A stretch of DNA of 64,000 bases, from positions 6,719 to 70,718 of the forward strand of contig JAAYRL010000019.1 in NCBI GenBank assembly GCA_012518795.1. Reading direction: 5' to 3'. A program made the position numbers and the translations under genes. Under the pieces are notes generated by a model. That model ran no database searches, was not told where the DNA came from, and worked only from the letters and a program-made list of their open reading frames with translations. How positions within the stretch are numbered: position 1 is the stretch's first letter; the number at the start of each line of letters is the position of its first letter. Below, piece after piece: positions 1 through 64,000 of this stretch. This DNA comes from Clostridiaceae bacterium. GTDB lineage: Bacteria; Bacillota; Clostridia; Saccharofermentanales; DTU023.

Positions 1-2
1 TA

Positions 3-173
3 CTAATCTTGGTCTATCGCACCAACCGGGCATACTGCAGCGCAAGCACCACAATCTATACATACGTCCGGATCAATTTCATATTGAGTATCACCAGCGG
101 AGATACAGCTTACCGGACATTCATCTGCACAAGCACCACACATGATGCATTGATCTGAAATTACGTGAGCCAT
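3..173 (-). CDS. 2x[4Fe-4S] clostridial-type ferredoxin (56 aa, below ORF-track cutoff)
   Basis: Manual translation from ATG at 173 gives MAHVISDQCIMCGACADECPVSCISAGDTQYEIDPDVCIDCGACAAVCPVGAIDQD, with stop TAG at 5..3. It has two CxxCxxCxxxCP motifs. An AGGAGG RBS lies 8 nt upstream (about 182-187). Confidence 0.85.
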   Translation of the reverse strand: MAHVISDQCIMCGACADECPVSCISAGDTQYEIDPDVCIDCGACAAVCPVGAIDQD

Positions 174-288
174 TTAGTTTTCCTCCTTACTCTTAACACG
201 GTTTTATTTTAACAAACTATATCTCTCTAAACAAGCTAAAATCAAAAGATTAGCTTTGTCTAATTCCTTAAGTCAAATCCAACTAAAT

Positions 289-470
289 AATAAACATATA
301 ATACTTAACTATATGATATGACTCCAACAATTTATTCATTACTGAAAACGAATAAACATATAATACTTAACTATATAATATGACTCCAACAATTTACTCA
401 TTACTGAAAATGAATAAACATTACAACGCTTAACAAAATGATATGACTCTTAATAAAATCTCAAAATGAT
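289..470. repeat. 62-bp tandem repeat, 2 near-identical copies plus 1 diverged copy
   Basis: Units start at 289, 351 and 413 (AATAAACATATAATACTTAACTATAT.ATATGACTCCAACAATTTA.TCATTACTGAAAA.G). The third copy is degenerate. Confidence 0.85.
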
Positions 471-525
471 TATTGTTAAATGCTTCACTTATTATTTAAT
501 GATTACACTTATTACACTTATTAAT

Positions 526-622
526 CTTGTTAATCTTATTAATCTTATTAATGAATGTTAATCAAAACCTACTTAATGCTTGTTAATCTTATTAATGAAT
601 GTTAATCAAATCCTATTTAATG
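526..622. repeat. Tandem repeat of about 44-53 bp running into the hisE stop codon
   Basis: CTTGTTAATCTTATTAAT(CTTATTAAT)GAATGTTAATCAAA.CCTA.TTAATG occurs at 526 and 579. The second copy ends on the hisE stop (TTA at 617-619). Confidence 0.75.
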
Positions 623-937
623 AAATCCTACGATTCTTCGACTTCTCAGTTCATTGGCAATTTCATCCCAAGTGATTCCTACGTTTTCAATAGCTACTGT
701 CAAGTGATAAAGAATATCCGCAGTTTCATGAATGATAGCTGCCTTCTCTTTGTCTTTAAGTGCGAGAATCAACTCAATAGTTTCTTCACCTATTTTGCGT
801 GCAATATAATCATCGCCTTTATCTTGTAAATAATTTGTATAAGAAGCAACTACAGGATTCTTACGCCGATCTTCCACCAATTGATATAAACCTTGTAAAA
901 TATTTTCCACCATTCTATTCTCCATTTTTATATACAT
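617..937 (-). CDS. hisE: phosphoribosyl-ATP pyrophosphatase (HisE / MazG-like all-alpha NTP-PPase)
   Basis: 106 aa. The stretch SYTNYLQDKGDDYIARKIGEETIELILALKDKEK..IHETADILYHL is typical of HisE. Confidence 0.75.
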   Translation of the reverse strand: MYIKMENRMVENILQGLYQLVEDRRKNPVVASYTNYLQDKGDDYIARKIGEETIELILALKDKEKAAIIHETADILYHLTVAIENVGITWDEIANELRSRRIVGFH

Positions 938-1042
938 TTATATACAATTTTATATACAATTATATACAATTTACATACATTTATTATCTAGTAAATAATT
1001 TCTCAATAGATAATTATTTAGTAAATAATTTTCTGTTAAAAT

Positions 1043-2227
1043 TTAATCTATGATTATTTTGGGTATTCTCTTAGTGATACCGCATAAAATTTCATAAGAA
1101 ATCGTCCCGGCTTGCTCGGCTAAATCATCCAAATCCCGATAAAAACCATTATGATCCTGGCCGAAAATCAAAACCTCATCACCAATTGTTGTTTGCGGTA
1201 AATCAGTTAAATCAAGCATTGTACGATCCATACAAACTCGTCCGATTATCGGGACTGTATGTCCGTTAATTAATACAGTTCCGGTATTGGATAGATGCCG
1301 ATCAAGACCATCTCCATATCCGGCTTCAATTGTACCGATTAGAGTTTGTCTTTGCGTAGTATATGTTTGACCGTATCCAACTGTTTCATTGACCGACGTT
1401 TGATGAACACCTGATATCTTTGAGAAAAAACTCATCACCGGTTTCAATTGTAATTTTTCTTTAATCTCTGAATTAGGACACCAACCATACATTGCAATTC
1501 CCAGACGTACATAACTCAAAGCAACTTCCGGCGAGAAAATTGCTGCGACACTGTTAGAACAATGCTGAATCTGAAAAACAATGTTTTTTGTTTCCAATTT
1601 TTTAATTGCTTTTTGAAAACGGTCAAATTGAATTTGGGTGAAATCTTTTTGCGGTTCATCAGCAACAGCAAAGTGGGTAAATATACCCTCTAATTCCAAA
1701 TTATCATTTTCAAATAATTTGATTACGGAATTAACCAGTTCAGAAGAGATTTTCTCTCTTACTGAAAATCCAATCCGATTCATACCGGAATCTATTTTGA
1801 TATGAATCTTTATCGGAGAGGTTAATCGCGTAAGTTTATTTTTAACTAAATATGAGTTTAGATCATTTAATAAAATTTGGCTGTCAAATTCCGATGCTAC
1901 AGTTTGAGTTAGATTATGCTCAATTAATGTTTTAACCATACCTTCTCGATAGGGTGATAAAATTAAGATCGGAGCTGCAATTTCAGCTTCACGTAATTTC
2001 AAGGCTTCTTCAACCGCGGCCACTGCCAAATATGTGCAACCAGCTTCTAAAGCCTGTTCAGCAACCCAAATTGCACCATGACCATATGCATCTGCTTTAA
2101 TCACAGCCATTATTTGAGTAGCAGGAGGTAAATTCATAGATATTTGGTTAATATTATGTCTTAATGCCTCTCCTGACAATTCGCACCAACTGCGCTGCTT
2201 TTTGAAGTCTATTGAATTAAAATTCAT
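1043..2227 (-). CDS. alr: alanine racemase
   Basis: 394 aa. It has the PLP-lysine motif AVIKADAYGHG and the C-terminal GYGDG / R.CMD signature. Confidence 0.9.
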   Translation of the reverse strand: MNFNSIDFKKQRSWCELSGEALRHNINQISMNLPPATQIMAVIKADAYGHGAIWVAEQALEAGCTYLAVAAVEEALKLREAEIAAPILILSPYREGMVKTLIEHNLTQTVASEFDSQILLNDLNSYLVKNKLTRLTSPIKIHIKIDSGMNRIGFSVREKISSELVNSVIKLFENDNLELEGIFTHFAVADEPQKDFTQIQFDRFQKAIKKLETKNIVFQIQHCSNSVAAIFSPEVALSYVRLGIAMYGWCPNSEIKEKLQLKPVMSFFSKISGVHQTSVNETVGYGQTYTTQRQTLIGTIEAGYGDGLDRHLSNTGTVLINGHTVPIIGRVCMDRTMLDLTDLPQTTIGDEVLIFGQDHNGFYRDLDDLAEQAGTISYEILCGITKRIPKIIID

Positions 2228-2410
2228 TAAACAATTACCTTATCGATATTCCGACATATTTATAATTTAGCAATATTTAATTTCATTAAACAATTGCCTA
2301 TTGATATATTCTGAAATATTATTAAATTTGGCAATATTTAATTTCATTAAACAATTGCCTATTGATATATTCTGAAATATTATTAAATTTAGCAAAATAT
2401 AATTTCATTA
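2220..2410. repeat. Tandem repeat of about 60 bp (3 copies) spanning the racemase-paralog stop / alr start junction
   Basis: AA(A/T)TTCATTAAA.AAT..CC units start at about 2220, 2279, 2340 and 2401. The first unit holds the alr ATG (2225-2227). The last holds the upstream gene's stop (2408-2410). Confidence 0.85.
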
Positions 2411-3490
2411 AATAATCACCTTGTTAACATATTCAGACGAAAAAATCCTATTTAAAGCAGAATAATTTAATGAAAAACTTATTTGATCTCCTATTGCCAG
2501 GTCACGATTATATTTAGATATATCAAAAATTGAAATATCCGGTGTTGATCCGATGTAATTAATACCTTTTTCTAAGGGTGTAATACCGCTAAAATCAACA
2601 TCTTGTGATCCGAGTGCCAAAATAACACGACGTACTATTCCAATATCTTCAAATTCCAATACCTGATCCTGATAATTAATGCCGATTGGTTCATTTGGTC
2701 GCGAATTCTTGCGTTGATTTTCAATTATTTCACTATTTAAACTAAACACATCCTGATGTAAATTTTTGATACGATGTCCATGGGATGTTTCCTTGCCCAA
2801 CAACCACGCTTTGCCTAAGACTAAATGGTTTATTTGCGTTGGAAAATCCTCCGAGTCTAATAAAGGAATAGTTCCGGAATTACCACCCGTTACATATTCC
2901 AATTCAATACCGAATCTTGATTCAATTTGGTTGATCAGCGAGGCAAAATCTTGTAATTTTTCTATTGTAGCAATTGAACCCGAAAAATAATTAAAACCGG
3001 CACCGATTCCTCTTAATTTTACTCCACGTAAATTAAGGATTTGATGGACAGTATTCAATAAATTTTCCGCTAAAATACCCGCTCCCAGATCGCCCATTTC
3101 TACTTGTAAAATCACACCATGAACTTTTCTCTCTACAACTGCAGCATCTGATAAAGCAAAAATTGTGTCTAATTCGGAATTAAACGAAATGTCAACTTTG
3201 TTGACTATCTCTCTCGCTTCAGAAATCATCGGGATTCTGGTTAATAGGGTTGAATCAGCATAGGGCTTAGCTTGGATTAAGTTATCTAAGCGAGAATCCG
3301 CAAATTTTCGAACTCCGGCTTCCGCCATGACTTTGAGCAAAGGCTCATAGGAACATATTCCTTGAGTAGCATAATGTGCAGTAATCCCTTTATCTTTAAT
3401 TAATTCTTGAATTATTTCAAGATTGTATCTTAACTTTTTACTATCAATCGTGACACACGGTAAGGACCTGATATAACCTTTGCCTTGCAT
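2408..3490 (-). CDS. alanine-racemase-fold (PLPDE_III) protein, ornithine racemase/YhfX-like, possibly catalytically degenerate
   Basis: 360 aa. The overall pattern matches the AR-like_1 family as recalled (..ADSRLDNL.., ..ISFNSELDT.., GDLG.G, GGNSG). The position expected to hold the PLP lysine reads ATQGICS. Confidence 0.6.
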   Translation of the reverse strand: MQGKGYIRSLPCVTIDSKKLRYNLEIIQELIKDKGITAHYATQGICSYEPLLKVMAEAGVRKFADSRLDNLIQAKPYADSTLLTRIPMISEAREIVNKVDISFNSELDTIFALSDAAVVERKVHGVILQVEMGDLGAGILAENLLNTVHQILNLRGVKLRGIGAGFNYFSGSIATIEKLQDFASLINQIESRFGIELEYVTGGNSGTIPLLDSEDFPTQINHLVLGKAWLLGKETSHGHRIKNLHQDVFSLNSEIIENQRKNSRPNEPIGINYQDQVLEFEDIGIVRRVILALGSQDVDFSGITPLEKGINYIGSTPDISIFDISKYNRDLAIGDQISFSLNYSALNRIFSSEYVNKVII

Positions 3491-3574
3491 TTTAAACCAT
3501 CCTATATTAATTCAAAATTATAAGTAAATAATTTTGTTGTTGATTCAATTAAATTGTTGATTTAATTGTTGATC

Positions 3575-3662
3575 TAATTAAACGCTATTTGTTTTTAATT
3601 AAACGCTATTTGTTTTTAATTAAACACTATTTGTTTTTAATTAAACACAATTTATTGTGATT
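3575..3662. repeat. 21-bp tandem repeat (about 3.5 copies) abutting the DUF4349 stop codon
   Basis: TAATTAAAC(G/A)CTATTTGTTTT units start at 3575, 3596, 3617 and 3638. The unit resembles the CDS end TTATTTGTTTTG at 3663. Confidence 0.8.
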
Positions 3663-4916
3663 TTATTTGTTTTGATTTTCCTTTTGTTCAAACTCTTGGT
3701 TCATAGTTTGATCACTGTTTTGATTTAATATTTGATCATTGTTTTGATTCATAGTTTGATCACTGTTTTGATTTAATATTTGATCACTGTTTTGATTTAA
3801 AGTTTGATCACTGTTTTGATTTAAAAATTGTTGATTTTCAATATACTTATCTTGAGGGAAACTTTGATCATATGCAACTGTTTGCGGATTATTTGTCATA
3901 AATGCCATCGCTTCAGCTTCTTGCTTTTGCTTTTTCGCCTTCTTACGTTTGCGATAAATTGCCAAAAGTATGAATAAAATCAATAAGAGCGGAATAATGA
4001 TCGGAGCAGATACCAGAATTCCGATTGCTAACCATTGAAAAAATGATACTACCGTACTAAGCACTGAGTTCCAACCGCTGCTTACCCAATATTTAAAATC
4101 GTCCCAAGTCATAGCAGAGAATTCAATTTCTCTTTTGCCGGATAGCGGTGCCTGTTTTTGCAAGAATTCAATTGATACATAGGAATAGTCTACCTGTGAA
4201 TCCCAGCGTTTGATCGATCCTTTAAGTAATTCAATTTCTTCAGTTAAATAGTCTATTTCTCCTTGAATATAGACCATATCTTCTATTTTCTTGGCATCAA
4301 GCAAAAATTCGTAGTATTTTTCCAATGATTTTTCAGCTGTGTCAAGTCTGATTGTTGCATCATAATAAGCATCTGTAATATCTTCTGCGTTTATTTTTAA
4401 ATAATTGACAATTTCAGTCTCGGAGATTTCTTCAATAAATTGATCCAAATTATCTGCCGGAACACCGAAATCAGCAGTTATTTGCAGTCTTGCATCGGTT
4501 TCACTACGATTAAGATTAGTCGCAAAGCCCTCATATTTTTCAACCAAGTCCAGAACGTTTTGATAGCTTTCTTCAACATCTTCACAACGCAATTCAACAT
4601 TACCATTTTTAATCAGTTTTCTTTGATTAGGCTCTGCTTCTTTTGTTCCTATACCAGGAGAATTTGCTTGTGGCTCTGCAGCTCTTTCTTCAGCAAGACC
4701 ATCGTATCCATATTCGTATTCGTAATCATATGCATCATCATAAGCCTCCATAGGAACGTCACTTTTATAGTTTCCTAAATCTGAAGTATCTTTTCGTGCT
4801 GAACTACTGCAACCCATTGCACTAAACACGATACTTAAAATAAAAATCAAATTTAATATAATTTTGATTTTATTAGTTTTATTAGAAGATTTAATTTTTC
4901 CAGAATAGTTTTTCAT
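3663..4916 (-). CDS. DUF4349-like lipoprotein with C-terminal TM helix and LNQNSDQT repeat tail
   Basis: 417 aa. It has a lipobox SAMGCSS, a central coiled-coil region resembling DUF4349, a TM helix and a basic stop-transfer segment. Five 8-aa repeats follow. A GGAGGAG RBS is present, and the start overlaps the ntpD end by 26 nt. Confidence 0.7.
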   Translation of the reverse strand: MKNYSGKIKSSNKTNKIKIILNLIFILSIVFSAMGCSSSARKDTSDLGNYKSDVPMEAYDDAYDYEYEYGYDGLAEERAAEPQANSPGIGTKEAEPNQRKLIKNGNVELRCEDVEESYQNVLDLVEKYEGFATNLNRSETDARLQITADFGVPADNLDQFIEEISETEIVNYLKINAEDITDAYYDATIRLDTAEKSLEKYYEFLLDAKKIEDMVYIQGEIDYLTEEIELLKGSIKRWDSQVDYSYVSIEFLQKQAPLSGKREIEFSAMTWDDFKYWVSSGWNSVLSTVVSFFQWLAIGILVSAPIIIPLLLILFILLAIYRKRKKAKKQKQEAEAMAFMTNNPQTVAYDQSFPQDKYIENQQFLNQNSDQTLNQNSDQILNQNSDQTMNQNNDQILNQNSDQTMNQEFEQKENQNK

Positions 4917-5625
4917 TTCTACTCCTCCGTTCGCGAATTTCTTTCTCTAAGATCAAATCTTTAACTTTCATCAATCTTGTCGTATTTGCTCTTTCATTTT
5001 CTTCCATTTTCATTGTGATCGAACGAATTGTATCTTCCAAATCAGGAATCATTCTATGTTCCAAAGAATTTACTCTTCGCCTGGTCTTTGCAATTTCACC
5101 GGCTAATAGTTGAGTTGTTTTCTCAACAGATGCCAGTTCTATCATTACCGGTAATACTTTAAGCAATGTCAAAATAGCAAAATCTAATTCACCCGAAACA
5201 CCGGAAAAACCATAAGGGATATAAGTAGTATGTCGCATTTGAGCCTTGCCTGTTTTTCCCATCTTATCATCAGGAAGGTCTCCAAGCATAGTCTGGTCAT
5301 GTACAAAAAACTCTGGTACTTGTACACTCATCAGATTCTTTCTTCTGGCTTGCAAAATCAAATTATCATAACCTGAGTATAATGCTGTTTCTATGACTTG
5401 TTTCGGCATTACAGCACGAGCCAAGACCATTTCACGGTTATATTCTCTGAGTAACTTTTCAACTTCCAAGCGTAATTGCTGATTGCGCTTAACTAATGAA
5501 ATAAATTGCCGCATAAGTTCATCACGTTTGTCTTTGAGCAACTTATGGCCTCGTCTTGCAACATTCAATTGTCCGCGAAGACGCATCAACTCCATTCGAT
5601 TCGGATTTACTCGCATAACAGCCAT
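4891..5625 (-). CDS. ntpD: V-type ATP synthase subunit D
   Basis: 244 aa. The N-terminus MAVMRVNPNRMELMRLRGQL..A.RGHKLLKDKRDEL is canonical for V/A-type subunit D. Confidence 0.9.
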   Translation of the reverse strand: MAVMRVNPNRMELMRLRGQLNVARRGHKLLKDKRDELMRQFISLVKRNQQLRLEVEKLLREYNREMVLARAVMPKQVIETALYSGYDNLILQARRKNLMSVQVPEFFVHDQTMLGDLPDDKMGKTGKAQMRHTTYIPYGFSGVSGELDFAILTLLKVLPVMIELASVEKTTQLLAGEIAKTRRRVNSLEHRMIPDLEDTIRSITMKMEENERANTTRLMKVKDLILEKEIRERRSRNEKLFWKN

Positions 5626-5902
5626 TTATTTCTCCCAATAAGTTTTTAATGTTCTGTTAACTTAAAAATTAAAAGGAAATCTGACATCTTTTTTCATCTT
5701 TAGTTAACAAAGCCAGTATTAATATGATCTTATTATACTACATATATGACGATAATAAACCGCTTCATTCATAATTTGTTAATAAATTGTTTAAAATTTG
5801 TTTAATTTTTATTCCTTAAATATTTCTAATTCATCTAAGTTTCATCTGCTTTTTTCAATTCTCCCTATTATTTTGAATTGTCAGTTTGCCCGGATTAATG
5901 GT

Positions 5903-7306
5903 TTAATTCTTTTCTGTTCGAGAACGTTCATAAATTTCAGCACGATAATAACGAGAAATATATTGTTCATCAATTCTGGTTAATTCATTTTTCGGCAAAA
6001 TAGATAGCAAATCCCACCCCAATTCTAAGGTCTCTTCAATACTGCGATTAAGAGTAAATCCTTGAGAAATATAACGGGCTTCAAATTCATCAGAGAAACG
6101 AGCATAAATGCGATCCATATCACTTAATGCTTCCTCTCCTAAAATAATTTCAAGCTCTTTTGCCTCTTTACCGCGCGAATAGGCTGCGAACAATTGATTC
6201 ATAGTATCAGCATGGTCGGAACGGGTTCTCCCCTCGCCGATCGCTTCGTCTTTTAACCTCGACAATGATGGCAATACATCAATCGGCGGCTGAATTGCTC
6301 TGTTATGCAAGTCCCTGCTTAAGATAATCTGGCCTTCTGTGATATATCCTGTTAAGTCCGGTATCGGATGTGTTTTATCATCATCAGGCATGGTCAGAAT
6401 CGGCATTAAAGTTATTGAGCCTTTTTTATCTTTTAAGCGTCCGGCACGTTCATATATTTGGGCCAAGTCGGTATATAAATACCCGGGATAACCGCGACGG
6501 CCGGGCACTTCTTTTTTGGCAGCCGAAACTTCACGTAAAGCTTCTGCATAATAGGTAATATCGGTAAGAATAACCAAAACATGCATGTCCAACTCGAATG
6601 CCAAATACTCTGCCGTTGTCAGGGCAACCCGTGGAGTTGCGATTCTTTCAATTGCCGGATCATTCGCTAAGTTGATATACATTACCGATCTGGAAATAGC
6701 GCCTGTTTCACGCAAATCTTCAATAAAGAAGTTTGCATCTTCAAATGTTATGCCCATTGCAGCAAAAACAACCGCAAATTTTTCTGAATCATCCAACACC
6801 TTGGCTTGTCTGGCTATTTGTGCCGCAAGATTATTATGCGGTAAACCTGATCCGGAAAAAATCGGTAATTTTTGACCGCGGACCAAAGTATTCAACCCAT
6901 CAATTGCAGAAACCCCGGTTTGAATAAATTCATCCGGATATTCTCTGGCAGCCGGATTCATCGGCAAACCGTTGGTATCCATTGTGGCAACAGGAATAAT
7001 CTCCGGTCCGCCATCAATAGGTGTTCCTAATCCGTCAAATACTCGACCTAACATATCCGGTGAAACCGGCAGTTCCATACCATGACCCAAAAAACGAACT
7101 TTACTTTGATCTACATTTATACCTAAAGAACTTTCGAAAAGCTGAACCAGGACATCGGTACCGTTAACTTCCAGAACTTGGCATCGTCTGACTTCTCCAT
7201 TCGGTAATATTATTTCACCAAGTTCATCATAGGCAACATCTTTTACGTTTTGTACCAACATTAACGGACCGGCTATTTCTTCTATAGTGCGATATTCTTT
7301 CGACAT
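5903..7306 (-). CDS. ntpB: V-type ATP synthase subunit B
   Basis: 467 aa. It shows clear V/A-ATPase B homology ([45 protein letters not shown]). Confidence 0.95.
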
Positions 7307-7311
7307 TTTGT

Positions 7312-9099
7312 TTAAACCTCCCGGGGAATACTATCAGCAATCTCGGAATTTACTCTTTTGATAAATTCTTGATAGCTTTGCTCAATTTTTTCTTCCGGAA
7401 TATATTTCATTCTGGCTAACTCATCACGAATCGGCAAAGTAATAATTTTGTTGTAATCCGCATTCTTGTTTAAGGCATTCACAGCCTCATAATAGAAATT
7501 CATCAAACAATTTAACATATAAAATTGTTTCATTAACGAGGTATATGTATCGATTTCATGAAATGAATTCTGATGTAAAAAGTCCTCTCGAATCGAACGA
7601 GCGGCTTCTAATTTCAATCTATCTAAATGAGAAAGTGAATCATGTCCGACTAAACGTACTATTTCTTGTAACTCAGACTCTTCTTGCAATAAAACCATTG
7701 CATCTTTACGCAATTTTGACCAAGAGGCAGAAATATGTTCATTCATCCAATTATCAATTTTCTCGCTATATAAAGAATAACTGGACAACCAATTGATTGC
7801 CGGGAAATGTCTTTGGTATGCCAAAGCTGAATCTAAACTCCAAAAAACCTGAACTATCCTAAGTGTAGATTGGGCAACCGGATCCGATAAGTCACCACCC
7901 GGAGGCGAAACTGCACCAATTGCGGTTAAAACTCCTATACGTTGATCACTGCCCAAACACTGAACCATGCCGGCTCTTTCGTAGAATTGAGCCAGTCGCG
8001 AACCTAGATAAGCCGGATAACCTTCTTCACCGGGCATTTCTTCCAGACGACCCGACATTTCACGCAAAGCCTCGGCCCAACGTGAAGTTGAATCTGCCAT
8101 AATCGATACTGAATAGCCCATATCTCTGAAATATTCGGCAATTGTAATACCTGTATAAATTGATGCTTCACGTGCAGCAACCGGCATATCGGAAGTATTG
8201 GCGATCAAAATTGTTCTTTCCATTAAAGGACGACCTGAATTCGGATCATCCAATTTCGGAAACTGATTTAGTACGTCAGTCATCTCATTGCCACGCTCGC
8301 CACAGCCTATGTACACAACAACATCAGCTGAAGCCCATTTTGCCAATTGATGCTGGATAACAGTTTTGCCACTGCCGAAAGGACCGGGAACAGCGGCTGT
8401 ACCCCCTTTAGCAACCGGGAAGAATGTATCAATAGAACGTTGCCCCGTAATTAAAGGTTCTCCAGGCGAGAATTTTTGTTGATATGGTCGACCGATACGC
8501 ACCGGCCATTTTTGCATCAGAGAAATTTCATGTTCTTGTCCTTTTGGATCAACAATTACAGCGACTATATCTTCGACCGTAAAGATGCCGCTTTTAATGT
8601 CTTTGACTGTCCCGGAAACTCTCGGCGGAACCATTATTTTATGCTGTAAAATCTCGGTTTCTTTAACTTCGCCCAGAATATCTCCGGCAACAACTTGATC
8701 ACCGACTGTAACTTGCGGTTTGAATTTCCAGGTCTTTGTTCTGTCCAGAGCTTTAACCGTTGCGCCACGTTTTATGTTAGCACCTTCAATTTTTACTAAC
8801 TCTTCCAAAGGTCTTTGAATTCCGTCATATATTCGGCCGATTAATCCGGGGCCTAATTCAACTGAAAGCGGCTCATGCTGCGAAACAACTACTTCACCCG
8901 GTGCTAAACCCGCAGTTTCTTCATAAACCTGAATTGATGCCTGATCTCCATGCATTTCAATAATTTCACCAATTAAATTTTTATCGGAAACTCGCACTAT
9001 GTCAAACATATTTGCATCTCGCATACCGTCAGCCACAACCAACGGTCCCGATATTTTAATTATACGACCTTGTTTGGTATCACTATTCAAACTCATCAT
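7312..9099 (-). CDS. ntpA: V-type ATP synthase catalytic subunit A
   Basis: 595 aa. It has the Walker A GPFGSGKT, plus GERGNEM and SRWAEALRE motifs. Confidence 0.95.
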
Positions 9100-9134
9100 T
9101 GTTATCCTCTATTATCAGCTTAATTCTAAAACAT

Positions 9135-9244
9135 TATTTAAAGTTATTATCTTCTTTATTTAAAGTTATTATCTTCTTTATTTAAAGTTATTATCTTCTT
9201 TATTTAAAGTTGTTATCTTCTTTATTTAAAGTCATTATCTTCTT
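9135..9244. repeat. 22-bp tandem repeat (4 intergenic copies plus the founding copy, which is the 3' end of the subunit F CDS)
   Basis: TATTTAAAGT.ATTATCTTCTT units start at 9135, 9157, 9179, 9201 and 9223. The last unit encodes ..EDNDFK-stop of the gene ending at 9222. Confidence 0.9.
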
Positions 9245-9557
9245 TTAAAAGATCTATACCTATAGCTTTATTCACCATTTCATGCAAATAGTTCATAGCA
9301 AATTGTTTTTTGCTGCGATTTGAAGGAATCATAATTATTGCAGGTTCAATTTTCTCTTTATAATTTTCAATAATTGCAGGATTCTTTTCAGCTAAATCTT
9401 CTGTGACAAATATTAAACCATATTGCTTTTCGGATAATTCTTCAATTTTCCCATAAGCTTCAATCGGATCCTCAGTTATCACGACGGTCATTCCTAAGCC
9501 GCGAAAACCCAAAACACTATCAATATCTCCGATAACTGCTACCTTGACCAAATGCAT
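9222..9557 (-). CDS. V-type ATP synthase subunit F
   Basis: 111 aa. The segment VAVIGD.DSVLGFRGLG.. is typical of subunit F, and its operon position between C and A fits. Confidence 0.85.
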   Translation of the reverse strand: MHLVKVAVIGDIDSVLGFRGLGMTVVITEDPIEAYGKIEELSEKQYGLIFVTEDLAEKNPAIIENYKEKIEPAIIMIPSNRSKKQFAMNYLHEMVNKAIGIDLLKEDNDFK

Positions 9558-9560
9558 TGT

Positions 9561-10739
9561 CTAAACTCCTACATATGAGGGGCGTATCATTTGACCGGCA
9601 CGTTCTTGAGGTATTGAGTTAAGATGACATGCTCTGATCAAACGAATATTCCTGCGTTCCATTTCTCTAATCAAATAATAAGCTGCGACTTTTTCAACAC
9701 CGGATGCAAAACTTTTTGTTTCTCGAATTTTTTTCATCAAGTGAGAATCCGCCAATTGAGAAAAAATTGAAGCCGATCCCGGTTGGTAATAACTTCCCAT
9801 TGTTTCGGAAAAATCACCGAATCCGAAAAAATCTAATTTTTTAGATAATTCTGAATCATCTAAAGAAAATAATTCTAACCATTGCTCTTGATTTAGATTA
9901 CCTTGCAGCAAAAGCGAGCGCTGAAAAAAATCTTTATTCAAATTAAGATTTCGGCAACGAAACAATATTTCTAAATTGATTAAATCTACTTTCAACAAAT
10001 AATATTCGGTTAACCATTCTGAATTGATATCAGACAACAGGTCAATTATCTCTTGCCATAATGCTTGATTTACAACCAAGTCGACCCTACTCATATCATA
10101 GCTTTCAAGATAAATCTCTTCCGCTTGTTTAATGGTTGGTTGGAACCATTCCGGAACCTGAAAATTCATCGAATTAGACTCCTCAGTTAATTCCGTATTA
10201 TTAATGTTGTTGTTATTATCATTGTTATTATTAGTATTGTTATTGTTAGCATTATTTGCTTTTTTTGTATTTTCCGACATATTACGCACAGCAGACAAGA
10301 TTTGTTGTGGTTCCGTCAAATACGGCCGCAGCAATAAATACTCAATATCTTTAATTAATATTGATTCTTGTGCCGGCAAGATTGTCCTTAAAAAGACTTT
10401 CAGATTATGAGCATCATTAAACAACAAAAATATTTTTAGCAAAGTATAATCCGGAACAATTGAATAAATTAATTCTAAATCCGCTTGTTGTGAATTTATC
10501 AATGCCTCTTCGACAGTTTCTCCTAAATAATTAGCATTTTGAATTAAATTAAGAAATTCTGTTTGAGAATTGGTATGTAATAATTGCTGTAATTGTGAAT
10601 CGTCAAAAAACAGCTTCTCGCGTCCGGCTAAAAAACCATATGCAAAAAACCATGATCCGTTGGCTTTTTTTTCAAGATTTAGTTGACCAGCAAATATTTC
10701 AGTCATATTCTCAATTATATTTTGTGCCTTTTCAATCAC
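9561..10739 (-). CDS. ntpC: V-type ATP synthase subunit C (d-like) with Asn-rich insertion
   Basis: 392 aa, lying between E and F in the operon. It carries a low-complexity insert KKANNANNNNTNNNNDNNNNINN. Confidence 0.75.
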   Translation of the reverse strand: MIEKAQNIIENMTEIFAGQLNLEKKANGSWFFAYGFLAGREKLFFDDSQLQQLLHTNSQTEFLNLIQNANYLGETVEEALINSQQADLELIYSIVPDYTLLKIFLLFNDAHNLKVFLRTILPAQESILIKDIEYLLLRPYLTEPQQILSAVRNMSENTKKANNANNNNTNNNNDNNNNINNTELTEESNSMNFQVPEWFQPTIKQAEEIYLESYDMSRVDLVVNQALWQEIIDLLSDINSEWLTEYYLLKVDLINLEILFRCRNLNLNKDFFQRSLLLQGNLNQEQWLELFSLDDSELSKKLDFFGFGDFSETMGSYYQPGSASIFSQLADSHLMKKIRETKSFASGVEKVAAYYLIREMERRNIRLIRACHLNSIPQERAGQMIRPSYVGV

Positions 10740-10859
10740 ATTTTATAATCATCTAATTAAGTCATGCTATTTAATCAGATTATAAAACCTATTCTTTTTC
10801 TTTAGCTACTTCACACTTTTGCATTTAATAAAAATACTATTCATCAGGTAATAAAAATG

Positions 10860-11429
10860 CTATTCTGCAGTAAACAATTCGTTTGCCACAATGACCGATA
10901 ACTTTGCCCTGTTATCTCGAATAATCAAATCAAGACTCAAATTTTCTTCAATTCGATCATGCTTAACAATCATACCGCCCGATATATCAGAAATCTCCCC
11001 TGCAGAAAATTCCGGACCCAGTTTGGACAAAAGAGGATCTAATAAACTTTGTTCAGCTCTATTTAAACTTATTTCACCCGATTTAATATTTTTAGTTTGA
11101 ATTAAATCAGAATAGAACTTTATTTTTTCCTGATCCGATTGCGAGTTGAACTTATTCAACGTTAAATCAATAACTTCTTCAATCAAAAGTTGTCTGTGTT
11201 TCAGTCTTTCTTGACGCAATCTGGTTTCAATCAAACTATCCGTTCGAATTTGAATTGTTTCCTGTTCTGATGCTATCTCTTGATCAGTCAACAAATTGAT
11301 TTTTTTGATTTCTGCTTCAATTTCCGATCTTTTCCGAGCAATATCCTGATCTGCTTTTTGCAATATTTTGTCTGCTTGATCTTGAGCTTCAGATAAGATT
11401 ACTTCAATTATTTTATCTATCTTATCCAT
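10860..11429 (-). CDS. ntpE: V-type ATP synthase subunit E
   Basis: 189 aa. It has a charged coiled-coil N-terminus, and its position and size fit subunit E. Confidence 0.8.
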   Translation of the reverse strand: MDKIDKIIEVILSEAQDQADKILQKADQDIARKRSEIEAEIKKINLLTDQEIASEQETIQIRTDSLIETRLRQERLKHRQLLIEEVIDLTLNKFNSQSDQEKIKFYSDLIQTKNIKSGEISLNRAEQSLLDPLLSKLGPEFSAGEISDISGGMIVKHDRIEENLSLDLIIRDNRAKLSVIVANELFTAE

Positions 11430-11441
11430 ATATCCTCCGGA

Positions 11442-11927
11442 TTAAGACAAGCTGAAAATAGCTAATACAGAAGCTAACAGAGCGAAGATCGCATATGTTT
11501 CAACAACAACCGCCAGAACTATGACTCTTGCATGTTGATCACTACGTTTCGCAATCAAAGAGATGCCGGTTTCACAGACTTTTGCCTGATACAGTGCAGA
11601 AATATAACCTACAATAGTAATTGGTAAAGATGCAGCTATCCAAAGCAATCCCTGATACCAAGTAATATCAGCAGAAAATCCCAATTCCATTAAACCGGAA
11701 CGAGTTAAAATCAAAAATAATGTCAATAGTCCGTAAATGCCTTGTGTTCCCGGTAAAGCCTGTAAAATCAATGCTCTGCCGAATAGTTCAGGTTGTTCGG
11801 TAAGTACTCCGTTAATTGTTTGCCCTAATCGGGAAACTGCTTTTGCAGAACCTAAACCCGGGAGAAAAGCAGCCATTGCTGCTGCTAACAGAGTAAGAAA
11901 CGGTCCTAATTTTTCTAAGACTACCAT
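11442..11927 (-). CDS. ntpK: V-type ATP synthase subunit K (16-kDa double-hairpin proteolipid)
   Basis: 161 aa with four predicted TM helices. It carries LPGTQG, Q in ..LYQAKV.. and VETYAIF, which match the E. hirae NtpK ion-site residues. Confidence 0.9.
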   Translation of the reverse strand: MVVLEKLGPFLTLLAAAMAAFLPGLGSAKAVSRLGQTINGVLTEQPELFGRALILQALPGTQGIYGLLTLFLILTRSGLMELGFSADITWYQGLLWIAASLPITIVGYISALYQAKVCETGISLIAKRSDQHARVIVLAVVVETYAIFALLASVLAIFSLS

Positions 11928-12038
11928 GATAACCTCCTAGAATAATATTTATTATTTACTTTTTTCTAATCTATTTAATCTTAATTGCTTAATTTTAAGT
12001 AATCTTAATCGCTTAATTTTAAGCTATTAATTAATAAG

Positions 12039-14027
12039 TTATTCATCATTTTTTTTGATCTTCAAATATTTCGTTTTATATTTTAAAGGCTTGAAAAACC
12101 ATCCGCCACCTTCAAAAAATTGTCCGAAAAATTCAACATATTGCAAACGACTGGAATGTACATATGCCGAAAGTCCCGAGAGTGCCAAATTCAAAAGATG
12201 CCCACCGATCAAAATAACCACGGCAAAAAACCAACCGATTATTCCGCCTGACACCATACTTGCTAGAAAGTTTATAACAGTTGCAATTACACTGGTAGCC
12301 AGTACCAATGCCAATACTCTGGTATAAGACAGAATATCACCCAGATAATTGACTACTCCATACAGTCCGCCGATCCCAGAAATCAAACGCGAAAAAATGT
12401 TTTTCTTTTCTCGGCCGGCAAATAACATTACGATTGCAGCACCGACAAGTGCCAGCCATTTACCGACTTCACCGACGTCAAATGTGCTTATATTAAGTGA
12501 TGATCCTCCAAGCAATAGACCTAAACCGATAATTATTAAAAACCAGGGAATAACATCAAAAAACACATTAGAAATCTTTCCGAATTTTATTTCATTAATG
12601 ATTTTCATTATCATGCCGCCAAATAGATGAATCACTCCAAAAATCATGCTCCAAATTAATAATTTTTGCGGTTCATCCATCGGATTAAACCATAAACAAG
12701 GGAATGTAATTCTGTTGTCGCTCATCACAGTTAGCATATCTCCGAAGAAACCACCGAAAACAAATCCCCACAAAGTAGAGGAAATTCCACAAAGAAACAA
12801 CATTCGCACTAACTGACCACTTTCGGAAGAGGTGTCTATTTTTGCTTTCCAAAGTAAATAGGCACAACCAATAGTTAACAGTAAACCGTATCCGACATCG
12901 CTTAACATCATTCCAAAAAACAGGAAACTGAAAATAGCCACTCCCGGTGTGGGATCAATTTCTTTGGTTGATGGAGCACCGAACATTTCAAGAATAGTTT
13001 GAAAAGCACCGGCAAAAGGTTTGTTTTTTAATAAAATCGGATATTCATCTTCGGGTCCCAGCTCAATTAGTTCAACAAAAACTGTGAAATCATCTTCTAG
13101 ATTTTGCTTGACTTTACGTGAATCTTTGCGAGGAATATAACCTTCCAAATAAAAGGTATAAAGACTGTCTTCAGGTATTTTACTGGCAGAATAATATTCT
13201 AAAGTTACTGTGTAATAATCCGATAATAAATAAAAGTCCAAACGTTTTGCAGCAATTGACTTCATCGTTGTTTCAAGTTCAATCATGGTTGAATCAATTT
13301 TCTTGATTTTGCGTTCATTAGATCGATAAATTTGATTAGGCGTACCTGATTTTTCAATCGGTAAATAATTAAAATCGTACTGCTTCAACAATTGGTTGAT
13401 TGCTAATTCATGTTCACGTAATGCTACAATTGCAGTTAAATCAAAAGTTTCACCCGATTCCAAAATAAGAATTGCCGTTTCAGCTAGAGAAAGTTCAGTT
13501 AACTCCTGTTCCAAATCTGATACTGCGGATTTCTCCAAGCGACCGAGAAAAATTAAAGTGCGTTGTGTTGAGGTTTGTTGCAAATCGATTTCAACCTTAC
13601 GCCAGTCATTTAAAATATCCTGTTCACGTTGAATTTGTTCTCGTTCAGCTGCTAAATCTATCTTGCGTTCTTCGGTTAACTTCAACAGATCAAACAAATC
13701 TAAAAACTCTTTTTCACGATCTTTTACCATTAATAAATCGTCCAGAGAAATTTTTTTGTCTGTAGATTCTTGCGGAACATTAGCATATTTATTTTCAAGT
13801 GTTTGAATTACAGAATTTAGTTGAGTTTGATTTATCAAAATTTCTGCTTCTTTTTTCTGCAATGCGAGCCTCTGTTCGGTTTCATCAACTTGACTCGAAG
13901 ATTCCGAGTTGAGAACACGAGTATCGATTAATTCAACCACTCCTTCTTTTTGTAAAAATTGTAATACAGTGGCCTTATCTCTACGCAAACCCAATATTTT
14001 GATTTTGTCCATTTCAAGAATTGCCAA
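12039..14027 (-). CDS. ntpI: V-type ATP synthase subunit I (a-like stator/channel)
   Basis: 662 aa. It has a soluble coiled-coil N-terminal half and a polytopic C-terminal half containing ..LSYTRVLAL... Confidence 0.9.
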   Translation of the reverse strand: MAILEMDKIKILGLRRDKATVLQFLQKEGVVELIDTRVLNSESSSQVDETEQRLALQKKEAEILINQTQLNSVIQTLENKYANVPQESTDKKISLDDLLMVKDREKEFLDLFDLLKLTEERKIDLAAEREQIQREQDILNDWRKVEIDLQQTSTQRTLIFLGRLEKSAVSDLEQELTELSLAETAILILESGETFDLTAIVALREHELAINQLLKQYDFNYLPIEKSGTPNQIYRSNERKIKKIDSTMIELETTMKSIAAKRLDFYLLSDYYTVTLEYYSASKIPEDSLYTFYLEGYIPRKDSRKVKQNLEDDFTVFVELIELGPEDEYPILLKNKPFAGAFQTILEMFGAPSTKEIDPTPGVAIFSFLFFGMMLSDVGYGLLLTIGCAYLLWKAKIDTSSESGQLVRMLFLCGISSTLWGFVFGGFFGDMLTVMSDNRITFPCLWFNPMDEPQKLLIWSMIFGVIHLFGGMIMKIINEIKFGKISNVFFDVIPWFLIIIGLGLLLGGSSLNISTFDVGEVGKWLALVGAAIVMLFAGREKKNIFSRLISGIGGLYGVVNYLGDILSYTRVLALVLATSVIATVINFLASMVSGGIIGWFFAVVILIGGHLLNLALSGLSAYVHSSRLQYVEFFGQFFEGGGWFFKPLKYKTKYLKIKKNDE

Positions 14028-14331
14028 GTAGATTCACTATCCCTTCTAAAACCTGATCGGCTACCCGACTTTTCTCTTCAGAACTGATTTCAGGTAAAGT
14101 TAAATTTGCTAAGCTTTGCTCTAAATCCTGATTCGACTTGGTTTCCGCATTAATAACAGCAGTTCGCAACTTTTGATCTGCCTCTGCCCGAACTGTTTCA
14201 AGCTGTTTAATCAACTTGCCGTTCATATACTCGAGCTTGCTTTTTGCATCTATTTCTGCTGCCTGAACAATCTGTTCGGCTTGCAGTTCTGCTTCTTTTA
14301 TCTGTTGGACAAAATCTATATCTATACTCAC
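14014..14331 (-). CDS. V-type ATP synthase subunit G/H-like (E. hirae NtpF-like) peripheral stalk protein
   Basis: It is the first gene of the operon and is charged and coiled-coil. The ORF track starts at 14376, but a GTG at 14331 preceded by GAGG at 5-6 nt is the more plausible start. Confidence 0.6.
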   Translation of the reverse strand: MSIDIDFVQQIKEAELQAEQIVQAAEIDAKSKLEYMNGKLIKQLETVRAEADQKLRTAVINAETKSNQDLEQSLANLTLPEISSEEKSRVADQVLEGIVNLLGNS

Positions 14332-14544
14332 ATTAACCTCATCTATTTCGAGAAGTACCATAAGTAATAATAACATAACCTTTATTTTAATAAAAAAACT
14401 ATTTATTAAATTTTATTATCAAATTTTATTATCAAATTTTACGTTTTTCTTCTTTGCTCTCAACCTTGGAAATTTACTCAGAAATTGAGAATCTCAAATC
14501 GAATTTTTCACAGCATTAAATTCTGAGCAGAAATCGGTATTGGC

Positions 14545-15175
14545 ATTTGGCTTGCACACTTTTTAAGGTTGTCCCGGATTTTCGCGGTACAGGCTTAAAT
14601 AGTGTGCATGCCCTTTGGTTAAATCGACTTTTCTGAGTTGCATATGCACACTTTTTAAGGTTGTCCCGGATTTTCACTGTACAGGCTTAAATAGTGTGCA
14701 TGCCCCTCGGTTAAATCGACTTTTTCGAGTTGCATATGCACACTTTCTAAGCTTGTCCCGGATTTTCGCGGTACAGGCTTAAATAGTGTGCATGCCCCTT
14801 GGTTAAATCGACTTTTTCGAGTTGTATATGCACACTTTTTAAGCTTGTCCCGGATTTTCGCGGTACAGGCTTAAATAGTGTGCATGCCCCTCGGTTAAAT
14901 CGACTTTTCTGAGTTGCATATGCACACTTTTTAAGCTTGTCCCGGATTTTCGCGGTACAGGCTTAAATAGTGTGCATGCCCCTCGGTTAAACCGACTTTT
15001 TCGAGTTGCATATGCACACTTTCTAAGCTTGTCCCGGATTTTCGCGGTACAGGCTTAAATAGTGTGCATGCCCTTTGGTTAAATCGACTTTTCTGAGTTG
15101 CATATGCACACTTTTTAAGGTTGTCCTGGATTTTCACTGTACAGGCTTAAATAGTGTGCATGCCCTTTGGTTAAA
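14545..15175. repeat. Array of seven 92-bp direct repeats, each containing a hairpin with a stem of about 21 bp
   Basis: GCACAC unit anchors lie at 14554, 14646, 14738, 14830, 14922, 15014 and 15106, an exact 92-bp period. The arms are ATGCACACTTT(T/C)TAAG(G/C)TTGT and ACAGGCTTAAATAGTGTGCAT. The loop is CCCGGATTTTC(GC/AC)(G/T)GT. Confidence 0.95.
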
Positions 15176-15208
15176 TTTAATTTTAATATTTATATATATT
15201 ATTTCATA

Positions 15209-17764
15209 TTATTTTTTACTAATTACAATTTGATCATCTTGAACGTCAATTAATGCAGTATCACCTTCCGCAATAATATCATCCAGCATCGCTTCCGAGA
15301 ATTTGTCTTCTATCGAGGATTGAATCAATCGACGTAACGGTCTGGCACCGTATTGCGGCTCATAACCGTTCTTTACCAGCCATTCTTTTGCTTGATCGGT
15401 GACTTCAATTTGGATACCGATATCAGCAATTCTTTTTTCAAGTTGTCGCAGCATAATATTCACAATTTGTAACAATGCTTCTTGAGACAACATCGTAAAG
15501 AAAATCAGTTCATCAATCCTATTCAGGAATTCAGGAGGAAAAGTATTTTTGACTTCTTCCATAATTAATTCTTTAGCTTCTTCATAACTTCTGCCACCAT
15601 ATAGATTTTGGTCAATTTGAGCTGTATCTTCTTGATCATCATTTACAGGTGCTGCAAAACCGATCTTTCCACCACTACTTGAAGTTAAAAGACGTGCTCC
15701 GATGTTTGATGTCATGATTATTATCGTATTCTTAAAATCAATTGTCCGCCCTTGACCGTCAGTTAAACGACCATCTTCCAAGACTTGTAATAAAACATTG
15801 AATACATCCGGATGAGCTTTTTCAATTTCATCAAATAATATCACCGTATATGGTCTTCTTCTGACTTTTTCTGTTAACTGACCACCTTCTTCGTAACCGA
15901 CATAACCCGGAGGCGATCCGATCAGCTTAGAGACGTCAAATTTTTCCATATATTCAGACATATCGATTCTGACCATTGCATTTTCATCACCGAACATTGT
16001 ATCTGCTAAAGCTTTCGCCAGTTCAGTTTTACCGACACCTGTCGTACCTAAGAAAACGAAAGAACCTGTTGGACGATTAGGATTTTTTAAACCCAGTCTG
16101 CCCCTGCGAATTGCTTTTGCAACTGCCGTCACTGCTTCATCTTGACCGATAACTCGTTTTTTGAGTTCAGCTTCCAGATTTTTCATTTTTTCATGATCAT
16201 CTTCAGTCAACTTCATTACAGGAATTCCGGTCCAAGAGGCAACAATTTCCGCAATATCATCAACACTGATTTCCGGTCGTTCCGTCACTTCTGCTTTATC
16301 TTTTTCAGCTATTGCTGCATCAATCTCTGATTTTAATTTGTTTTCTTCTTGCAGTAATTTGGCAGCTTGTTCGAATTCTTCTTTTTGTACTGCTGTTTCT
16401 TTTTCCTGAATAATCTTTGCCAAGGCTTCCTCTTTATCCTTCAAGTCTTGTGGTTCTTCCGAAATACTCATCCTAATTTTCGATGAAGCTTCATCAATTA
16501 AGTCAATTGCTTTATCCGGTAAAAATCTATCTGTAATATACCTGCTGGATAATTTAACCGCCTCTTCAATTGCTTCATCAGTAATTACAACTTTATGATG
16601 ATCTTCATATTTTTTTCTTAAACCGCTCAAAATGCGAATTGATTCTTCTTCACTCGGTTCATCAATCATTACAGGTTGAAATCTTCTGGCTAAAGCAGCA
16701 TCTTTTTCTATGTTTTTTCTATATTCATCAATAGTTGTTGCCCCGATTACCTGCATTTCGCCTCTTGCCAGCATCGGTTTCAAGATATTTGAAGCGTCCA
16801 TGGCACCTTCAGATGCTCCTGCGCCGATTATAGTATGCAATTCATCAATAAACAGAATTACATCACCGGCTTTTACTGCCTCATCAATGCCGTTTTTCAG
16901 ACGCTCTTCGAATTCACCTCGGTATTTTGCACCGGCCAACATACCGGAGAGATCAAGTGAAAAGAGCCGTTTGTTTTTCAAAAGATCAGGTACATCATCT
17001 GCGGCAATTTTTTGAGCTAAGCCTTCAGCAATAGCAGTTTTGCCTACACCGGGCTCACCTATCAGTACCGGATTGTTTTTGGTTCTGCGACAAAGAATTT
17101 GCATTGAACGCATTATCTCTTCATCACGACCAATAATCGGATCGAATCCGTCATTTCTTGCCACTTCCGTAAAATCTATCCCAAATTGATCCAAAGTCGG
17201 TGTTGAACTGTTTCTTGTACCGGCCTGTCCGGATGAACTGGATTTACCTGTTAAATCCGGTCCTTCAGGATTATTTGCCAGCTGGCCGAACAGGCTGCCG
17301 AAGAAAGAACTGCCAAAACTTTGAATAATCTCGGCATAAAGTTTTTGAATACTAATATTAGCACCACGCAGAATTCTAACTGCAACACTATCTCCTTCTC
17401 TTAAAATTCCTAATAACAGATGCTCAGGCTCTACCGCAGGTACATTCCGTGCATTTGCTTCTCTGGCAGCCAAGTTCAGAACCTGCTTCGTTCTGGGCGT
17501 CATCATCTGGTAAATCTGATCGCCACTCAGCTTAATATCACCAGAAAAATCTTTTGGTTCTTGTTTATTGAATTGATTCAAGACTTCCGTTATATTTTCG
17601 ACAGTTAAATTATACTTTTTCAGAATTTGACCGGCTTTCCCATCTTCCACCAGAATCCCTTTTAATAAATGCTCCGTTCCAATATATTCTACTCCGTAAG
17701 ATCTTGCTGTTTTATATGCTTCGGCAAGCACTTTACCGGAACGTTCAGATAACTTTATCATCAT
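15209..17764 (-). CDS. clpC: ATP-dependent Clp protease ATP-binding subunit ClpC
   Basis: It has Clp_N repeats and two AAA+ modules ([16 protein letters not shown]). The ORF track starts at 17785. An ATG at 17764 with a GGAGG RBS is the likelier start. Confidence 0.95.
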
Positions 17765-17791
17765 ATCTATTTCCTCCATTTTCACATATTA

Positions 17792-18131
17792 TTAATGTTT
17801 TATTATTAATTTCAAATTGTTTTTATTTTTTGTTTTAATCCTTTTAAATTTTAGATAGTTTTAAATCATAGTTAATGGTCTTTATTAATTCCAAATTGTT
17901 TTTATTTTTTTGTTTTAATCCTTTTAAAATATAGAAAGTTTTAAATCATAGTTAATGGTCTTTATTAGTTCCAAATTGTTTTTACTTTTTTGTTTTAATC
18001 CTTTTAAATTTTAGATAGTTTTAAATCATAGTTAATGTTCTTTATTATTTCCAAATTGTTTTTACTTTTTTGTTTTAATCCTTTTAAATTTTAAATAGTT
18101 TTAAATCATTGTTAATGGTCTTTATTATTTA
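17792..18131. repeat. 80-bp tandem repeat (4 intergenic copies) whose unit begins with a copy of the mcsB 3' end
   Basis: TTAATG(G/T)T.TTTATTA units start at 17792, 17872, 17952, 18032 and 18112. The unit at 18112 is the real mcsB terminus (NNKDH-stop). Confidence 0.9.
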
Positions 18132-19188
18132 TAAAATCAGCAAAATACTTTTTAATCAATTTTGCTCTGGCAATATCTCTCTGTTCACTATTCAAGATTT
18201 GCCCTTCTTTTTTCTGAATAGATCCTACACCGATTAAATAAGTCAGGGTTAAAATATCAGTATAATCCGGAAATCCCTCAAAGCCTAAAGCACGACCTAA
18301 ACGCACATCACTTAAACAATTAAATGCCTCTTCATGTCCAATCAAATATGCATTACTTAAAATTGCTTTGGAGCGGTAAATTTTATCCTGTAATTTAATT
18401 TGCTCACGTTCATACCAATGTTTTCTGGCTTCACGTTCTTGTTTTATAAAAACACTCAATATTGTTTTAAATTGATTTACTAATTCCTGATCTGTCTTGC
18501 CTAATGTAATTTGGTTTGATATTTGCAACATTTGACCTTGTTCGGAACTACCTTCACCATAGTAACCTCTAACTGTGAAACCTGATCGCCGCAAAGAATC
18601 AATCATATATTTTAATTGATTTAAATACTCTAAGCCGGGAACATGCAGGAGCGCAGATATTCTAAGTCCCGTTCCTACATTGGTCGGACAGGCTGTCAAA
18701 TAACCGAATTCCTGATCACAAGCTATTTCTAAAACACTTTCCAATGCTACAGCCAAATTTTTCGCTTGTACAAAAGCCTGATCCGGACTAAATCCGGCCT
18801 TAATAGCTTGAATTCTCAAATGATCTTCATCCAGAATCAGTACACTCAAATCTTCATTCTGATTTATTAACAATGATTTATTCTGTTTTGAATTAATCAA
18901 TTGCGGGCTGATTAGATGCCTTTCCGCTAAACTTTGTTTATCAATCAAATTCATACTGTTCAATTCGACCATATGAAAAGATTTCGGATCAAGTCTTTGT
19001 ACTGCCGTAACAACTTCATTGGTCAATTCGGCAGTCTTTTCACTATTTAGCAAATGGGGAAATTTATAACCCTTAATATTGCGGGCAAAACGTACTCTTG
19101 TACTGATTACCACATCCTGATCAGCTCCATGTTCTTCGTACCAACTCATATTATTTTTCATCTCCTTCAGATTCAATTTCAGATTCAA
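18112..19188 (-). CDS. mcsB: protein arginine kinase McsB
   Basis: It has a phosphagen-kinase-like domain (ISTRVRFARN, CPTNVGTGLR). The start is uncertain: 19188, or the ATG at 19149 just after the mcsA stop. Confidence 0.9.
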   Translation of the reverse strand: MNLKLNLKEMKNNMSWYEEHGADQDVVISTRVRFARNIKGYKFPHLLNSEKTAELTNEVVTAVQRLDPKSFHMVELNSMNLIDKQSLAERHLISPQLINSKQNKSLLINQNEDLSVLILDEDHLRIQAIKAGFSPDQAFVQAKNLAVALESVLEIACDQEFGYLTACPTNVGTGLRISALLHVPGLEYLNQLKYMIDSLRRSGFTVRGYYGEGSSEQGQMLQISNQITLGKTDQELVNQFKTILSVFIKQEREARKHWYEREQIKLQDKIYRSKAILSNAYLIGHEEAFNCLSDVRLGRALGFEGFPDYTDILTLTYLIGVGSIQKKEGQILNSEQRDIARAKLIKKYFADFINNKDH

Positions 19189-19747
19189 TATTATTTGCCG
19201 GATTACTTTTTTCAGCAGCAGTTAATTCTTTGATTTTATCTCGAATTAAAGCAGCTTCTTCATATTGTTCTAATTGAACTTTCTCTTTTAACTCGGATTT
19301 TAATTGCTCAATTTCCGTGAGTGGTTTCACTTTCTCAACATCTATATTTTGCGGTACAATTTGGGTATCATTATGAATGTGTCCACCATGAATTTGGTCC
19401 AGCATTGAACAAATTACATCATGGAATGTGGAATAGCATTCCGGGCAACCGAAAAGGCCGGTTTTTCTGAAATCAGTATATTTCTGACCGCAGGCCGGGC
19501 AACGTATGGACTTATCAATTTGGGTTCCGATTGTTTTCGGTTGATTATTCAATGTAACAAAAGGAAAATTAAACAAAGCCTGGCCTAAATAATTGGACAT
19601 CGGAAAACTCTCAAAGCCGAATCCTGATTGAAATAGTCCCTGCTTTTGTGCACATTCAGAACAGAGTTGATAGGTTTTCGTAACTCCATGAATATTTGTT
19701 TTAACCGAAATATTAGCTTCGTTTATATGACATTTTTCACATAACAT
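19151..19747 (-). CDS. mcsA: McsA, activator of McsB (zinc-finger plus UVR-motif protein)
   Basis: It has CxxC pairs (CEKC..CSEC, CPAC..CPEC) and a UVR-like segment LEQYEEAALIRDKIKEL. Confidence 0.85.
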   Translation of the reverse strand: MLCEKCHINEANISVKTNIHGVTKTYQLCSECAQKQGLFQSGFGFESFPMSNYLGQALFNFPFVTLNNQPKTIGTQIDKSIRCPACGQKYTDFRKTGLFGCPECYSTFHDVICSMLDQIHGGHIHNDTQIVPQNIDVEKVKPLTEIEQLKSELKEKVQLEQYEEAALIRDKIKELTAAEKSNPANNIESEIESEGDEK

Positions 19748-20229
19748 TAGTTTTTCCCTCCTGCATTTTTTTGTTGATAAAGTGCCAATAAAATATTTGC
19801 AAAAATATTTGAACGAACTTGATCGACAATCGAATTTGGCACTTTCTGTAAAGCTTGATGCGAGACTGCAGATTTGATTATTTTTGAAATTCTCTCATCA
19901 ATAACATCTTGTTCACTTAAATTATCTAAAATTAAATACGCTTTTTGCTGACTGAGGCTGTTCGGTATAGACTGTATTTGTTGAGCCAGTTGCTGTTTTG
20001 ACGACGTGAATTCTACTCTTCTGATTGTGATAGATCCTCCACCGCCACGCTTACTCTCTTTTAGGTAACCCATACCGTTAGTAAATCTCGTCTGAAGAAC
20101 ATAGGTTATTTGTGAAGGCACACAATTCATTTTTTCCGCCAATTCATTACGTGTAAATTTTGCTATTCCCTCATTCTCATCCAACATTTGCTTTAAAATC
20201 GCTTCTATTGAATCACTTATCTTTGACAC
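19747..20229 (-). CDS. ctsR: CtsR, class III stress gene repressor
   Basis: The segment ISDSIEAILKQML..RNELAEKMNCVPSQITYVL is CtsR-like. A GTG at 20229 with a GGGAG RBS is favoured over the ORF-track start at 20238. Confidence 0.9.
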   Translation of the reverse strand: MSKISDSIEAILKQMLDENEGIAKFTRNELAEKMNCVPSQITYVLQTRFTNGMGYLKESKRGGGGSITIRRVEFTSSKQQLAQQIQSIPNSLSQQKAYLILDNLSEQDVIDERISKIIKSAVSHQALQKVPNSIVDQVRSNIFANILLALYQQKNAGGKN

Positions 20230-20330
20230 TAACCTCACTCCCTTGTTACTTGTTATTTAATGATTAATTTGTTATTGTAACTTAACATTTATATTAAGTT
20301 TTCAACTTTATCTATAAATATAGTTTCGAC

Positions 20331-20348
20331 TTTGACTTTCTTTGACTT
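20331..20348 (-). promoter_or_regulatory. CtsR operator (heptad direct repeat)
   Basis: The minus strand reads AAGTCAAAGAAAGTCAAA. This matches the consensus (A/G)GTCAAAnan(A/G)GTCAAA. It lies just downstream of the predicted -10. Confidence 0.8.
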
Positions 20349-20356
20349 TCAAGACT

Positions 20357-20384
20357 ATTATAGCAGTTTAAGAAACATCTTCAA
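20357..20384 (-). promoter_or_regulatory. Putative SigA-type promoter of the ctsR operon
   Basis: On the minus strand there is a -35 TTGAAG (20384-20379), a 16-nt spacer and a -10 TATAAT (20362-20357). Confidence 0.5.
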
Positions 20385-20578
20385 GACATTAAAATGAACA
20401 ATTGTGAAATAAAGAACATTGCTAAAACCAGAATTGTTTCTAATGATTCAATATTATTATATTATCTAAATGCTTGAATGATTATAAATTGCAAGTTAAA
20501 CTGAAAACAATATAAATTGATCAAATAACTCATCAAGTATTCTAATAATTATTTGAACAAGATAGTCATGAGGATTAT

Positions 20579-20674
20579 ATGAACAAAAAAAGACTACAAC
20601 GAATACTCATTCTAATTTTAGCAATTATCATGATTGGCGGAACAATTTTGTCAATATTCAGATTTGGTTTATAG
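20579..20674 (+). CDS. Candidate 31-aa single-TM micropeptide
   Basis: The translation is MNKKRLQRILILILAIIMIGGTILSIFRFGL-stop. A GAGGA RBS lies about 5 nt upstream. The ORF is convergent with icd and overlaps its stop. Confidence 0.35.
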   Translation: MNKKRLQRILILILAIIMIGGTILSIFRFGL

Positions 20675-21883
20675 AGATGCTTCAAGCCTTTCTCTTACGG
20701 CAGCTAAAAACTCTTCCGTATTCACTTTTTGCAGATTATCTCCTTCAGCCACGTTGATCAAATCACCGGTCATAATTCCGTCTTCAATTGTTGCAATTGA
20801 TGCTTCACATAATAATTTACCAAAACGTTGTAATTCCGGTAATTTATCGAGTTCACCCCGTTTTTCTAAAGCTCCGCCCCAAGCAAAAATTGTTGCCATC
20901 GGATTGGTCGATGTTTTTTCTCCATCACGATATCTGTAGTAATGCTTGGTCACAGTTCCATGAGCAGCTTCATATTCATATGTGCCGTCTGGTGAAACCA
21001 AAACAGAGCTCATCATTGCCAAGCTGCCAAAAGCTGCTGAAACCATATCGCTCATTACGTCACCGTCATAGTTTTTACATGCCCAGATATATCCGCCTTC
21101 AGATCTGATAACTCTGGCAACTGCATCATCAATCAAAGTATAGAAATATTCAATTCCCGCTTCTGCAAAGGCCTCTTGATATTCGGTTTCAAATATTTTT
21201 TGGAATATTTCTTTAAAAGCACCATCATACGTTTTAGAAATTGTATCTTTAGTCGAAAACCAAAGATCCTGTTTTAAGTCCAGAGCAAAACGGAAACAAC
21301 TATGTGCATATTTTTCAATTGATTCTTCAAGATTATGCATGCCTTGAATAACTGCTTTTCCCGGAAGTTTTTCGATTAATTTGGTTGTGACATCACCTGA
21401 ATCACCTACAAAAGTTAAAATTGCCGTACCGGATTCTGCTGTGCGAAGTTCGGTATTTTTATAAACATCACCATAAGCATGACGTGCAATTGTAATCGGT
21501 TTTTTCCATGGCTTAACTACCGGAGAAATATTCTTCACCATAATCGGCGTACGGAAAATTGTACCGTCCAACAGACCTCTAAGAGTTGCATTGGGACTGG
21601 GATAAAGTCGTTTCAGATTATACTCTTCTTGACGTTGGGCATTTGCCGTTATGGTTGCACATTTAACCCCTACACCATATTTTTTGCAAGCCAGAGCTGC
21701 ATCCACAGTAATCTGATCATCAGTTCTGTCACGCTCAGTCAGAGACAAATCGTAATACTCACTTTTCAAATCAACAAAAGGCAGTATTAACTGATCTTTA
21801 ATCATTTGCCAAATTACTCTTGTCATCTCATCGCCATCTATTTCAACAATCGGCTTCGTCATTTTTATTTTCTGCATGTTCAT
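20669..21883 (-). CDS. icd: NADP-dependent isocitrate dehydrogenase (eukaryote-like homodimeric type)
   Basis: 404 aa. The segment PIVEIDGDEMTRVIW..IKD.LILPFVDL and the overall IDH1/2-like pattern support the call. Confidence 0.9.
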   Translation of the reverse strand: MNMQKIKMTKPIVEIDGDEMTRVIWQMIKDQLILPFVDLKSEYYDLSLTERDRTDDQITVDAALACKKYGVGVKCATITANAQRQEEYNLKRLYPSPNATLRGLLDGTIFRTPIMVKNISPVVKPWKKPITIARHAYGDVYKNTELRTAESGTAILTFVGDSGDVTTKLIEKLPGKAVIQGMHNLEESIEKYAHSCFRFALDLKQDLWFSTKDTISKTYDGAFKEIFQKIFETEYQEAFAEAGIEYFYTLIDDAVARVIRSEGGYIWACKNYDGDVMSDMVSAAFGSLAMMSSVLVSPDGTYEYEAAHGTVTKHYYRYRDGEKTSTNPMATIFAWGGALEKRGELDKLPELQRFGKLLCEASIATIEDGIMTGDLINVAEGDNLQKVNTEEFLAAVRERLEASL

Positions 21884-22071
21884 TACTCCTGAAATAATTA
21901 GTTTTTACAACACAAATTTATGTATTTATTATTCACGATTAAATATGTGTTTATTATTCACGATTCAATTGGTTATTTCAAAAAAGAAAAACTTTATAAG
22001 TTTATCATTCCTGATTTAGTTAATTTTTATAAAAAACATAATTTATCTTTGTTCATTATTACTGATAATCT

Positions 22072-22104
22072 CAAAAAAAGGAATGGCTCAAGTGCCATTC
22101 CTTT
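22072..22104 (-). terminator. Rho-independent terminator after the carbonic anhydrase gene
   Basis: The minus strand reads AAAGGAATGGCACTTGAGCCATTCCTTT followed by TTTTTGAG. Confidence 0.75.
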
Positions 22105-22174
22105 CTAAAATAATTCACAACATTAAATAAGCCAATTTTTATATACCGATAAATTCCGAAAATTTAGGTTTTGC

Positions 22175-22834
22175 TTATTCCGTCTGAAATTGTTCCTCTC
22201 GCTTCTTAATAATTTCCTTGACAAGATCATCCATCTCTTCGTCAAATACATATTCTGAAACAACACCTGTACTGATATCAAAATAAAATCCCAGCAGTTT
22301 AAGTGTTCCGGCATTGACCTTCTCCTCAACGAAATCGTAAGTCATCAGATTGTCTAGCTGTTGAACCATATTTAATTTTTCAAGTTTCTCCAGCTGTTCT
22401 GCTTCCGACAATTCAGAATACTTTTCCTTGACACAATCTCGAATCAAAATACTTTGTCGAATCCATTCTGATGTATACGGCAATTTTGTTTCATAGTCCT
22501 GAACATGCATCATCGCTGCACAACCTCCACAATTTGAGTGACCACAGACAACAATATTCTCCACGCCCAACACTTTAACAGCATATTCAATCGCAGAAAT
22601 GACAGAGGGATGGTTATCAGGCTCTTTGTCTCTTGGTACGATATTTGCAATATTACGTATATGAAAAATTTCACCCGGATCAGCTTGCAAAATCTTCTCC
22701 ACATCAATACGTGAGTCGGAACAAGTGATAAATAATGTATGCGGGTTTTGAGATGCTACGATTCTGTCATATTTTTCTTTGTTGATGTCGTACTCAGTTT
22801 CTTTGAATTGTTTTAATCGTGCACTTAGATCCAT
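22175..22834 (-). CDS. beta-class carbonic anhydrase
   Basis: It has the zinc-ligand motifs CSDSR and HSNCGG. Confidence 0.85.
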   Translation of the reverse strand: MDLSARLKQFKETEYDINKEKYDRIVASQNPHTLFITCSDSRIDVEKILQADPGEIFHIRNIANIVPRDKEPDNHPSVISAIEYAVKVLGVENIVVCGHSNCGGCAAMMHVQDYETKLPYTSEWIRQSILIRDCVKEKYSELSEAEQLEKLEKLNMVQQLDNLMTYDFVEEKVNAGTLKLLGFYFDISTGVVSEYVFDEEMDDLVKEIIKKREEQFQTE

Positions 22835-23162
22835 GTTTTTCTCCTTGCTAATTTAAATTGAAATCATTTTTAGCTATCTGAAACAATGGTTAAATAATTT
22901 TGAAGACAAATTAAATAGCCTGTTTAGTCAAGACAATTAAATATGGTTAATATAATAAAATTATTCGGATAAGATTGCTAAAAATCTCGATAGAATTAGG
23001 TCGAACCAAATTCAACTCTTTTATCATTTGTATAATAATTCAAAATACTGATTTTATTCTATAAAATAAGCGAGAAAATTGTCAATTAATATTTCACATT
23101 GTTTTTTCGTTCAAGCATCAATTCAAGTCACAATCAGCAATTCGCTCTGTTGAGATAATTGT

Positions 23163-23191
23163 TTGACACAAGTAAAATCATTTGATAATAT
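23163..23191 (+). promoter_or_regulatory. Strong SigA-type promoter for the tRNA-Gly/tRNA-Cys pair
   Basis: There is a -35 TTGACA (23163-23168), a 17-nt spacer and a -10 TAATAT (23186-23191). It lies about 40 nt upstream of tRNA-Gly. Confidence 0.65.
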
Positions 23192-23231
23192 ACCTAAGCA
23201 ATTAAAGAACAATGACAATTAATTGCTAAAT

Positions 23232-23306
23232 GCGGGATTAACTCAGTGGTAGAGTGTCACCTTGCCAAGGTGAAAGTCGCGAGTTCGAATCTCGTATCCC
23301 GCTCCA
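23232..23306 (+). tRNA. tRNA-Gly (anticodon GCC), CCA encoded
   Basis: A cloverleaf was read by eye. The acceptor is GCGGGAT/ATCCCGC, the anticodon loop is TTGCCAA and the T-arm is GAGTTCGAATCTC. Confidence 0.9.
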
Positions 23307-23355
23307 CCAAAATGACCGTCATATCATTTGATTGATTAGCGGTCATTATTTATCC

Positions 23356-23430
23356 GGCACCATAGCCAAGCGGTAAGGCAGGGGTCTGCAAAACCCTTAT
23401 TCTCCAGTTCAAATCTGGATGGTGCCTCCA
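23356..23430 (+). tRNA. tRNA-Cys (anticodon GCA), CCA encoded
   Basis: The acceptor is GGCACCA/TGGTGCC, the anticodon loop is CTGCAAA and the T-arm is CCAGTTCAAATCTGG. Confidence 0.9.
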
Positions 23431-23437
23431 AGTTAAC

Positions 23438-23477
23438 AAGACGACAAAACGGATACAACCCTGAGTCGTCTTTTTTT
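23438..23477 (+). terminator. Terminator hairpin after tRNA-Cys, also the left copy of an island direct repeat
   Basis: The stem is AAGACGAC..(19-nt loop)..GTCGTCTT, followed by TTTTT. Confidence 0.6.
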
Positions 23478-23520
23478 ATGCCCTGAAACGTTGATAGGAC
23501 AGGGGTTCCCGAGAATGTCC
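23438..23520. repeat. Direct repeat DR-A, copy 1
   Basis: GACGACAAAACGGATACAACCCTGAGTCGTCTTTTTTTATGCCCTGAAACGTTGAT...TTCCCGAGAATGT matches 25489-25575 with a few substitutions and indels. Confidence 0.8.
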
Positions 23521-23611
23521 AAATAAACGAAAGGGTGCAAAAAGGGCTAAAGTTACGATGTTTTGCCGTATTTCTGCACCTTTTTATTCGCTCATGAAAC
23601 CTACTACACGA

Positions 23612-23690
23612 AACTCGGAGTTTCGTATCGCTTGTTTTGTTTCGTATCGCTAGTATGGCTTTCGTGTCGCCAGTATGGGTTTCGTGTGGA
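23612..23690. repeat. Iteron-like direct repeats with about 20-bp phasing, plus a flanking palindrome
   Basis: TTTCGT(A/G)T(C/G)G(C/A) occurs at 23621, 23640, 23660 and 23680. It is preceded by the palindrome CGAAACTCGGAGTTTCG. Confidence 0.7.
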
Positions 23691-23742
23691 TAGTTCAATT
23701 TTGGCATAAAAAATCCCCTTGAATAAGGGGGAAAAGAAATTA

Positions 23743-23961
23743 TTAGTCTAAGATGATTTCCCTTATTTCGCCGTTCCTAAGATGGAAGCTGAGTTTTCTC
23801 TCATCACCCTCCGGAACGCTAACGTAATCGACAAAACTGCACCAGTGTTCCTCGCAAAATTTCACCTCGGTTATGGTTTCAAGTCTCTTCATAAAAAAGC
23901 TGACGTTGAATTGCCTATCTTCTTTATCGGCAATTTCTTTTTTACTTTTCAGCTTTGGCAT
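23743..23961 (-). CDS. Hypothetical 72-aa protein
   Basis: This is an ORF only, with no recognisable motif. It is divergent from the DUF4143 ATPase gene. Confidence 0.4.
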   Translation of the reverse strand: MPKLKSKKEIADKEDRQFNVSFFMKRLETITEVKFCEEHWCSFVDYVSVPEGDERKLSFHLRNGEIREIILD

Positions 23962-24097
23962 TTTTGTGATTATAGTTTTTGAATTCTACAGAGCATTTCT
24001 AAAAGCACAAATTAGCAAAATAATATTGCGCAAATTAGTCAAACTATATTGCGCGAAATAGTCAAGTGAAATATAATGTGCTCAGGGAGATTGTGAA

Positions 24098-25375
24098 ATG
24101 GAGTACAGAAAAAGAGTAACAGATAAAGTTCTTGAGCGAAAACTGGAAGCATTTGGAGCAACACTGATTGTAGGTCCGAAAGGATGTGGCAAGACTACAA
24201 CTGCTAAGCAGTATGCAAATAGTTACATTGAATTTCAGGATGAAGATAAAAGGGAAAACTATCTTTCTGTCGCAGAGAATATGCCGTCCAGATTATTAAT
24301 CGGGGATAAACCTCGTTTGTTTGACGAATGGCAGGATGCTCCCAAAATATGGGGCGCTATCCGAAAAGACGTTGATGATACAGGTAAGAAAGGTCAATAT
24401 ATTTTAACAGGCTCATCTTCAAGGAAAGTAAATACTCCTCATACCGGTACATTGCGAATATCTACGATGGAAATGTACCCTATGAGCCTTTATGAGACCG
24501 GTGAATCAACGGGGGAAATATCTTTAGGAAAATTGTTCGATGATCAAAAAATTGACTGGATTGAATCGGAATTGTCCTTTGAAAGATTAGTTTATGCAAT
24601 TTGCCGAGGCGGTTGGCCACAATGTCTTGAGATAAAAAATGAAGATGCCAAGCTGGATATTGCGAGAGATCTTTTTTACCAAACCTGTCATGTTGATATT
24701 TCTAATATAAATAACATAAAAAGAAATCCTAAATGGGCAGAACTTATACTGAAATCATATTCGAGGAATTTGTGTACTTTAGTTAAGACAAAAACAATAT
24801 TTACTGACGTTAATACTTCAACAAGCTTATCAAAACAAAGTTTTTTTGATTATATAAATGATTTGGAAGACCTCTATATTATTTCGGATGTTGATGCATG
24901 GTGTCCGACAATTAGGTCGAAAGGAGCAATCCGTGCCGGTAAAAAAAGGAATTTGATTGACCCTTCTCTTGCCGTAGCTGCTTTGGGATTATCACCGGAT
25001 TTTTTTAATACGGATTTTAAGACACTGGGTTTTCTTTTTGAATCTTTATGTATCAGAGATTTAAAAGTTTATTCGTCTGCTTTAGGAGGACATATGTCTT
25101 ATTATCATGACCGTTACGGCTTAGAAGCAGATGGCGTATTGCACTTGTCGGATGGTAGATATGCCTTAATTGAGTTCAAATTAGGACAGGCGGGAATTGA
25201 TGAGGGAGCCAAACATCTTTGTGAAATTGAAAATTTGGTAAAAGCTTATAACGAAAAAGAAAAGCAGGTGCCTATAAGATTGCCGGATTTAAAATTAATT
25301 ATAACCGGAACACAATATGCTTATCAGCGTGAAGATGGTGTGTTTGTAATCCCTATAGGCTGTTTAAGAGATTAA
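24098..25375 (+). CDS. AAA-family ATPase with C-terminal DUF4143-like domain
   Basis: 425 aa. It has the Walker A GPKGCGKTT, Walker B LFDEWQ and the family-typical ILTGSSS. The C-terminal half resembles DUF4143. Confidence 0.8.
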   Translation: MEYRKRVTDKVLERKLEAFGATLIVGPKGCGKTTTAKQYANSYIEFQDEDKRENYLSVAENMPSRLLIGDKPRLFDEWQDAPKIWGAIRKDVDDTGKKGQYILTGSSSRKVNTPHTGTLRISTMEMYPMSLYETGESTGEISLGKLFDDQKIDWIESELSFERLVYAICRGGWPQCLEIKNEDAKLDIARDLFYQTCHVDISNINNIKRNPKWAELILKSYSRNLCTLVKTKTIFTDVNTSTSLSKQSFFDYINDLEDLYIISDVDAWCPTIRSKGAIRAGKKRNLIDPSLAVAALGLSPDFFNTDFKTLGFLFESLCIRDLKVYSSALGGHMSYYHDRYGLEADGVLHLSDGRYALIEFKLGQAGIDEGAKHLCEIENLVKAYNEKEKQVPIRLPDLKLIITGTQYAYQREDGVFVIPIGCLRD

Positions 25376-25424
25376 TAAATAGGACAACACTTTTACATAT
25401 AATGCACTTAAAATTTAATGATAC

Positions 25425-25482
25425 ACCCAAATGCACCCAAGCAATATTTTCGAGTGGATTGTATTCGTTTTGCTGTAGGATG
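25425..25482. repeat. Direct repeat DR-B, copy 1
   Basis: AAATGCACCCAAGCAATATTTTCGAGTGGATTGTATTCGTTTTGC matches 28065-28112. Confidence 0.8.
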
Positions 25483-25488
25483 CCATAA

Positions 25489-25575
25489 AAGGACGACAAA
25501 ACGGATTCAACCCTGAGGCGTCTTTTTTTATGCCCTGAAATGTTGATCCATCAAGTTTTTCCGATTTTCCGAGAT
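25489..25575. repeat. Direct repeat DR-A, copy 2
   Basis: GACGACAAAACGGATTCAACCCTGAGGCGTCTTTTTTTATGCCCTGAAATGTTGAT...TTTCCGAGATGT. Confidence 0.8.
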
Positions 25576-26353
25576 GTACTATTGAATATTAATGCCCGGA
25601 TGGCAAAAAATTCAATTTACAGCGAAACTTAAAAAATAAAGGACACATGACCAATATAAATTAATCAACATCGGATAAACGATTTTTTTGCTAATAGCTA
25701 ACGTGAAAATGCTTTCATTAATGTTGTTACAGGACTTTGCAGTTCATTCAGGAAAGTAAACGCAAGTTTGGCGTTGAGCAGATTACTGAGAAAATATTGC
25801 AGAGCGTGTATAAAGTACATGTTGTAGTTTTGCAGAACGTGGTGATTTTAACAATATAAGTTTTGCAGAACGCATTGGAACACAATATGTCTTGCACCCA
25901 AAGCAGATGAACGTTGGAAATGACCGGGTATATCTATCCTTGTATATGGGCTGGTGTTTATAAGCTATATATCCGGCATATTCAGAATACGCAATACACA
26001 GTGAGTGCCGGTTGAGTTAGCTTGGATTTCATGTTGATGATATCGGTAGATTATCACTAATTGTGCTTGCGATTTGGATTGGACTGCCAAGTATAATTTC
26101 ATTGCTATATTCAGTTCAACTTATTAAAAATAGTTAAAAATCAAATTTAATCATAATAAATTCTATCTCGCTGTTTAGAGAAAAGCGGGAACAAGCTCCC
26201 AATTAGTAGGAAGAACTTTATGGCATCATTAGAAGATAAATTTAAAGTGGTAAGAAAAGCATTTTAGAATAGCATGTGCACAGCTCGGTTTTGAGTGCAT
26301 ATACAATTCAAGTTCCAAAATTATATGTCTTACTGATAAGAAACAAATTAAAT

Positions 26354-26911
26354 TCATAACATAACAGCATGCTCATCAAGCAAAAACTGTTCAACACCTA
26401 TATATAGTATTCCATTATTATCTTTCCAGGGTTTTATATAATCACGGACTACAACAATCTTACCAAATGAGTCGGGAATTCTGATTAACGATGCAATCTC
26501 CTGTTCTCTTTTTTCAGGATTGACAATCGACAAAGCAGATTGAATATAATAACGTTGTTCCCCACGATTAACAACAAAATCAACTTCAAGCTGTTTTCTT
26601 ATCTTTTTTCCTTCATCTGTTTTTATATTCTGCTCGACAACCCCAACATCCACATCATATCCTCTGCGAATCAAGTCACAATAAAGCACATTTTCCATAA
26701 TATGCGTCTCCTCTTGTTGTCGAAAACCAAGCTTGGCATTTCGCAAACCGACATCTGTGTAGTAATATTTCACCGGTGATTGAATATACTTTCTTCCTTT
26801 TACATTGTAACGTTTTGCTTTACTTATCAGAAAGGCCTCTTCAAAATATCCCAAATAATTAGCAATTGTTGTTGAGTTAATGCGAATTCCATTTTGTTTT
26901 ACCTCAACCAA
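26354..26911 (-). pseudogene. 5'-truncated DUF4143 ATPase gene (C-terminal half only)
   Basis: The 185-aa ORF aligns by eye to the C-terminal half of this family (TIANYLGYFEEAFLI..RYNVKGRKY...KYYYTDVGLRN). The P-loop half is absent. An in-frame TGA lies immediately upstream, and the only start is a TTG chosen by the ORF caller. Confidence 0.7.
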
Positions 26912-27082
26912 TCAAATATTATTGCGGATTCCGCACTTTTTCTTCGAGTTTATTAAAGCTAATCAGCAAGCAAATGTCAATTAAACGCAATATTTTTCTG
27001 CGTATTCCGCATTTTTCTTTCATTTTGTTTAGCAAGGTGAGTTCCCTTACCATATTGCGTTTCCCCTTATTTGTTGGCATAA

Positions 27083-27943
27083 TTTAAGGGAAAGACAAGT
27101 ACTCGTATCAGGCAGTTAGTAGAAGAGAAAACAACTCCCAGAAATCGTAATGAACAAGAAATTGTAGGCTACCGTGATGTACTCAATATCATCCACGAGA
27201 GCTTTGACATGATTCCCATTTCTCGAAACTATATCCTGCAACTTCATAAGATTTTATATAGTTACATGAATAACCCGATGGCAGGTAAAACAAAAAATGT
27301 ACAGAATTATATCAGTGCAACTTACCCGGACGGTCAAGCAAAAACAATATTTACTCCGTTAGCACCATATGAAACGCCAGAGGCATTAGATAGAATTTGC
27401 GAAGAGTATAATCACGTAATTGGCAATATGGAAGTAGAACCTTTGCTTGTTATACCGGTCTTTATTCACGATTTTCTTTGCATCCATCCTTTCAACGATG
27501 GTAACGGTAGATTGAGCCGTCTCCTCACCACTTTGCTTTTGTATAGAAATGGATTTTATGTCGGCAAGTATATATCACTGGAAGCAAAAATTGCTATGAA
27601 TAAAGACCTATATTACGATGCACTAGCGCTAGCCCAAGTCGGATGGCAGGAAGATGAGGCGGACGTGGTTCCGTTCATTAAATACTTGCTTGGAACGATT
27701 CTCGCCGCCTATAACGACTTTGAAGATCGTTACGCTCTTGTGGAGACGAAACTTTCGGCTCTGGAAACAGTAAGGCGTGTGACGATGAATAAGATAGGTC
27801 GTTTTACCAAGCAAGATATCCGGGAACTTTGTCCCTCACTCAGTATAAGTTCTATTGAAGGCGCACTTCGGAAATTGGTGGCATCCGGCGAACTGGAAAG
27901 AGGAGGAAGCGGGAGGAGTACTTACTATGTTCGATTAAATTAA
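27083..27943 (+). pseudogene. 5'-truncated Fic-domain (AMPylase family) gene
   Basis: It has the Fic motif HPFNDGNGRLSR. The reading frame is open upstream of the listed ATG back to a TAA at 27080-27082. That upstream stretch encodes ..TTPRNRNEQEIVGYRDVL.., which is internal Fic-N-like sequence. No RBS or N-terminal domain is present. Confidence 0.65.
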
Positions 27944-28064
27944 TTTTCGTAAGTATTCCAGTTTCCCCTTAAATTCAACACAAATTGCGGGAAAACAATT
28001 ATGAAATACCCAAGGTTCCTACTTGCAGCCACGGTTCTTAAAAATGCACCCAGAGTTCAAAATT

Positions 28065-28112
28065 GCATCCAAATGTACCCAAGCAATATATTCGAGTGGA
28101 TTGTATTCGTTT
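28065..28112. repeat. Direct repeat DR-B, copy 2
   Basis: AAATGTACCCAAGCAATATATTCGAGTGGATTGTATTCGTTTTGC. Confidence 0.8.
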
Positions 28113-28351
28113 TGCCCGTAGTATGTATCCGGGAGATGCCTTGTATGTTCCGGTAAATCTCTTATATATTCCCTGTGAGGATTATTGCGGCATGATCATG
28201 GATCGTTAATAAGGACTTTTGATTGGAAGCTCTATAAAAGATTTGTTACAATTTATGTAGTGATATAAATATCATTAGTTGTATTAATATCAATTTATTT
28301 GCATTAATATTTAATCAGTTTATTTGCATTAATATTTAAAGGAGAAAGCCC

Positions 28352-29047
28352 ATGATTATTTACTTAACAAGCAATCTTTTTACCCCGGACTTAACAGCCC
28401 TCAATCCGGAAAATGAACTTTTGGATTCACTTCGTCAGGATACAAATAATGAAGCTAGTAATTATTTGATTATTGCTGCTGATCCTGATAATGGTGAACA
28501 GAATGACCAAATGTTGGAGCTGACAAAAAAATCTTTTATTGAAAAAGATTTTGCCATCAAAGAAATGGTATTTATGGACAGAAGAAATTGTCAAGATGCC
28601 AAGAGTCTTATCGACAAGGCGGACATAATTATCCTCTTTGGTGGTCATGTCCCAACCCAGAATAAGTTTTTCCAAGAAATTAACCTAAAAGATCTATTAA
28701 CAAATTATAACAAGATCATTATGGGTATCAGTGCCGGATCCATGAACATGGCTAAAGAAGTTTATGCCTTACCGGAAGAAGAAGGAGAAGCGGTTGATCC
28801 CGATTACAAGCGTTTCTTTCCCGGTCTGGGTTTAGTCGAAGAAAGAGTGATTCCACATTCACAAATACTAAAGGATGTTAAGGTAGATGGAATGCTGATG
28901 ATTGATGAAATAGCTAAAGGAGACAGTTTCGGCAATGAGTTTTACGTTATTCCGGACGGTACTTATCTCTATGTCAACCAGGGTAGGAAAGAATGGCGAG
29001 GAAAAGTAGAACTATTAGCAGACGGCACCTTTAGTGACTTCAAGTAA
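28352..29047 (+). CDS. Peptidase S51 family protein (dipeptidase E-like)
   Basis: 231 aa. It has the nucleophile motif GISAGSM and a family-like FGGH segment. A GGAGAAAG RBS is present. Confidence 0.7.
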   Translation: MIIYLTSNLFTPDLTALNPENELLDSLRQDTNNEASNYLIIAADPDNGEQNDQMLELTKKSFIEKDFAIKEMVFMDRRNCQDAKSLIDKADIIILFGGHVPTQNKFFQEINLKDLLTNYNKIIMGISAGSMNMAKEVYALPEEEGEAVDPDYKRFFPGLGLVEERVIPHSQILKDVKVDGMLMIDEIAKGDSFGNEFYVIPDGTYLYVNQGRKEWRGKVELLADGTFSDFK

Positions 29048-29110
29048 TATTTTTTCAGGAGCTTATTACGGACTGAAATACGTTAAGTAGAAAGAGAAAC
29101 AGTAATTAGT

Positions 29111-29150
29111 AAATAACTCAACTTCCCTATATGGTAAAGTTGAGTTATTT
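29111..29150. terminator. Bidirectional terminator hairpin between the convergent S51 peptidase and hsp20 genes
   Basis: AAATAACTCAACTT-(12 nt)-AAGTTGAGTTATTT forms a 14-bp perfect stem with A/T-rich flanks. Confidence 0.7.
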
Positions 29151-29176
29151 AATCTAATTTACTTAATTGAAGATAC

Positions 29177-29602
29177 TTAGTCGCCAAAGTCAATATCTAA
29201 ATATTTCTGGCCATCATCTTCATCTTTCTGTAACTTAGGCAGATTCAGTTTGAGTATGCCATCCTTGTACGAGCCGCTCATCTTGTCCCTGTCGATACCT
29301 CTGATATCAAAACTGCGGTTATATTTACAGGCCCGTCTCTCTTGCAAGACATAGTTCTCATTCTTCTCTTCCCTCTCCCTCTGCTGATCTACAGCAATGG
29401 TCATGGTATTGTCTTCAATGGAAATCTTAATGTCTTCCTTTTCAAGTCCGGGTAGTTCACAGGTAAGTTCATACTGATCACCCTTGTCTACAATATCGGT
29501 GGACATAGTATTATCAAAAATATCAAAAAAGCGATCAAAATTGCGGCCAAAGCCGTTCATAAGTCTGCGGTTTCTACGATCCATTGGTACTAAATTAAAC
29601 AT
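29177..29602 (-). CDS. Hsp20/alpha-crystallin family small heat-shock protein
   Basis: 141 aa. It has an alpha-crystallin domain pattern (DIVDKGDQYELTCELPGLEKEDIKISIEDNTMTI ... GILKLNLPK). Confidence 0.9.
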   Translation of the reverse strand: MFNLVPMDRRNRRLMNGFGRNFDRFFDIFDNTMSTDIVDKGDQYELTCELPGLEKEDIKISIEDNTMTIAVDQQREREEKNENYVLQERRACKYNRSFDIRGIDRDKMSGSYKDGILKLNLPKLQKDEDDGQKYLDIDFGD

Positions 29603-29662
29603 AATTTTACCTCCTTTGTATCTTTCTTATTTCTTATGTTTGCATTTATTATAACTTAAGAC

Positions 29663-29679
29663 TTTGACTATCTTTGACT
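29663..29679 (-). promoter_or_regulatory. CtsR operator upstream of hsp20
   Basis: The minus strand reads AGTCAAAGATAGTCAAA, a perfect (A/G)GTCAAAnan(A/G)GTCAAA. It lies just upstream of a TATAAT at 29653-29648 (minus). Confidence 0.75.
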
Positions 29680-29921
29680 ATTAATATGAAAGAATATGAA
29701 AGAATTTGAATGCACTATCACAGAGTAAAATTCATCTTTTCACCAAAACTTAATCTAATACTGTTTTAGCCAATTTAACAATGAAATGAGGCGATAAGGT
29801 CAATAGTTCAGTTAGTCGGCAGGTTGACATTTTCTTTCATAATCTTCAAAATACATTCATGTTAACTATAATCGTACATATATATTGTATTAAATAAAAT
29901 TATTGGAGGAGAAAAAAACAA

Positions 29922-31169
29922 ATGAAACGTAATTTTTATTTAACTTTTGTTGTTGCTCTGGTACTCTGTCTGGCTATGCTGGCAGGGTGTGCTGACAAAG
30001 GCAAAGAAAAAACTGACAGCACTAAAGCAGATGCACCGGCTGAAAAGGAAACAGAAGCAGCCGAAGATAAGGAAGCTGAAGAAGCTGAAAAATCCGGCGA
30101 TACAGCACCGATCAAATTAGGCGGTATTGGCCCTATTTCCGGTGCCGCAGCTGTATACGGTATCGCGGTGCAAAACGGTGCACAGATTGCCGTTGATGAA
30201 ATCAATGCTTTGGGTGGCATGCAATTTGAACTGAACTTTCAAGATGATGAGCATGACGCAGAAAAATCGGTCAATGCATATAATGTTCTGAAAGATTGGG
30301 GCATGCAAGTATTGGTTGGAACCGTCACCACCGGACCCTGTCTTGACGTGGCAGCAGAAAGTTACAACGACCGCATTTTCACACTGACACCGTCCGCTTC
30401 ATCACCTAAGGTAGTTGAAGGTAAAGATAACGTTTTCCAAATGTGTTTCAGTGATCTGAATCAAGGTATTGCTTCAGCACAATACATTCAGGAAAAAGAA
30501 CTCGCTAAAAAAGTTGCTATTATTTACAACAATGCCGATGCTTATTCAACAGGCATTTATGAAAAGTTTATTAGTGAAGCTGAGACCAGAAATCTTGAAG
30601 TTGTCAGCACTACAACTTTTACAGATGATACAGCAAACGACTTCTCAGTTCAGTTGACCGAGGCACAAAAAGCCGGAGCTGATTTGGTTTTCCTGCCGAT
30701 CTATTACCAACCTGCTTCACTCATTTTGGCACAAGCCAAAGAAATGGACTACGAGCCAACCTTCTTCGGCGTTGATGGTATGGATGGCATTTTGACACTC
30801 GAAAACTTTGACACTGAACTGGCTGAAGGCGTAATGCTTCTGACTCCTTTCGTAGCAGATGCAACAGACGATCTGACAGTAGCATTTGTCGAAAAATATG
30901 ATGAGCTTTACGGCGAAGTACCAAACCAATTTGCCGCTGACGGTTATGATTCAGTTTATGCTATTTATGAAGCCCTTAAAGATAAGGATGTCACTGCTGA
31001 GACATCGGCCAGCGATTTATGCGATTTGCTTATTGACGTATTCAGTGGTGGCGAATTTGAATTCAACGGCCTAACCGGGGATAATATGACTTGGTCGGAA
31101 ACGGGTGAAGTTGCTAAGTCTCCTAAGGGCATGATTATCGAAAATGGTGTTTACGTCGGGATGGATTAA
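29922..31169 (+). CDS. Branched-chain amino-acid ABC transporter substrate-binding lipoprotein (LivJ/K-like)
   Basis: It has the lipobox LAGCAD and a type I PBP pattern (IKLGGIGPISGAAAVYG..NGAQ.AVDEINA.GG). Confidence 0.85.
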   Translation: MKRNFYLTFVVALVLCLAMLAGCADKGKEKTDSTKADAPAEKETEAAEDKEAEEAEKSGDTAPIKLGGIGPISGAAAVYGIAVQNGAQIAVDEINALGGMQFELNFQDDEHDAEKSVNAYNVLKDWGMQVLVGTVTTGPCLDVAAESYNDRIFTLTPSASSPKVVEGKDNVFQMCFSDLNQGIASAQYIQEKELAKKVAIIYNNADAYSTGIYEKFISEAETRNLEVVSTTTFTDDTANDFSVQLTEAQKAGADLVFLPIYYQPASLILAQAKEMDYEPTFFGVDGMDGILTLENFDTELAEGVMLLTPFVADATDDLTVAFVEKYDELYGEVPNQFAADGYDSVYAIYEALKDKDVTAETSASDLCDLLIDVFSGGEFEFNGLTGDNMTWSETGEVAKSPKGMIIENGVYVGMD

Positions 31170-31252
31170 ATCAAGTACAATTACACAACTACCTGCGTTG
31201 GAAAGGCTTCAAAACCTTTTCAACGCTGTTTTTTATACATTTAGGATAAGTT

Positions 31253-32134
31253 ATGACCTTTTTAAGCTATTTAATCTCAGGTATTAGCCTCGGTAGCATT
31301 TATGCAATTATTGCGCTCGGTTATACGATGGTTTATGGTATTGCCAAGATGTTAAACTTTGCCCACGGTGACGTAATCATGGTTGGCGGTTATATGTCAT
31401 TTATAGCAATGATCAATTTCGGCTGGCCTCCGCTTCTTGCTGTATTATTTGCCATAGTTGTTTGTACGGTACTCGGCATCTTGATCGAGCAGCTTGCTTA
31501 CAAACCGTTACGGTCGGCGCCGCCTCTGGCTGTTCTAATTACAGCAATCGGGGTTAGTTATTTTCTGCAAAATGCTGCTCTTTTAATCTTTTCGGCCAAT
31601 CCGAAAAGTTATTCTTCAGTTATCCCTTTCGATGCGTTGCGATTATTTAACGGTCAGTTAGTTATCTCAGGCACAACCATCGTAACAATTATCGTTTGCA
31701 TCGTAATAATTATAGCTCTGAATACTATCGTCAATAAAACAAAGATCGGTAAAGCGATGCGTGCAGTTTCTGAAGACAAAGATGCCGCACAGCTTATGGG
31801 TATAAGCGTAAATAAGACAATCTCTGTAACCTTCGCCATCGGCAGTGCTCTTGCCGCTGTGGCAGGTGTCTTGCTATGCTCAGCTTACCCAATCCTCATG
31901 CCTACAACGGGTGCAATGCCCGGTATTAAGGCGTTTACAGCAGCCGTTTTCGGTGGCATAGGATCCATTCCCGGTGCTTTTCTAGGCGGTATTTTGCTTG
32001 GCATTATTGAGATACTTGGCAAAGCTTACATCTCAACTCAGTTATCCGATGCAATCGTCTTCGCTGTGTTGATTATTATTTTGCTAGTTAAACCGACCGG
32101 CCTTCTCGGGAAAAAAGTATTGGTAAAGGTGTAA
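31253..32134 (+). CDS. livH: Branched-chain amino-acid ABC transporter permease LivH
   Basis: 293 aa and polytopic. The LNFAHGD motif is typical of LivH. Confidence 0.9.
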   Translation: MTFLSYLISGISLGSIYAIIALGYTMVYGIAKMLNFAHGDVIMVGGYMSFIAMINFGWPPLLAVLFAIVVCTVLGILIEQLAYKPLRSAPPLAVLITAIGVSYFLQNAALLIFSANPKSYSSVIPFDALRLFNGQLVISGTTIVTIIVCIVIIIALNTIVNKTKIGKAMRAVSEDKDAAQLMGISVNKTISVTFAIGSALAAVAGVLLCSAYPILMPTTGAMPGIKAFTAAVFGGIGSIPGAFLGGILLGIIEILGKAYISTQLSDAIVFAVLIIILLVKPTGLLGKKVLVKV

Positions 32135-32136
32135 TC

Positions 32137-33207
32137 ATGAGATCCTTACGTTTACGATCTAATATTGATAACTTGCTAACATATGGCCTTGTAATCATCG
32201 CATATATTGTAATGCGTATCCTGATTACCAGTGGCAACATTTCTTCTTCCCTGCAAGGTCAGCTCGTCCCGATTACAGCTTACATCGTCATGGCTGTTTC
32301 ATTAAATTTGACAGTCGGTGTGCTCGGAGAATTGAGCCTCGGACATGCCGGTTTTATGAGTGTGGGTGCTTTCAGCGGTGTCATTACAGCAACCTTGTTA
32401 ACAGACACTATACCAATGACGTGGCTACGCTTAGCCTTGGCTTTACTGATTGGCGGTTTGATTGCCGGGATCTTTGGTTTTCTTATCGGCATCCCCGTTT
32501 TACGATTGCAAGGTGATTATCTGGCAATCGTCACCCTTGCTTTCGGTGAAATTATCAAAAATGTGATGAATACCATCTACCTCGGTTATGACGCAAACGG
32601 CATCCGAATCAGCATGGAAAGCGCCAATGCGCTTCAACTCGCTGAAGACGGTAAGGTTATCTTAAACGGCCCTATGGGTGCAATCGGCATTACAAAGTTA
32701 TCTACGTTTAATGCCGGTTTCGTCCTTATCTTGATTACTCTATTTATTGTTCTTAATCTGATTAACAGCAGGTCGGGACGTGCAATCAAGGCGGTCAGAG
32801 ATGATAAGATCGCAGCCGAGTCCGTCGGAATCTCAAGCTGGCGCTACCGCATGATGGCCTTTGTGACCTCGGCAACGTTAGCAGGTGCTGCAGGTGCTTT
32901 ATATGCTCTCAACTACACCACCGTTGTCGCTCGCAAATTTGATTTTAACACGTCTATTCTTGTCCTGGTTTTTGTTGTTTTAGGTGGTATGGGTAACATT
33001 CGCGGATCGATCATTGCGGCAACAGTCCTAACTGTTTTACCGGAGGTTTTACGTGCCTTTAATGAAGTACGGATGCTTGTCTATGCTGTTATCTTAATCC
33101 TGGTCATGTTGGTCAGAAACAACCTAACTCTTCGACAGCTTTTCCAAAAAATTGGTATAAAGCGAAGAAACTCTCTAGCAAATAACAAGGAAGGAGACGA
33201 TTCATGA
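32137..33207 (+). CDS. livM: Branched-chain amino-acid ABC transporter permease LivM
   Basis: 356 aa and polytopic. It has GELSLGHAGFM and LRLQGDYLAIVTLAFGEI. Confidence 0.9.
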   Translation: MRSLRLRSNIDNLLTYGLVIIAYIVMRILITSGNISSSLQGQLVPITAYIVMAVSLNLTVGVLGELSLGHAGFMSVGAFSGVITATLLTDTIPMTWLRLALALLIGGLIAGIFGFLIGIPVLRLQGDYLAIVTLAFGEIIKNVMNTIYLGYDANGIRISMESANALQLAEDGKVILNGPMGAIGITKLSTFNAGFVLILITLFIVLNLINSRSGRAIKAVRDDKIAAESVGISSWRYRMMAFVTSATLAGAAGALYALNYTTVVARKFDFNTSILVLVFVVLGGMGNIRGSIIAATVLTVLPEVLRAFNEVRMLVYAVILILVMLVRNNLTLRQLFQKIGIKRRNSLANNKEGDDS

Positions 33208-34061
33208 ATAGGGTAAGAAAAAAGACAAAAATGGTACCATTGCCTAGTCAATCAATAGTACCGGAACGTGACGTAGCACAAAAACCGATTCTTGAAGTCA
33301 GCAGACTTGGCATCAATTTCGGCGGTCTTGCTGCAGTGGAAGATTTTAACATTGCCGTCGGTCCCACCGAAATTTCCGGCATAATCGGTCCAAACGGTGC
33401 CGGTAAAACAACCATTTTTAATCTGCTTACAAAAGTCTATCAACCTACAAGCGGTGCGATCTTACTTGATGGCAAGGACACTGCCAACATGAATACGGTG
33501 CAAATCAATCAGGCCGGTATCGCTCGTACTTTTCAAAACATTCGACTCTTTCCCTCTTTGTCGGTTGAAGATAATGTCAAAATCGGCTTACATAATCAAA
33601 TAGGCTACGGTATGTTCAGTGGCATTTTTCGTTTGCCTCGTTTTTTTTCAGGTGAGCGTCGCGCCAGAGAACGTGCAATGGAGTTACTCGATATTTTCGA
33701 TATGACGCATCTCGCATCTCACAGAGCAGGCTCACTCCCCTATGGAGCACAGCGTCGTCTCGAATTAATTCGTGCACTGGCTACGAATCCGAAACTGCTT
33801 TTATTGGATGAACCGGCAGCCGGGATGAATCCTTCCGAGACGGAAGAATTAATGAATAACATTGAGAAAATTCGTGACCGTTTTCAGATTGCAATAATGT
33901 TGATTGAGCACGACATGCGACTAGTTATGGGTATTTGTGAAGGTATTGCTGTGATCAATTATGGCAAAATCATAGCCAAAGGTACTCCGGAGGAAATTCA
34001 AAATAATCCACTCGTAATTGAAGCATACCTGGGCAAAAAGAAAGGTTATCAGCCATGCTAA
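33204..34061 (+). CDS. livG: Branched-chain amino-acid ABC transporter ATP-binding protein LivG
   Basis: It has the Walker A GPNGAGKTT, an ARTFQN segment, a YGAQRRLE signature-like segment and LLLDEPAAG. Confidence 0.9.
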   Translation: MNRVRKKTKMVPLPSQSIVPERDVAQKPILEVSRLGINFGGLAAVEDFNIAVGPTEISGIIGPNGAGKTTIFNLLTKVYQPTSGAILLDGKDTANMNTVQINQAGIARTFQNIRLFPSLSVEDNVKIGLHNQIGYGMFSGIFRLPRFFSGERRARERAMELLDIFDMTHLASHRAGSLPYGAQRRLELIRALATNPKLLLLDEPAAGMNPSETEELMNNIEKIRDRFQIAIMLIEHDMRLVMGICEGIAVINYGKIIAKGTPEEIQNNPLVIEAYLGKKKGYQPC

Positions 34062-34756
34062 ACGTAACCGGTATCCAAGTTTTTTACGGAAATATTCATG
34101 CTATTAAAGATGTCAGTTTTCATGTTAAAGAAGGTGAAATCGTTACATTAATCGGGGCAAATGGCGCCGGTAAGTCTACAATCTTGAAAACGATATCCGG
34201 CTTAATTCGCCCTGTATCCGGTACAATCGAGTTTCTCGGCCAAAGTATAGTTAACGTAAGCTCTCATAAAATCGTGCACAAAGGACTGGTTCATTGTCCC
34301 GAAGGACGCCGCCTCTTCTTGCAGATGAGTGTGGAAGAGAACCTCGAAATGGGTGCCTACTCACGTGAAGACTTCGACATGGACGCTGAAATAGCTGATG
34401 TTTATCAGCGCTTTCCCCGTCTTAAAGAACGACGCAAGCAGTTAGCCGGCTCGCTTTCCGGTGGCGAACAACAAATGTTGGCAATCGGACGTGCGATGAT
34501 GGCAAAACCATCACTGCTTATGCTCGACGAACCATCGATGGGTCTTGCACCTATACTGGTTGAACAGATTTTCGAGATGATCGGCGGACTAAACAATTCC
34601 GGTACAACAATTCTTCTTGTTGAACAAAACGCACAGATGGCACTTTCAATCGCAGATCGTGGCTATGTTCTGGAGACGGGCTCAATTGTAACAACCGGAA
34701 ACTGTACTGATCTTTTGAACAATGAACGAGTAAAGAAAGCCTATCTCGGCGGCTAG
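34055..34756 (+). CDS. livF: Branched-chain amino-acid ABC transporter ATP-binding protein LivF
   Basis: It has the Walker A GANGAGKST, the signature LSGGEQQ and the Walker B LMLDEPS. Confidence 0.9.
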   Translation: MLNVTGIQVFYGNIHAIKDVSFHVKEGEIVTLIGANGAGKSTILKTISGLIRPVSGTIEFLGQSIVNVSSHKIVHKGLVHCPEGRRLFLQMSVEENLEMGAYSREDFDMDAEIADVYQRFPRLKERRKQLAGSLSGGEQQMLAIGRAMMAKPSLLMLDEPSMGLAPILVEQIFEMIGGLNNSGTTILLVEQNAQMALSIADRGYVLETGSIVTTGNCTDLLNNERVKKAYLGG

Positions 34757-34769
34757 ATTCCGGTCAATA

Positions 34770-34883
34770 ACCTTTTTCAAATCAGGAAGTCTCCGGCACT
34801 GCATCATTGCCCATGCATTGGTTGATACTTTTTACTTATCAGTGTGGATGTCTCAAAACTTGTATATACCTCCGGTGGTATGA
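34770..34883 (+). pseudogene. Orphan 3' fragment (38 codons) of a CPBP/CAAX intramembrane protease gene
   Basis: It translates to TFFKSGSLRHCIIAHALVDTFYLSVWMSQNLYIPPVV-stop. The C-terminus of the CPBP gene at 56988-57101 (minus) reads SFLKSGSLRHCIIAHALVDTFNLSVWVFLNLFIPPMV-stop. The DNA is also clearly alignable. Confidence 0.85.
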
Positions 34884-34892
34884 CAGCTTCAT

Positions 34893-35393
34893 TTATTTTT
34901 TTAGAATTCTTTGTTTGGTTTCAATCAATTTTGCGCTATATTTGCTTGCACGAATTATTCCCACAACCAAGGTGATAACAACAAATCCGTCGCAGAAACC
35001 CTCAATAAAATCAAACCACTTTCCTGCCAAGCCGATTCTATTTATAGCTATCCTCACTATTGCTAAAATCAGAGCAAATACAAAAAGTCCATTTACTGTT
35101 TTACTGAAGATATTATTTTCCTCATTACTATATTGAGCTGCTTTTAAAACAGTATCTTTAACATCTGAATCCATTTTTTTGTCCTTCCTTTCTCCACTTA
35201 AGATTTCTCTGAGATCAAGGTCATAGAACTCGGCAATTTCTAAAAGAATAACAATGTCCGGTAAATTCCTGCCTGTTTCCCAACGTGAAACAGTTCTTCT
35301 TGATACATGAAAAATTTCTGCTAATTCTTCCTGTGATAATCCCTTTTCATTGCGTAATTCTTTTAACAGTTGTCCGATTTTCTTTAAGTCCAT
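34893..35393 (-). CDS. XRE-family HTH regulator with C-terminal transmembrane segments
   Basis: The HTH reads GQLLKELRNEKGLSQEELAEIFHVSRRTVSRWETG. Two hydrophobic helices lie at the C-terminus. The start was reassigned to the ATG at 35393, which has a GGAGG RBS at 6 nt. Confidence 0.8.
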   Translation of the reverse strand: MDLKKIGQLLKELRNEKGLSQEELAEIFHVSRRTVSRWETGRNLPDIVILLEIAEFYDLDLREILSGERKDKKMDSDVKDTVLKAAQYSNEENNIFSKTVNGLFVFALILAIVRIAINRIGLAGKWFDFIEGFCDGFVVITLVVGIIRASKYSAKLIETKQRILKK

Positions 35394-35771
35394 GACTGAC
35401 CTCCATGCATCTATATTAGAAAGGTTGTTGAAATTATTACAGGACATAAAAGGACCAGATACAATTAATTTATACTTGAGACATAACGTGTCCTATGGGT
35501 TCGATGCTAGCATATTGTTCTTCCTGAATCAATTTATAATTCGACTTTATAAGTCACAAAGCGAATCATACCTAGCGGTAAAAGGATAAATCGCTTATCT
35601 CCCGGAACCCATGAAGATTAAAAACAATCTCAAAGATGATAAGAGATTGAGCGATCTACTAATAAATGCTATTATTAATATAATTATATATCTCAATGAG
35701 GACGAATAAATCAACCCGAAAAGATAAGTGGTTCCTAGTATAGTTATTACAGCTAGGAGGTGTCGTGTGAC

Positions 35772-37226
35772 ATGCCAGAGCAAGGGAAAAAAAAGATCTT
35801 AGCTTCCATCCTCGAACTGTTTCGTTCAAAAGATTGCTTAAATATTCGCAATGTACGATTTCAGCATTTGAAATATATGCTTATTTTTCCATTGGCTCCC
35901 GTTTTTGCAAATATGCAGGAAGCTTTGTTCAGCAATTCCGTCCATCTTATCGGGCTGGATGGAATGACACTAGTAGGAAGTGCTTATTGTGTAGGCGCAG
36001 GATTATTATTTGCTCTGACAAAATTGAAGACGATCAGTAACATTTCTCATCTCCTGGCTATAACCACAGCAATCACTTTCGTTCTCTGGCTGATAATGCC
36101 TGATAGTCAATTAAACCTGTTTGTAGCAATGCTATTTGCGGTTAGTTTAGGAGGTTGTGCCGCATGCGCATCCTTCGCTTATGTTTTTGTATTGAACAAC
36201 ACGGAGCGGTTCATAGGTGCAGCTTTGATCTCACTTTTTTTCGCACTCAATCAGCTTGATTTCGGACTGTCAATAGTATCAGGAATATTCTCCAAGATAT
36301 ACTTAACAGCGCTCGTAACAGGAACTTGTATTTGTCTTTTATTGTATAAGGCAAGAGATTTTTCCGACGTAAAAGATAATTCAAAAGCTACATTAAACCC
36401 GGCTCTCAAATTAACTCTATATTTTTTTATCGCCCATTACTTTGTGGAGACATTTTACACATATCTTCCCGGCTCATCTACCCAAGCAGCTGTCATAGCA
36501 AACGGAATGACCGGGATATTGGTAATTATTCTTGCAATCACATTGCAGTTTATTACTAAGCGCAGTATCTGGAATATGTGTAATCTGTTTTTTATCGCTA
36601 TAATCTTAACCTATGCCCTATACTTCACGCAGGAAGGTTCTGCTTTTCGAAGTGTTGCCCGCTTCATACACGGTTTTGAACAGCTGGGATATATTGCGGC
36701 TTACTATCTTCTTGGCTGTGTTTTCAAAAAGCATGGCAATTTCCGGCTTTTCAAGCGATGTCTTATCATTGTACTATTAATTAACGCGATGGCCTATGTA
36801 ATCCCCGGCATAATTTCCGTTCATGCTCTCAATTTACTGCCGCTTGTAGCAACTTTTACCTCCAGCTTAGTATTTATTATTTTCATCTTAATGTCCCCTG
36901 CCTACTCCAAGTATTTATTTTTCGCAGATTGGTCGGACGATTTTAATTGTTCCGATATGACAGAATCCTTACGCAATTTGGAACGTTCCGGTATATTGGG
37001 TAATTTAGGGCTTTCCCCGCGTGAAAAAGAAATTACTGTTTTTCTTTTGTCAGGTGAGATTTCAAAACATATTGCAGAAAAATTATTTATCAGTATACAC
37101 ACCGTAAACTTCCACATTAAAAATATTTATAAGAAACTAAATGTTCGGAACCGCGCAGAGTTGTTCGCCAAGTTCAATTCTCCGGATTTATCTTTTTCAG
37201 ATCATAAGGAAGATAAGGAGTCTTAA
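35772..37226 (+). CDS. Polytopic membrane protein with C-terminal LuxR-type HTH
   Basis: It has roughly ten hydrophobic segments followed by LSPREKEITVFLLSGEISKHIAEKLFISIHTVNFHIKNIYKKLNV. The ATG at 35772 is favoured over the GTG at 35760, which overlaps the RBS. Confidence 0.75.
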   Translation: MPEQGKKKILASILELFRSKDCLNIRNVRFQHLKYMLIFPLAPVFANMQEALFSNSVHLIGLDGMTLVGSAYCVGAGLLFALTKLKTISNISHLLAITTAITFVLWLIMPDSQLNLFVAMLFAVSLGGCAACASFAYVFVLNNTERFIGAALISLFFALNQLDFGLSIVSGIFSKIYLTALVTGTCICLLLYKARDFSDVKDNSKATLNPALKLTLYFFIAHYFVETFYTYLPGSSTQAAVIANGMTGILVIILAITLQFITKRSIWNMCNLFFIAIILTYALYFTQEGSAFRSVARFIHGFEQLGYIAAYYLLGCVFKKHGNFRLFKRCLIIVLLINAMAYVIPGIISVHALNLLPLVATFTSSLVFIIFILMSPAYSKYLFFADWSDDFNCSDMTESLRNLERSGILGNLGLSPREKEITVFLLSGEISKHIAEKLFISIHTVNFHIKNIYKKLNVRNRAELFAKFNSPDLSFSDHKEDKES

Positions 37227-37398
37227 AAATACGTTTTCCTTATGATTTTATTAATGATCTTAAAACACCGCTTTATCATGGATGAGAACAGCTATTCACA
37301 TAAACCTACTAAGATTAGTAGTTGTTCTACGTTGGTCATGAGATATAAAATAAAGGTATTAAGAGGATGATGTGAAGAATTAACAAGGGAGGAAAATT

Positions 37399-38052
37399 AT
37401 GGCATTCTGTAGTAAATGTGGAGTTAATTTTGCCGAAGGCACTACGATTTGTCCCAGTTGTGGAGCATCAGTGGGGGATTCTCTCCAACAACCGCAGGCT
37501 CCCCAACAATCGCAGGCTTACCAAGAACCGCAGGCTCATCAACAACCGCAGACTTATCAAGAACCGCAGGCTTATCAAGAACCGCAGGCTTATCAACAAT
37601 CGCAAGCTTATCAACAACCGCAGGCTCATCAACAATCGGCGAATACGCAGAGTTCCGGTTTCAGTGAAAAGTTTAGTTCGCTTAACGAAACTGCAGATAC
37701 AACAGATCAATTTGATCCGCAAGATATTCAAAATAACAAAGCAATGGCAATTCTTGCTTACATAGGTATCTTGGTGTTAATTCCGCTGTTTGCATCAAAG
37801 GAAAGCAAATTCACTCGTTTCCATGTCAATCAGGGATTGATACTGTTCATCTTGGAAATTGCTTATGGTGTTGTATATGGTATTTTTAGCGCTATCATAT
37901 TCGCAATTTCTTGGCGTTTGCTCTTTCTCTTAAGTATCATTGGATTTTTCGGCATTATTTTTCTTGTTCTTTCGATTATGGGAATTATAAATGCAGCAAA
38001 CGGAAAAGCAAAAGAACTCCCTGTAATCGGGAAGTTTAAAATATTACAATAA
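37399..38052 (+). CDS. Zinc-ribbon / Q-rich repeat / DUF4870-like membrane protein
   Basis: The N-terminus has CSKCG..CPSCG. About eight PQAYQE-type hexapeptide repeats follow. The C-terminus has a membrane domain with two TM helices. Confidence 0.7.
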   Translation: MAFCSKCGVNFAEGTTICPSCGASVGDSLQQPQAPQQSQAYQEPQAHQQPQTYQEPQAYQEPQAYQQSQAYQQPQAHQQSANTQSSGFSEKFSSLNETADTTDQFDPQDIQNNKAMAILAYIGILVLIPLFASKESKFTRFHVNQGLILFILEIAYGVVYGIFSAIIFAISWRLLFLLSIIGFFGIIFLVLSIMGIINAANGKAKELPVIGKFKILQ

Positions 38053-38122
38053 AATATGAATTAGTTACGTTTCTATCGGTTGTACCAAAGCTGAAACCTA
38101 CACCAGCGCTGCCTTGAAATTC

Positions 38123-38872
38123 TCAGATTTGTTTAGCCAAATCTTGAATATCGGATTTCCAAGGTTTACGTTTAGCCAGCCATGGTAACAGTGTTTGCAA
38201 ATCTCGATTAATTACCAATTCTTCAGGAAAATCCAAAGAATTCAAAAAATTAATTGATGGTTGTAATTTACCGACATCTAATGCAAAATGTGCATCCGAG
38301 TTAACAACAACCGGGACTTCGTATGCTTTACATCCTAAAACAATATCTTCACAACGCGGTCTATTACTGTGTTTTTCCAAAGATTTTACATTAACTTCAA
38401 TTGCTACATTATTACGTTTACAAGCAGTCAGAACTTCACTCAATTCAAATTCGAAATCGCCGCGACCCGGATGCCCAATGCAATCAATATAGGGATTATT
38501 AATGGCTCCCAGCCACGCTTCAGTGTGATTTTGTATTGAACCGGAATCCAGAATATTCCCGTGCATACTAGCTATTACAAAATCTAATCTACTAAGCAGA
38601 TTATTTGAAAGATCAACATTACCTTGATAGTCTAAAATATTCAGCTCTACTCCGTAAAACACATAGATTTGATCAATTTGTCGTGGTAAAACTGAATAAT
38701 TATGAAAATAAATTGGATGCGCTGAACCCGGCATGGCAGGTGCATGCTCAGTTATTGCAATTGCTTCTAAGCCGATTTTTTTCGCCACAGCCACATTTTC
38801 TAAAATTGTACTATATGCATGACCGCTGGCCATGGTATGAGTGTGCATATCAGTTTTAATTGATTTAATCAT
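38123..38872 (-). CDS. PHP-domain phosphoesterase (YcdX-like)
   Basis: It has DMHTHT..SGHA, ITEHAP and SDAH metal-ligand motifs. Confidence 0.8.
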   Translation of the reverse strand: MIKSIKTDMHTHTMASGHAYSTILENVAVAKKIGLEAIAITEHAPAMPGSAHPIYFHNYSVLPRQIDQIYVFYGVELNILDYQGNVDLSNNLLSRLDFVIASMHGNILDSGSIQNHTEAWLGAINNPYIDCIGHPGRGDFEFELSEVLTACKRNNVAIEVNVKSLEKHSNRPRCEDIVLGCKAYEVPVVVNSDAHFALDVGKLQPSINFLNSLDFPEELVINRDLQTLLPWLAKRKPWKSDIQDLAKQI

Positions 38873-38963
38873 ATTTCTCCTTAAATAAATTACTTTCGAT
38901 TAATATTCTACACTTATATTTACTTATATTATTCACTTATATTTACTTATATTATTTTAGATT

Positions 38964-40457
38964 TTATTCATCCAACAATGATTTAGCATAAGCGTAACCA
39001 ACAGTCTTGCCATCGGCCAAACGAATAAAAACCCAATTATTGTTCGGTTCAGATAGTTGTGTTACTTTGGCTCCTCTTTGCACAGTAGCAACAAGCGGAG
39101 CATCTGAACGAGGAGCTTGTCTTACTTGTAAGTTGTTGGCTTTAACTGTAATGTCAACCTCCAATAAAGCTGAATCCGGTGGCACAACTTCTTCATTTTG
39201 CCCAATTTTTCGTGTAATGAAAGGTGTTGTCTCCGTTGGTATTTCGCTATCACCGGTTTTGGATTTTGATCCGATTGCACTTCCAATTAAAGTAAATAAT
39301 ACAATTACTACCAAAATAATGGATGTTGCAAGGAATTTTGAGAGAACAGGTTTATTGGGAATCAAAGAGAAAAAGTTTCTGACTGCTGATTTTAAATTGT
39401 TTATGATCGGTTCAAAACTGAATGAACGTACATTGTCCCACATGATATCTCTATGAGATCTTTGATTTTCCAATTTTTCCAAATTTTTTTGCCTAATAAG
39501 TCGATCTTCTTCAACAGCAGATCGACGATTTGATCTGGCAGCTTGATTCAAAGATTGATCATCTTCTAAATTTAAATGATTATGGTGCGTTCGCCTGGTT
39601 CGATTCGAGCGTGAACCTGCTTTATTTGATTTGTCTGAATGACTCTCTGCAGCTTTGGGTGCAGGAATCAGGCGTTGTCCGTCTTTGACTCTTGACACCC
39701 TGGAACTGTTAATCAAACGTGTGAAATCGCGTTTTCTCTGACTAAGCCTACTCTGTCCATCGACATAAGCTAAATCTCCTTCTATGTCTCTGGCAAACAA
39801 ATTCTTCTCTAAGCGCTCTATTTCAAAGCCAATCCAGCTTAAATCTAATTTACGATCATATGTACGTAATAAGTTTAAGATGTTACTCATCGAAGTTGCT
39901 AATTGTACATTCTCTTGAAATATTTTCTCAGCTTTAGTTGCATCTAAACGTTCGAACACTTTCTCAGAGATACTAAACAAAACATCTGAAGTTTTAGGCA
40001 CAAATGAATAGAAATCTGTGTGCATCATCCAATCCGGATCAAAGACATTCGGCGGTAATATTGTCGGTTGTAAACGATATAATCTGCCATTACGAAATAA
40101 ATACAACCCGTTTTTCCGATCTTGCCAACCAATAAATATCTCAGATGAAAACAGGTAGAGATATTCAGAATAAATATGATGATCATCAATAAAATTCGGG
40201 AAAGCTTTTAAGCCCTGAGACTGCATTTCTTTAAATGCTTGATTCCAAAGATAAATACGATCACTGTTAAATCGCGGATCATAATAGGTAGATTGATTGG
40301 AAAATCCGCTGATCATATGAACATCACGACTTGAAGTAAGGACAAAATTCGATTTGTTTTCAGGCGAAAGCGAACCGATTTGTCGATCGTTGATCAAGAG
40401 AGTTAAATCTTTTTTGTCGTATTTACTCAAATGAGCAGTAAAAACTGATTTAATCAT
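38964..40457 (-). CDS. Single-pass membrane protein with an unknown cytoplasmic domain and an extracellular SH3b-like domain
   Basis: 497 aa. It has a basic disordered linker and the TM helix FLATSIILVVIVLFTLIGSAIG. The C-terminus resembles bacterial SH3 (LQVRQAPRSDAPLVATVQRGAKV...WVFIRLADGKTVGYAYAKSL). Confidence 0.55.
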   Translation of the reverse strand: MIKSVFTAHLSKYDKKDLTLLINDRQIGSLSPENKSNFVLTSSRDVHMISGFSNQSTYYDPRFNSDRIYLWNQAFKEMQSQGLKAFPNFIDDHHIYSEYLYLFSSEIFIGWQDRKNGLYLFRNGRLYRLQPTILPPNVFDPDWMMHTDFYSFVPKTSDVLFSISEKVFERLDATKAEKIFQENVQLATSMSNILNLLRTYDRKLDLSWIGFEIERLEKNLFARDIEGDLAYVDGQSRLSQRKRDFTRLINSSRVSRVKDGQRLIPAPKAAESHSDKSNKAGSRSNRTRRTHHNHLNLEDDQSLNQAARSNRRSAVEEDRLIRQKNLEKLENQRSHRDIMWDNVRSFSFEPIINNLKSAVRNFFSLIPNKPVLSKFLATSIILVVIVLFTLIGSAIGSKSKTGDSEIPTETTPFITRKIGQNEEVVPPDSALLEVDITVKANNLQVRQAPRSDAPLVATVQRGAKVTQLSEPNNNWVFIRLADGKTVGYAYAKSLLDE

Positions 40458-40469
40458 TCTCCAATTTCC

Positions 40470-41030
40470 TTAATCACAAACTTCAATATTGTTCATTGTT
40501 AAATACTCAGATTTTAACAAACCCATATAGTTCATATTCAAATACTGATGATCACGTTTAACGTGTTGTCTTAAACTACCTTCATACTTAAAGCCCAATT
40601 TGCTGAAAAGTTGGTATGAGCGAGTATTACCTTCAATATACCGAATATATATCCTATTTAAGTTTACTTTACGGAATAAATATTCTACCATTGCTGCAAC
40701 AATTTCTATTGCATAGCCTTTACCATAAAATTTTTGATCAACAAGTGCAATACCGCATTCTGTGCGACTTTGCTTGAGCGAAAAATCCTCTAAGGAAAAA
40801 ATCGCAACTAACTCTTCATTTAAGAAACAAGAAAATAGAAAACTACTTGCATCATCATCCCAATCTGACAAAAAATCAGCCAGCTCAGTTTTCGTAATCG
40901 TTTCTATTGGATCAGGTAAATAATAATATAATACTTCTTGATTTTGAAACAAATTAAAAACTTGATCTATATCTTTTTTACAAAATCTTTTAATTTTTAA
41001 CCGTTTTGTTGTTAAGTTTAATTCTAACAT
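40470..41030 (-). CDS. GNAT-family N-acetyltransferase (RimJ/RimL-like)
   Basis: It has a typical N-terminus L.T.RL.IKRF and an acetyl-CoA motif region Q.FYGKGYA. The start was moved to the ATG at 41030. The upstream in-frame extension arises from a 17-bp duplicate of the start region at 41083-41098. Confidence 0.75.
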   Translation of the reverse strand: MLELNLTTKRLKIKRFCKKDIDQVFNLFQNQEVLYYYLPDPIETITKTELADFLSDWDDDASSFLFSCFLNEELVAIFSLEDFSLKQSRTECGIALVDQKFYGKGYAIEIVAAMVEYLFRKVNLNRIYIRYIEGNTRSYQLFSKLGFKYEGSLRQHVKRDHQYLNMNYMGLLKSEYLTMNNIEVCD

Positions 41031-41154
41031 ATCTATTGTGACACTCGACATTTTACACTTATAATTGCAGGAATTTATTAAATTAAATTCTAACATATGT
41101 ATAAGAGTAAACTTCATGGTAATAAGAGATTTTATTATTAACGATTTTAAAAGA

Positions 41155-41182
41155 AAAAACCGAGATAATGCTCGGCTTTTTC
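41155..41182 (-). terminator. Rho-independent terminator after pfp
   Basis: The minus strand reads AAAAAGCCGAGCATTATCTCGGTTTTTTCTTTT. Confidence 0.65.
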
Positions 41183-41206
41183 TTTATATTAAATTATTAA
41201 TCATAT

Positions 41207-42451
41207 TTATTCTTTACCGGCTTGAATAAATTTAAGTTTGGCAAATCTCGGTAATGAATCTTCTTTGGTTCTTTGTGGTTCACCTTGAATTAATGGTAAG
41301 CAATAATCAACAAATTCATCATTAACAAAATTGCCGGCTTCATTAATCCATTCACGTGGAACTTTTTGTTCAGTATTAGCAACTTTTTCCAGCGGGAAAT
41401 GAGTTAGTTCTATTTTCAGAGGATCATTCGATACGCGATCAAAACCGATCATAACATCTGTCTCATCATTTAATGCCGCACGAACCGCTTCTCTGCCTGC
41501 TGCAAAAGTTCTTTCAACATCTACTTCCGAAGCCAAGTGAGCTGCACATCTTTGCATTAGCGACAATTCAATTCCGCGAACTTTAGTATCGATGTTGTTT
41601 TCAATATGTTCTTTAAGGACTGCTGCTGCACCGCCCATTTGTTTATGACCAAATGCATCAATTTTTACTTCACCTGCCAATTCGGGAATGTATTTGCCAT
41701 CCTTAGTTTGTACACCTTCAGAAAAACAAACCAATACTTTACCTTTTTCTTCATAAATCTTTTTAACATCAGCAGTAAATTGATCTAAATCAAATTCAAC
41801 TTCCGGCAAATAAATCAAATCAGGACCATAGCCTTTATAAGCAGCAATTGCTGAAGCAGCAGTCAACCAGCCCGCATTACGTCCCATTATTTCAATTAAT
41901 GTAATTTGGCCTGTAGGATAAACTACCGAATCACAATAAACTTCCATTACCGTAGTTGCAATATAGCGTGCTGCTGACGGAAATCCCGGACAGAAATCAG
42001 TACCAAACAGATCATTATCGATGGTTTTCGGTACACCTATTACTCGACATTCATAATCTTTATCTTGTAAAAATTTAGAAATTTTATTACATGTATCCAT
42101 TGAATCATTTCCGCCATTATAAAAGAAAAAGCGTATATTGTATTTTTTAAAAACTTCTAAAATTCTTTGATAATCTGTATCATCAACATCGGGATCGGCT
42201 AATTTATAGCGACATGATCCTAAAACTGAAGCCGGAGTTTGTTTCAACAATAATAATTCTTCTCTATCTTCCTGCCCCATATCAAAAAAATCTTCATGTA
42301 AAACACCCAAAATACCATGATGGGCACCATATACCTTTTCAATACGATCGCCATTCTCCAATGCTTCGATGAAAACACCTGCCGCACTGCAGTTAATAAC
42401 TGAAGTCGGACCACCCGACTGACCAAAGATTAAATTTCCTTTTAGCATCAC
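41207..42451 (-). CDS. pfp: Pyrophosphate-dependent 6-phosphofructokinase (PPi-PFK)
   Basis: 414 aa PFK fold. It has GGNDS instead of GGDGS and PKTIDND instead of PGTIDND. These are the residues that distinguish PPi-dependent from ATP-dependent enzymes. Confidence 0.8.
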   Translation of the reverse strand: MMLKGNLIFGQSGGPTSVINCSAAGVFIEALENGDRIEKVYGAHHGILGVLHEDFFDMGQEDREELLLLKQTPASVLGSCRYKLADPDVDDTDYQRILEVFKKYNIRFFFYNGGNDSMDTCNKISKFLQDKDYECRVIGVPKTIDNDLFGTDFCPGFPSAARYIATTVMEVYCDSVVYPTGQITLIEIMGRNAGWLTAASAIAAYKGYGPDLIYLPEVEFDLDQFTADVKKIYEEKGKVLVCFSEGVQTKDGKYIPELAGEVKIDAFGHKQMGGAAAVLKEHIENNIDTKVRGIELSLMQRCAAHLASEVDVERTFAAGREAVRAALNDETDVMIGFDRVSNDPLKIELTHFPLEKVANTEQKVPREWINEAGNFVNDEFVDYCLPLIQGEPQRTKEDSLPRFAKLKFIQAGKE

Positions 42452-42534
42452 GAAACCTCCACATATTGCATTAATAATAAATTTTAAAAATATATGTTTA
42501 AATTATAGCATATTAAATTATAGCATATTAAATC

Positions 42535-43923
42535 TTAACCTAAAGCTAAAATTATAAAGTTAGCAACAAATAGCAATGCTGAAACAATTAACACCGGATG
42601 CAATTCTTTGAATTTTCTTTGAGTAATTTTTACAAGTATATGTGCTAAGAATCCAAAAGCAATACCATAGGAAATTGAATAGCTGAAACCCATGAAAATA
42701 GCTGTAAAGAATGCAGGAATAGCTTCATTCAGATCTTGCCATTTAATATCGGCAAAACTGGAAAGCATCATAATGCCGACGACAATCAAAGCAGGTGCAG
42801 TTGCTGCCGCGGGTACAATACTTGCCAAAGGTGCAAAAAACGAAGTAATCAAAAACAAAATTGCTACTACAACGGAAGTTAATCCCGTACGTCCGCCTAC
42901 CCCGATACCGGCAGTAGATTCAACATATGTTGTTGTATTTGATGTACCAAGTGCGGCACCGATTGAGGTAGCAATTGAATCAGCAAACAAAGCTTTATCC
43001 AGACGAGTTGAAAAACCTGCCTGTTCATACATGCGTTTTTCTTCTTCTGCAGTGAAAATTCCGGAAGCTCTACCGGTACCGATAAATGTACCGATCGTAT
43101 CAAAAGTATCAGATAAACTGAAAGTGAAAATTGTGATAATTGCCAGAATTGTTTTGTCCGCTCCTTGATTGAACAATGACTGCAAACCTTCCGGACCGAA
43201 TGCCGCCATAAATGTCGTTTTTAATTCACCGACCGCTTCACCGAAAGATATTGAAGTTTGAGTATCTAATGACGTAACACCAAATGGAATACCGATAATT
43301 GTTGTCAGGATTATACTGATTAAAATTGCACCTTTAACTTTTAATACTAAAAGAATAATTGTAATAACCAAACCGATTAATGCAACTAAGACTACATTAT
43401 CTTTAAAATTAGTCAAAGTAGGCAATAATTGAGTTGAACCTTTCTCAGCTGCGGGACTATTATAGATCAAACCTGAATTAATCAAACCTAAATAACCGAT
43501 AAATATACCTATACCACCGCCAATCGCATGTTGTAAACTTTCCGGAATTGCTTTAATAATCATTTTTCGCACATTGGTAATAGTAATTAATATATTGATA
43601 ACTCCGCAAATAAATACCATTGCCAAAGCTTGCTGCCATGTATATCCATAAGCAAATACAACTGTATATGTGAAAAATGCATTCAGACCCATGCCCGGTG
43701 CAACAGCATATGGTACATTGGCAAATAAGCCCATGACTAAAGTGCCAATTGCAGAAGCCAGGATAGTAGCTAAATACACTGCACCTTTCGGCATACCTGT
43801 TTCGCTTAACATACTCGGATTTACAATTAAGATATATGACATTGCAAAGAATGTCGTAAGACCTGCCATCACTTCTGTGGAAACATTAGTTTTGTTTGCC
43901 TTCAGTTTGAAAAAACCTTCCAT
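42535..43923 (-). CDS. NCS2-family purine (adenine/guanine/hypoxanthine) permease, AzgA/PbuG-like
   Basis: 462 aa. The segment T.V.TE..AGLTTFFAMSYI..VNP and its polytopic nature support the call. Confidence 0.85.
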   Translation of the reverse strand: MEGFFKLKANKTNVSTEVMAGLTTFFAMSYILIVNPSMLSETGMPKGAVYLATILASAIGTLVMGLFANVPYAVAPGMGLNAFFTYTVVFAYGYTWQQALAMVFICGVINILITITNVRKMIIKAIPESLQHAIGGGIGIFIGYLGLINSGLIYNSPAAEKGSTQLLPTLTNFKDNVVLVALIGLVITIILLVLKVKGAILISIILTTIIGIPFGVTSLDTQTSISFGEAVGELKTTFMAAFGPEGLQSLFNQGADKTILAIITIFTFSLSDTFDTIGTFIGTGRASGIFTAEEEKRMYEQAGFSTRLDKALFADSIATSIGAALGTSNTTTYVESTAGIGVGGRTGLTSVVVAILFLITSFFAPLASIVPAAATAPALIVVGIMMLSSFADIKWQDLNEAIPAFFTAIFMGFSYSISYGIAFGFLAHILVKITQRKFKELHPVLIVSALLFVANFIILALG

Positions 43924-43987
43924 TACGCCCTCCCAAATCGTATTATTTGTATTAAAACAAATAATTTAATACTCTGCTTACACAAAA

Positions 43988-44030
43988 CAAAATAAAAACG
44001 AGAAATGTTGAATTAAGTTCAATATTTCTC
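43988..44030 (-). terminator. Hairpin plus U-tract in the 5' leader of the purine permease gene
   Basis: The minus strand reads GAGAAATATTGAACTTAATTCAACATTTCTC followed by GTTTTTATTTT. It lies 65-105 nt upstream of the start codon. Confidence 0.5.
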
Positions 44031-44250
44031 AAAGCATGATTATAACTGAATATGATTTTATGAGCAATTATTTTCTAAAATCAGTTAATTTTAAGTTAAT
44101 TTTAGTTAATTGCAACTTGAACTGAAATTGAATTCTGTACAATGTTATTTGTTTTCATCAGGTTGCAGCTTGAATTTAAATAATAATCTGATAATTCTAT
44201 GTTTATCGTACTTATTAATTCATTATTTTTCTATTATTAAATTTTTTTAG

Positions 44251-44279
44251 TTTAATTTTTGTTTTTACTCTGATATAAT
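44251..44279 (+). promoter_or_regulatory. Putative extended -10 promoter for tRNA-Lys
   Basis: TGATATAAT lies at 44271-44279, with a weak -35 TTTAAT 17 nt upstream. It is 15 nt before the tRNA. Confidence 0.4.
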
Positions 44280-44293
44280 TTATAAGCTTCCAT

Positions 44294-44369
44294 GATCCAT
44301 TAGCTCAGCTGGCAGAGCACTTGACTCTTAATCAAGGGGTCCTGGGTTCGATCCCCAGATGGATCACCA
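44294..44369 (+). tRNA. tRNA-Lys (anticodon CTT), CCA encoded
   Basis: The acceptor is GATCCAT/ATGGATC, the anticodon loop is CTCTTAA and the T-arm is CTGGGTTCGATCCCCAG. Confidence 0.9.
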
Positions 44370-44376
44370 AAAATAT

Positions 44377-44412
44377 AAAAAGCCTTGTTCCAATTAGGTT
44401 CAAGGCTTTTTT
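44377..44412. terminator. Bidirectional terminator between tRNA-Lys (+) and nfnB (-)
   Basis: AAAAAGCCTTG-(13 nt)-CAAGGCTTTTTT has T-tracts on both strands. Confidence 0.75.
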
Positions 44413-44436
44413 ATAGGCTTAAATCATATGTATAAA

Positions 44437-45837
44437 CTATGAATTTTTACTTTTGATGTATTCATCAATTGATGCTGCTGCAACTTTACCTGCACCTGCA
44501 GCCGAAATAACGGTAGCTGCACCGGTAACAGCATCACCACCTGCAAAAATTCCTTCACGTGATGTTGCTCCGTTATCATCGACAACAATTCCGCCCCAGA
44601 AGGTTGTCTCTAAACCTTCTGTTGTAGATTTAATTAACGGGTTGGGATTTGTACCGATTGACATAATGACGGTATCAACCTCGATATCATATTCAGAACC
44701 TTCAATCGGAATTGGACGACGTCTGCCGGAATCATCCGGTTCACCCAATTCCATTTGAATACAGGTCATAGCAACAACTTCGCCATTTTCATCAGCTTTA
44801 ATTGCAGTAGGATTATTTAAGTTTTTGAAGATAACACCCTCTTCTTCAGCGTGATGAATTTCTTCTAAACGAGCCGGCATCTCATCAAATGAACGACGAT
44901 AAACGATATAAACTTCATCTGCTCCCAACCGTAATGCTGTACGGGCTGCGTCCATCGCAACATTACCACCGCCGACAACTGCAACTTTCTTGCTTTTTCT
45001 GATCGGGGTATCATAGCAGTCATCAAATGCTTTCATTAAATTAGAACGTGTCAAATACTCATTAGCTGAATAAACACCTACACTGTTTTCTCCCGGTATA
45101 CCCAAGAAAATAGGCAACCCTGCACCGGAAGCGATGAATACAGCTTCAAAGCCATGATCGTCAAACAATTCATCAATCGTAATGGTTCGACCGATAACTA
45201 CATTGACTTCCAATTTGACACCGTCAAGTTGTAATTGTTTGATTTCATTTGTAACAATTTCTTCAGGTAAACGGAATTCAGGAATACCGTAAACTAAAAC
45301 ACCGCCACCGATTGATAATGATTCAAAAATGGTAATGTCATAACCTAATTTAGAGAGGTCACCGGCACAACTTAAACCTGCAGGACCTGCACCGATAATC
45401 GCTACTTTATGACCGTTCTTTTCATAATTGTGCGGTTCAGGTTCAACATTTTCACGATGATAATCAGCAACGAAGCGCTCTAAACGCCCAATTGCAACCG
45501 GCTCATGTTTAATACCGCGTACACACAAAGCTTCACATTGGCTTTCTTGTGGACATACTCTGCCGCAAATGGCAGGTAGAACATTGGTTTCTAATATTTT
45601 TTGATAAGCACCTTCAAAATCACCTTCAGTAATTAAATGGATAAATTCCGGTATCTGAACATTTACCGGACATCCGTTAACGCATGGTTTATGTTTACAC
45701 TGCAAGCAACGTGCAGCCTCTTCTTTAGCCATTTCAGCTGTATACCCGTGTGTAACCTCTTCAAAGTTCTTTGCTCTGACTTTGGGATCTTGAGCTGGCA
45801 TATCTACTTTGACAGGACTCATATTACGTTTTGCCAT
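44437..45837 (-). CDS. nfnB: NADPH-dependent glutamate synthase small-subunit homolog (NfnB / SudA-like)
   Basis: 466 aa. It has N-terminal 2x[4Fe-4S] cysteines (CLQCK..C...CP ; CGRVCP...CE..C) and two Rossmann GxGxxG motifs (IIGAGPAG, VVGGGNVA). Confidence 0.8.
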   Translation of the reverse strand: MAKRNMSPVKVDMPAQDPKVRAKNFEEVTHGYTAEMAKEEAARCLQCKHKPCVNGCPVNVQIPEFIHLITEGDFEGAYQKILETNVLPAICGRVCPQESQCEALCVRGIKHEPVAIGRLERFVADYHRENVEPEPHNYEKNGHKVAIIGAGPAGLSCAGDLSKLGYDITIFESLSIGGGVLVYGIPEFRLPEEIVTNEIKQLQLDGVKLEVNVVIGRTITIDELFDDHGFEAVFIASGAGLPIFLGIPGENSVGVYSANEYLTRSNLMKAFDDCYDTPIRKSKKVAVVGGGNVAMDAARTALRLGADEVYIVYRRSFDEMPARLEEIHHAEEEGVIFKNLNNPTAIKADENGEVVAMTCIQMELGEPDDSGRRRPIPIEGSEYDIEVDTVIMSIGTNPNPLIKSTTEGLETTFWGGIVVDDNGATSREGIFAGGDAVTGAATVISAAGAGKVAAASIDEYIKSKNS

Positions 45838-45914
45838 TATATCTACTCCTTAATCTAAAAATTATCTAATGGTTAATGTTGTATTTTTGTTGTACCAATG
45901 ATAGTAATTATCTT

Positions 45915-46760
45915 TTAATTATCTTTTTTCATTGCCAGTTCAGCACGACACTGATGATCTAATTCTTGTTCCTGCTCGATATATGAGCGATTTCTTCTTG
46001 CCAAATCATCAAAATCAACTTCAAATCCATCAAATTCAGGACCGTCTACACAAGCAAATTTTAATTCTCCATTAATAACAACACGGCAACATCCGCACAT
46101 CCCGGTACCGTCAACCATTATCGGATTAAGTGAAACTAAGGTCTTGATACCTTTGGGTTTGGTTAGATTTACAACAGCTTTCATCATTGGAACCGGTCCA
46201 ATTGCTACAACAAGATCATATTCAACTCCTGCTTCAAGCAATTCTTCAAGTTTTTTCGTAACAAAACCATGTTCGCCATACGAACCGTCATCAGTCATCA
46301 AATAAAGATTATGAGACGCAGCCGCAAAATCATCTTCCAAGATAACAATATCTTTATTTCTGAAACCGACAATTACATCAACCTCTGTTCCGAGATTGTA
46401 AAGTTCAACAGCTGATGGATACGCTATAGCAGTTCCTACACCACCACCGATAACACAAGCTTTCTTGTAACCTTCTAGTGCTGAAGGAATTCCTAGAGGT
46501 CCCACAAAATCCAAGATTGTTTCGCCTTCTTCTTTATTAGCCAATACTCTGGTACCTTTTCCGGCTACCTGAAAAATGATTTCCACTGTTCCGTCATCCT
46601 GATTGGTACCCGCAATGGTTAAAGGAATCCGCTCACCTAATTCATCTACACGAAACATAATGAATTGACCGGCTTTTCCCTTTGCTGCAATCAGAGGGGC
46701 TTCAATTGCCATTCTGAACACATTTTCATTTAATTCTTCTTTTCTTATGATTTTATACAT
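45915..46760 (-). CDS. nfnA: Ferredoxin-NADP reductase-like FAD/NAD-binding subunit with C-terminal 2Fe-2S (NfnA / SudB-like)
   Basis: 281 aa. It has an RPLTIA-like segment (IPLTIAG), GGGVGTA and a C-terminal cluster motif GTGMCGCCRV...C.DG. It lies adjacent to nfnB. Confidence 0.8.
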   Translation of the reverse strand: MYKIIRKEELNENVFRMAIEAPLIAAKGKAGQFIMFRVDELGERIPLTIAGTNQDDGTVEIIFQVAGKGTRVLANKEEGETILDFVGPLGIPSALEGYKKACVIGGGVGTAIAYPSAVELYNLGTEVDVIVGFRNKDIVILEDDFAAASHNLYLMTDDGSYGEHGFVTKKLEELLEAGVEYDLVVAIGPVPMMKAVVNLTKPKGIKTLVSLNPIMVDGTGMCGCCRVVINGELKFACVDGPEFDGFEVDFDDLARRNRSYIEQEQELDHQCRAELAMKKDN

Positions 46761-46845
46761 ACATGCCTCCTAAGATTCTTACACTTTTGGATATACCATA
46801 CAATATTGTACCATAAAACAATCTAAAACCAACATAGTTTTTAAC

Positions 46846-46946
46846 AGTTAATTAATGTTAATTAATGTCTTAATTAATGTCTTAATTAATGTCTTAATTA
46901 ATGTCTTAACTAATGTCTGTTAACTAATGTCTGTTAACTAATGTCG
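46846..46946. repeat. Compound microsatellite-like array (12-bp unit x about 4, then 14-bp unit x about 2.5)
   Basis: (TAATTAATGTCT)n is followed by (TAACTAATGTCTGT)n, between the SDR stop and the nfnA start. Confidence 0.85.
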
Positions 46947-46966
46947 AATATTGAAAAAACAAAAAA

Positions 46967-47740
46967 TTATAAACCTATTTTTTCTTCAATCCACATTATA
47001 AAAGGGTGTGGCAAAATGCGTGAAACAATTCTAACAAATTTTGCAGATAGACTTTGGAGTGAAATATCTTTTTTTCGTTCTGATCTACGCAATGCTTTAG
47101 TTGCGACTTTTTCTACTTGTTCCAAACCTATTCTCTTAATTGAACTGATTTCCTGTGGTTTTCCGGTATGTTGAAAAAATTCCGTTTCCATAGGATTCGG
47201 GCAAACAGCAGTTACCGTAATTTGTTTTGATTTAAGTTCTCGATGTAATGCACGTGAATAACTTAACACGTACGACTTAGTTGCAGCATACACCGCAAAT
47301 TTGGGCTGCGGTAAAAAAGCAGCAACCGATGAAAGATTAAGAATTCTACCTCCAACGGCCATAAATGGTATGCAAATTGAACAAACTACAGTTAGAGCAC
47401 GACAATTCAAATCAATCATATAGGCATTGTTTTCACAACCTATTTCTTCTACAGTTCCTTTTTTCCCCATACCTGCTGAGTTAATCAGAGTATGAATTTT
47501 CACATTGTTCGTTTTTAATTCCTGCCGTAATTTATTTTGCCATAACGGATCCGTAACATCACCCGCAATTACTTTTGCCACTTTACGTAATTTTCGAGCT
47601 AAGTTCTCAAGTCGATCTTTCCGTCTGGCACAAAGCCAAATTTCATCAATTCCCGGATGTGAGTCAAGTTGTTCAGCAAACTCTAAACCTATTCCCGAAG
47701 AAGCCCCGGTTATGACAGCAATGCTTTTTTGAGATTCCAT
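46967..47740 (-). CDS. Short-chain dehydrogenase/reductase (SDR) family oxidoreductase
   Basis: It has the cofactor motif TGASSGIG and the catalytic YAATK. Confidence 0.85.
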   Translation of the reverse strand: MESQKSIAVITGASSGIGLEFAEQLDSHPGIDEIWLCARRKDRLENLARKLRKVAKVIAGDVTDPLWQNKLRQELKTNNVKIHTLINSAGMGKKGTVEEIGCENNAYMIDLNCRALTVVCSICIPFMAVGGRILNLSSVAAFLPQPKFAVYAATKSYVLSYSRALHRELKSKQITVTAVCPNPMETEFFQHTGKPQEISSIKRIGLEQVEKVATKALRRSERKKDISLQSLSAKFVRIVSRILPHPFIMWIEEKIGL

Positions 47741-47810
47741 GTTTTGCCCCTATAAACTTAATTACAGTATTGTTGCTCCTAAGCAGAAATTTCAGGAATA
47801 AGTATGAATA

Positions 47811-49352
47811 TCAGCTGACTTTTTTCAGTTCCGTCTTATACTCTTCATGTTGTTCGGTAATCTCTTTATCCACAGATGTGATTGAGGAAACGACCCATAT
47901 CGCAATTGAAGAAAGCAGAAAACCCGGCAATAAAGAGAACAACTCAAATACACCGCCAAATTTAACTAAAAACAGGTCCCAGACAAAGACTGTCAATGCG
48001 CCAACAATCATTCCTGCTACACCACCCTTTTGGGTAACTTTACCGGAGAATAAAGAGAAAAGAACTAATGGTCCAAAAGTGGCTCCAAAGCCTGCCCAAG
48101 CAAAAGAAACAATTTTGAAAATAACTGAATTTTCATCAAGCGCAATTAATATACCTATTGTCGTGATTAATAACAAAGTGATTCTTGTTACCTTCAGTAC
48201 ATTCTTGTCTTTGGCATCTTGTTTAAACAAGCCATGGTATAAGTTTTTGGCTACGGAAGATGCTCCGATTAAGAGATAAGAGTCCGCAGATGAAATCGTT
48301 GCTGCTAAAATACCGGCCATGACAATTCCTGCGATAAATGGCTGCATCATATTTTGAGCAGAAATAATAAAAATATTTTCAGAAGCTGACTGAGTTAATA
48401 GTTCTGTGGGAAATAAGACACGTCCGTTTAATCCTATAAACACGGCAGCTGCTAAAGAAATAACTACCCATATAGATGCAACTCTTCTCGCAACCTTGAT
48501 TTCTCTTGCATCTCGTATAGCCATAAATTTAATTAACACTTGAGGTACGCCAAAATAGCCTAATCCCCAAGCCATACTTGTAGAAATTTCTAACCAACTG
48601 ACTTTAGTTGCTTCAGCAAACTGAGGGATACCACTCGTTTGAATTTGTTGTCCCATTTCGTTTAAACTAGGCTTGGCAGACGTAAAAAATTCCAGAAAAC
48701 CGGGAAATTGCTTCAGATTATTAATTATTTCCTTGATTCCGCCGGCATGATTAATACCTACTATCAGAACCACAACTAAAGAAAAAACCATAACTAGAGC
48801 TTGCATAAAATCAGAAACAGATTCTGCCAAGAAACCTCCGATAAAGGTATAAGCGAGTACGAAAATCGCTCCTAAAATCATCATTGAAACATAACTCATT
48901 CCAAACAAAGCGGAAAACAATTTCCCTACAGTCACATAGCAAGAAGCAGCATACACTACAAAGAACACCAAAATAAAGACGGCTGAAAAAAACAATATAG
49001 GTTTTCTTTTGCCTTTTTCTTTGAATCGATTAGAAAAGAAATCAGGGATAGTAATGGCATCATTCGCTACGTGAGAATAGACACGAAGCGGTTTTGCAAC
49101 TATTTTCCAATTGATATAAGTTCCTACAGCAAGTCCGAATGCCGTCCAAAAGGCAGAACTAAGACCCGTCCAATAAGCTACTCCGGGTAATCCCATCAAC
49201 AGCCAACCTGACATATCGCTGGCTTCAGCAGACATTGCCGTTACATAAGGTCCTAAAGAACGACCTCCCAGAAAATATTCTTTTGTTGAAGAATTTGAAC
49301 GCTTAAAGAAATAAACACCTATTCCGATGACTAACGCCATGTATAAAGTCAT
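47811..49352 (-). CDS. putP: Sodium:proline symporter (SSS family)
   Basis: The segment GGRSLGPYVTAMSAEASDMSGWLLMGLPG is characteristic of PutP. The N-terminus may extend 10 codons to an ATT at 49382, which sits behind an AGGAGG. Confidence 0.85.
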   Translation of the reverse strand: MTLYMALVIGIGVYFFKRSNSSTKEYFLGGRSLGPYVTAMSAEASDMSGWLLMGLPGVAYWTGLSSAFWTAFGLAVGTYINWKIVAKPLRVYSHVANDAITIPDFFSNRFKEKGKRKPILFFSAVFILVFFVVYAASCYVTVGKLFSALFGMSYVSMMILGAIFVLAYTFIGGFLAESVSDFMQALVMVFSLVVVLIVGINHAGGIKEIINNLKQFPGFLEFFTSAKPSLNEMGQQIQTSGIPQFAEATKVSWLEISTSMAWGLGYFGVPQVLIKFMAIRDAREIKVARRVASIWVVISLAAAVFIGLNGRVLFPTELLTQSASENIFIISAQNMMQPFIAGIVMAGILAATISSADSYLLIGASSVAKNLYHGLFKQDAKDKNVLKVTRITLLLITTIGILIALDENSVIFKIVSFAWAGFGATFGPLVLFSLFSGKVTQKGGVAGMIVGALTVFVWDLFLVKFGGVFELFSLLPGFLLSSIAIWVVSSITSVDKEITEQHEEYKTELKKVS

Positions 49353-49610
49353 CGCGATAATATTTTGTAATTCCGGTTTAATAATAGCCTCCTCATGTCA
49401 ACATAACTAAAATATGTTGTTTGAAAATAATAATCATAGCTATTCTATACTAATCCGTATTATTTTCCAATAATCTATGTTTTAATCATCTAAAATTTCT
49501 TCAACAATTTAAGAGAATTTTCAAAAAATCATATATGATTTCTGACTGTGATAGTACGATAGATGTTGCTTTCAGATTCATCAGGAACCAGTACTTCTAT
49601 CTTGTTAAAA

Positions 49611-50447
49611 TTAATTTGCACTTCGTTTTCTTAGTTCGGCAATTTCGTTGCCATAGCCTTTTTCCGTTTTCTGAGGTGTTTCAAGGACAAAAGGTAAATG
49701 ACGAAGTTTCGGATGCGTCAACACACTTATAATAGAATCCCAGCCAATTTCTCCTTCACCAAGTAATTCATGTCTGTCTTTACGGGCTCCTCGCGGGTTT
49801 TTGCTGTCATTTAAGTGAATCGCTTTAAGATATTGCAGCCCGATAACTGCATCAAATTCTTGTAAAACACCGTCAATATCTTGCAAATCATAGCCTGCTT
49901 CATGAATATGGCAAGTATCGAGGCAAACGCCTAAATTTTCATCTCGATCAACATTTTTGATAATAGTAGCAAGTTCTGCAAAACTGCTCCCAACTTCGGT
50001 TCCTTTTCCGGCCATCGTCTCTAAAAGAACAGTTGATTTCAAGGGACGATCAAGCATCCTTTTTAAATATTCAGAAATTAAGGTAATCCCTTTTTCGATT
50101 CCTTGGCCTACATGTGACCCGGGATGAAAATTATAATAGCTGTCGGGTAAATATTCCAGCCGATCTAAATCTTCACTCATAGCTATATCTGCGAAAGCCA
50201 GAACAGATTCCTTGTTTCCAGCCGGATTCATCGTATAAGGAGCATGAGCTACCAGGGGACCGAATTCATGTTTTTTAAGTTTCTCATAAGCCTTTGCCAA
50301 ATCATCCTCATCAAGTGCCCGTGCTGAACCACCTCGCGGATTTCGCAGAAAGAAAGCAAATGTATTTGCTCCCATCGCAACTGCTCTGTCAACCATATCC
50401 TCGTATCCCTTACCCACTGAAATATGGGCACCAATATACTGTTTCAT
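49611..50447 (-). CDS. nfo: Deoxyribonuclease IV (endonuclease IV)
   Basis: 278 aa TIM-barrel AP endonuclease 2 pattern (IGAHIS, HAPY, ETMAGKGTE.G, CLDTCH, HLNDSK). Confidence 0.9.
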   Translation of the reverse strand: MKQYIGAHISVGKGYEDMVDRAVAMGANTFAFFLRNPRGGSARALDEDDLAKAYEKLKKHEFGPLVAHAPYTMNPAGNKESVLAFADIAMSEDLDRLEYLPDSYYNFHPGSHVGQGIEKGITLISEYLKRMLDRPLKSTVLLETMAGKGTEVGSSFAELATIIKNVDRDENLGVCLDTCHIHEAGYDLQDIDGVLQEFDAVIGLQYLKAIHLNDSKNPRGARKDRHELLGEGEIGWDSIISVLTHPKLRHLPFVLETPQKTEKGYGNEIAELRKRSAN

Positions 50448-50512
50448 TTACTCTCCTATTTAATCTTTGATTCAATCTTCTATTCAACATCCTATTCAAT
50501 CTTCGATTAAAA

Positions 50513-51049
50513 TTATTCGGACTTATTACCGAGCAGAGTGCTTCCACAATATTCGCAGTTTTTGACACGTCCTTGTAAAATCACCGTTTTTGCTCCACAG
50601 TTCGGACAGGAGATTTCTACATATCGTTTGCTGCTTCCCAGTGCCATAAGTACCACTAAATCTTTTTCCCAATCTAAATGTATATTCGTCAAATATCCTT
50701 TTTTAAGTAGTCTTTCTATTTGCTTTATCGGATCAGCGATCCGGATTTTTTGATTAATTTGCGACATTTTTATCGACTCTGAAGGTATACCATTAAAATA
50801 TGAGGCAATTTCTTTGGCATTCTTGAAATCTCTTTGCTTTATTATTTCTCGAACAATAGGTCTTGCAAAGCCGAGTAAAAATAACAACCCCAATAAAGCA
50901 GAACTCCACTTTCCATCTTTTAGGAGACTAACCATCGCCATAATGATTATTACCTCCATAAAAGCACAAAAACCAAGGTATATGCTTCTTGATCTGGATA
51001 GTTCTGTCACTTTGCTCGTTAAAAATGGATTCATATGCCTCTCCTTCAT
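50513..51049 (-). CDS. Hypothetical membrane protein with C-terminal zinc ribbon
   Basis: It has two TM helices and a CPNCG...CEYCG motif. Confidence 0.5.
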   Translation of the reverse strand: MKERHMNPFLTSKVTELSRSRSIYLGFCAFMEVIIIMAMVSLLKDGKWSSALLGLLFLLGFARPIVREIIKQRDFKNAKEIASYFNGIPSESIKMSQINQKIRIADPIKQIERLLKKGYLTNIHLDWEKDLVVLMALGSSKRYVEISCPNCGAKTVILQGRVKNCEYCGSTLLGNKSE

Positions 51050-51323
51050 AAATTCAAATCATCAATAAATTAAGCAACGGATACCTTAAAGAATTCCTTT
51101 GAGATATCCTTAACCTGCTCAGTTGTCTCTATACATATTCAGTTATCTCCATATATATAGAGAGGATATCATAAAGCCCGAAAAAGAACTATATTATAAA
51201 GGCAGTTGTCCCGGGAGACATGACTTTTCCACAAGTAAAATAATAATTGATTATTTGCACTATTGTGTCGGCGGTGGCGTTAACTTTTCCACAAGCAAAA
51301 TTGTTAATAGATTTTATTACTAG

Positions 51324-53318
51324 TCAGTGTTTGTATACTTTCACAATGATTATGCCCACACATAGAATCAGTGCTGATGCAATAAGCCATAACAACCCGG
51401 ATGTGCTAGCTTTTATCTGAGAAGGATCAAAACTATCCGGCATTTCAGACATCTGCGAAAAATCAAAATCATCAGGTATTTCGGGTATCTCTTCATTCTG
51501 AGAAGGATCAAATCCTTCTGGCGCTGTGCCTTCAAAGAAGCTACCCTTTTCTCTCGGTATATCCTGCATACTGCCTACCATTCCCATAGAACCCATTTCA
51601 GACAGTGTCAGACCTGAAGCATCAACATAGTTCATGTTTGCGCTCGTCTGATTATTGGCAAGCTGGGCACTTATGCTTTCTGTTCGCAAGGTACAAAACT
51701 GTCGCAGAGTTTCTACACCGGTTTCAAATTCGTTATATTCATAGAATGCTGTCGGATCTTTTTCTACATAGGATTTGATCAAATCATATGTATCGTTGAT
51801 ACAACTCAGGATGTCCACAGAATTCAAAAACTCCGTGAAATACTGATGGTACAGTTCAGTATATTCCTCATTTGCCACAATCCAGTTCCACATAGGACGA
51901 TCAGCGGAAGAAGCGCCTGATACCGGAGAATCAATAGGTGTGTTTACGGTACTCTGTGCATTTCCACTCTGAAAGGTACCGAATGCCAGATTGTAATCCC
52001 AGGGGATCATAGCCATCTGTCCATCTTGCTCATACAGATAATAATTATGCACCATAGCTCCTGTGTAACTGTCGCCATTACAGACATAGTTATGTACGAC
52101 AAAATATCGAATAACTTGGTCTATATCTACTACTGAATCAATTGTTTCTCCGTTGGTCAGCTTTTTTAATGATTCAATCAAACGAGTCTGATCGGCTTTC
52201 ACGATGTCGGTCTTGGCGTTGTCCCAGATATTAAGATAACTGTCAATATTATCGTCAATATACTGAAGCTTTATATCAGACGAACCTATACCTTGAGCGA
52301 AACCGCCTTTTTTATTCTGCATATTTTCTCTATCAGGCATAAACTCGTTCTTCATTTCCGGCAAATCCGATATATTCGGCATATCCTGTATATTCGGCAT
52401 CGGCATCCGAGGCATATCTTGCAGATCTTGTAGATCAGGCATATCTTGCATATCCTGCAGATCAGGCATCCGAGGCATTTCAGACATTGGAGGTATTGTT
52501 ATCCCTTGTTCAGAAATATCAGGAATATCAGACATATCAGGATTATCAGGAATATCTGACATATCAGGAACATCAGAAATATCAGGAATATCAGGAATAT
52601 TAGGAATATCAGACATATCAGGATTCTCCGCATCTTCGTCACGATTCAGAAAATCATTCATCTTAAACCCCCTGCCGTTTCCTCGACCTCCACCGAAGTT
52701 CATACTGTCAGGTTTATACAATTCTCCGTAGTTCGAACCGTAATTTCGTTCAAGAAAAGCTTCTTCAATGCCTTCTACTGCAAGGTATAAACCCCAATCC
52801 TCACCGTTGACCGTAATATACACAAAACTGCACAAAGGAGTATTGACTCCAAATTCTTTCATCATAGTGTAGCTCAGATAGTCTTTCATCATAGTTGTAT
52901 CATGAATTAAATTATTCAGATTCAATTTATCAAGTCCGTAATAGGTAAGGGAACTATCATATCGGTCAAATTCAATTTTAAAACTGTAACGTTCACTGTT
53001 CTTGGCAGCAACACTGGAAAGCGAAGTATTGCCTTTTCCGCGAATACCCGCGTTTTTAAAGGCTTCACCGTCGATCACCAGGTTTGTTACGTAATACTCT
53101 TCATCCACAGCATCAGCGATAAACTCATCCCAGTTATTCATGACAATATCTATGGTATGAACTCTTGTATTATCAAACAGACTATTTTCATATCCAATAG
53201 CACGCGGTGTGACTTCAACACCCAGTGCTACACCCTGATTCATAAACAGAACAGTAAGCAGCAATATCAATACAGTAAAGGTCCATGCAATTTTGTCAAA
53301 ATGTTTACTTCCCGACAT
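51324..53318 (-). CDS. CotH-family (atypical kinase fold) protein, membrane-anchored, with acidic PD/MPD repeat insert
   Basis: It has CotH-like blocks (NLVIDGEAFKNAGIRGKGNTS, YSFKIEFDRY, LNNLIHDTTMMKDYL, WDYNLAFG), an N-terminal signal or TM segment and a C-terminal TM helix. The start was moved to the ATG at 53318, 4 nt after the DUF4956 stop. Confidence 0.75.
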   Translation of the reverse strand: MSGSKHFDKIAWTFTVLILLLTVLFMNQGVALGVEVTPRAIGYENSLFDNTRVHTIDIVMNNWDEFIADAVDEEYYVTNLVIDGEAFKNAGIRGKGNTSLSSVAAKNSERYSFKIEFDRYDSSLTYYGLDKLNLNNLIHDTTMMKDYLSYTMMKEFGVNTPLCSFVYITVNGEDWGLYLAVEGIEEAFLERNYGSNYGELYKPDSMNFGGGRGNGRGFKMNDFLNRDEDAENPDMSDIPNIPDIPDISDVPDMSDIPDNPDMSDIPDISEQGITIPPMSEMPRMPDLQDMQDMPDLQDLQDMPRMPMPNIQDMPNISDLPEMKNEFMPDRENMQNKKGGFAQGIGSSDIKLQYIDDNIDSYLNIWDNAKTDIVKADQTRLIESLKKLTNGETIDSVVDIDQVIRYFVVHNYVCNGDSYTGAMVHNYYLYEQDGQMAMIPWDYNLAFGTFQSGNAQSTVNTPIDSPVSGASSADRPMWNWIVANEEYTELYHQYFTEFLNSVDILSCINDTYDLIKSYVEKDPTAFYEYNEFETGVETLRQFCTLRTESISAQLANNQTSANMNYVDASGLTLSEMGSMGMVGSMQDIPREKGSFFEGTAPEGFDPSQNEEIPEIPDDFDFSQMSEMPDSFDPSQIKASTSGLLWLIASALILCVGIIIVKVYKH

Positions 53319-53322
53319 CTCT

Positions 53323-54015
53323 TTACCCCATGTAGTCGCCGTTATACGAGACAAGCACTGCACTGTTTACACCGGGAATTTCGGAAATAATACCTATAAA
53401 ATCAGTATTATCCTCCTTCAGCCGGACTTCGATATTTAATTCAACAGCACCTTTAACGGCTGATTTACTCTTAACAATACTCCGGGTTACATTCTTATCC
53501 AGGAAATCTTTAACTCTGATTTCTACATCATGATTTACGCAATTCAACACAAGCATATAAGGAAAAGTATTTGACTTTTTATTAACAAATACCAGTAATA
53601 TTAAACCGATGCAGACACTGCCGATAATAGCCAGTGGAATCATACCGGCTGCAAGGATAATACCTGCACCTATAGCCCAGAATAAAAAGGCAATATCCAG
53701 CGGTTCTTTGATAGCAGTACGGAAGCGAACAATCGAGAGCGCACCTACCATGCCAAGTGACATAACCACGTTTGACGTAACGGCTAGAATAACAATGGAG
53801 GTAATCATGGTAAGAGCAATCAGCGTGGTGCCGAATCCGGAGGAATACATCACTCCGCGGTAAGTCTTCTTGTAAACCAAAAAAATAAACAGTCCTATAC
53901 CGAAAGATAATACAATGGTCAGCAACATATCGAGGATGCTGACAGAAGTTACATTTTCCAGAAAACTGGACTTAAAAATATCGTTGAAATTCATTAGAAA
54001 AAATTTATAATTCAT
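53323..54015 (-). CDS. DUF4956-like membrane protein
   Basis: 230 aa. It has four or five TM helices and a soluble C-terminal domain. Its N-terminus and its partnership with a VTC-domain gene are typical of DUF4956. Confidence 0.65.
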   Translation of the reverse strand: MNYKFFLMNFNDIFKSSFLENVTSVSILDMLLTIVLSFGIGLFIFLVYKKTYRGVMYSSGFGTTLIALTMITSIVILAVTSNVVMSLGMVGALSIVRFRTAIKEPLDIAFLFWAIGAGIILAAGMIPLAIIGSVCIGLILLVFVNKKSNTFPYMLVLNCVNHDVEIRVKDFLDKNVTRSIVKSKSAVKGAVELNIEVRLKEDNTDFIGIISEIPGVNSAVLVSYNGDYMG

Positions 54016-54044
54016 TAGTGAAAATTCTCCTTTTAATAGTGTTG

Positions 54045-54716
54045 TTATTCATACATACGGGAAGCGGCGTATTTTGAGAAAGCCATACTCCTCCTGCCTT
54101 CAAGTTGTATTGCATCTTTAATAATATCGGGCAGATAGTTGTCCCACTTTACTTCAAGAATACCTGGGGAATCCTTGATTGGAACAGTTACACATTCGGG
54201 ATTCAGGAAATCTGTACATCTCAGTCCGGTGCGGATTTGGTAGTCCAAGGTTACTCTTGCATTTCCCGGACTGAAAACAAAAGGCTCACGGGTAAATTCC
54301 ACAATTACTTTCGCTTTCAATCCTTCACGGAGAATGCAGGTATAAAAACCGGAAATTAACTCATCAGTACTGTCTGCCAGCCAAGCAACATCCCCATCGG
54401 CAATAGATTGTGCTTGCTCCGGACTTAAAGCCGATATTTCCTTATAACTAAGACTGCCTCGCTTATACTTGCGTTCAAGATAAATGACGGATGGATCGTT
54501 ATTATACAAACGTATTCGGTATTTTTCACGTTTGTTTATCCCATTCAATTTTTCCAGAAGCACCTTATCCGCAAGATTGTCAAAGTATAAGCTGCGGACT
54601 TTATATTGTCCGTTCATGGCATGGCTGTCCGGCTTCAAGACCACCCTTAATCTTTGGCGTAAGATCAGCAGGTCAAATTGACTGATTTCATGTTTTACTT
54701 CGTGTCTGAATTGCAA
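54045..54716 (-). CDS. VTC-domain (polyphosphate-polymerase-like, triphosphate tunnel) protein
   Basis: 223 aa. The N-terminus FRHEVKHEIS, KVRSLYFD and ...RIRLY... are typical of bacterial VTC-domain proteins. The start is a TTG with a GAAGGAG RBS. Confidence 0.65.
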   Translation of the reverse strand: MQFRHEVKHEISQFDLLILRQRLRVVLKPDSHAMNGQYKVRSLYFDNLADKVLLEKLNGINKREKYRIRLYNNDPSVIYLERKYKRGSLSYKEISALSPEQAQSIADGDVAWLADSTDELISGFYTCILREGLKAKVIVEFTREPFVFSPGNARVTLDYQIRTGLRCTDFLNPECVTVPIKDSPGILEVKWDNYLPDIIKDAIQLEGRRSMAFSKYAASRMYE

Positions 54717-54784
54717 TAAACATCAGCTCCTTCTATTTTTACTATGCTAACCACTATAAAAAATGAACCTATGAATTAAATAAG

Positions 54785-54879
54785 AAAACCTGCTCAGCAA
54801 AAAGTTTTTCATTAAAAACCTTCTCAGCAAAAAGTTTTCCATTAAAAACCTTCTCAGCAAAAAAGATTGATGAGAAGGT
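54785..54879. repeat. 30-bp tandem repeat (3 copies); the last unit is completed into a terminator hairpin
   Basis: AAAAACCT(G/T)CTCAGCAAAAAGTTTT.CATT units start at 54785, 54814 and 54844. Confidence 0.8.
54841..54879 (-). terminator. Rho-independent terminator after the histidine kinase gene
   Basis: The minus strand reads ACCTTCTCA-(14 nt)-TGAGAAGGT followed by TTTTTAAT. Confidence 0.7.
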
Positions 54880-54927
54880 AAAGTGCATATAAATATTAAA
54901 AAATTAAAAAAGCTAATGTATGGAATT

Positions 54928-56151
54928 TTAAAAACGAGCAATAAATCGGATGCTTTCAGCAGATGTATATTCTGCAATCAGCTTACCGCCAAACTTTTCA
55001 CAAATAGCTCGTGCGGCTGAAAGACCTATACCATAACCGGATGACTCTATGTCTTGTGTTCGCGCAGAGTCATCTCTGTAAAATCGTTCAAATAATCGCT
55101 CCGGATCCGTCGTCTTAAGTGACGGATCACAGGTATTTTCTTGGATAATTTGGACGTGTCTGCCCTTTTTTTGCAAAGTCAAATAAATACTGCCCTCATC
55201 CGGTGTATATTTAACTGCATTATCCAGAAGAATTGTCAACAGTTGTTGAAAGCTATCTTTGTTAATCATCAACGAAACATCTGACTCAATACATACATGG
55301 AGTCCGAGATTGCGAGATTTGGCAGCATCCTCATAGTCAGATAAGAGCCTACTTGTAAGTTCACTAATATTAACCAACTCAGTTAACAAAGGAATTTCTT
55401 CATCCAGCTTAGCGAGAATAAGCAGATTAGACATCAGGACATTAAGTCTTTTTGTTTGTGTGCGAATGTGTACGTTGTATTTATTCTCACCATGGATTAA
55501 TGCCATCGTATCATTATTTGACTGAATAATAGCCAAAGGTGTTTTCATTTCATGTCCGGCATTCGTAATAAACTGTTTTTGCTTTTCCATCCCTATAAGA
55601 ACCGGACGAATAACCTTGTCCGAAAGCAGTATTACTATTATCAGGAGAATTAACCAACAAAGTACTGCAATCACACCCGAAACAAATAAGACCATTAAAA
55701 AACTTTCAGTTTGTCCTGATACGTCCATAAAAAAAGTCAGACGGCTTGTTCCTATTTCCTTTACGAAATATTTAAAACCTTCCATTTTTCCGGATTCTCT
55801 GCCTGTTTTCCGAACTTCTAAAGCATAATCTTGGGCAGTTTCATCATCGATTGAGGAAATTTGGTCTGTATTCACATCCTTGATATTACCGTCAGAATCA
55901 CTTAGTACAATAAAAAATCTGGAAGAACGCATCCTGTCCATATTCAGCGGGCGTAAAAAAGGAGGAGGCCGATTAAAATCCATTTTTTGAAATCTGCCAT
56001 TAGAATCAACCAGTATCTTCATTTCCAGATCTGACTGTCTCTCTAATATTACCCAATTAAGTCCGTTAATTGTAATTACGATAAAAAGCAAAAGACAGCT
56101 AACCGCCGTCATGGTGAAAAAAATAAATCTTTTCTTTAATGCTTTCTTCAT
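54928..56151 (-). CDS. Sensor histidine kinase (two TM helices, HisKA plus HATPase_c)
   Basis: It has the H-box NAGHEMKTPL, an N-box LLDNAVKYT and a G-box GYGIGLS. It overlaps the response regulator stop by 4 nt. Confidence 0.9.
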   Translation of the reverse strand: MKKALKKRFIFFTMTAVSCLLLFIVITINGLNWVILERQSDLEMKILVDSNGRFQKMDFNRPPPFLRPLNMDRMRSSRFFIVLSDSDGNIKDVNTDQISSIDDETAQDYALEVRKTGRESGKMEGFKYFVKEIGTSRLTFFMDVSGQTESFLMVLFVSGVIAVLCWLILLIIVILLSDKVIRPVLIGMEKQKQFITNAGHEMKTPLAIIQSNNDTMALIHGENKYNVHIRTQTKRLNVLMSNLLILAKLDEEIPLLTELVNISELTSRLLSDYEDAAKSRNLGLHVCIESDVSLMINKDSFQQLLTILLDNAVKYTPDEGSIYLTLQKKGRHVQIIQENTCDPSLKTTDPERLFERFYRDDSARTQDIESSGYGIGLSAARAICEKFGGKLIAEYTSAESIRFIARF

Positions 56152-56822
56152 GATGAAATTTCCAATTTATATCCGATGTTCCGTTTCGAGATGATCTCCA
56201 CCTTGGAATTCATGGCGGAAAGTCGCTTACGCAAATAAGAAATATAAAGCCAGACACTGTTTATGTCTGTATCTGTATTATATCCCCATGCTTTGACAAG
56301 TAAATCCTCCGTAGACAAATACATCGTATGATTCAGCATAAGCTGTTCCATAAGACGATATTCCTGCCTGGGCAATTGAAAAGACATATCCCTCACGCTA
56401 ATTTCACCTGACTGCATATTTAACTTTAAGTCCCCAAAGCAGATTAAATCGGGATGATATTCTTCCCGTCTTCGTAGCATAGCACGAATTCTGGCAATCA
56501 GTTCACCCATATCAAAGGGCTTCGGCAGGTAATCATCCGCTCCGGTATCCAGACCGTGAATACGATCTTCCACCTGCGTTTTCGCCGTCAAAAGAATCAC
56601 AGGAGTTCTACATCCGTTTCTGCGTAAATCGGAAAGTACTTCCAATCCGTCTCGTTTAGGCATCATAATATCGAGAATAATTCCGTCATAATCACCCGTT
56701 ATGGCATAATTATAAGCAGCATCTCCATCATATACGGCATCAACTATATACTTATGATAAGTAAGATAATCTACAACCGCTTCGGATAGAGCCGGTTCAT
56801 CTTCAGCATATAATAGCTTCAC
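56148..56822 (-). CDS. OmpR/PhoB-family response regulator
   Basis: It has a receiver domain (DEP...D.MMPKRDG..T.K) and a winged helix. The start was moved to the GTG at 56822, which has a GGAGG RBS at 7 nt. Confidence 0.9.
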   Translation of the reverse strand: MKLLYAEDEPALSEAVVDYLTYHKYIVDAVYDGDAAYNYAITGDYDGIILDIMMPKRDGLEVLSDLRRNGCRTPVILLTAKTQVEDRIHGLDTGADDYLPKPFDMGELIARIRAMLRRREEYHPDLICFGDLKLNMQSGEISVRDMSFQLPRQEYRLMEQLMLNHTMYLSTEDLLVKAWGYNTDTDINSVWLYISYLRKRLSAMNSKVEIISKRNIGYKLEISS

Positions 56823-56987
56823 CAATACACCTCCCAGCAGATTAATTGTATTCGGATACATACATATTTATTTTGTCTTTTATTCGTATAATACAACATC
56901 AAACTAAGATAAACTTATGAAAAAATACATAGCTTTGCAAACCGAATTTATCTAAAGAAATAATTTACGAGTACCTAGATCAAAAAA

Positions 56988-57536
56988 TCAAACCATCGGA
57001 GGAATAAATAAATTCAAAAATACCCAAACTGACAAATTAAAAGTGTCAACCAAAGCATGGGCAATGATACAGTGCCGCAGGCTGCCTGATTTAAGAAAGG
57101 ACAAAGACCACAGCGTCCCCATAATAAGAAGAGGCATCAACATCATGCTACTTCGAATAGTAACGGAAAATACACCCCACATTAAAAAGTGACTGAGAGT
57201 AAACATCAAGGTGGAATAAGCGATATTAGCAGTTTTTCCCCAAGGCAGTCGAGGCAGCAACCACGCACTCCAGAACAATTCTTCCATCACTGGATTGACA
57301 AGGATAAAAACGATGGATAGTACTGTGAGCAGCGGGGTTATAGTGATTACTTTCAAGCCCATGACAAAAGCCACCAAAGTGAACATCGCCGGGATATACG
57401 CTATTAATTGCCAAGCTAAACTACCATTGGGTTTTTTCATTATTTTGAAAAAGCTTGCCTTGTCCGGTTTAACCACATAAATGATTGAAAACCAATATAC
57501 CAGCGCAAGGGGAATAAAGGCCCAAGCACCAATCAA
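56988..57536 (-). CDS. CPBP (CAAX) family intramembrane metalloprotease, possibly 5'-truncated
   Basis: It has the motifs EELFW, FTLSH and HALVD. The only start is a TTG with no RBS, directly abutting the pncA stop region. Confidence 0.6.
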   Translation of the reverse strand: MIGAWAFIPLALVYWFSIIYVVKPDKASFFKIMKKPNGSLAWQLIAYIPAMFTLVAFVMGLKVITITPLLTVLSIVFILVNPVMEELFWSAWLLPRLPWGKTANIAYSTLMFTLSHFLMWGVFSVTIRSSMMLMPLLIMGTLWSLSFLKSGSLRHCIIAHALVDTFNLSVWVFLNLFIPPMV

Positions 57537-57578
57537 GATGTATTAAGGGAATTATAGATTTTAGTTTATGTAGCTCTA

Positions 57579-58139
57579 CTAAATAATTGAGCCACCCTTA
57601 TCGGCTACTTCTTCAAGTGCATCTGAACCGGGAGTCACCGGTGTGGTCAAATCTTTGAAAACCCGCACTTGATAACCTAAATAGAGTCCATCCAGAGCAG
57701 TGGCTTTCACACAATGGTCTTCCGCAATACCGAGAATATCAAGTTCATTAATTTCATTCGTTTTCAGGATTTCATCAAGTGATTTTCCGCTTTCTAAATC
57801 TACTCCTTGGAATCCACTATAATCGGGACGCCCCATACCTTTTACAATATGTATTTGAATAAAATCGGTATCCAAGTTCGAATGATATTCTGCACCGGGT
57901 GTCTCCTGGACACAATGTACCGGCCAAGTATCTACATAGTCCGGTGAATCGCTAATATGTCCACCATTACTGTTTTCCGGCTCATGCCAATCCCGGGTGG
58001 CGAGAATCAGATCATATTTTCTTGCATTTTCTTTTAAGAATTCTGTTGTTTTCTTAACTACTTCGGCACCGCCGTTAACAGCAAGACTGCCACCTTCACA
58101 AAAGTCTACTTGCTCATCTACAATAATTAAAGCTTTCAT
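57579..58139 (-). CDS. pncA: Nicotinamidase/pyrazinamidase (isochorismatase fold)
   Basis: It has LIIVDEQVDFC, HCV with the catalytic Cys, and WPVHC metal-site-like residues. Confidence 0.8.
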   Translation of the reverse strand: MKALIIVDEQVDFCEGGSLAVNGGAEVVKKTTEFLKENARKYDLILATRDWHEPENSNGGHISDSPDYVDTWPVHCVQETPGAEYHSNLDTDFIQIHIVKGMGRPDYSGFQGVDLESGKSLDEILKTNEINELDILGIAEDHCVKATALDGLYLGYQVRVFKDLTTPVTPGSDALEEVADKGGSII

Positions 58140-58495
58140 GAATCTTCCTCTTAGAATATTTTATTATTTATTTATTTCCTTTCAGAAACAGAATTGGTTC
58201 TCTTAGCAAAATATTATACTAAATCACCAGTTGATGTTCATAATATTATTATATTGGTTGATACATTTTGTACAAGATTTGATTATTATGACAGGCTTAT
58301 TTTTAACCTTAAACTAAAAAACAACCTGGACAACAAATAAATATAGCCGGCCTTGCAGAAGATCTTGGCGCATTGAAGGCATGCCCTCCGGAGCAAGTGG
58401 TTTTATAACATCCAATCAATAGTTGAAACATCTTAACATACAAAAAACATAAACCGGAATATAATCATCTGTTACCATATAAATGGAATCAAACG

Positions 58496-59143
58496 TTATT
58501 TTACCTTTTGTTTGTATTCCCGATAACCTGCAAGCTCATTTTCGAGAAATTCTTCTTCACCTTTAATTCTCTTAGCAATAATAAATGGGTAAAATAAAAA
58601 AATTAAAAATGAATATATTGAGCCCAAGATAAGTGGTATTGTTAAAAATAAAAGTACCGTTACACTGTACATTGGATGTCTGACAATACCATATAAACCA
58701 GTATCAATAACCTTTTGTTTTTCCTGCACTTCAATGGTACGGCTAAGATATGTATTTTCTCTAAGTATTTCCAGATAAAGGATATATGCCAGAAGAAATA
58801 CCACAACAGCACTGATGGTAATTCCTTTGGGTAAAATATACCAATCAAAGCGATATCCAAGCCCTGCGATGATAAATCCAGCTAAAAACATAACTCCACT
58901 AAGTTTCACTACTAAGTTTTGTTCTTTTTGCTCTTCTTTTGCATTTAGTCGTTTTTTTAACAATTCAGGATTTTTGAACATCATTATAAGTCCTGTAAGG
59001 AACATCGGTACAAATAAAACAGCCATAAACAACCAACCGTTCAGAAAGGAAAAGGTACCTGCCGGTAGGAATATTAATAAACCTACTAGAACAACACCTA
59101 ATATAAACTTTGTTATTGCTTGAAAGAATAAGTTAATATTCAT
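58496..59143 (-). CDS. Isoprenylcysteine carboxyl methyltransferase (ICMT/PEMT) family membrane protein
   Basis: It is polytopic. The segment GLYGIVRHPMY is the family signature. Confidence 0.75.
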   Translation of the reverse strand: MNINLFFQAITKFILGVVLVGLLIFLPAGTFSFLNGWLFMAVLFVPMFLTGLIMMFKNPELLKKRLNAKEEQKEQNLVVKLSGVMFLAGFIIAGLGYRFDWYILPKGITISAVVVFLLAYILYLEILRENTYLSRTIEVQEKQKVIDTGLYGIVRHPMYSVTVLLFLTIPLILGSIYSFLIFLFYPFIIAKRIKGEEEFLENELAGYREYKQKVK

Positions 59144-59412
59144 TAAAATTCCTTTAGTTTGAAATTCATCTGCATTTGTTAATTCAAATTGATTTCTTCA
59201 AATATTTCTTTGCTGAGATAAATTCAAAGAAAGCAAAGAAGGGGCTGGCTCAGAATTTTGGGCTGTGCAAATTCTCATTTGTACAACGCCGAATAGTGAG
59301 CAGTTTTCATGGTTGAGCCACCGGTTTCTGAGGCATCCCTTCTTATACCTACGGACCAAATGGACAACACAAAAATATCCTCTCAAAATTGTTGAATATT
59401 GTTGAATAAAAT

Positions 59413-60540
59413 CTAATCGTAGCGCGAGGCTCTTCCGCCGTCACCTCGCCCTTCTTCCATCATTCCGAACGTCTCAACGAAAAAGGTTCGGAATCTAAGA
59501 TTGTATTTGTCCGCAATAATATCGAGTGCATCTTCAACAATATCCGCCATGACATGTGAATCGGCAACCGCACGCGCGTTAATGACAAGTGAAATTGCAC
59601 TGTAGGGCTGTGTCAATTTTTGGTCATATTCAACATCATAGTCGATGCCGATCAGGCTCGCTTTAACAAAATCGTTACCCTCACCTGCTGCGAATGCTTT
59701 CAAATGCGGAACGTTACTATCACTTACTTTCAGACCCTTGCGAACTTGATTGAAAAGGTCTGCAATAACTTCATTAAAATCAATATTTTTATCATTTCTT
59801 TCTTCAAAGAACACACGGCGATTATACCAGCTCAACAAATTTTCAGCGGCAATAAACGCATCTGAGCCGTAACCGATTTCGCGATGGACGGCTGCAGCTT
59901 TGTGGGTCAGCAGGTATTCAACAACTTCCTCAACGCCTTCACCTGTAAGAGCGGACATCGTAAAGACCGGCGTATCCGGGAAAGAAGCTTTGATAAACTC
60001 AACACGTTTTTCTTTTTCCTCCGCACTGATCAAATCTACTTTATTTAACACAATGATATCGGCTTCAGCCATTTGTGCTTCAAGTAAGAAACGCATCTCC
60101 GCCGGCAGATTGATTTGTTCCGCTTCAGGCATCAGCATGCGCATACGTTCGGGGTCGACAATACAGGTGAAAGGCATCAAGTCAAACTCTCCGGGCCTTC
60201 GCTCTTTAAGCTGAATATAAACGTGTTCAAGCGCCCCGATGCCGCATCCGGGAATATCGGACATGATAACCGTAGCACCTTGATCAACCAATTGATTGAG
60301 CTTATCAACAAGATTTTCATGCTGATAACAAATACAGTCGCCTGCAATCTGTGTTGTCAATATATCAGTCGTTGCTGTAAAGCTGGCATCAACAATATTA
60401 TCTGCACCGAGGTCATTGACGAGAATGGCCGCTTTTCCATAACGTTTGTCTATTATATTTCCGAATGCAATCATTGAAGTCGTTTTTCCTGCTCCCAAGA
60501 ACCCGCTTGTTACCATATACTTTGCTTTTGCTTGTGACAT
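59413..60540 (-). CDS. G3E-family (CobW/HypB/UreG-like) P-loop GTPase with an uncharacterised C-terminal domain of about 180 aa
   Basis: It has the Walker A GFLGAGKTT, a DIPGCG segment, the guanine-specificity motif NKVD and a GDCICY remnant of the CxCC metal motif. The start was moved to the ATG at 60540, which has a GGAGG RBS at 7 nt. Confidence 0.75.
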   Translation of the reverse strand: MSQAKAKYMVTSGFLGAGKTTSMIAFGNIIDKRYGKAAILVNDLGADNIVDASFTATTDILTTQIAGDCICYQHENLVDKLNQLVDQGATVIMSDIPGCGIGALEHVYIQLKERRPGEFDLMPFTCIVDPERMRMLMPEAEQINLPAEMRFLLEAQMAEADIIVLNKVDLISAEEKEKRVEFIKASFPDTPVFTMSALTGEGVEEVVEYLLTHKAAAVHREIGYGSDAFIAAENLLSWYNRRVFFEERNDKNIDFNEVIADLFNQVRKGLKVSDSNVPHLKAFAAGEGNDFVKASLIGIDYDVEYDQKLTQPYSAISLVINARAVADSHVMADIVEDALDIIADKYNLRFRTFFVETFGMMEEGRGDGGRASRYD

Positions 60541-60722
60541 ATTAATTCCTCCGTTTATCAATTAATTATTTCCTCTGTTTTTATCTCCTGTTTTTATCCT
60601 CAGTTGTTATCCTCTGCTGATATCTTCTTTTATGTTATCATGTAAGACTTTTCCCCCGTTAGATATCTTCTTCAAAAACTATAAGCATATCGTTTTCATG
60701 GATTCGATATCTTTTTCCCAAG

Positions 60723-62060
60723 CTATCGGTAAAGGGTTTTTCCGGTATCTGAACTCAAGTTATAACTGCAAAATGGAATGAGTTTGCCTTCCGAAGAAAC
60801 TACTTGAATATAGCAACGGCGAAGTCTGTTCAGATCCATCGTATACGCATCCTGAAAGGCCATGCCGGAAATCGCAAGGGTTGTATTCTGCCGCTCCATT
60901 AAAAATTTGTCCAAGTATGAGACATCGATAGAACTTGTTTTTTCTGAAGGAACAATCTCTTCGGGAATCGTCCATTTACTCGCAACGACCATTCTGGCTT
61001 GATCACTTGATATACCGCAACTGCACCCTTCGTCACTACTGAGAAGTGTCCATTTGCCATCTTTCACAATATAATTCGCATGAAATCCGCAGAGCGGATG
61101 TTCGGCATTGGAAGGCAAAAAGTCAGTCTTTTTCAGTTTTCTGTCTGTCTGCTGTTCAATTATATTAAACAACTCGGGGAATGTGATTCGTGCATCTTCT
61201 CCTGCAGAATATCTGCCAAAAAGAGAAATCGGTTGGAAGTGAACTCCGCGCACAACAGGCATGTTGTCAGCAGCAAAGCTCAGTATAGCTCCAAGTTGAT
61301 CATCATTTGCACCCTTCATTACTGTCGGTACAAGAACAACCCCGATATGAGCTTCCCTGCAACGTTGCACTGCACGGAACTTGTCTTCAATGACAGAGCG
61401 TCCTCGCAGCGCAAAGTTTGCTTTATCGGAAAAGCCGTCGAATTGCAAAAACACAGTTGAAAGTCCTGCTTCTTTAAGTTCTTCTATATATCCAATCTCA
61501 TTAGCTATGCGCAAACCGTTCGTATTAAGTTGAAAAAATGAAAATCCCTTTTCTTTTCCTAAACGGATGATTTCAGGGAGATCATTACGCATCGTCGGTT
61601 CGCCGCCGGAGAGCTGGATATTGAATGGGCCGCCATTATCCATCAGCATATCATACCAACCGGCAATCGTAGTAAGATCTGGATCTTCGACAGTGTGTTC
61701 ACCGCCGGAAGAAGCAAAGCAGATTGGACAGCCAAGATTACAGCGCTGTGTCACCTCAATTAATACACAACAAGTTTTCTGCAAGTGGTTTTCGCAGATA
61801 CCGCATCCGTATGGACAATCACTTTTGAAATCCGGTTCATCGACAACACGAGTCTTCCATTTAAGAAAGCCAAGCGGATTGTCCCACACAAAAACACAAA
61901 AATCACCATGATCGGGACAAATCTTTTCAAGAAAGACTCCATCTGTACCCGCCGTATAACGTGCGTCAATCCTTTTCAGGCATACAGGACAAACACTCTT
62001 CGTTTCAGACAAAAGAACACGGTTGCCCTTTCCGACTTCGCGACTTGGTGTAGTTTTCAT
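60723..62060 (-). CDS. Radical SAM enzyme with an N-terminal rubredoxin/zinc-ribbon-like module and an extra Cys cluster
   Basis: It has the CX3CX2C motif CNLGCPIC. The N-terminus has CPVC...CPDH followed by CPYGCGIC..H. C-terminal cysteines are present (CSC, FCSYN). Confidence 0.8.
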   Translation of the reverse strand: MKTTPSREVGKGNRVLLSETKSVCPVCLKRIDARYTAGTDGVFLEKICPDHGDFCVFVWDNPLGFLKWKTRVVDEPDFKSDCPYGCGICENHLQKTCCVLIEVTQRCNLGCPICFASSGGEHTVEDPDLTTIAGWYDMLMDNGGPFNIQLSGGEPTMRNDLPEIIRLGKEKGFSFFQLNTNGLRIANEIGYIEELKEAGLSTVFLQFDGFSDKANFALRGRSVIEDKFRAVQRCREAHIGVVLVPTVMKGANDDQLGAILSFAADNMPVVRGVHFQPISLFGRYSAGEDARITFPELFNIIEQQTDRKLKKTDFLPSNAEHPLCGFHANYIVKDGKWTLLSSDEGCSCGISSDQARMVVASKWTIPEEIVPSEKTSSIDVSYLDKFLMERQNTTLAISGMAFQDAYTMDLNRLRRCYIQVVSSEGKLIPFCSYNLSSDTGKTLYR

Positions 62061-62184
62061 CTAAAGTACCTCTTTCTTCTTTGATTTTAGCAGAAAGTAA
62101 CTCTGCGTTCTTTTCCTTTCCTCAAACTTACTTTGCATGTCTAAAATAGCTTGCCTTTATTCAGTTGACAAATACACCAGGTTT

Positions 62185-62445
62185 TCCGAGTTGGATTTGC
62201 ACACTTTCTAAGGTTATTCGAGAATTTAGGCAGTACAACCTTAAATTCTGTGCAAAACCTTTAGTAAAACCAGGTTTCCCGAGTTGGATATGCACACTTT
62301 CTAAGGTTATCCGACAAATTCATGGTACAACTTTAAATAGTGTGCATATATATTGAAAAAATTGGGTTTGCCAGGCTGCCCATGCACACTTTCTAAGCTG
62401 ATGCAGGATTTCCTCGGTCCAACCTTAAAAAGTGTGCATATATTA
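62185..62445. repeat. Three diverged copies of the same hairpin repeat family of about 92 bp seen at 14545-15175
   Basis: GCACAC anchors lie at 62199, 62292 and 62383. The arms TGCACACTTTCTAAG and CTTAAA.AGTGTGCA are conserved while the loops are diverged. They share the CGAGTTGGAT.TGCACAC lead-in. Confidence 0.85.
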
Positions 62446-62660
62446 TAATTTGAAATTAATTTTCAGTTTAAATTACAATTCTATCCATTGCTAAGAATTC
62501 TGACAGAAAAAATAAAAATAATCTATCCTTTTATTTTAATGTTATAAATTTTACTTTTTTATTGTTTCAGCCAATACACTAATTCAAAATCTAATCTTCA
62601 TCGCTACCAACATCTGCAAAGAGCGTCGGAACGAGTAGCCGCCGGAGCTCCCTTCTAGCG

Positions 62661-63491
62661 TTAGAACGAGTGGCCGCCGGAGCTCCCGCCGCCTCCGCCT
62701 CCTCCGCCTCCGCTGTCGCTTCCGCCGCCGGATGATGAATCGGAGTGGCGTTTCTTTTTTTGTGATATCATCTTCGAATTTACATTTTTGATAAAATCGG
62801 TTTTGTCCTTGTAACCACCTTTAATTACCTGATTCTTGTCAATCTTCTTAATCGAAACATTCCTCTTCCTGTTAAATAACACTCGCAAGAAGTTCAACAA
62901 GAGCCCGAGGCAAGCAGCCATGAGTACATTTGTCACATGTCTCATCGGTGTAGATATCTTTCCACCCTTCAGGAGTATGAGAACTTGGTTGAAAGCCTCG
63001 TTTGCACATTCAAAATACTTCTCGTTGCTAGCATATTTATAAATATTATCTGCAATCTCGTTTGATCTTGTGTTGTTTATCGTCTTTGCAAATTTACCGT
63101 CCGAGTAGAACTGAATCATTCTGTTGTCCATGTCGATCAGAAATAGTGTTCCCGACTGCTCGCCAAAAAGTGTGAAATATATGCTTTTTGCATATTTCTC
63201 CGCAGAATAATCATTTTCGAGGATGGTAATAAAAGCAGCATGCCCGTACTCTGTCACGGTTTTCATATTCTCAAGCAAGTGCTCCTTTTCACTTTCGCTG
63301 AGAAGCTCTGCAGAATCGTCGATTACGACCATATTGCCGTTATCGGCAGTATACTTTAGCATTGTCTCCCCAATTGTATCCCCAATTGTCTCTCCAATTG
63401 TCTCACCAGACGCGAAAGCGGGAATTGCGGAATTAAACATAAGCATAAATGCAAGCAAAATTATTGCTGCATATCTTATTTTATTTCCCAT
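62661..63491 (-). CDS. TPM-domain (YgcG-like) protein with signal peptide, TM helix and Gly/Ser-rich tail
   Basis: It has a signal peptide ending AFASG and GETI repeats. A TPM-like core (VVIDDSAELLSESEKEHL...) is followed by a TM helix. The C-terminus reads SSSGGGSDSGGGGGGGGGSSGG. Confidence 0.7.
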   Translation of the reverse strand: MGNKIRYAAIILLAFMLMFNSAIPAFASGETIGETIGDTIGETMLKYTADNGNMVVIDDSAELLSESEKEHLLENMKTVTEYGHAAFITILENDYSAEKYAKSIYFTLFGEQSGTLFLIDMDNRMIQFYSDGKFAKTINNTRSNEIADNIYKYASNEKYFECANEAFNQVLILLKGGKISTPMRHVTNVLMAACLGLLLNFLRVLFNRKRNVSIKKIDKNQVIKGGYKDKTDFIKNVNSKMISQKKKRHSDSSSGGGSDSGGGGGGGGGSSGGHSF

Positions 63492-63948
63492 GATCTGCGC
63501 CCTCCCTTCTGAAGAAGTCCGGCACCGGTCTGGTGGTCAGATAGTTCAAATAGTTTATCATTGAAACCATATTCGCCAGCATTCCAAGCAAACAGAGAAT
63601 AGCCATTCCGTAATACCAATAATCGTATACGGGATTTTTGATTCCTATTAACAGTCCTATTCCGAGTACAATTATTCCAATCAGCATCGGTATGAAAGCT
63701 GTCTTCTTTTCTATTTTTCTAGATCTGCTCGTCGTCTTTATGAAAAGTATAATCTGGATGAGCAACGCTATCGCATAGACTACCAAGTTAGTCATCTTCC
63801 TGCTTTTATCATAAATTACCATTAATACCAAAAACACGACCGTTGCAAATATTATGATTCCGAATAGCGTTCCCAATATGACTCTCATCCATTTGGGTAA
63901 TTTTGTTTTTTCCTTTTTCTGTGTCCGTTTTCCTTTCTTGATATTCAC
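63481..63948 (-). CDS. Hypothetical polytopic membrane protein (start uncertain)
   Basis: It has four hydrophobic helices and overlaps the TPM gene start by 11 nt. The frame stays open upstream of the GTG at 63948 to the window edge, so the true start may lie outside the window. Confidence 0.5.
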   Translation of the reverse strand: MNIKKGKRTQKKEKTKLPKWMRVILGTLFGIIIFATVVFLVLMVIYDKSRKMTNLVVYAIALLIQIILFIKTTSRSRKIEKKTAFIPMLIGIIVLGIGLLIGIKNPVYDYWYYGMAILCLLGMLANMVSMINYLNYLTTRPVPDFFRREGADHGK

Positions 63949-64000
63949 ATTTCCTATATCAAAAATATGATTCTCCCTGTAGTAGATATTAGAAATTTCG

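Follow-up and report, generated by a model that had tools for sequence, protein, structure and literature searches.

In the window (the whole 64,000-nt stretch of DNA that was analysed), gene and domain annotation placed clpC on the minus strand at 15209–17785 (also called as 15209–17764), where it is the last gene of a ctsR-mcsA-mcsB-clpC operon of the kind typical of Firmicutes. On the same strand lies an operon for a V-type ATPase, annotated as beginning with an ORF of 120 amino acids without a Pfam hit (14014–14376) and continuing with subunits I, c, AC39, F, A, B and D; an earlier sequence-only reading of this DNA had named the same flanking genes on the same strand. The spacer between the two operons holds a tandem array at 14552–15176 (plus strand), delineated by Tandem Repeats Finder, unit alignment, folding and an inverted-repeat scan. 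Tandem Repeats Finder reported a single array (14553–15176) with a period of 92, 6.8 copies, 94% matches, 0 indels and a score of 1080. Six full units in register (14552–14643, 14644–14735, 14736–14827, 14828–14919, 14920–15011 and 15012–15103) are followed by a seventh that is truncated to 73 nt (15104–15176), so that the earlier description of seven head-to-tail units of 92 bp holds for the array and its period and has to be corrected to 6.8 copies. It had also been claimed that the array fills the whole gap between the operons. It does start 33 nt past the clpC stop codon, but 177 nt remain between its other end and the first V-ATPase ORF, and this stretch contains a degenerate related hairpin (14474–14551), a promoter-like site and a 13-bp sequence repeated three times (14403–14441). 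The array is a real, non-chance feature: column identity in the alignment of its units averages 93%, and the 56-nt hairpin core, with three mismatches or fewer allowed, occurred six times versus 0.00 expected from 100 shuffles. Its G+C content is 44% compared to 23–31% in the flanking spacer. A tRNA scan of the array region found none.

Each unit consists of a 57-nt imperfect hairpin and a linker of ~ 35 nt. Orientation of an array was set by its linker, and the plus-strand order of this one is therefore 5′ arm, loop, 3′ arm, linker. Folding and unit alignments place the hairpin of the fourth unit, for example, at 14829–14885 (plus strand), with arms TGCACACTTTTTAAGCTTGT / ACAGGCTTAAATAGTGTGCA that contain a T.T mismatch and with apical CCG/CGG pairs enclosing an 8-nt loop, and its linker at 14886–14919 (plus strand). 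The stem, loop and linker sequences quoted previously were correct and the units fold as they had been drawn. The unit consensus gives hairpin ends of (A/T)TGCACAC...GTGTGCA(A/T)G, while the inverted-repeat scan returned arms of 21–25 nt alternating with 8/16-nt and 34-nt spacers. Folded as RNA, the plus-strand unit reached −40.6 kcal/mol (z −7.5) with a stem of 9+11+3 bp, one T.T mismatch and one G.U pair, and the minus-strand unit −34.1 kcal/mol (z −5.9). A mini-hairpin within the linker, AAA(T/C)CG(A/G)C...(C/T)(T/C)G(A/G)G, is weak, and it is poorly conserved between arrays.

A terminator scan of the minus strand from 14000 to 15500, covering the region from clpC to the V-ATPase operon, detected no canonical terminator, and the array units themselves contained no promoter-like or terminator-like site. 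The putative promoter of the V-ATPase operon, TTGAGA-16 nt-TAAAAT (14436–14463, minus strand; a consensus match with 10 of 12 positions), lies on the downstream side of the array with respect to the direction of transcription. With no canonical minus-strand terminator present and this promoter-like site beyond the array, the array stands where the clpC operon would be expected to have its terminator. The stems are followed by AUAUGCAAC on the minus strand or by GCCCCU on the plus strand, i.e. without a U-tract, and for that reason the seven hairpins are not ordinary intrinsic terminators. A relative at locus L040, whose ClpC is 80% identical, keeps the order clpC to V-ATPase with a gap of 133 bp and no array, and in that gap a canonical terminator was found (14-bp stem and T-run, −20.2 kcal/mol, z −6.5); this is the one clean filled/empty comparison and it is between distant relatives. 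ClpC homology puts the organism among Saccharofermentanales MAGs; in the nearest of these, whose ClpC is 93–94% identical, clpC is followed by other genes (LRR_5/SH3 proteins) and an unrelated terminator hairpin, likewise without the array.

The same locus was recovered in four independent metagenome assemblies, with 7, 7, 6 and 2 units. Exactly unit 4 is missing from the 6-unit version, and the 2-unit version equals unit 1 plus unit 7. Both shorter versions are from k141 MEGAHIT contigs and lack whole units, so these copy number differences may reflect assembly collapse.

The repeat is not confined to the clpC locus. Searches with an nhmmer profile of the unit yielded 29 non-redundant arrays of 1–7 units at ~ 25 distinct intergenic sites, the units occurring as solo copies or as head-to-tail arrays of 2–7, with a period of 91–93 bp in almost all arrays and of 102 bp in one. 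An exact 20-mer had no match among 185,579 GTDB species genomes, which is why a degenerate two-arm pattern was needed there; it located 21 loci in four MAGs, namely two assigned to "Clostridiaceae bacterium" from biogas plants, one long-read Saccharofermentanales bacterium and one binned as Bacteroidales. In JGI data the exact 20-mer matched eight biogas contigs, corresponding to five further loci. Members of the family are present in no fewer than five related genomes from uncultured Clostridia of biogas reactors (Saccharofermentanales). Among the tandem repeats of the window, only that of the clpC array is multi-locus. The two-arm pattern was not found in viral contigs, where two single matches to a 17-mer were dismissed as chance hits with no unit behind them, and blastn of three units against plasmid and phage collections gave no match. 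The literature on 92-bp repeats and on clostridial extragenic palindromes contained no description of the family that we could find, and we regard it as previously undescribed and lineage-restricted.

The profile search also revealed a second, diverged array within the window (62174–62439, plus strand), made of a partial linker and three hairpins with periods of 93 and 92, in the gap between two minus-strand genes (60723–62060 and 62661–63491). Neither this array nor the dispersed, multi-locus and multi-genome character of the family had been noticed in the sequence-only reading.

The degenerate hairpin at the V-ATPase end of the array (14474–14551, plus strand; identified by module comparison and folding) belongs to a related type, here called T, with the form CTGCTCACTTTTC..CTGCAAAT / ATTTGCA.AGC..GAAATTCTGAGC. 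It comprises half-sites at 14477–14499 and 14504–14530 and a linker-like tail at 14531–14551, and it folds no better than shuffled sequence. Homologous modules lie at the ends of other arrays, and a further homologue is a solo T-type hairpin on the minus strand at 59245–59305, GCTCACTATTCGGCGTTGTACAAAT gaga ATTTGCACAGCCCAAAATTCTGAGC, which is followed on that strand by a U-rich tail and lies ~ 108 nt past the stop of gene 59413–60561 (minus strand). Half-sites of this type were present at one or both ends in about 9 of the 29 arrays; the rest lack them or are cut by contig ends. Two loci (L009 and L013) have T halves on both sides, inverted and bracketing the array, whereas they occur on one side at L021, L031 and in the window and on the other side at L017, L022, L024 and L032; at L031 and in the window (14474–14551) a whole T unit precedes the first unit. 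The T modules are mutually homologous (0 of 1000 shuffles scored as high), and their homology to the unit hairpin at equal length is weak (10 of 2000 shuffles as high). The clpC terminator hairpin of the 93–94% relatives was considered as an ancestor of T and rejected, 242 of 1000 shuffles being as similar. T may represent a terminal unit that escaped homogenisation; alternatively, a BOX- or MITE-like composite element may have the T halves as its terminal inverted repeats.

All 29 arrays are intergenic. Using a non-overlapping ORF set, gene 3′ ends were faced by 33 array sides at a median gap of 60 nt and gene 5′ ends by 16 array sides at a median gap of 167 nt (p = 4e-4 in Mann-Whitney test), counts that are not fully independent because some of the 29 arrays are orthologous pairs between MAGs. 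Where the genes on both sides were known, nine settings were convergent, nine tandem and two divergent, and in tandem settings the unit was seen in either orientation relative to the genes. Several gaps measure only 0–10 nt, such that arrays fill the whole convergent spacer, as at L034 and L025. The proteins encoded next to arrays included no recurrent family, clusters among them consisting of orthologous loci only. The pneumococcal repeats BOX, RUP and SPRITE are over-represented between convergent genes and extend operons at the 3′ side, a distribution taken as a sign of tolerated, probably mobile, repeats (PMC3049150), and the arrays of the present family are distributed in the way reported for them.

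Four sites in the AS21 MAG have an orthologue in the long-read MAG or in a JGI contig, and all of them carry arrays that differ in copy number (at least 5 vs 6, 6 vs 3, 4 vs 2 and 7 vs 5 units). The flanking genes at these sites show protein identities of 80–94% and an identity of ~ 70% at synonymous third positions. Between orthologous arrays, identity was 86–97% in the arms, 60–75% in the apical part and 43–80% in the linker; between array consensuses the corresponding values were 89%, 55% and 54%, and within arrays 96%, 90% and 85%. Set against the synonymous level, these figures indicate that loop and linker drift at an approximately neutral rate and are homogenised array by array, and that the arms are kept well above the neutral level. 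The earlier suggestion that the copies had been homogenised is borne out by the same figures (85–96% within arrays versus ~ 54% between arrays for loop and linker). Such concerted evolution of loop and linker is what unequal recombination, or slippage, between 92-bp units would be expected to produce. The previous statement that the array is not a CRISPR also agrees with our data, in which the segments between the hairpins are not unique (linker identity is 85% within arrays, and linkers of different arrays are homologous) and no neighbouring gene recurs.

The T.T mismatch is retained in about three quarters of the units. Arrays begin within a linker and finish with a hairpin, and all hairpins of one array share the same polarity, as judged from the side of the T.T mismatch and from the linker. 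The apical loop, on the other hand, occurs in both orientations relative to the linker, as CCCGGATTTTCGCGG in the window, CCCGAAAATCCGCGG at L033 and GACCGCGAAAATCC at L009 and L013, a pattern that fits the dynamics of a DNA palindrome better than an RNA gene.

Selection on RNA structure was assessed on 76 distinct units from 27 arrays. RNAalifold returned an empty consensus structure for this alignment, and pairs were consequently counted on explicit structures. In the structure named above, 82% of cells were paired, a value equalled or exceeded in 499 of 500 column shuffles of the 3′ letters, and covariation across the 76 units was at or below that of column shuffles. The lower stem (GCACAC.TTTTAAG / CTTAAA.AGTGTGC) shows almost no variation, and the variants that do occur in it, C13 in 16 units and C12 in 5, are without compensation; in most units the pairs 17-44 and 20-41 do not form. 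Two alternative linker hairpins reached only 66–68% pairing with no covariation excess. The pairing potential is accounted for by the two arms being conserved copies, in inverted orientation, of one box of 15–18 nt. Four of the four variable linker positions in the clpC array are C/T opposite G on the plus strand, and the plus strand with its G.U pairs had been a candidate for the functional RNA strand; this was refuted by the absence of strand bias in the 29 arrays, the linker-defined forward strand giving the better fold in 12 of them and the reverse strand in 17. At gathering thresholds Rfam returned nothing for the window, as the sequence-only reading had anticipated in recognising no known RNA family, and with E values up to 10 the array region gave only sub-threshold eukaryotic miRNA/snoRNA noise. 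Nothing in these data shows selection on RNA structure, and the conserved arm sequences together with the uncompensated stem changes argue against an sRNA gene.

We read the clpC array as one site of a lineage-specific family of interspersed intergenic repeats of the REP/BIME, BOX or MIRU kind, with a probability of roughly 65%. Among the four roles offered previously (stacked terminators or insulators, a REP/BIME-like array, a processed sRNA array and a concatemerised MITE), the REP/BIME-like one comes closest to this. The arms would serve as the recognition target of a protein or a copying machinery, most likely in the form of a DNA (or RNA) hairpin that carries the conserved T.T mismatch. 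REP hairpins are recognised by the RAYT nuclease, an HUH/Y1 protein whose gene is usually flanked by REPs, and recognition of the arms would resemble this pair. A tblastn search with E. coli RayT covered 479 kb, which is a small part of each genome, and returned only noise-level hits (E above 2). New sites would be reached by rare transposition-like or recombination events, and array length would change in both directions through slipped-strand mispairing of the 92-bp units or unequal recombination between them. The conservation of the arms may, on the other hand, result from a function for the host as a site of DNA binding.

A role for the clpC array at the end of the transcript, as a 3′-end barrier or attenuator, is a tentative addition to which we give rather less than even odds. 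If transcribed, the array would place seven stable hairpins in the clpC 3′ untranslated region, where they could shield the clpC transcript from 3′–5′ exonucleases and limit read-through. The host would then be making use of a side effect, and the role would not be the family's reason to exist. Two observations count against this part of the repeat-family reading, namely the lack of a U-tract and the presence of arrays in both orientations.

A bolder version, which we consider doubtful, is that the near-invariant arms TGCACACTTTTTAAG / CTTAAATAGTGTGCA, with a fixed T.T mismatch, form the recognition hairpin of a dedicated clostridial protein and that the arrays are bidirectional transcript-end or insulator modules that replace terminators. 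The partner of the arms might be a domesticated HUH/Y1 or another hairpin-specific nuclease or binder. If this were true, the arrays and their partner would make up a REP/RAYT-like host-element system outside the groups in which REPs have mainly been described.

Unlikely, in our estimate, is that the arrays serve the host by offering proteins a place to bind on duplex or cruciform DNA, perhaps as a nucleoid, gyrase or IHF-type site of the sort proposed for BIMEs or as a transcription insulator, in which case the 92-bp spacing would be kept for that purpose and the family would not be a selfish repeat. The conservation of arm sequences well above the neutral level speaks for such a platform, as do the 91–93 bp period in nearly all arrays and genomes and the maintenance of arrays at orthologous sites between species, and BIMEs bind IHF and gyrase (PMC2817692). 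The arms, however, lie ~ 40 bp apart centre to centre, a distance larger than a usual dimeric site would span if the DNA were not extruded as a hairpin, copy number ranges freely from 1 to 7, the array is absent from one syntenic relative, and no candidate binding protein is linked to the arrays.

We are equally sceptical of a composite MITE-like transposon, in which inverted T modules would bracket a tandem module and an IS transposase encoded elsewhere would act in trans. The layout has a precedent in the pneumococcal BOX element, where boxA and boxC bracket boxB, and it agrees with the inverted T half-sites on both sides of L009 and L013 (the other arrays named above being one-sided), with the occurrence of the T hairpin at 59245–59305 without internal units, and with the homology of T modules from different loci (0/1000 shuffles). 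About two thirds of the arrays, however, have no T module, and T resembles a diverged unit hairpin and may simply be a terminal unit that escaped homogenisation. Inspection of the array ends disclosed no target-site duplication, and there was no transposase near any array examined. A MITE with target duplication was rejected on these two grounds and for want of plasmid, phage or viral matches, and the concatemerised MITE proposed earlier is a weak option, in keeping with the inverted half-sites of a related hairpin that flank some arrays.

A stack of Rho-independent terminators, also proposed earlier, is very unlikely. The array does sit where the relative at L040 has its clpC terminator, and many arrays fill convergent gaps completely (e.g. 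L034 and L025), but no T-run follows the stem on either strand, the minus-strand terminator scan was empty, and arrays are also found antisense to genes and at their promoter sides. Weakest of all is the proposal that the unit is a structured small RNA or the array a cis-regulatory or processed RNA, which we consider scarcely credible in spite of the very stable predicted hairpin (z −7.5) and the C/T-opposite-G linker positions, given the absence of covariation and pairing no better than shuffles (76 units, 27 arrays), the empty RNAalifold consensus, a plus-strand advantage that fails in other arrays, arrays in both orientations relative to genes, apical loops in both orientations relative to the linker, a unit without a promoter and no Rfam match.

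As a family of dispersed repeats, these arrays add a well-defined interspersed element to the uncultured, industrially relevant Saccharofermentanales of anaerobic digesters. Short-read assemblies break at this repeat, as seen from several arrays that lie at contig ends, and the arrays could be used as a strain-typing (VNTR) marker if the copy differences prove real. With arms under constraint and a loop and linker that drift and are homogenised, the family offers a clean case for asking what conserves palindromic repeats by sequence, and the clpC locus provides a testable repeat at the expected terminator position between a stress operon and an ATPase operon.

Among known systems, several features are shared with REP/BIME elements. 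Like these, the family consists of extragenic imperfect palindromes with a conserved mismatch, clustered at a conserved spacing and enriched behind genes, with a sequence conserved within the lineage, no coding capacity and proposed effects on mRNA 3′ ends. It differs in the size of its hairpin (57 nt versus 20–40 bp in REPs) and in its clostridial host, with no RAYT in the 479 kb searched (a small genome fraction). In REPs, one end of the palindrome is marked by a conserved tetranucleotide, GTAG or CGTC (PMC3733652), whereas the unit consensus contains neither GTAG/CTAC nor CGTC/GACG. In BIMEs, successive REPs alternate in orientation (PMC2817692), whereas the hairpins of the present family are direct.

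With pneumococcal BOX elements the family shares a Firmicute host, a modular build, an internal module in variable tandem copies and, in some arrays, inverted end modules; BOX elements are, in addition, over-represented between convergent genes and transcribed as operon extensions (PMC3049150). There is no apparent sequence relation to BOX, the repeated module of the family itself carries the long hairpin, end modules are present in only about one third of the arrays, and the modular A-B(n)-C layout has only a partial counterpart.

The MIRUs of mycobacteria were reportedly described by Supply et al. as interspersed minisatellites with units of 40–100 bp, in tandem at dozens of intergenic loci. 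The family corresponds to them in having a tandem unit within the 40–100 bp range at many dispersed intergenic loci, with a copy number specific to the locus. MIRUs follow the direction of the operon and contain short overlapping reading frames in place of a long hairpin, whereas the arrays described here have no orientation bias and their unit length of 92 is not a multiple of 3. STAR elements of S. aureus and the NIMEs of Neisseria are short direct repeats or 20-bp dRS3 inverted repeats with variable segments between them; the family likewise consists of short repeats, fairly rich in G+C, that recur at fixed spacing and in variable copy number between the genes of an A+T-rich genome, and it differs from them in that its hairpin spans 57 nt and its linker is homogenised. 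In its way of working the family is akin to REP/BIME, BOX and MIRU repeats, but it belongs to none of them.

Beyond the main array, the window holds two further elements connected with the 92-bp family of dispersed intergenic repeats. A second, diverged array of the family, made of three hairpins, lies at 62174-62439, and a solitary T-type hairpin, the degenerate form related to the modules at array ends, occupies positions 59245-59305. On the minus strand a U-rich tail follows the latter hairpin, which may act as the terminator of the gene at 59413-60561.

In some arrays of the family the apical loop of the hairpin was inverted relative to the linker ('flip/flop'), namely on the compared contigs L009 (228-592), L013 (1548-1818) and L033 (6745-7351). 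The presence of the loop in both orientations, together with units that are hybrids of the two forms (e.g. unit 2 of L009), suggests inversion or template switching inside the palindrome.

Several arrays were located at contig ends of short-read MAGs (the ends of L021 and L036, the starts of L017 and L035), and the repeat therefore probably breaks assemblies; the orthologous array was intact in a long-read MAG (L031). Arrays of the family were also carried by contigs of a MAG from the same biogas study labelled Bacteroidales (JAAYSS01; L030 3897-4160, L035 3-215 and L036 2757-2956; G+C 35-45%), one of them with a period of 102 bp owing to a 10-nt insertion in the linker. Their occurrence there may reflect either misbinning or transfer.

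Locus-specific tandem repeats of high A+T content, with periods of 21-72 bp, are unusually abundant in the intergenic DNA of this organism (289-449, 2216-2416, 3575-3825 and 9134-9245, among others), and TRF returned 49 rows for tandem repeats across the 64 kb. Related contigs were likewise repeat-rich; L010, L012 and L035, for example, contain repeats of 74, 71, 63 and 88 bp. In contrast to the 92-bp family, the A+T-rich repeats show no recurrence at other loci. Two short-period repeats were also present: a 13-bp unit repeated three times (TTATCAAATTTTA, 14403-14441) overlaps the -10 hexamer of the promoter-like site ahead of the V-ATPase operon, and an 18-bp repeat of 8.3 copies (CAACAACCGCAGGCTTAT, 37486-37635) may, judging from its period being a multiple of three, encode a hexapeptide repeat.

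Within the ctsR operon, an 80-bp tandem repeat (17803-18127; 4.1 copies, 93% matches) with a G+C of only 15-16% fills the 327 nt that separate mcsB from clpC; contigs L001, L003 and L004 of the same species carry this repeat as well. In relatives, the two genes either overlap or are separated by up to ~110 nt. Comparison with the closest relatives (L038, L044 and L045; ClpC 93-94% identical) revealed large LRR_5/SH3-domain protein genes 3' of clpC and no V-ATPase operon there, while the upstream side of ctsR carried HTH genes as opposed to an isocitrate/isopropylmalate dehydrogenase-family gene in the window organism. The ctsR-clpC region is rearranged between this organism and its closest relatives.

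Follow-up and report, generated by a model that had tools for sequence, protein, structure and literature searches.

Which enzymes are served by the GTPases of the G3E/COG0523 type? To our knowledge these proteins are widespread, and client enzymes are known for very few of them. The locus examined here raises the question in a specific form, since in the window (the whole 64-kb stretch of DNA that was analysed) a gene for a G3E-type GTPase lies next to one for a radical SAM enzyme. An earlier note on this DNA had taken the pair for an uncharacterised radical SAM enzyme with a GTPase dedicated to it, and had seen in it a bearing on bacterial membrane-spanning lipids. What the adjacency suggests is a new pairing of a helper with its client, and not the synthesis of membrane lipids.

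All the motifs that had been listed for the radical SAM enzyme were found in the minus-strand open reading frame, and its features are as follows:

60723-62060, minus strand: gene for a TrsS-family radical SAM enzyme, 445 aa, Cys form (NCBIfam NF045646, Pfam and 7TOL matches)
61908-61991, minus strand: rubredoxin-like zinc-ribbon motif CPVC...CPDH, C24-X2-C27-X20-C48-X2-H51 (checked in the translation)
61785-61817, minus strand: N-terminal auxiliary [4Fe-4S] motif CPYGCGICENH, C82-X3-C86-X2-C89..H92 (checked in the translation)
61719-61742, minus strand: radical SAM cluster motif CNLGCPIC, C107-X3-C111-X2-C114 (translation and Pfam)
60762-60863, minus strand: C-terminal auxiliary-cluster region with M400, C416 (RRCYIQ) and C431 (PFCSYN) (HMMER alignment to 7TOL)

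The protein has a place in a curated and named family, TrsS, scoring 567.7 bits against the NF045646 cut-off of 490 with residues 19-445 aligned to positions 2-441 of the 441 in the model (NCBIfam). Pfam recognizes Radical_SAM (E=4e-22; PF04055, 79.4 bits, the cut-off being 29.5) and Zn_ribbon_HMPTM (E=3e-17), a homologue search returned thousands of full-length relatives, and those 87% identical to the window's enzyme carry the TrsS label in NCBI records. The family is attributed to Haft & Tolstoy (2025, mSystems) by a paper that cites it (PMC13188914). NCBIfam names TrsS and ArsS both as ‘(seleno)protein’ families; because the open reading frame in the window has no in-frame TGA, it encodes the Cys form and not a selenoprotein, and no Sec-containing TrsS was present among the loci fetched. 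The placement in the MJ0619/GDGT-MAS branch was borne out by a match to 7TOL (MJ0619 GDGT-MAS; E=1.6e-86) and by identical spacing of the rubredoxin, N-terminal and radical SAM motifs. Subclassification with curated models nevertheless puts the protein above the cut-off for TrsS and below that for Tes, the Tes model NF045702 giving 351.7 bits against 450 (residues 20-346 on model positions 2-336 of 486). By its motifs, TrsS would hold a rubredoxin-like metal site and three [4Fe-4S] clusters, i.e. the N-terminal, the radical SAM and a C-terminal one with a labile Met, the C-terminal ligands being assigned by alignment alone (query residues 389-435 against 7TOL chain residues 448-494, HMMER). 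Its chemistry is probably radical, acting on unactivated carbon via a cluster-bound intermediate.

The neighbouring gene shows the following features:

59413-60540, minus strand: gene for a G3E/COG0523-like GTPase, 375 aa plus stop (Pfam cobW, AF2/Foldseek)
60478-60504, minus strand: Walker A (G1) motif GFLGAGKTT, invariant in alignment A1
60325-60342, minus strand: GDCICY, a degenerate CxCC metal motif with C69 and C71 and a Tyr in the place of the last Cys, conserved across context types
60244-60261, minus strand: Walker B/switch II motif SDIPGC with the conserved Cys99 (alignment and translation)
60034-60045, minus strand: G4 motif NKVD (guanine specificity), conserved in alignments
59455-59904, minus strand: C-terminal alpha/beta domain, residues 213-362, with an invariant PHLK (HxK) in strand beta-2 (AF2 and alignment)
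59416-59454, minus strand: predicted-disordered, conserved C-terminal tail EGRGDGGRASRYD (pLDDT <50)

The longest open reading frame (59413-60561) starts at a TTG, and homologues begin with MSQAKAKY, which corresponds to the ATG at 60540 with GGAGG before it. The description of the protein as a G3E GTPase with a degenerate CxCC stands, as judged by the G1, G3 and G4 motifs, the CICY and a match to Pfam cobW (PF02492; residues 16-191, 65.4 bits against a cut-off of 20.7, E=6e-18); thousands of full-length homologues were again retrieved, and the AF2 model (pLDDT 85) has YjiA as its top Foldseek match over the full length (E=2.6e-12). No NCBIfam model was reached at its cut-off, scores falling short for, among others, the CobW-related selenoprotein (NF041053, 41.9 against 180), ZigA (NF038288, 34.8 against 600), CobW (TIGR02475, 35 against 332), HypB (31.8 against 121) and MeaB (20.9 against 329). 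Nearly every member keeps GFLGAGKTT, SDIPG and NKVD (SKCE replaces NKxD in the distant, type A locus L007), with small variants of the Walker A in representative sequences (GSGKTT in three, GGFLG in one). CICY, found where COG0523 proteins have CxCC, recurs in loci of context types A, B and C, with CICF in L007, and two distant homologues (L009 and L010) still have GGCFCC. GDCICY aligns to GCICCS of YjiA, and the YjiA-type ligand set (E37, C66, C67) is partly kept, with V41 for the Glu and Y72 for the last Cys. The window's GTPase has four cysteines (C69, C71, C99 and C126), of which C69, C71 and C126 are invariant in alignment A1 and C99 is nearly so; L007 has neither C99 nor C126.

The C-terminal domain, described earlier as unassignable and about 180 aa long, measures about 165 aa (residues 213-375) and looks like a divergent CobW-type domain. 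Although Pfam gave no match to it even at E<=1, and no PF07683 (CobW_C), a distant homology is suggested by its predicted topology (beta-alpha-beta-beta-beta-beta-alpha-beta in the AF2 model) and by a weak Foldseek match to YjiA (E~0.016), found along with weak matches to M20 dimerisation domains. The invariant RxKG in beta-2 of COG0523 C-terminal domains (PMC13001444) is replaced by HxK. A profile of the domain, run against 1.84 billion representatives, matched only 175 clusters, all full-length matches (~350-390 aa) carrying it at their C terminus, and the conserved tail EGRGDGGRASRYD is shared by loci of context types A and B and by some of type C. By sequence, the GTPase is a member of a previously undescribed, small and distinct subfamily of G3E proteins derived from COG0523.

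Between and upstream of the two genes lie:

60541-60722, minus strand: intergenic spacer, 182 bp, with GGAGG as ribosome-binding site ahead of the GTPase's ATG
62176-62441, no strand assigned: three ~92-nt units repeated in tandem, each with inverted-repeat arms that could form a hairpin, upstream of the TrsS start

The gap of 160 bp given in the earlier note holds to within a base pair when measured to the TTG (161 bp), and becomes 182 bp when measured to the likely ATG. No terminator-like site was predicted on the minus strand of this spacer, and the genes may be co-transcribed; elsewhere the gap is ~70 bp (L001 and L086) or ~12 bp with the gene order reversed (L007). The hairpin repeats do precede the pair, as had been described, and their motif also forms a 7-copy array with a 92-nt period at 14552-15122 (12 matches, where chance would give 0.04).

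The adjacency, whose absence from every other genome would have led the earlier note to abandon it, proved recurrent when viewed from the side of the GTPase. Sampling yielded 44 non-redundant clusters, 32 of them with usable flanks, and a radical SAM gene adjoins the GTPase in 26 of these 32 loci: 15 are TrsS-like (a lone TrsS in 5, two TrsS-like radical SAM genes clustered with the GTPase in 10) and 11 are arsenite-methyltransferase::ArsS (ArsM::ArsS) fusions, the remaining 6 having no radical SAM neighbour. The pairing persists despite differing gene orders and flanks and spans two phyla or more, with examples in Clostridia and in Eggerthellaceae. In the closest relatives (GTPase 92% and TrsS 86% identical) the pair is flanked by a wholly different set of genes than in the window, which argues that the pair moves as a unit. 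Compared to type B loci, the window's GTPase is 66-73% identical, whereas the adjacent TrsS-like enzymes are only ~36% identical; MbdU-like DUF5714 and C_GCAxxG_C_C proteins also adjoin the GTPase there, and DUF5714 does so in some type C loci. The GTPases linked to ArsM::ArsS (47-57% identical) lie immediately upstream of the fusion, whose ArsS part passes its own cut-off (360 bits against 300), and such fusions, each with a GTPase, were found in MAGs of Eggerthellaceae and on metagenome contigs from gut and rumen. In the literature that could be searched, no GTPase partner of ArsS came up. Since ArsS lacks the zinc ribbon of TrsS, no single metal site common to the clients is evident, and as the C-terminal domain of the arsenic-linked subgroup contains two additional cysteines, both missing in the window's protein, the cargo may differ between subgroups. 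Two otherwise solitary GTPase genes have an ArsR-family regulator directly upstream.

A different picture emerged from the side of TrsS, where none of nine sampled loci (enzymes 52-71% identical to the window's) carries the GTPase, so that TrsS must work without it in most genomes. In five of the nine, the neighbours are a DVU_1556-type methyltransferase, a DVU_1553-type AMP-ligase, a C_GCAxxG_C_C protein and a MOP-like molybdenum enzyme (hydroxylase), a ‘usual TrsS neighbourhood’ that we define from the sampled loci and not from a published criterion; none of these neighbours occurs anywhere in the 64-kb window. TrsS::methyltransferase fusions (P0173, P0177) and methyltransferase-TrsS pairs were seen among the homologues, the methyltransferases being weakly similar to ArsM-type models. 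The notion of a GTPase dedicated to one multi-cluster enzyme has therefore to be given up, as the same family adjoins ArsM::ArsS fusions and is missing from most TrsS loci sampled.

We consider it somewhat more likely than not that TrsS and the GTPase form a conserved, self-contained module in which the GTPase is an optional, GTP-driven hand-over factor of a metal or metalloid for radical SAM enzymes. The recurrent adjacency is observed directly, as are the family memberships and the conservation of the motifs; physical interaction, co-transcription, GTP-coupled transfer and the nature of the cargo we infer, the transfer in the following form. In its GTP state the GTPase would hold a thiol-loving metal or metalloid on C69 and C71 (CxC) and on C99 in switch II, the divergent CobW-type C-terminal domain and the tail would dock it on the radical SAM enzyme, and GTP hydrolysis would release the cargo to that enzyme. 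Candidates for this cargo are Fe or Zn destined for a protein site, and soft metalloids such as As(III). A link to metals or metalloids is suggested by the ArsM::ArsS partners, by the ArsR-family regulators ahead of two solitary GTPase genes, and by the MbdU-like DUF5714 and C_GCAxxG_C_C proteins beside the GTPase. Against a hand-over factor count the nine TrsS loci without GTPase, the six GTPase loci without radical SAM neighbour, the missing zinc ribbon of ArsS along with the only partly kept YjiA-type ligands, the lack of the two extra cysteines in the window's GTPase, and the 182-bp gap, with which co-transcription is less than certain.

The same observations can be read in other ways. That TrsS is a bacterial membrane-spanning lipid synthase akin to GDGT-MAS, its mononuclear iron site or clusters being loaded by the GTPase, as the earlier note had it, would fit the strong match to MJ0619, the four cofactor motifs kept together with the labile Met, a Tes-type chemistry that joins inert alkyl termini (PMC9433317), and TrsS partners that act on carboxylic acids (the AMP-ligase, and a methyltransferase that resembles BioC and Mtf2). 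However, the Tes score stays below its cut-off over a model aligned at positions 2-336 of 486 only, the stretch linking the radical SAM core to the C-terminal cluster region is ~47 residues shorter in TrsS than in MJ0619, ArsS, without a rubredoxin domain, adjoins the same GTPase family, and no lipid-synthesis genes were present in more than 40 gene contexts inspected. Moreover, Mss is the confirmed bacterial maker of membrane-spanning diabolic-acid lipids, in genomes without a detectable Tes homologue, and Tes homologues are absent from the lipid producers examined (PMC13159169). We therefore regard this reading as very improbable, and the substrate of TrsS is probably not an archaeal-type lipid; given the failed Tes cut-off and the absence of lipid genes beside TrsS in the sampled loci, the finding has, on present evidence, no bearing on bacterial membrane-spanning lipids. 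The adjacency might, on the other hand, be meaningless, the GTPase being a paralogue of COG0523 for general metal homeostasis, as could be argued from the six solitary loci, some behind ArsR-family regulators and next to transporters, and from the nine TrsS loci that do without it; yet a radical SAM gene beside 26 of 32, across phyla, gene orders and flanks, and a C-terminal domain restricted to a small GTPase family make this improbable.

Two further readings keep the functional link and alter its nature. The GTPase could be a GTP-driven carrier that brings As(III), or a soft metalloid like it, to radical SAM enzymes which use it as the substrate for a bond with carbon, with ArsS as one client and TrsS as a second, Tes-like one, joining for instance arsenic to an alkyl terminus. 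Consistent with this are the compact GTPase and ArsM::ArsS modules (11 of 32 loci), the TrsS::methyltransferase fusions and pairs, which mirror ArsM::ArsS, the weak ArsM-type similarity of these methyltransferases, the ArsR-family regulators, the common ‘(seleno)protein’ naming of TrsS and ArsS, and the few conserved cysteines, which would suit binding of As(III) by three thiolates. Still, the window pair and its closest relatives have no adjacent methyltransferase or ars gene, the two extra cysteines typical of the ArsS-linked subgroup are missing, the usual TrsS neighbourhood centres on a molybdenum hydroxylase and not on arsenic genes, and the G3E proteins we know of (UreG, HypB, CobW, MeaB, ZNG1) deliver cofactor metals, not substrates. 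We thus hold this reading to be unlikely, if the least so of the alternatives, and are slightly more doubtful that the family represents a first G3E ‘metalloid chaperone’ for As(III)-like cargo in gut and fermenter anaerobes, with TrsS, a Tes-like enzyme made for attack on inert alkyl termini, as a second carbon-metalloid enzyme beside ArsS that perhaps makes the alkyl-arsenic bond of arsenolipid-type compounds. Alternatively, the GTPase could act as a protective chaperone or a scaffold: a MeaB-like gatekeeper or HydF-like carrier that gates cofactor loading or repair of the radical enzyme, or receives the organometallic product of that enzyme, with no simple insertion of a metal ion. MeaB is a G3E member servicing a radical (AdoCbl) enzyme and its model weakly matches the GTPase, radical SAM enzymes are the only client class common to all contexts, conservation is much higher in the GTPase than among its clients, and HxK replaces the self-activating RxKG, so that GTP hydrolysis may need a partner. 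As opposed to this, TrsS and ArsS have no corrinoid domain, the conserved CxC and switch-II Cys would point to direct binding of metal as in HypB and COG0523 proteins, and we know of no precedent for a G3E protein as a product scaffold, leaving such a role with a slim chance.

By the position of its genes, a single compact and sequence-distinct GTPase subfamily is here tied to one clear class of candidate clients, the TrsS- and ArsS-type radical SAM enzymes, and the client question thereby becomes directly testable with two-gene constructs. In many bacteria of guts and fermenters the genes of this family neighbour those of radical SAM enzymes, some of which modify arsenic. The finding offers a handle on TrsS, a large Tes-like family of bacterial enzymes without known reaction, and the GTPase-linked ArsM::ArsS fusions in gut-associated DNA bear on microbial arsenic transformation there.

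Compared to known systems, the window's TrsS retains all four metal-site motifs of Tes/GDGT-MAS (PDB 7TOL, 7TOM): the spacing of the mononuclear iron site (C9X2C12X20C33X2H36; PMC9433317) is identical, the [Fe4S4]N ligands C73/C77/C80 and His are matched by C82/C86/C89/H92, and the labile Met439 aligns to M400, by a numbering offset worked out from the alignment and that paper, with the C-terminal Cys motifs also kept, whereas the Cys preceding this Met is a Gly, the protein is shorter, the host is bacterial and lipid genes are not nearby. Tes itself is further marked by a pair of hydrophobic pockets that bind lipid and by biphytanyl C-C coupling. Like the COG0523 metallochaperones (YjiA, ZigA, CobW, ZNG1, Nha3), the GTPase joins a P-loop G-domain to a C-terminal alpha/beta domain and has a metal motif at the CxCC position; it differs in having CxCY there, in its conserved Gly/Arg-rich tail, in an extra conserved Cys in switch II, which may resemble the Cys ligand that HypB has there, and in adjoining radical SAM enzymes, whereas the metallochaperones are Zur-regulated or accompany B12 genes. 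HydF with HydE/HydG and MeaB with methylmalonyl-CoA mutase provide examples of a GTPase as the dedicated partner of a radical enzyme, by analogy only, since HydF belongs to a different class of GTPase and MeaB serves a B12 enzyme. With the ArsM/ArsS arsenosugar pathway the window has the GTPase family in common, TrsS standing in place of ArsS and ArsM being absent, and in comparison to the usual TrsS loci it carries the G3E GTPase instead of the usual neighbours.

The pair consists of two minus-strand genes, with the radical SAM gene upstream:

60723-62060, minus strand: radical SAM gene (TrsS), 445 aa, upstream member of the pair
59413-60561 as listed (TTG start), ATG at 60540 preferred, minus strand: GTPase gene, 375 aa, downstream member

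Because all GTPase homologues start at a position corresponding to the ATG at 60540 (MSQAKAKY...) and a GGAGG ribosome-binding site precedes this codon, we place the start there, which gives a protein of 375 aa and a gap of 182 bp to the TrsS gene. Every motif that an earlier note, made by a model reading the sequence alone, had quoted for the two proteins was found in their translations. On the coding strand of the two genes, no terminator-like site was predicted in the gap, and Rfam models searched over 56000-64000 (E<=1) matched no riboswitch or leader near the pair. The GC content of the pair is 44% against a window mean of 37%; since adjacent genes reach 41-42%, composition is uninformative as to horizontal transfer. 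Elsewhere in the window, genes for a CotH-kinase-domain protein (679 aa), a DUF4956 membrane protein and a VTC-domain protein follow one another (51324-54716), adjoined by a two-component system (54928-56861).

The hairpin-repeat array said to lie ahead of the pair is indeed there: a ~92-nt unit whose arms can form a hairpin is repeated three times in tandem (62176-62441) upstream of the TrsS gene, and the same unit forms a seven-copy array at 14552-15122. Each unit bears the hairpin-capable motif ATGCACACTTT(C/T)TAAGGTT and its complement, a motif matched 12 times versus 0.04 expected by chance. We rejected a CRISPR array as the identity of these repeats, since such an array would have a shorter period and would not be conserved to this degree over the entire unit. 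Separate from the 92-nt array is a 31-nt direct repeat (62622-62687) whose copies, 90% identical and 35 nt apart, span the 3' end of a TPM-domain gene, the first lying within the stretch that codes for the Gly/Ser-rich C-terminus and the second just past the stop codon.

The radical SAM protein has an N-terminal Zn_ribbon_HMPTM domain and a Radical_SAM core (Pfam). The earlier note had likened it to the tetraether synthases (Tes) and had proposed profile-HMM subclassification, which assigned it to TrsS and not to Tes: it scored 567.7 bits against the NCBIfam equivalog ‘radical SAM (seleno)protein TrsS’ (NF045646, cut-off 490) in an end-to-end alignment, and 351.7 bits against the Tes model (NF045702, cut-off 450), which aligned over the first three quarters of the protein only. 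By the curated cut-off the protein is thus not a Tes. The family is already named (Haft & Tolstoy 2025, as cited in PMC13188914), and 87%-identical proteins from Saccharofermentanales and Clostridiaceae MAGs carry the TrsS label at NCBI already. In-frame TGA codons in the TrsS-like, ArsS, GCAxxG and DUF5714 genes of the loci fetched from other genomes were ordinary stop codons only, with no selenocysteine among them. A role in membrane-spanning-lipid synthesis, raised in the earlier note, is disfavoured by the score below the Tes cut-off and finds no support in the gene context. Nor do we retain the identification of TrsS with Mss, the known bacterial membrane-spanning-lipid enzyme, as Mss came from genomes without a detectable Tes homologue.

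Seen from the GTPase, the adjacency to a radical SAM gene, which the earlier note had singled out for checking in other genomes, is conserved. When genome contigs were scanned with the full-length GTPase alignment, generic P-loop matches drowned out the rest and the true relatives were L006-L010 alone, five of the fetched loci; restricting the pattern to the C-terminal domain removed this problem in a metagenome scan, which returned 80 specific loci. A panel of neighbour proteins served to score the metagenome and genome-scan loci by tblastn, and the loci were then collapsed at 95% GTPase identity into 44 clusters, 32 of them with usable flanks. The counts below come from metagenome contigs chosen by sequence patterns, a sample that is not phylogenetically controlled.

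Gene contexts of the GTPase in clusters with usable flanks
Type A: GTPase beside a lone TrsS (the window's type), 5/32 clusters
Type B: GTPase in a larger two-radical-SAM cluster, 10/32 clusters
Type C: GTPase beside an arsenite methyltransferase::ArsS fusion, or beside both as adjacent genes, 11/32 clusters
None: GTPase without a radical SAM neighbour, 6/32 clusters

Gene neighbourhoods retrieved for two GTPase homologues showed that in the closest relatives TrsS is followed by the GTPase amid flanks unrelated to those of the window. The larger cluster of other relatives runs from a methyltransferase through a first TrsS-like radical SAM enzyme, a DVU_1553-type AMP-ligase, TrsS, a 63-aa Cys-rich protein, a Sir2 deacylase, the GTPase and a C_GCAxxG_C_C protein to DUF5714 and a distant HgdB-like protein; a literature search on DVU_1553-1556 gave nothing. 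The GTPases are far better conserved than the proteins encoded beside them, with 66-73% identity between window and type B loci as against about 36% for the adjacent TrsS-like enzymes. In the type C partner, the ArsS half scored 360 bits (equivalog cut-off 300) and carries DUF3641. Type A and type C loci alike are compact two-gene modules amid unrelated genes, and ArsR-family regulators precede two solitary GTPase genes. In one genome locus (L008:9899-13446) and across L123-L165 (e.g. L135:9347-12511), the GTPase is followed by a ~675-aa arsenite methyltransferase::ArsS fusion with DUF3641, a module hosted by Eggerthellaceae MAGs and by gut and rumen metagenome contigs. The 63-aa protein between TrsS and the Sir2 deacylase (L004:7042-7233, with counterparts in about 20 type B loci) is conserved and has a GLCC motif; it matched no Pfam or NCBIfam model, and may resemble small redox-disulfide or ScdA_N-like domains.

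Pfam recognizes in the window GTPase the cobW/HypB/UreG nucleotide-binding domain alone (residues 16-191), and no NCBIfam model came near its cut-off (best, CobW-related selenoprotein, 41.9 bits versus 180). The G1 (GFLGAGKTT), G3 (SDIPG) and G4 (NKVD) motifs are kept in nearly all members of the family. As the earlier note had observed, the CxCC motif is degenerate: its position, which aligns to GCICCS of the COG0523 protein YjiA, reads G[DN]CICY, the final Cys being Tyr in almost all members and Phe in one (L007), while GGCFCC is retained in distant relatives of MAG origin (one MAG of Halobacteriales, one of Actinomycetota). The window protein has four cysteines only (C69, C71, C99 and C126), with C99 in switch II (PGCG); among close relatives C99 is nearly invariant and the other three fully so. 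The ArsS-linked subgroup has two additional cysteines in the C-terminal domain (NARAVCES, TECFG), both missing from the window GTPase, and for this reason the cargo may differ between subgroups. One homologue (L106:4871-5872) seems split, its N-terminal part lying outside the ORF that holds residues ~104 onward, and may be a pseudogene or reflect an assembly error.

The C-terminal domain, which the earlier note could not assign, has indeed no Pfam match on its own at E<=1. The AlphaFold model of the GTPase (pLDDT 85, pTM 0.84) places after the G-domain a beta-alpha-beta-beta-beta-beta-alpha-beta domain and then a disordered tail, with YjiA as the best full-length PDB match (E=2.6e-12). Searched alone with Foldseek, the domain gave weak, generic ferredoxin-like matches (top, M20 dimerisation domains, E=8.6e-4, TM 0.43), and its match to YjiA was likewise weak (E~0.016). 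Searched against 1.84 billion representative proteins, its profile matched just 175 clusters; full-length matches are ~350-390 aa with the domain at the C-terminus, and shorter ones are mostly fragment-like. COG0523 C-terminal domains have in common one motif without variation, RxKG, a built-in arginine finger located in strand beta-2 (2026 preprint, PMC13001444), whereas the second strand of the domain in the present family has an invariant PHLK, i.e. HxK; a conserved Gly/Arg-rich tail (GNGGRASRY) follows the domain. From this topology and the HxK at the RxKG position, we read the domain as a probable divergent, enlarged CobW-type domain that would have lost the arginine finger.

Seen from TrsS the picture is different. 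None of nine TrsS homologues 52-71% identical to the window enzyme had the GTPase nearby (0/9); it is therefore an optional accessory for a subset of TrsS systems. Five of the nine loci (L166, L167, L168, L169 and L171) share a recurrent neighbourhood with a MOP-like molybdenum enzyme of the xanthine-dehydrogenase family (~913 aa), a ~780-aa iron-sulfur flavoprotein (Fer4_20/FAD/CCG), DUF7479, a C_GCAxxG_C_C protein (in three of the five encoded by a gene that runs into the start of TrsS), a methyltransferase and an AMP-ligase; two others have only an upstream methyltransferase, and two are solitary. TrsS is thus part of a wider system, and this context suggests a molybdenum-hydroxylase-linked pathway or maturation system; none of these recurrent partners occurs in the window. 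The methyltransferase and AMP-ligase are sometimes fused together or to TrsS, which argues for the three acting jointly on one substrate: TrsS::class I SAM methyltransferase fusions are 650-670 aa and methyltransferase::AMP-ligase fusions ~610 aa (proteins P0173, P0177, P0179, P0188, P0193 and P0200; loci L169:8388-10220 and L171:8344-10182). The Fusibacter TrsS neighbourhood includes XdhC and a MocA-like gene, and a histidine-phosphatase-family gene (His_Phos_1, ~190-205 aa) adjoins TrsS in three otherwise different contexts (L166:10720-11337, L172:4207-4782 and L174:4146-4736).

G3E proteins (UreG, HypB, CobW, MeaB, ZNG1) bind and hydrolyse GTP to hold a metal and pass it to a client. The window GTPase has retained, where the canonical metal motif lies, a thiolate-rich site, to which switch II adds a cysteine; the recurring neighbour across its contexts is a radical SAM enzyme, TrsS being the sole conserved partner in the window; and among its relatives, some are encoded after ArsR-type sensors and next to ArsM::ArsS, MbdU-like and C_GCAxxG_C_C proteins. 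In light of this precedent, site and context, we favour, with moderate confidence, a model in which the GTPase would hold a thiol-loving metal or metalloid and transfer it, in a GTP-dependent manner, to its radical SAM client.

Two kinds of cargo would fit such a hand-over. Delivery of a protein cofactor (Fe, Zn or a cluster) is favoured by the fact that most TrsS genes manage without the GTPase, a pattern often seen for back-up metallation factors, and by the lack of a methyltransferase in the window; the partnership with ArsM::ArsS and the parallel methyltransferase fusions speak instead for a metalloid. The ArsS partners also weaken the proposal of the earlier note that the chaperone is dedicated to a multi-cluster architecture as such, and, as ArsM::ArsS proteins have no zinc ribbon, specific loading of the TrsS zinc-ribbon site loses weight as well.

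No Pfam or NCBIfam model covers the GTPase subfamily, its HxK-type C-terminal domain or the pairing with TrsS-like or ArsM::ArsS enzymes. A literature search on ArsS turned up no paper with the term GTPase, one combining COG0523, G3E and radical SAM gave general metallochaperone papers, and neither search brought up a description of this pairing. What we propose for the function of the pair draws on sequence, predicted structure and gene neighbourhood.

For the radical SAM enzyme, the nearest solved structure is the Tes MJ0619/GDGT-MAS (7TOL, E=1.6e-86), in which a rubredoxin site (C9X2C12X20C33X2H36), an N-terminal cluster (C73/C77/C80 and a His) and a C-terminal cluster with the labile Met439 have been described (PMC9433317). 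Window TrsS has the same rubredoxin spacing (C24X2C27X20C48X2H51), a matching N-terminal cluster motif (C82X3C86X2C89 and H92), a radical SAM motif (C107X3C111X2C114) and a methionine, Met400, that aligns to Met439; the RRC and PFC(S/T)YN motifs are common to both proteins. It differs from MJ0619 in that the segment ahead of the C-terminal cluster region is ~47 residues shorter and the Cys preceding the labile Met is replaced by Gly. On the strength of the matching ligand motifs, it is very likely that TrsS shares its four cofactors with GDGT-MAS and works by a related radical mechanism.
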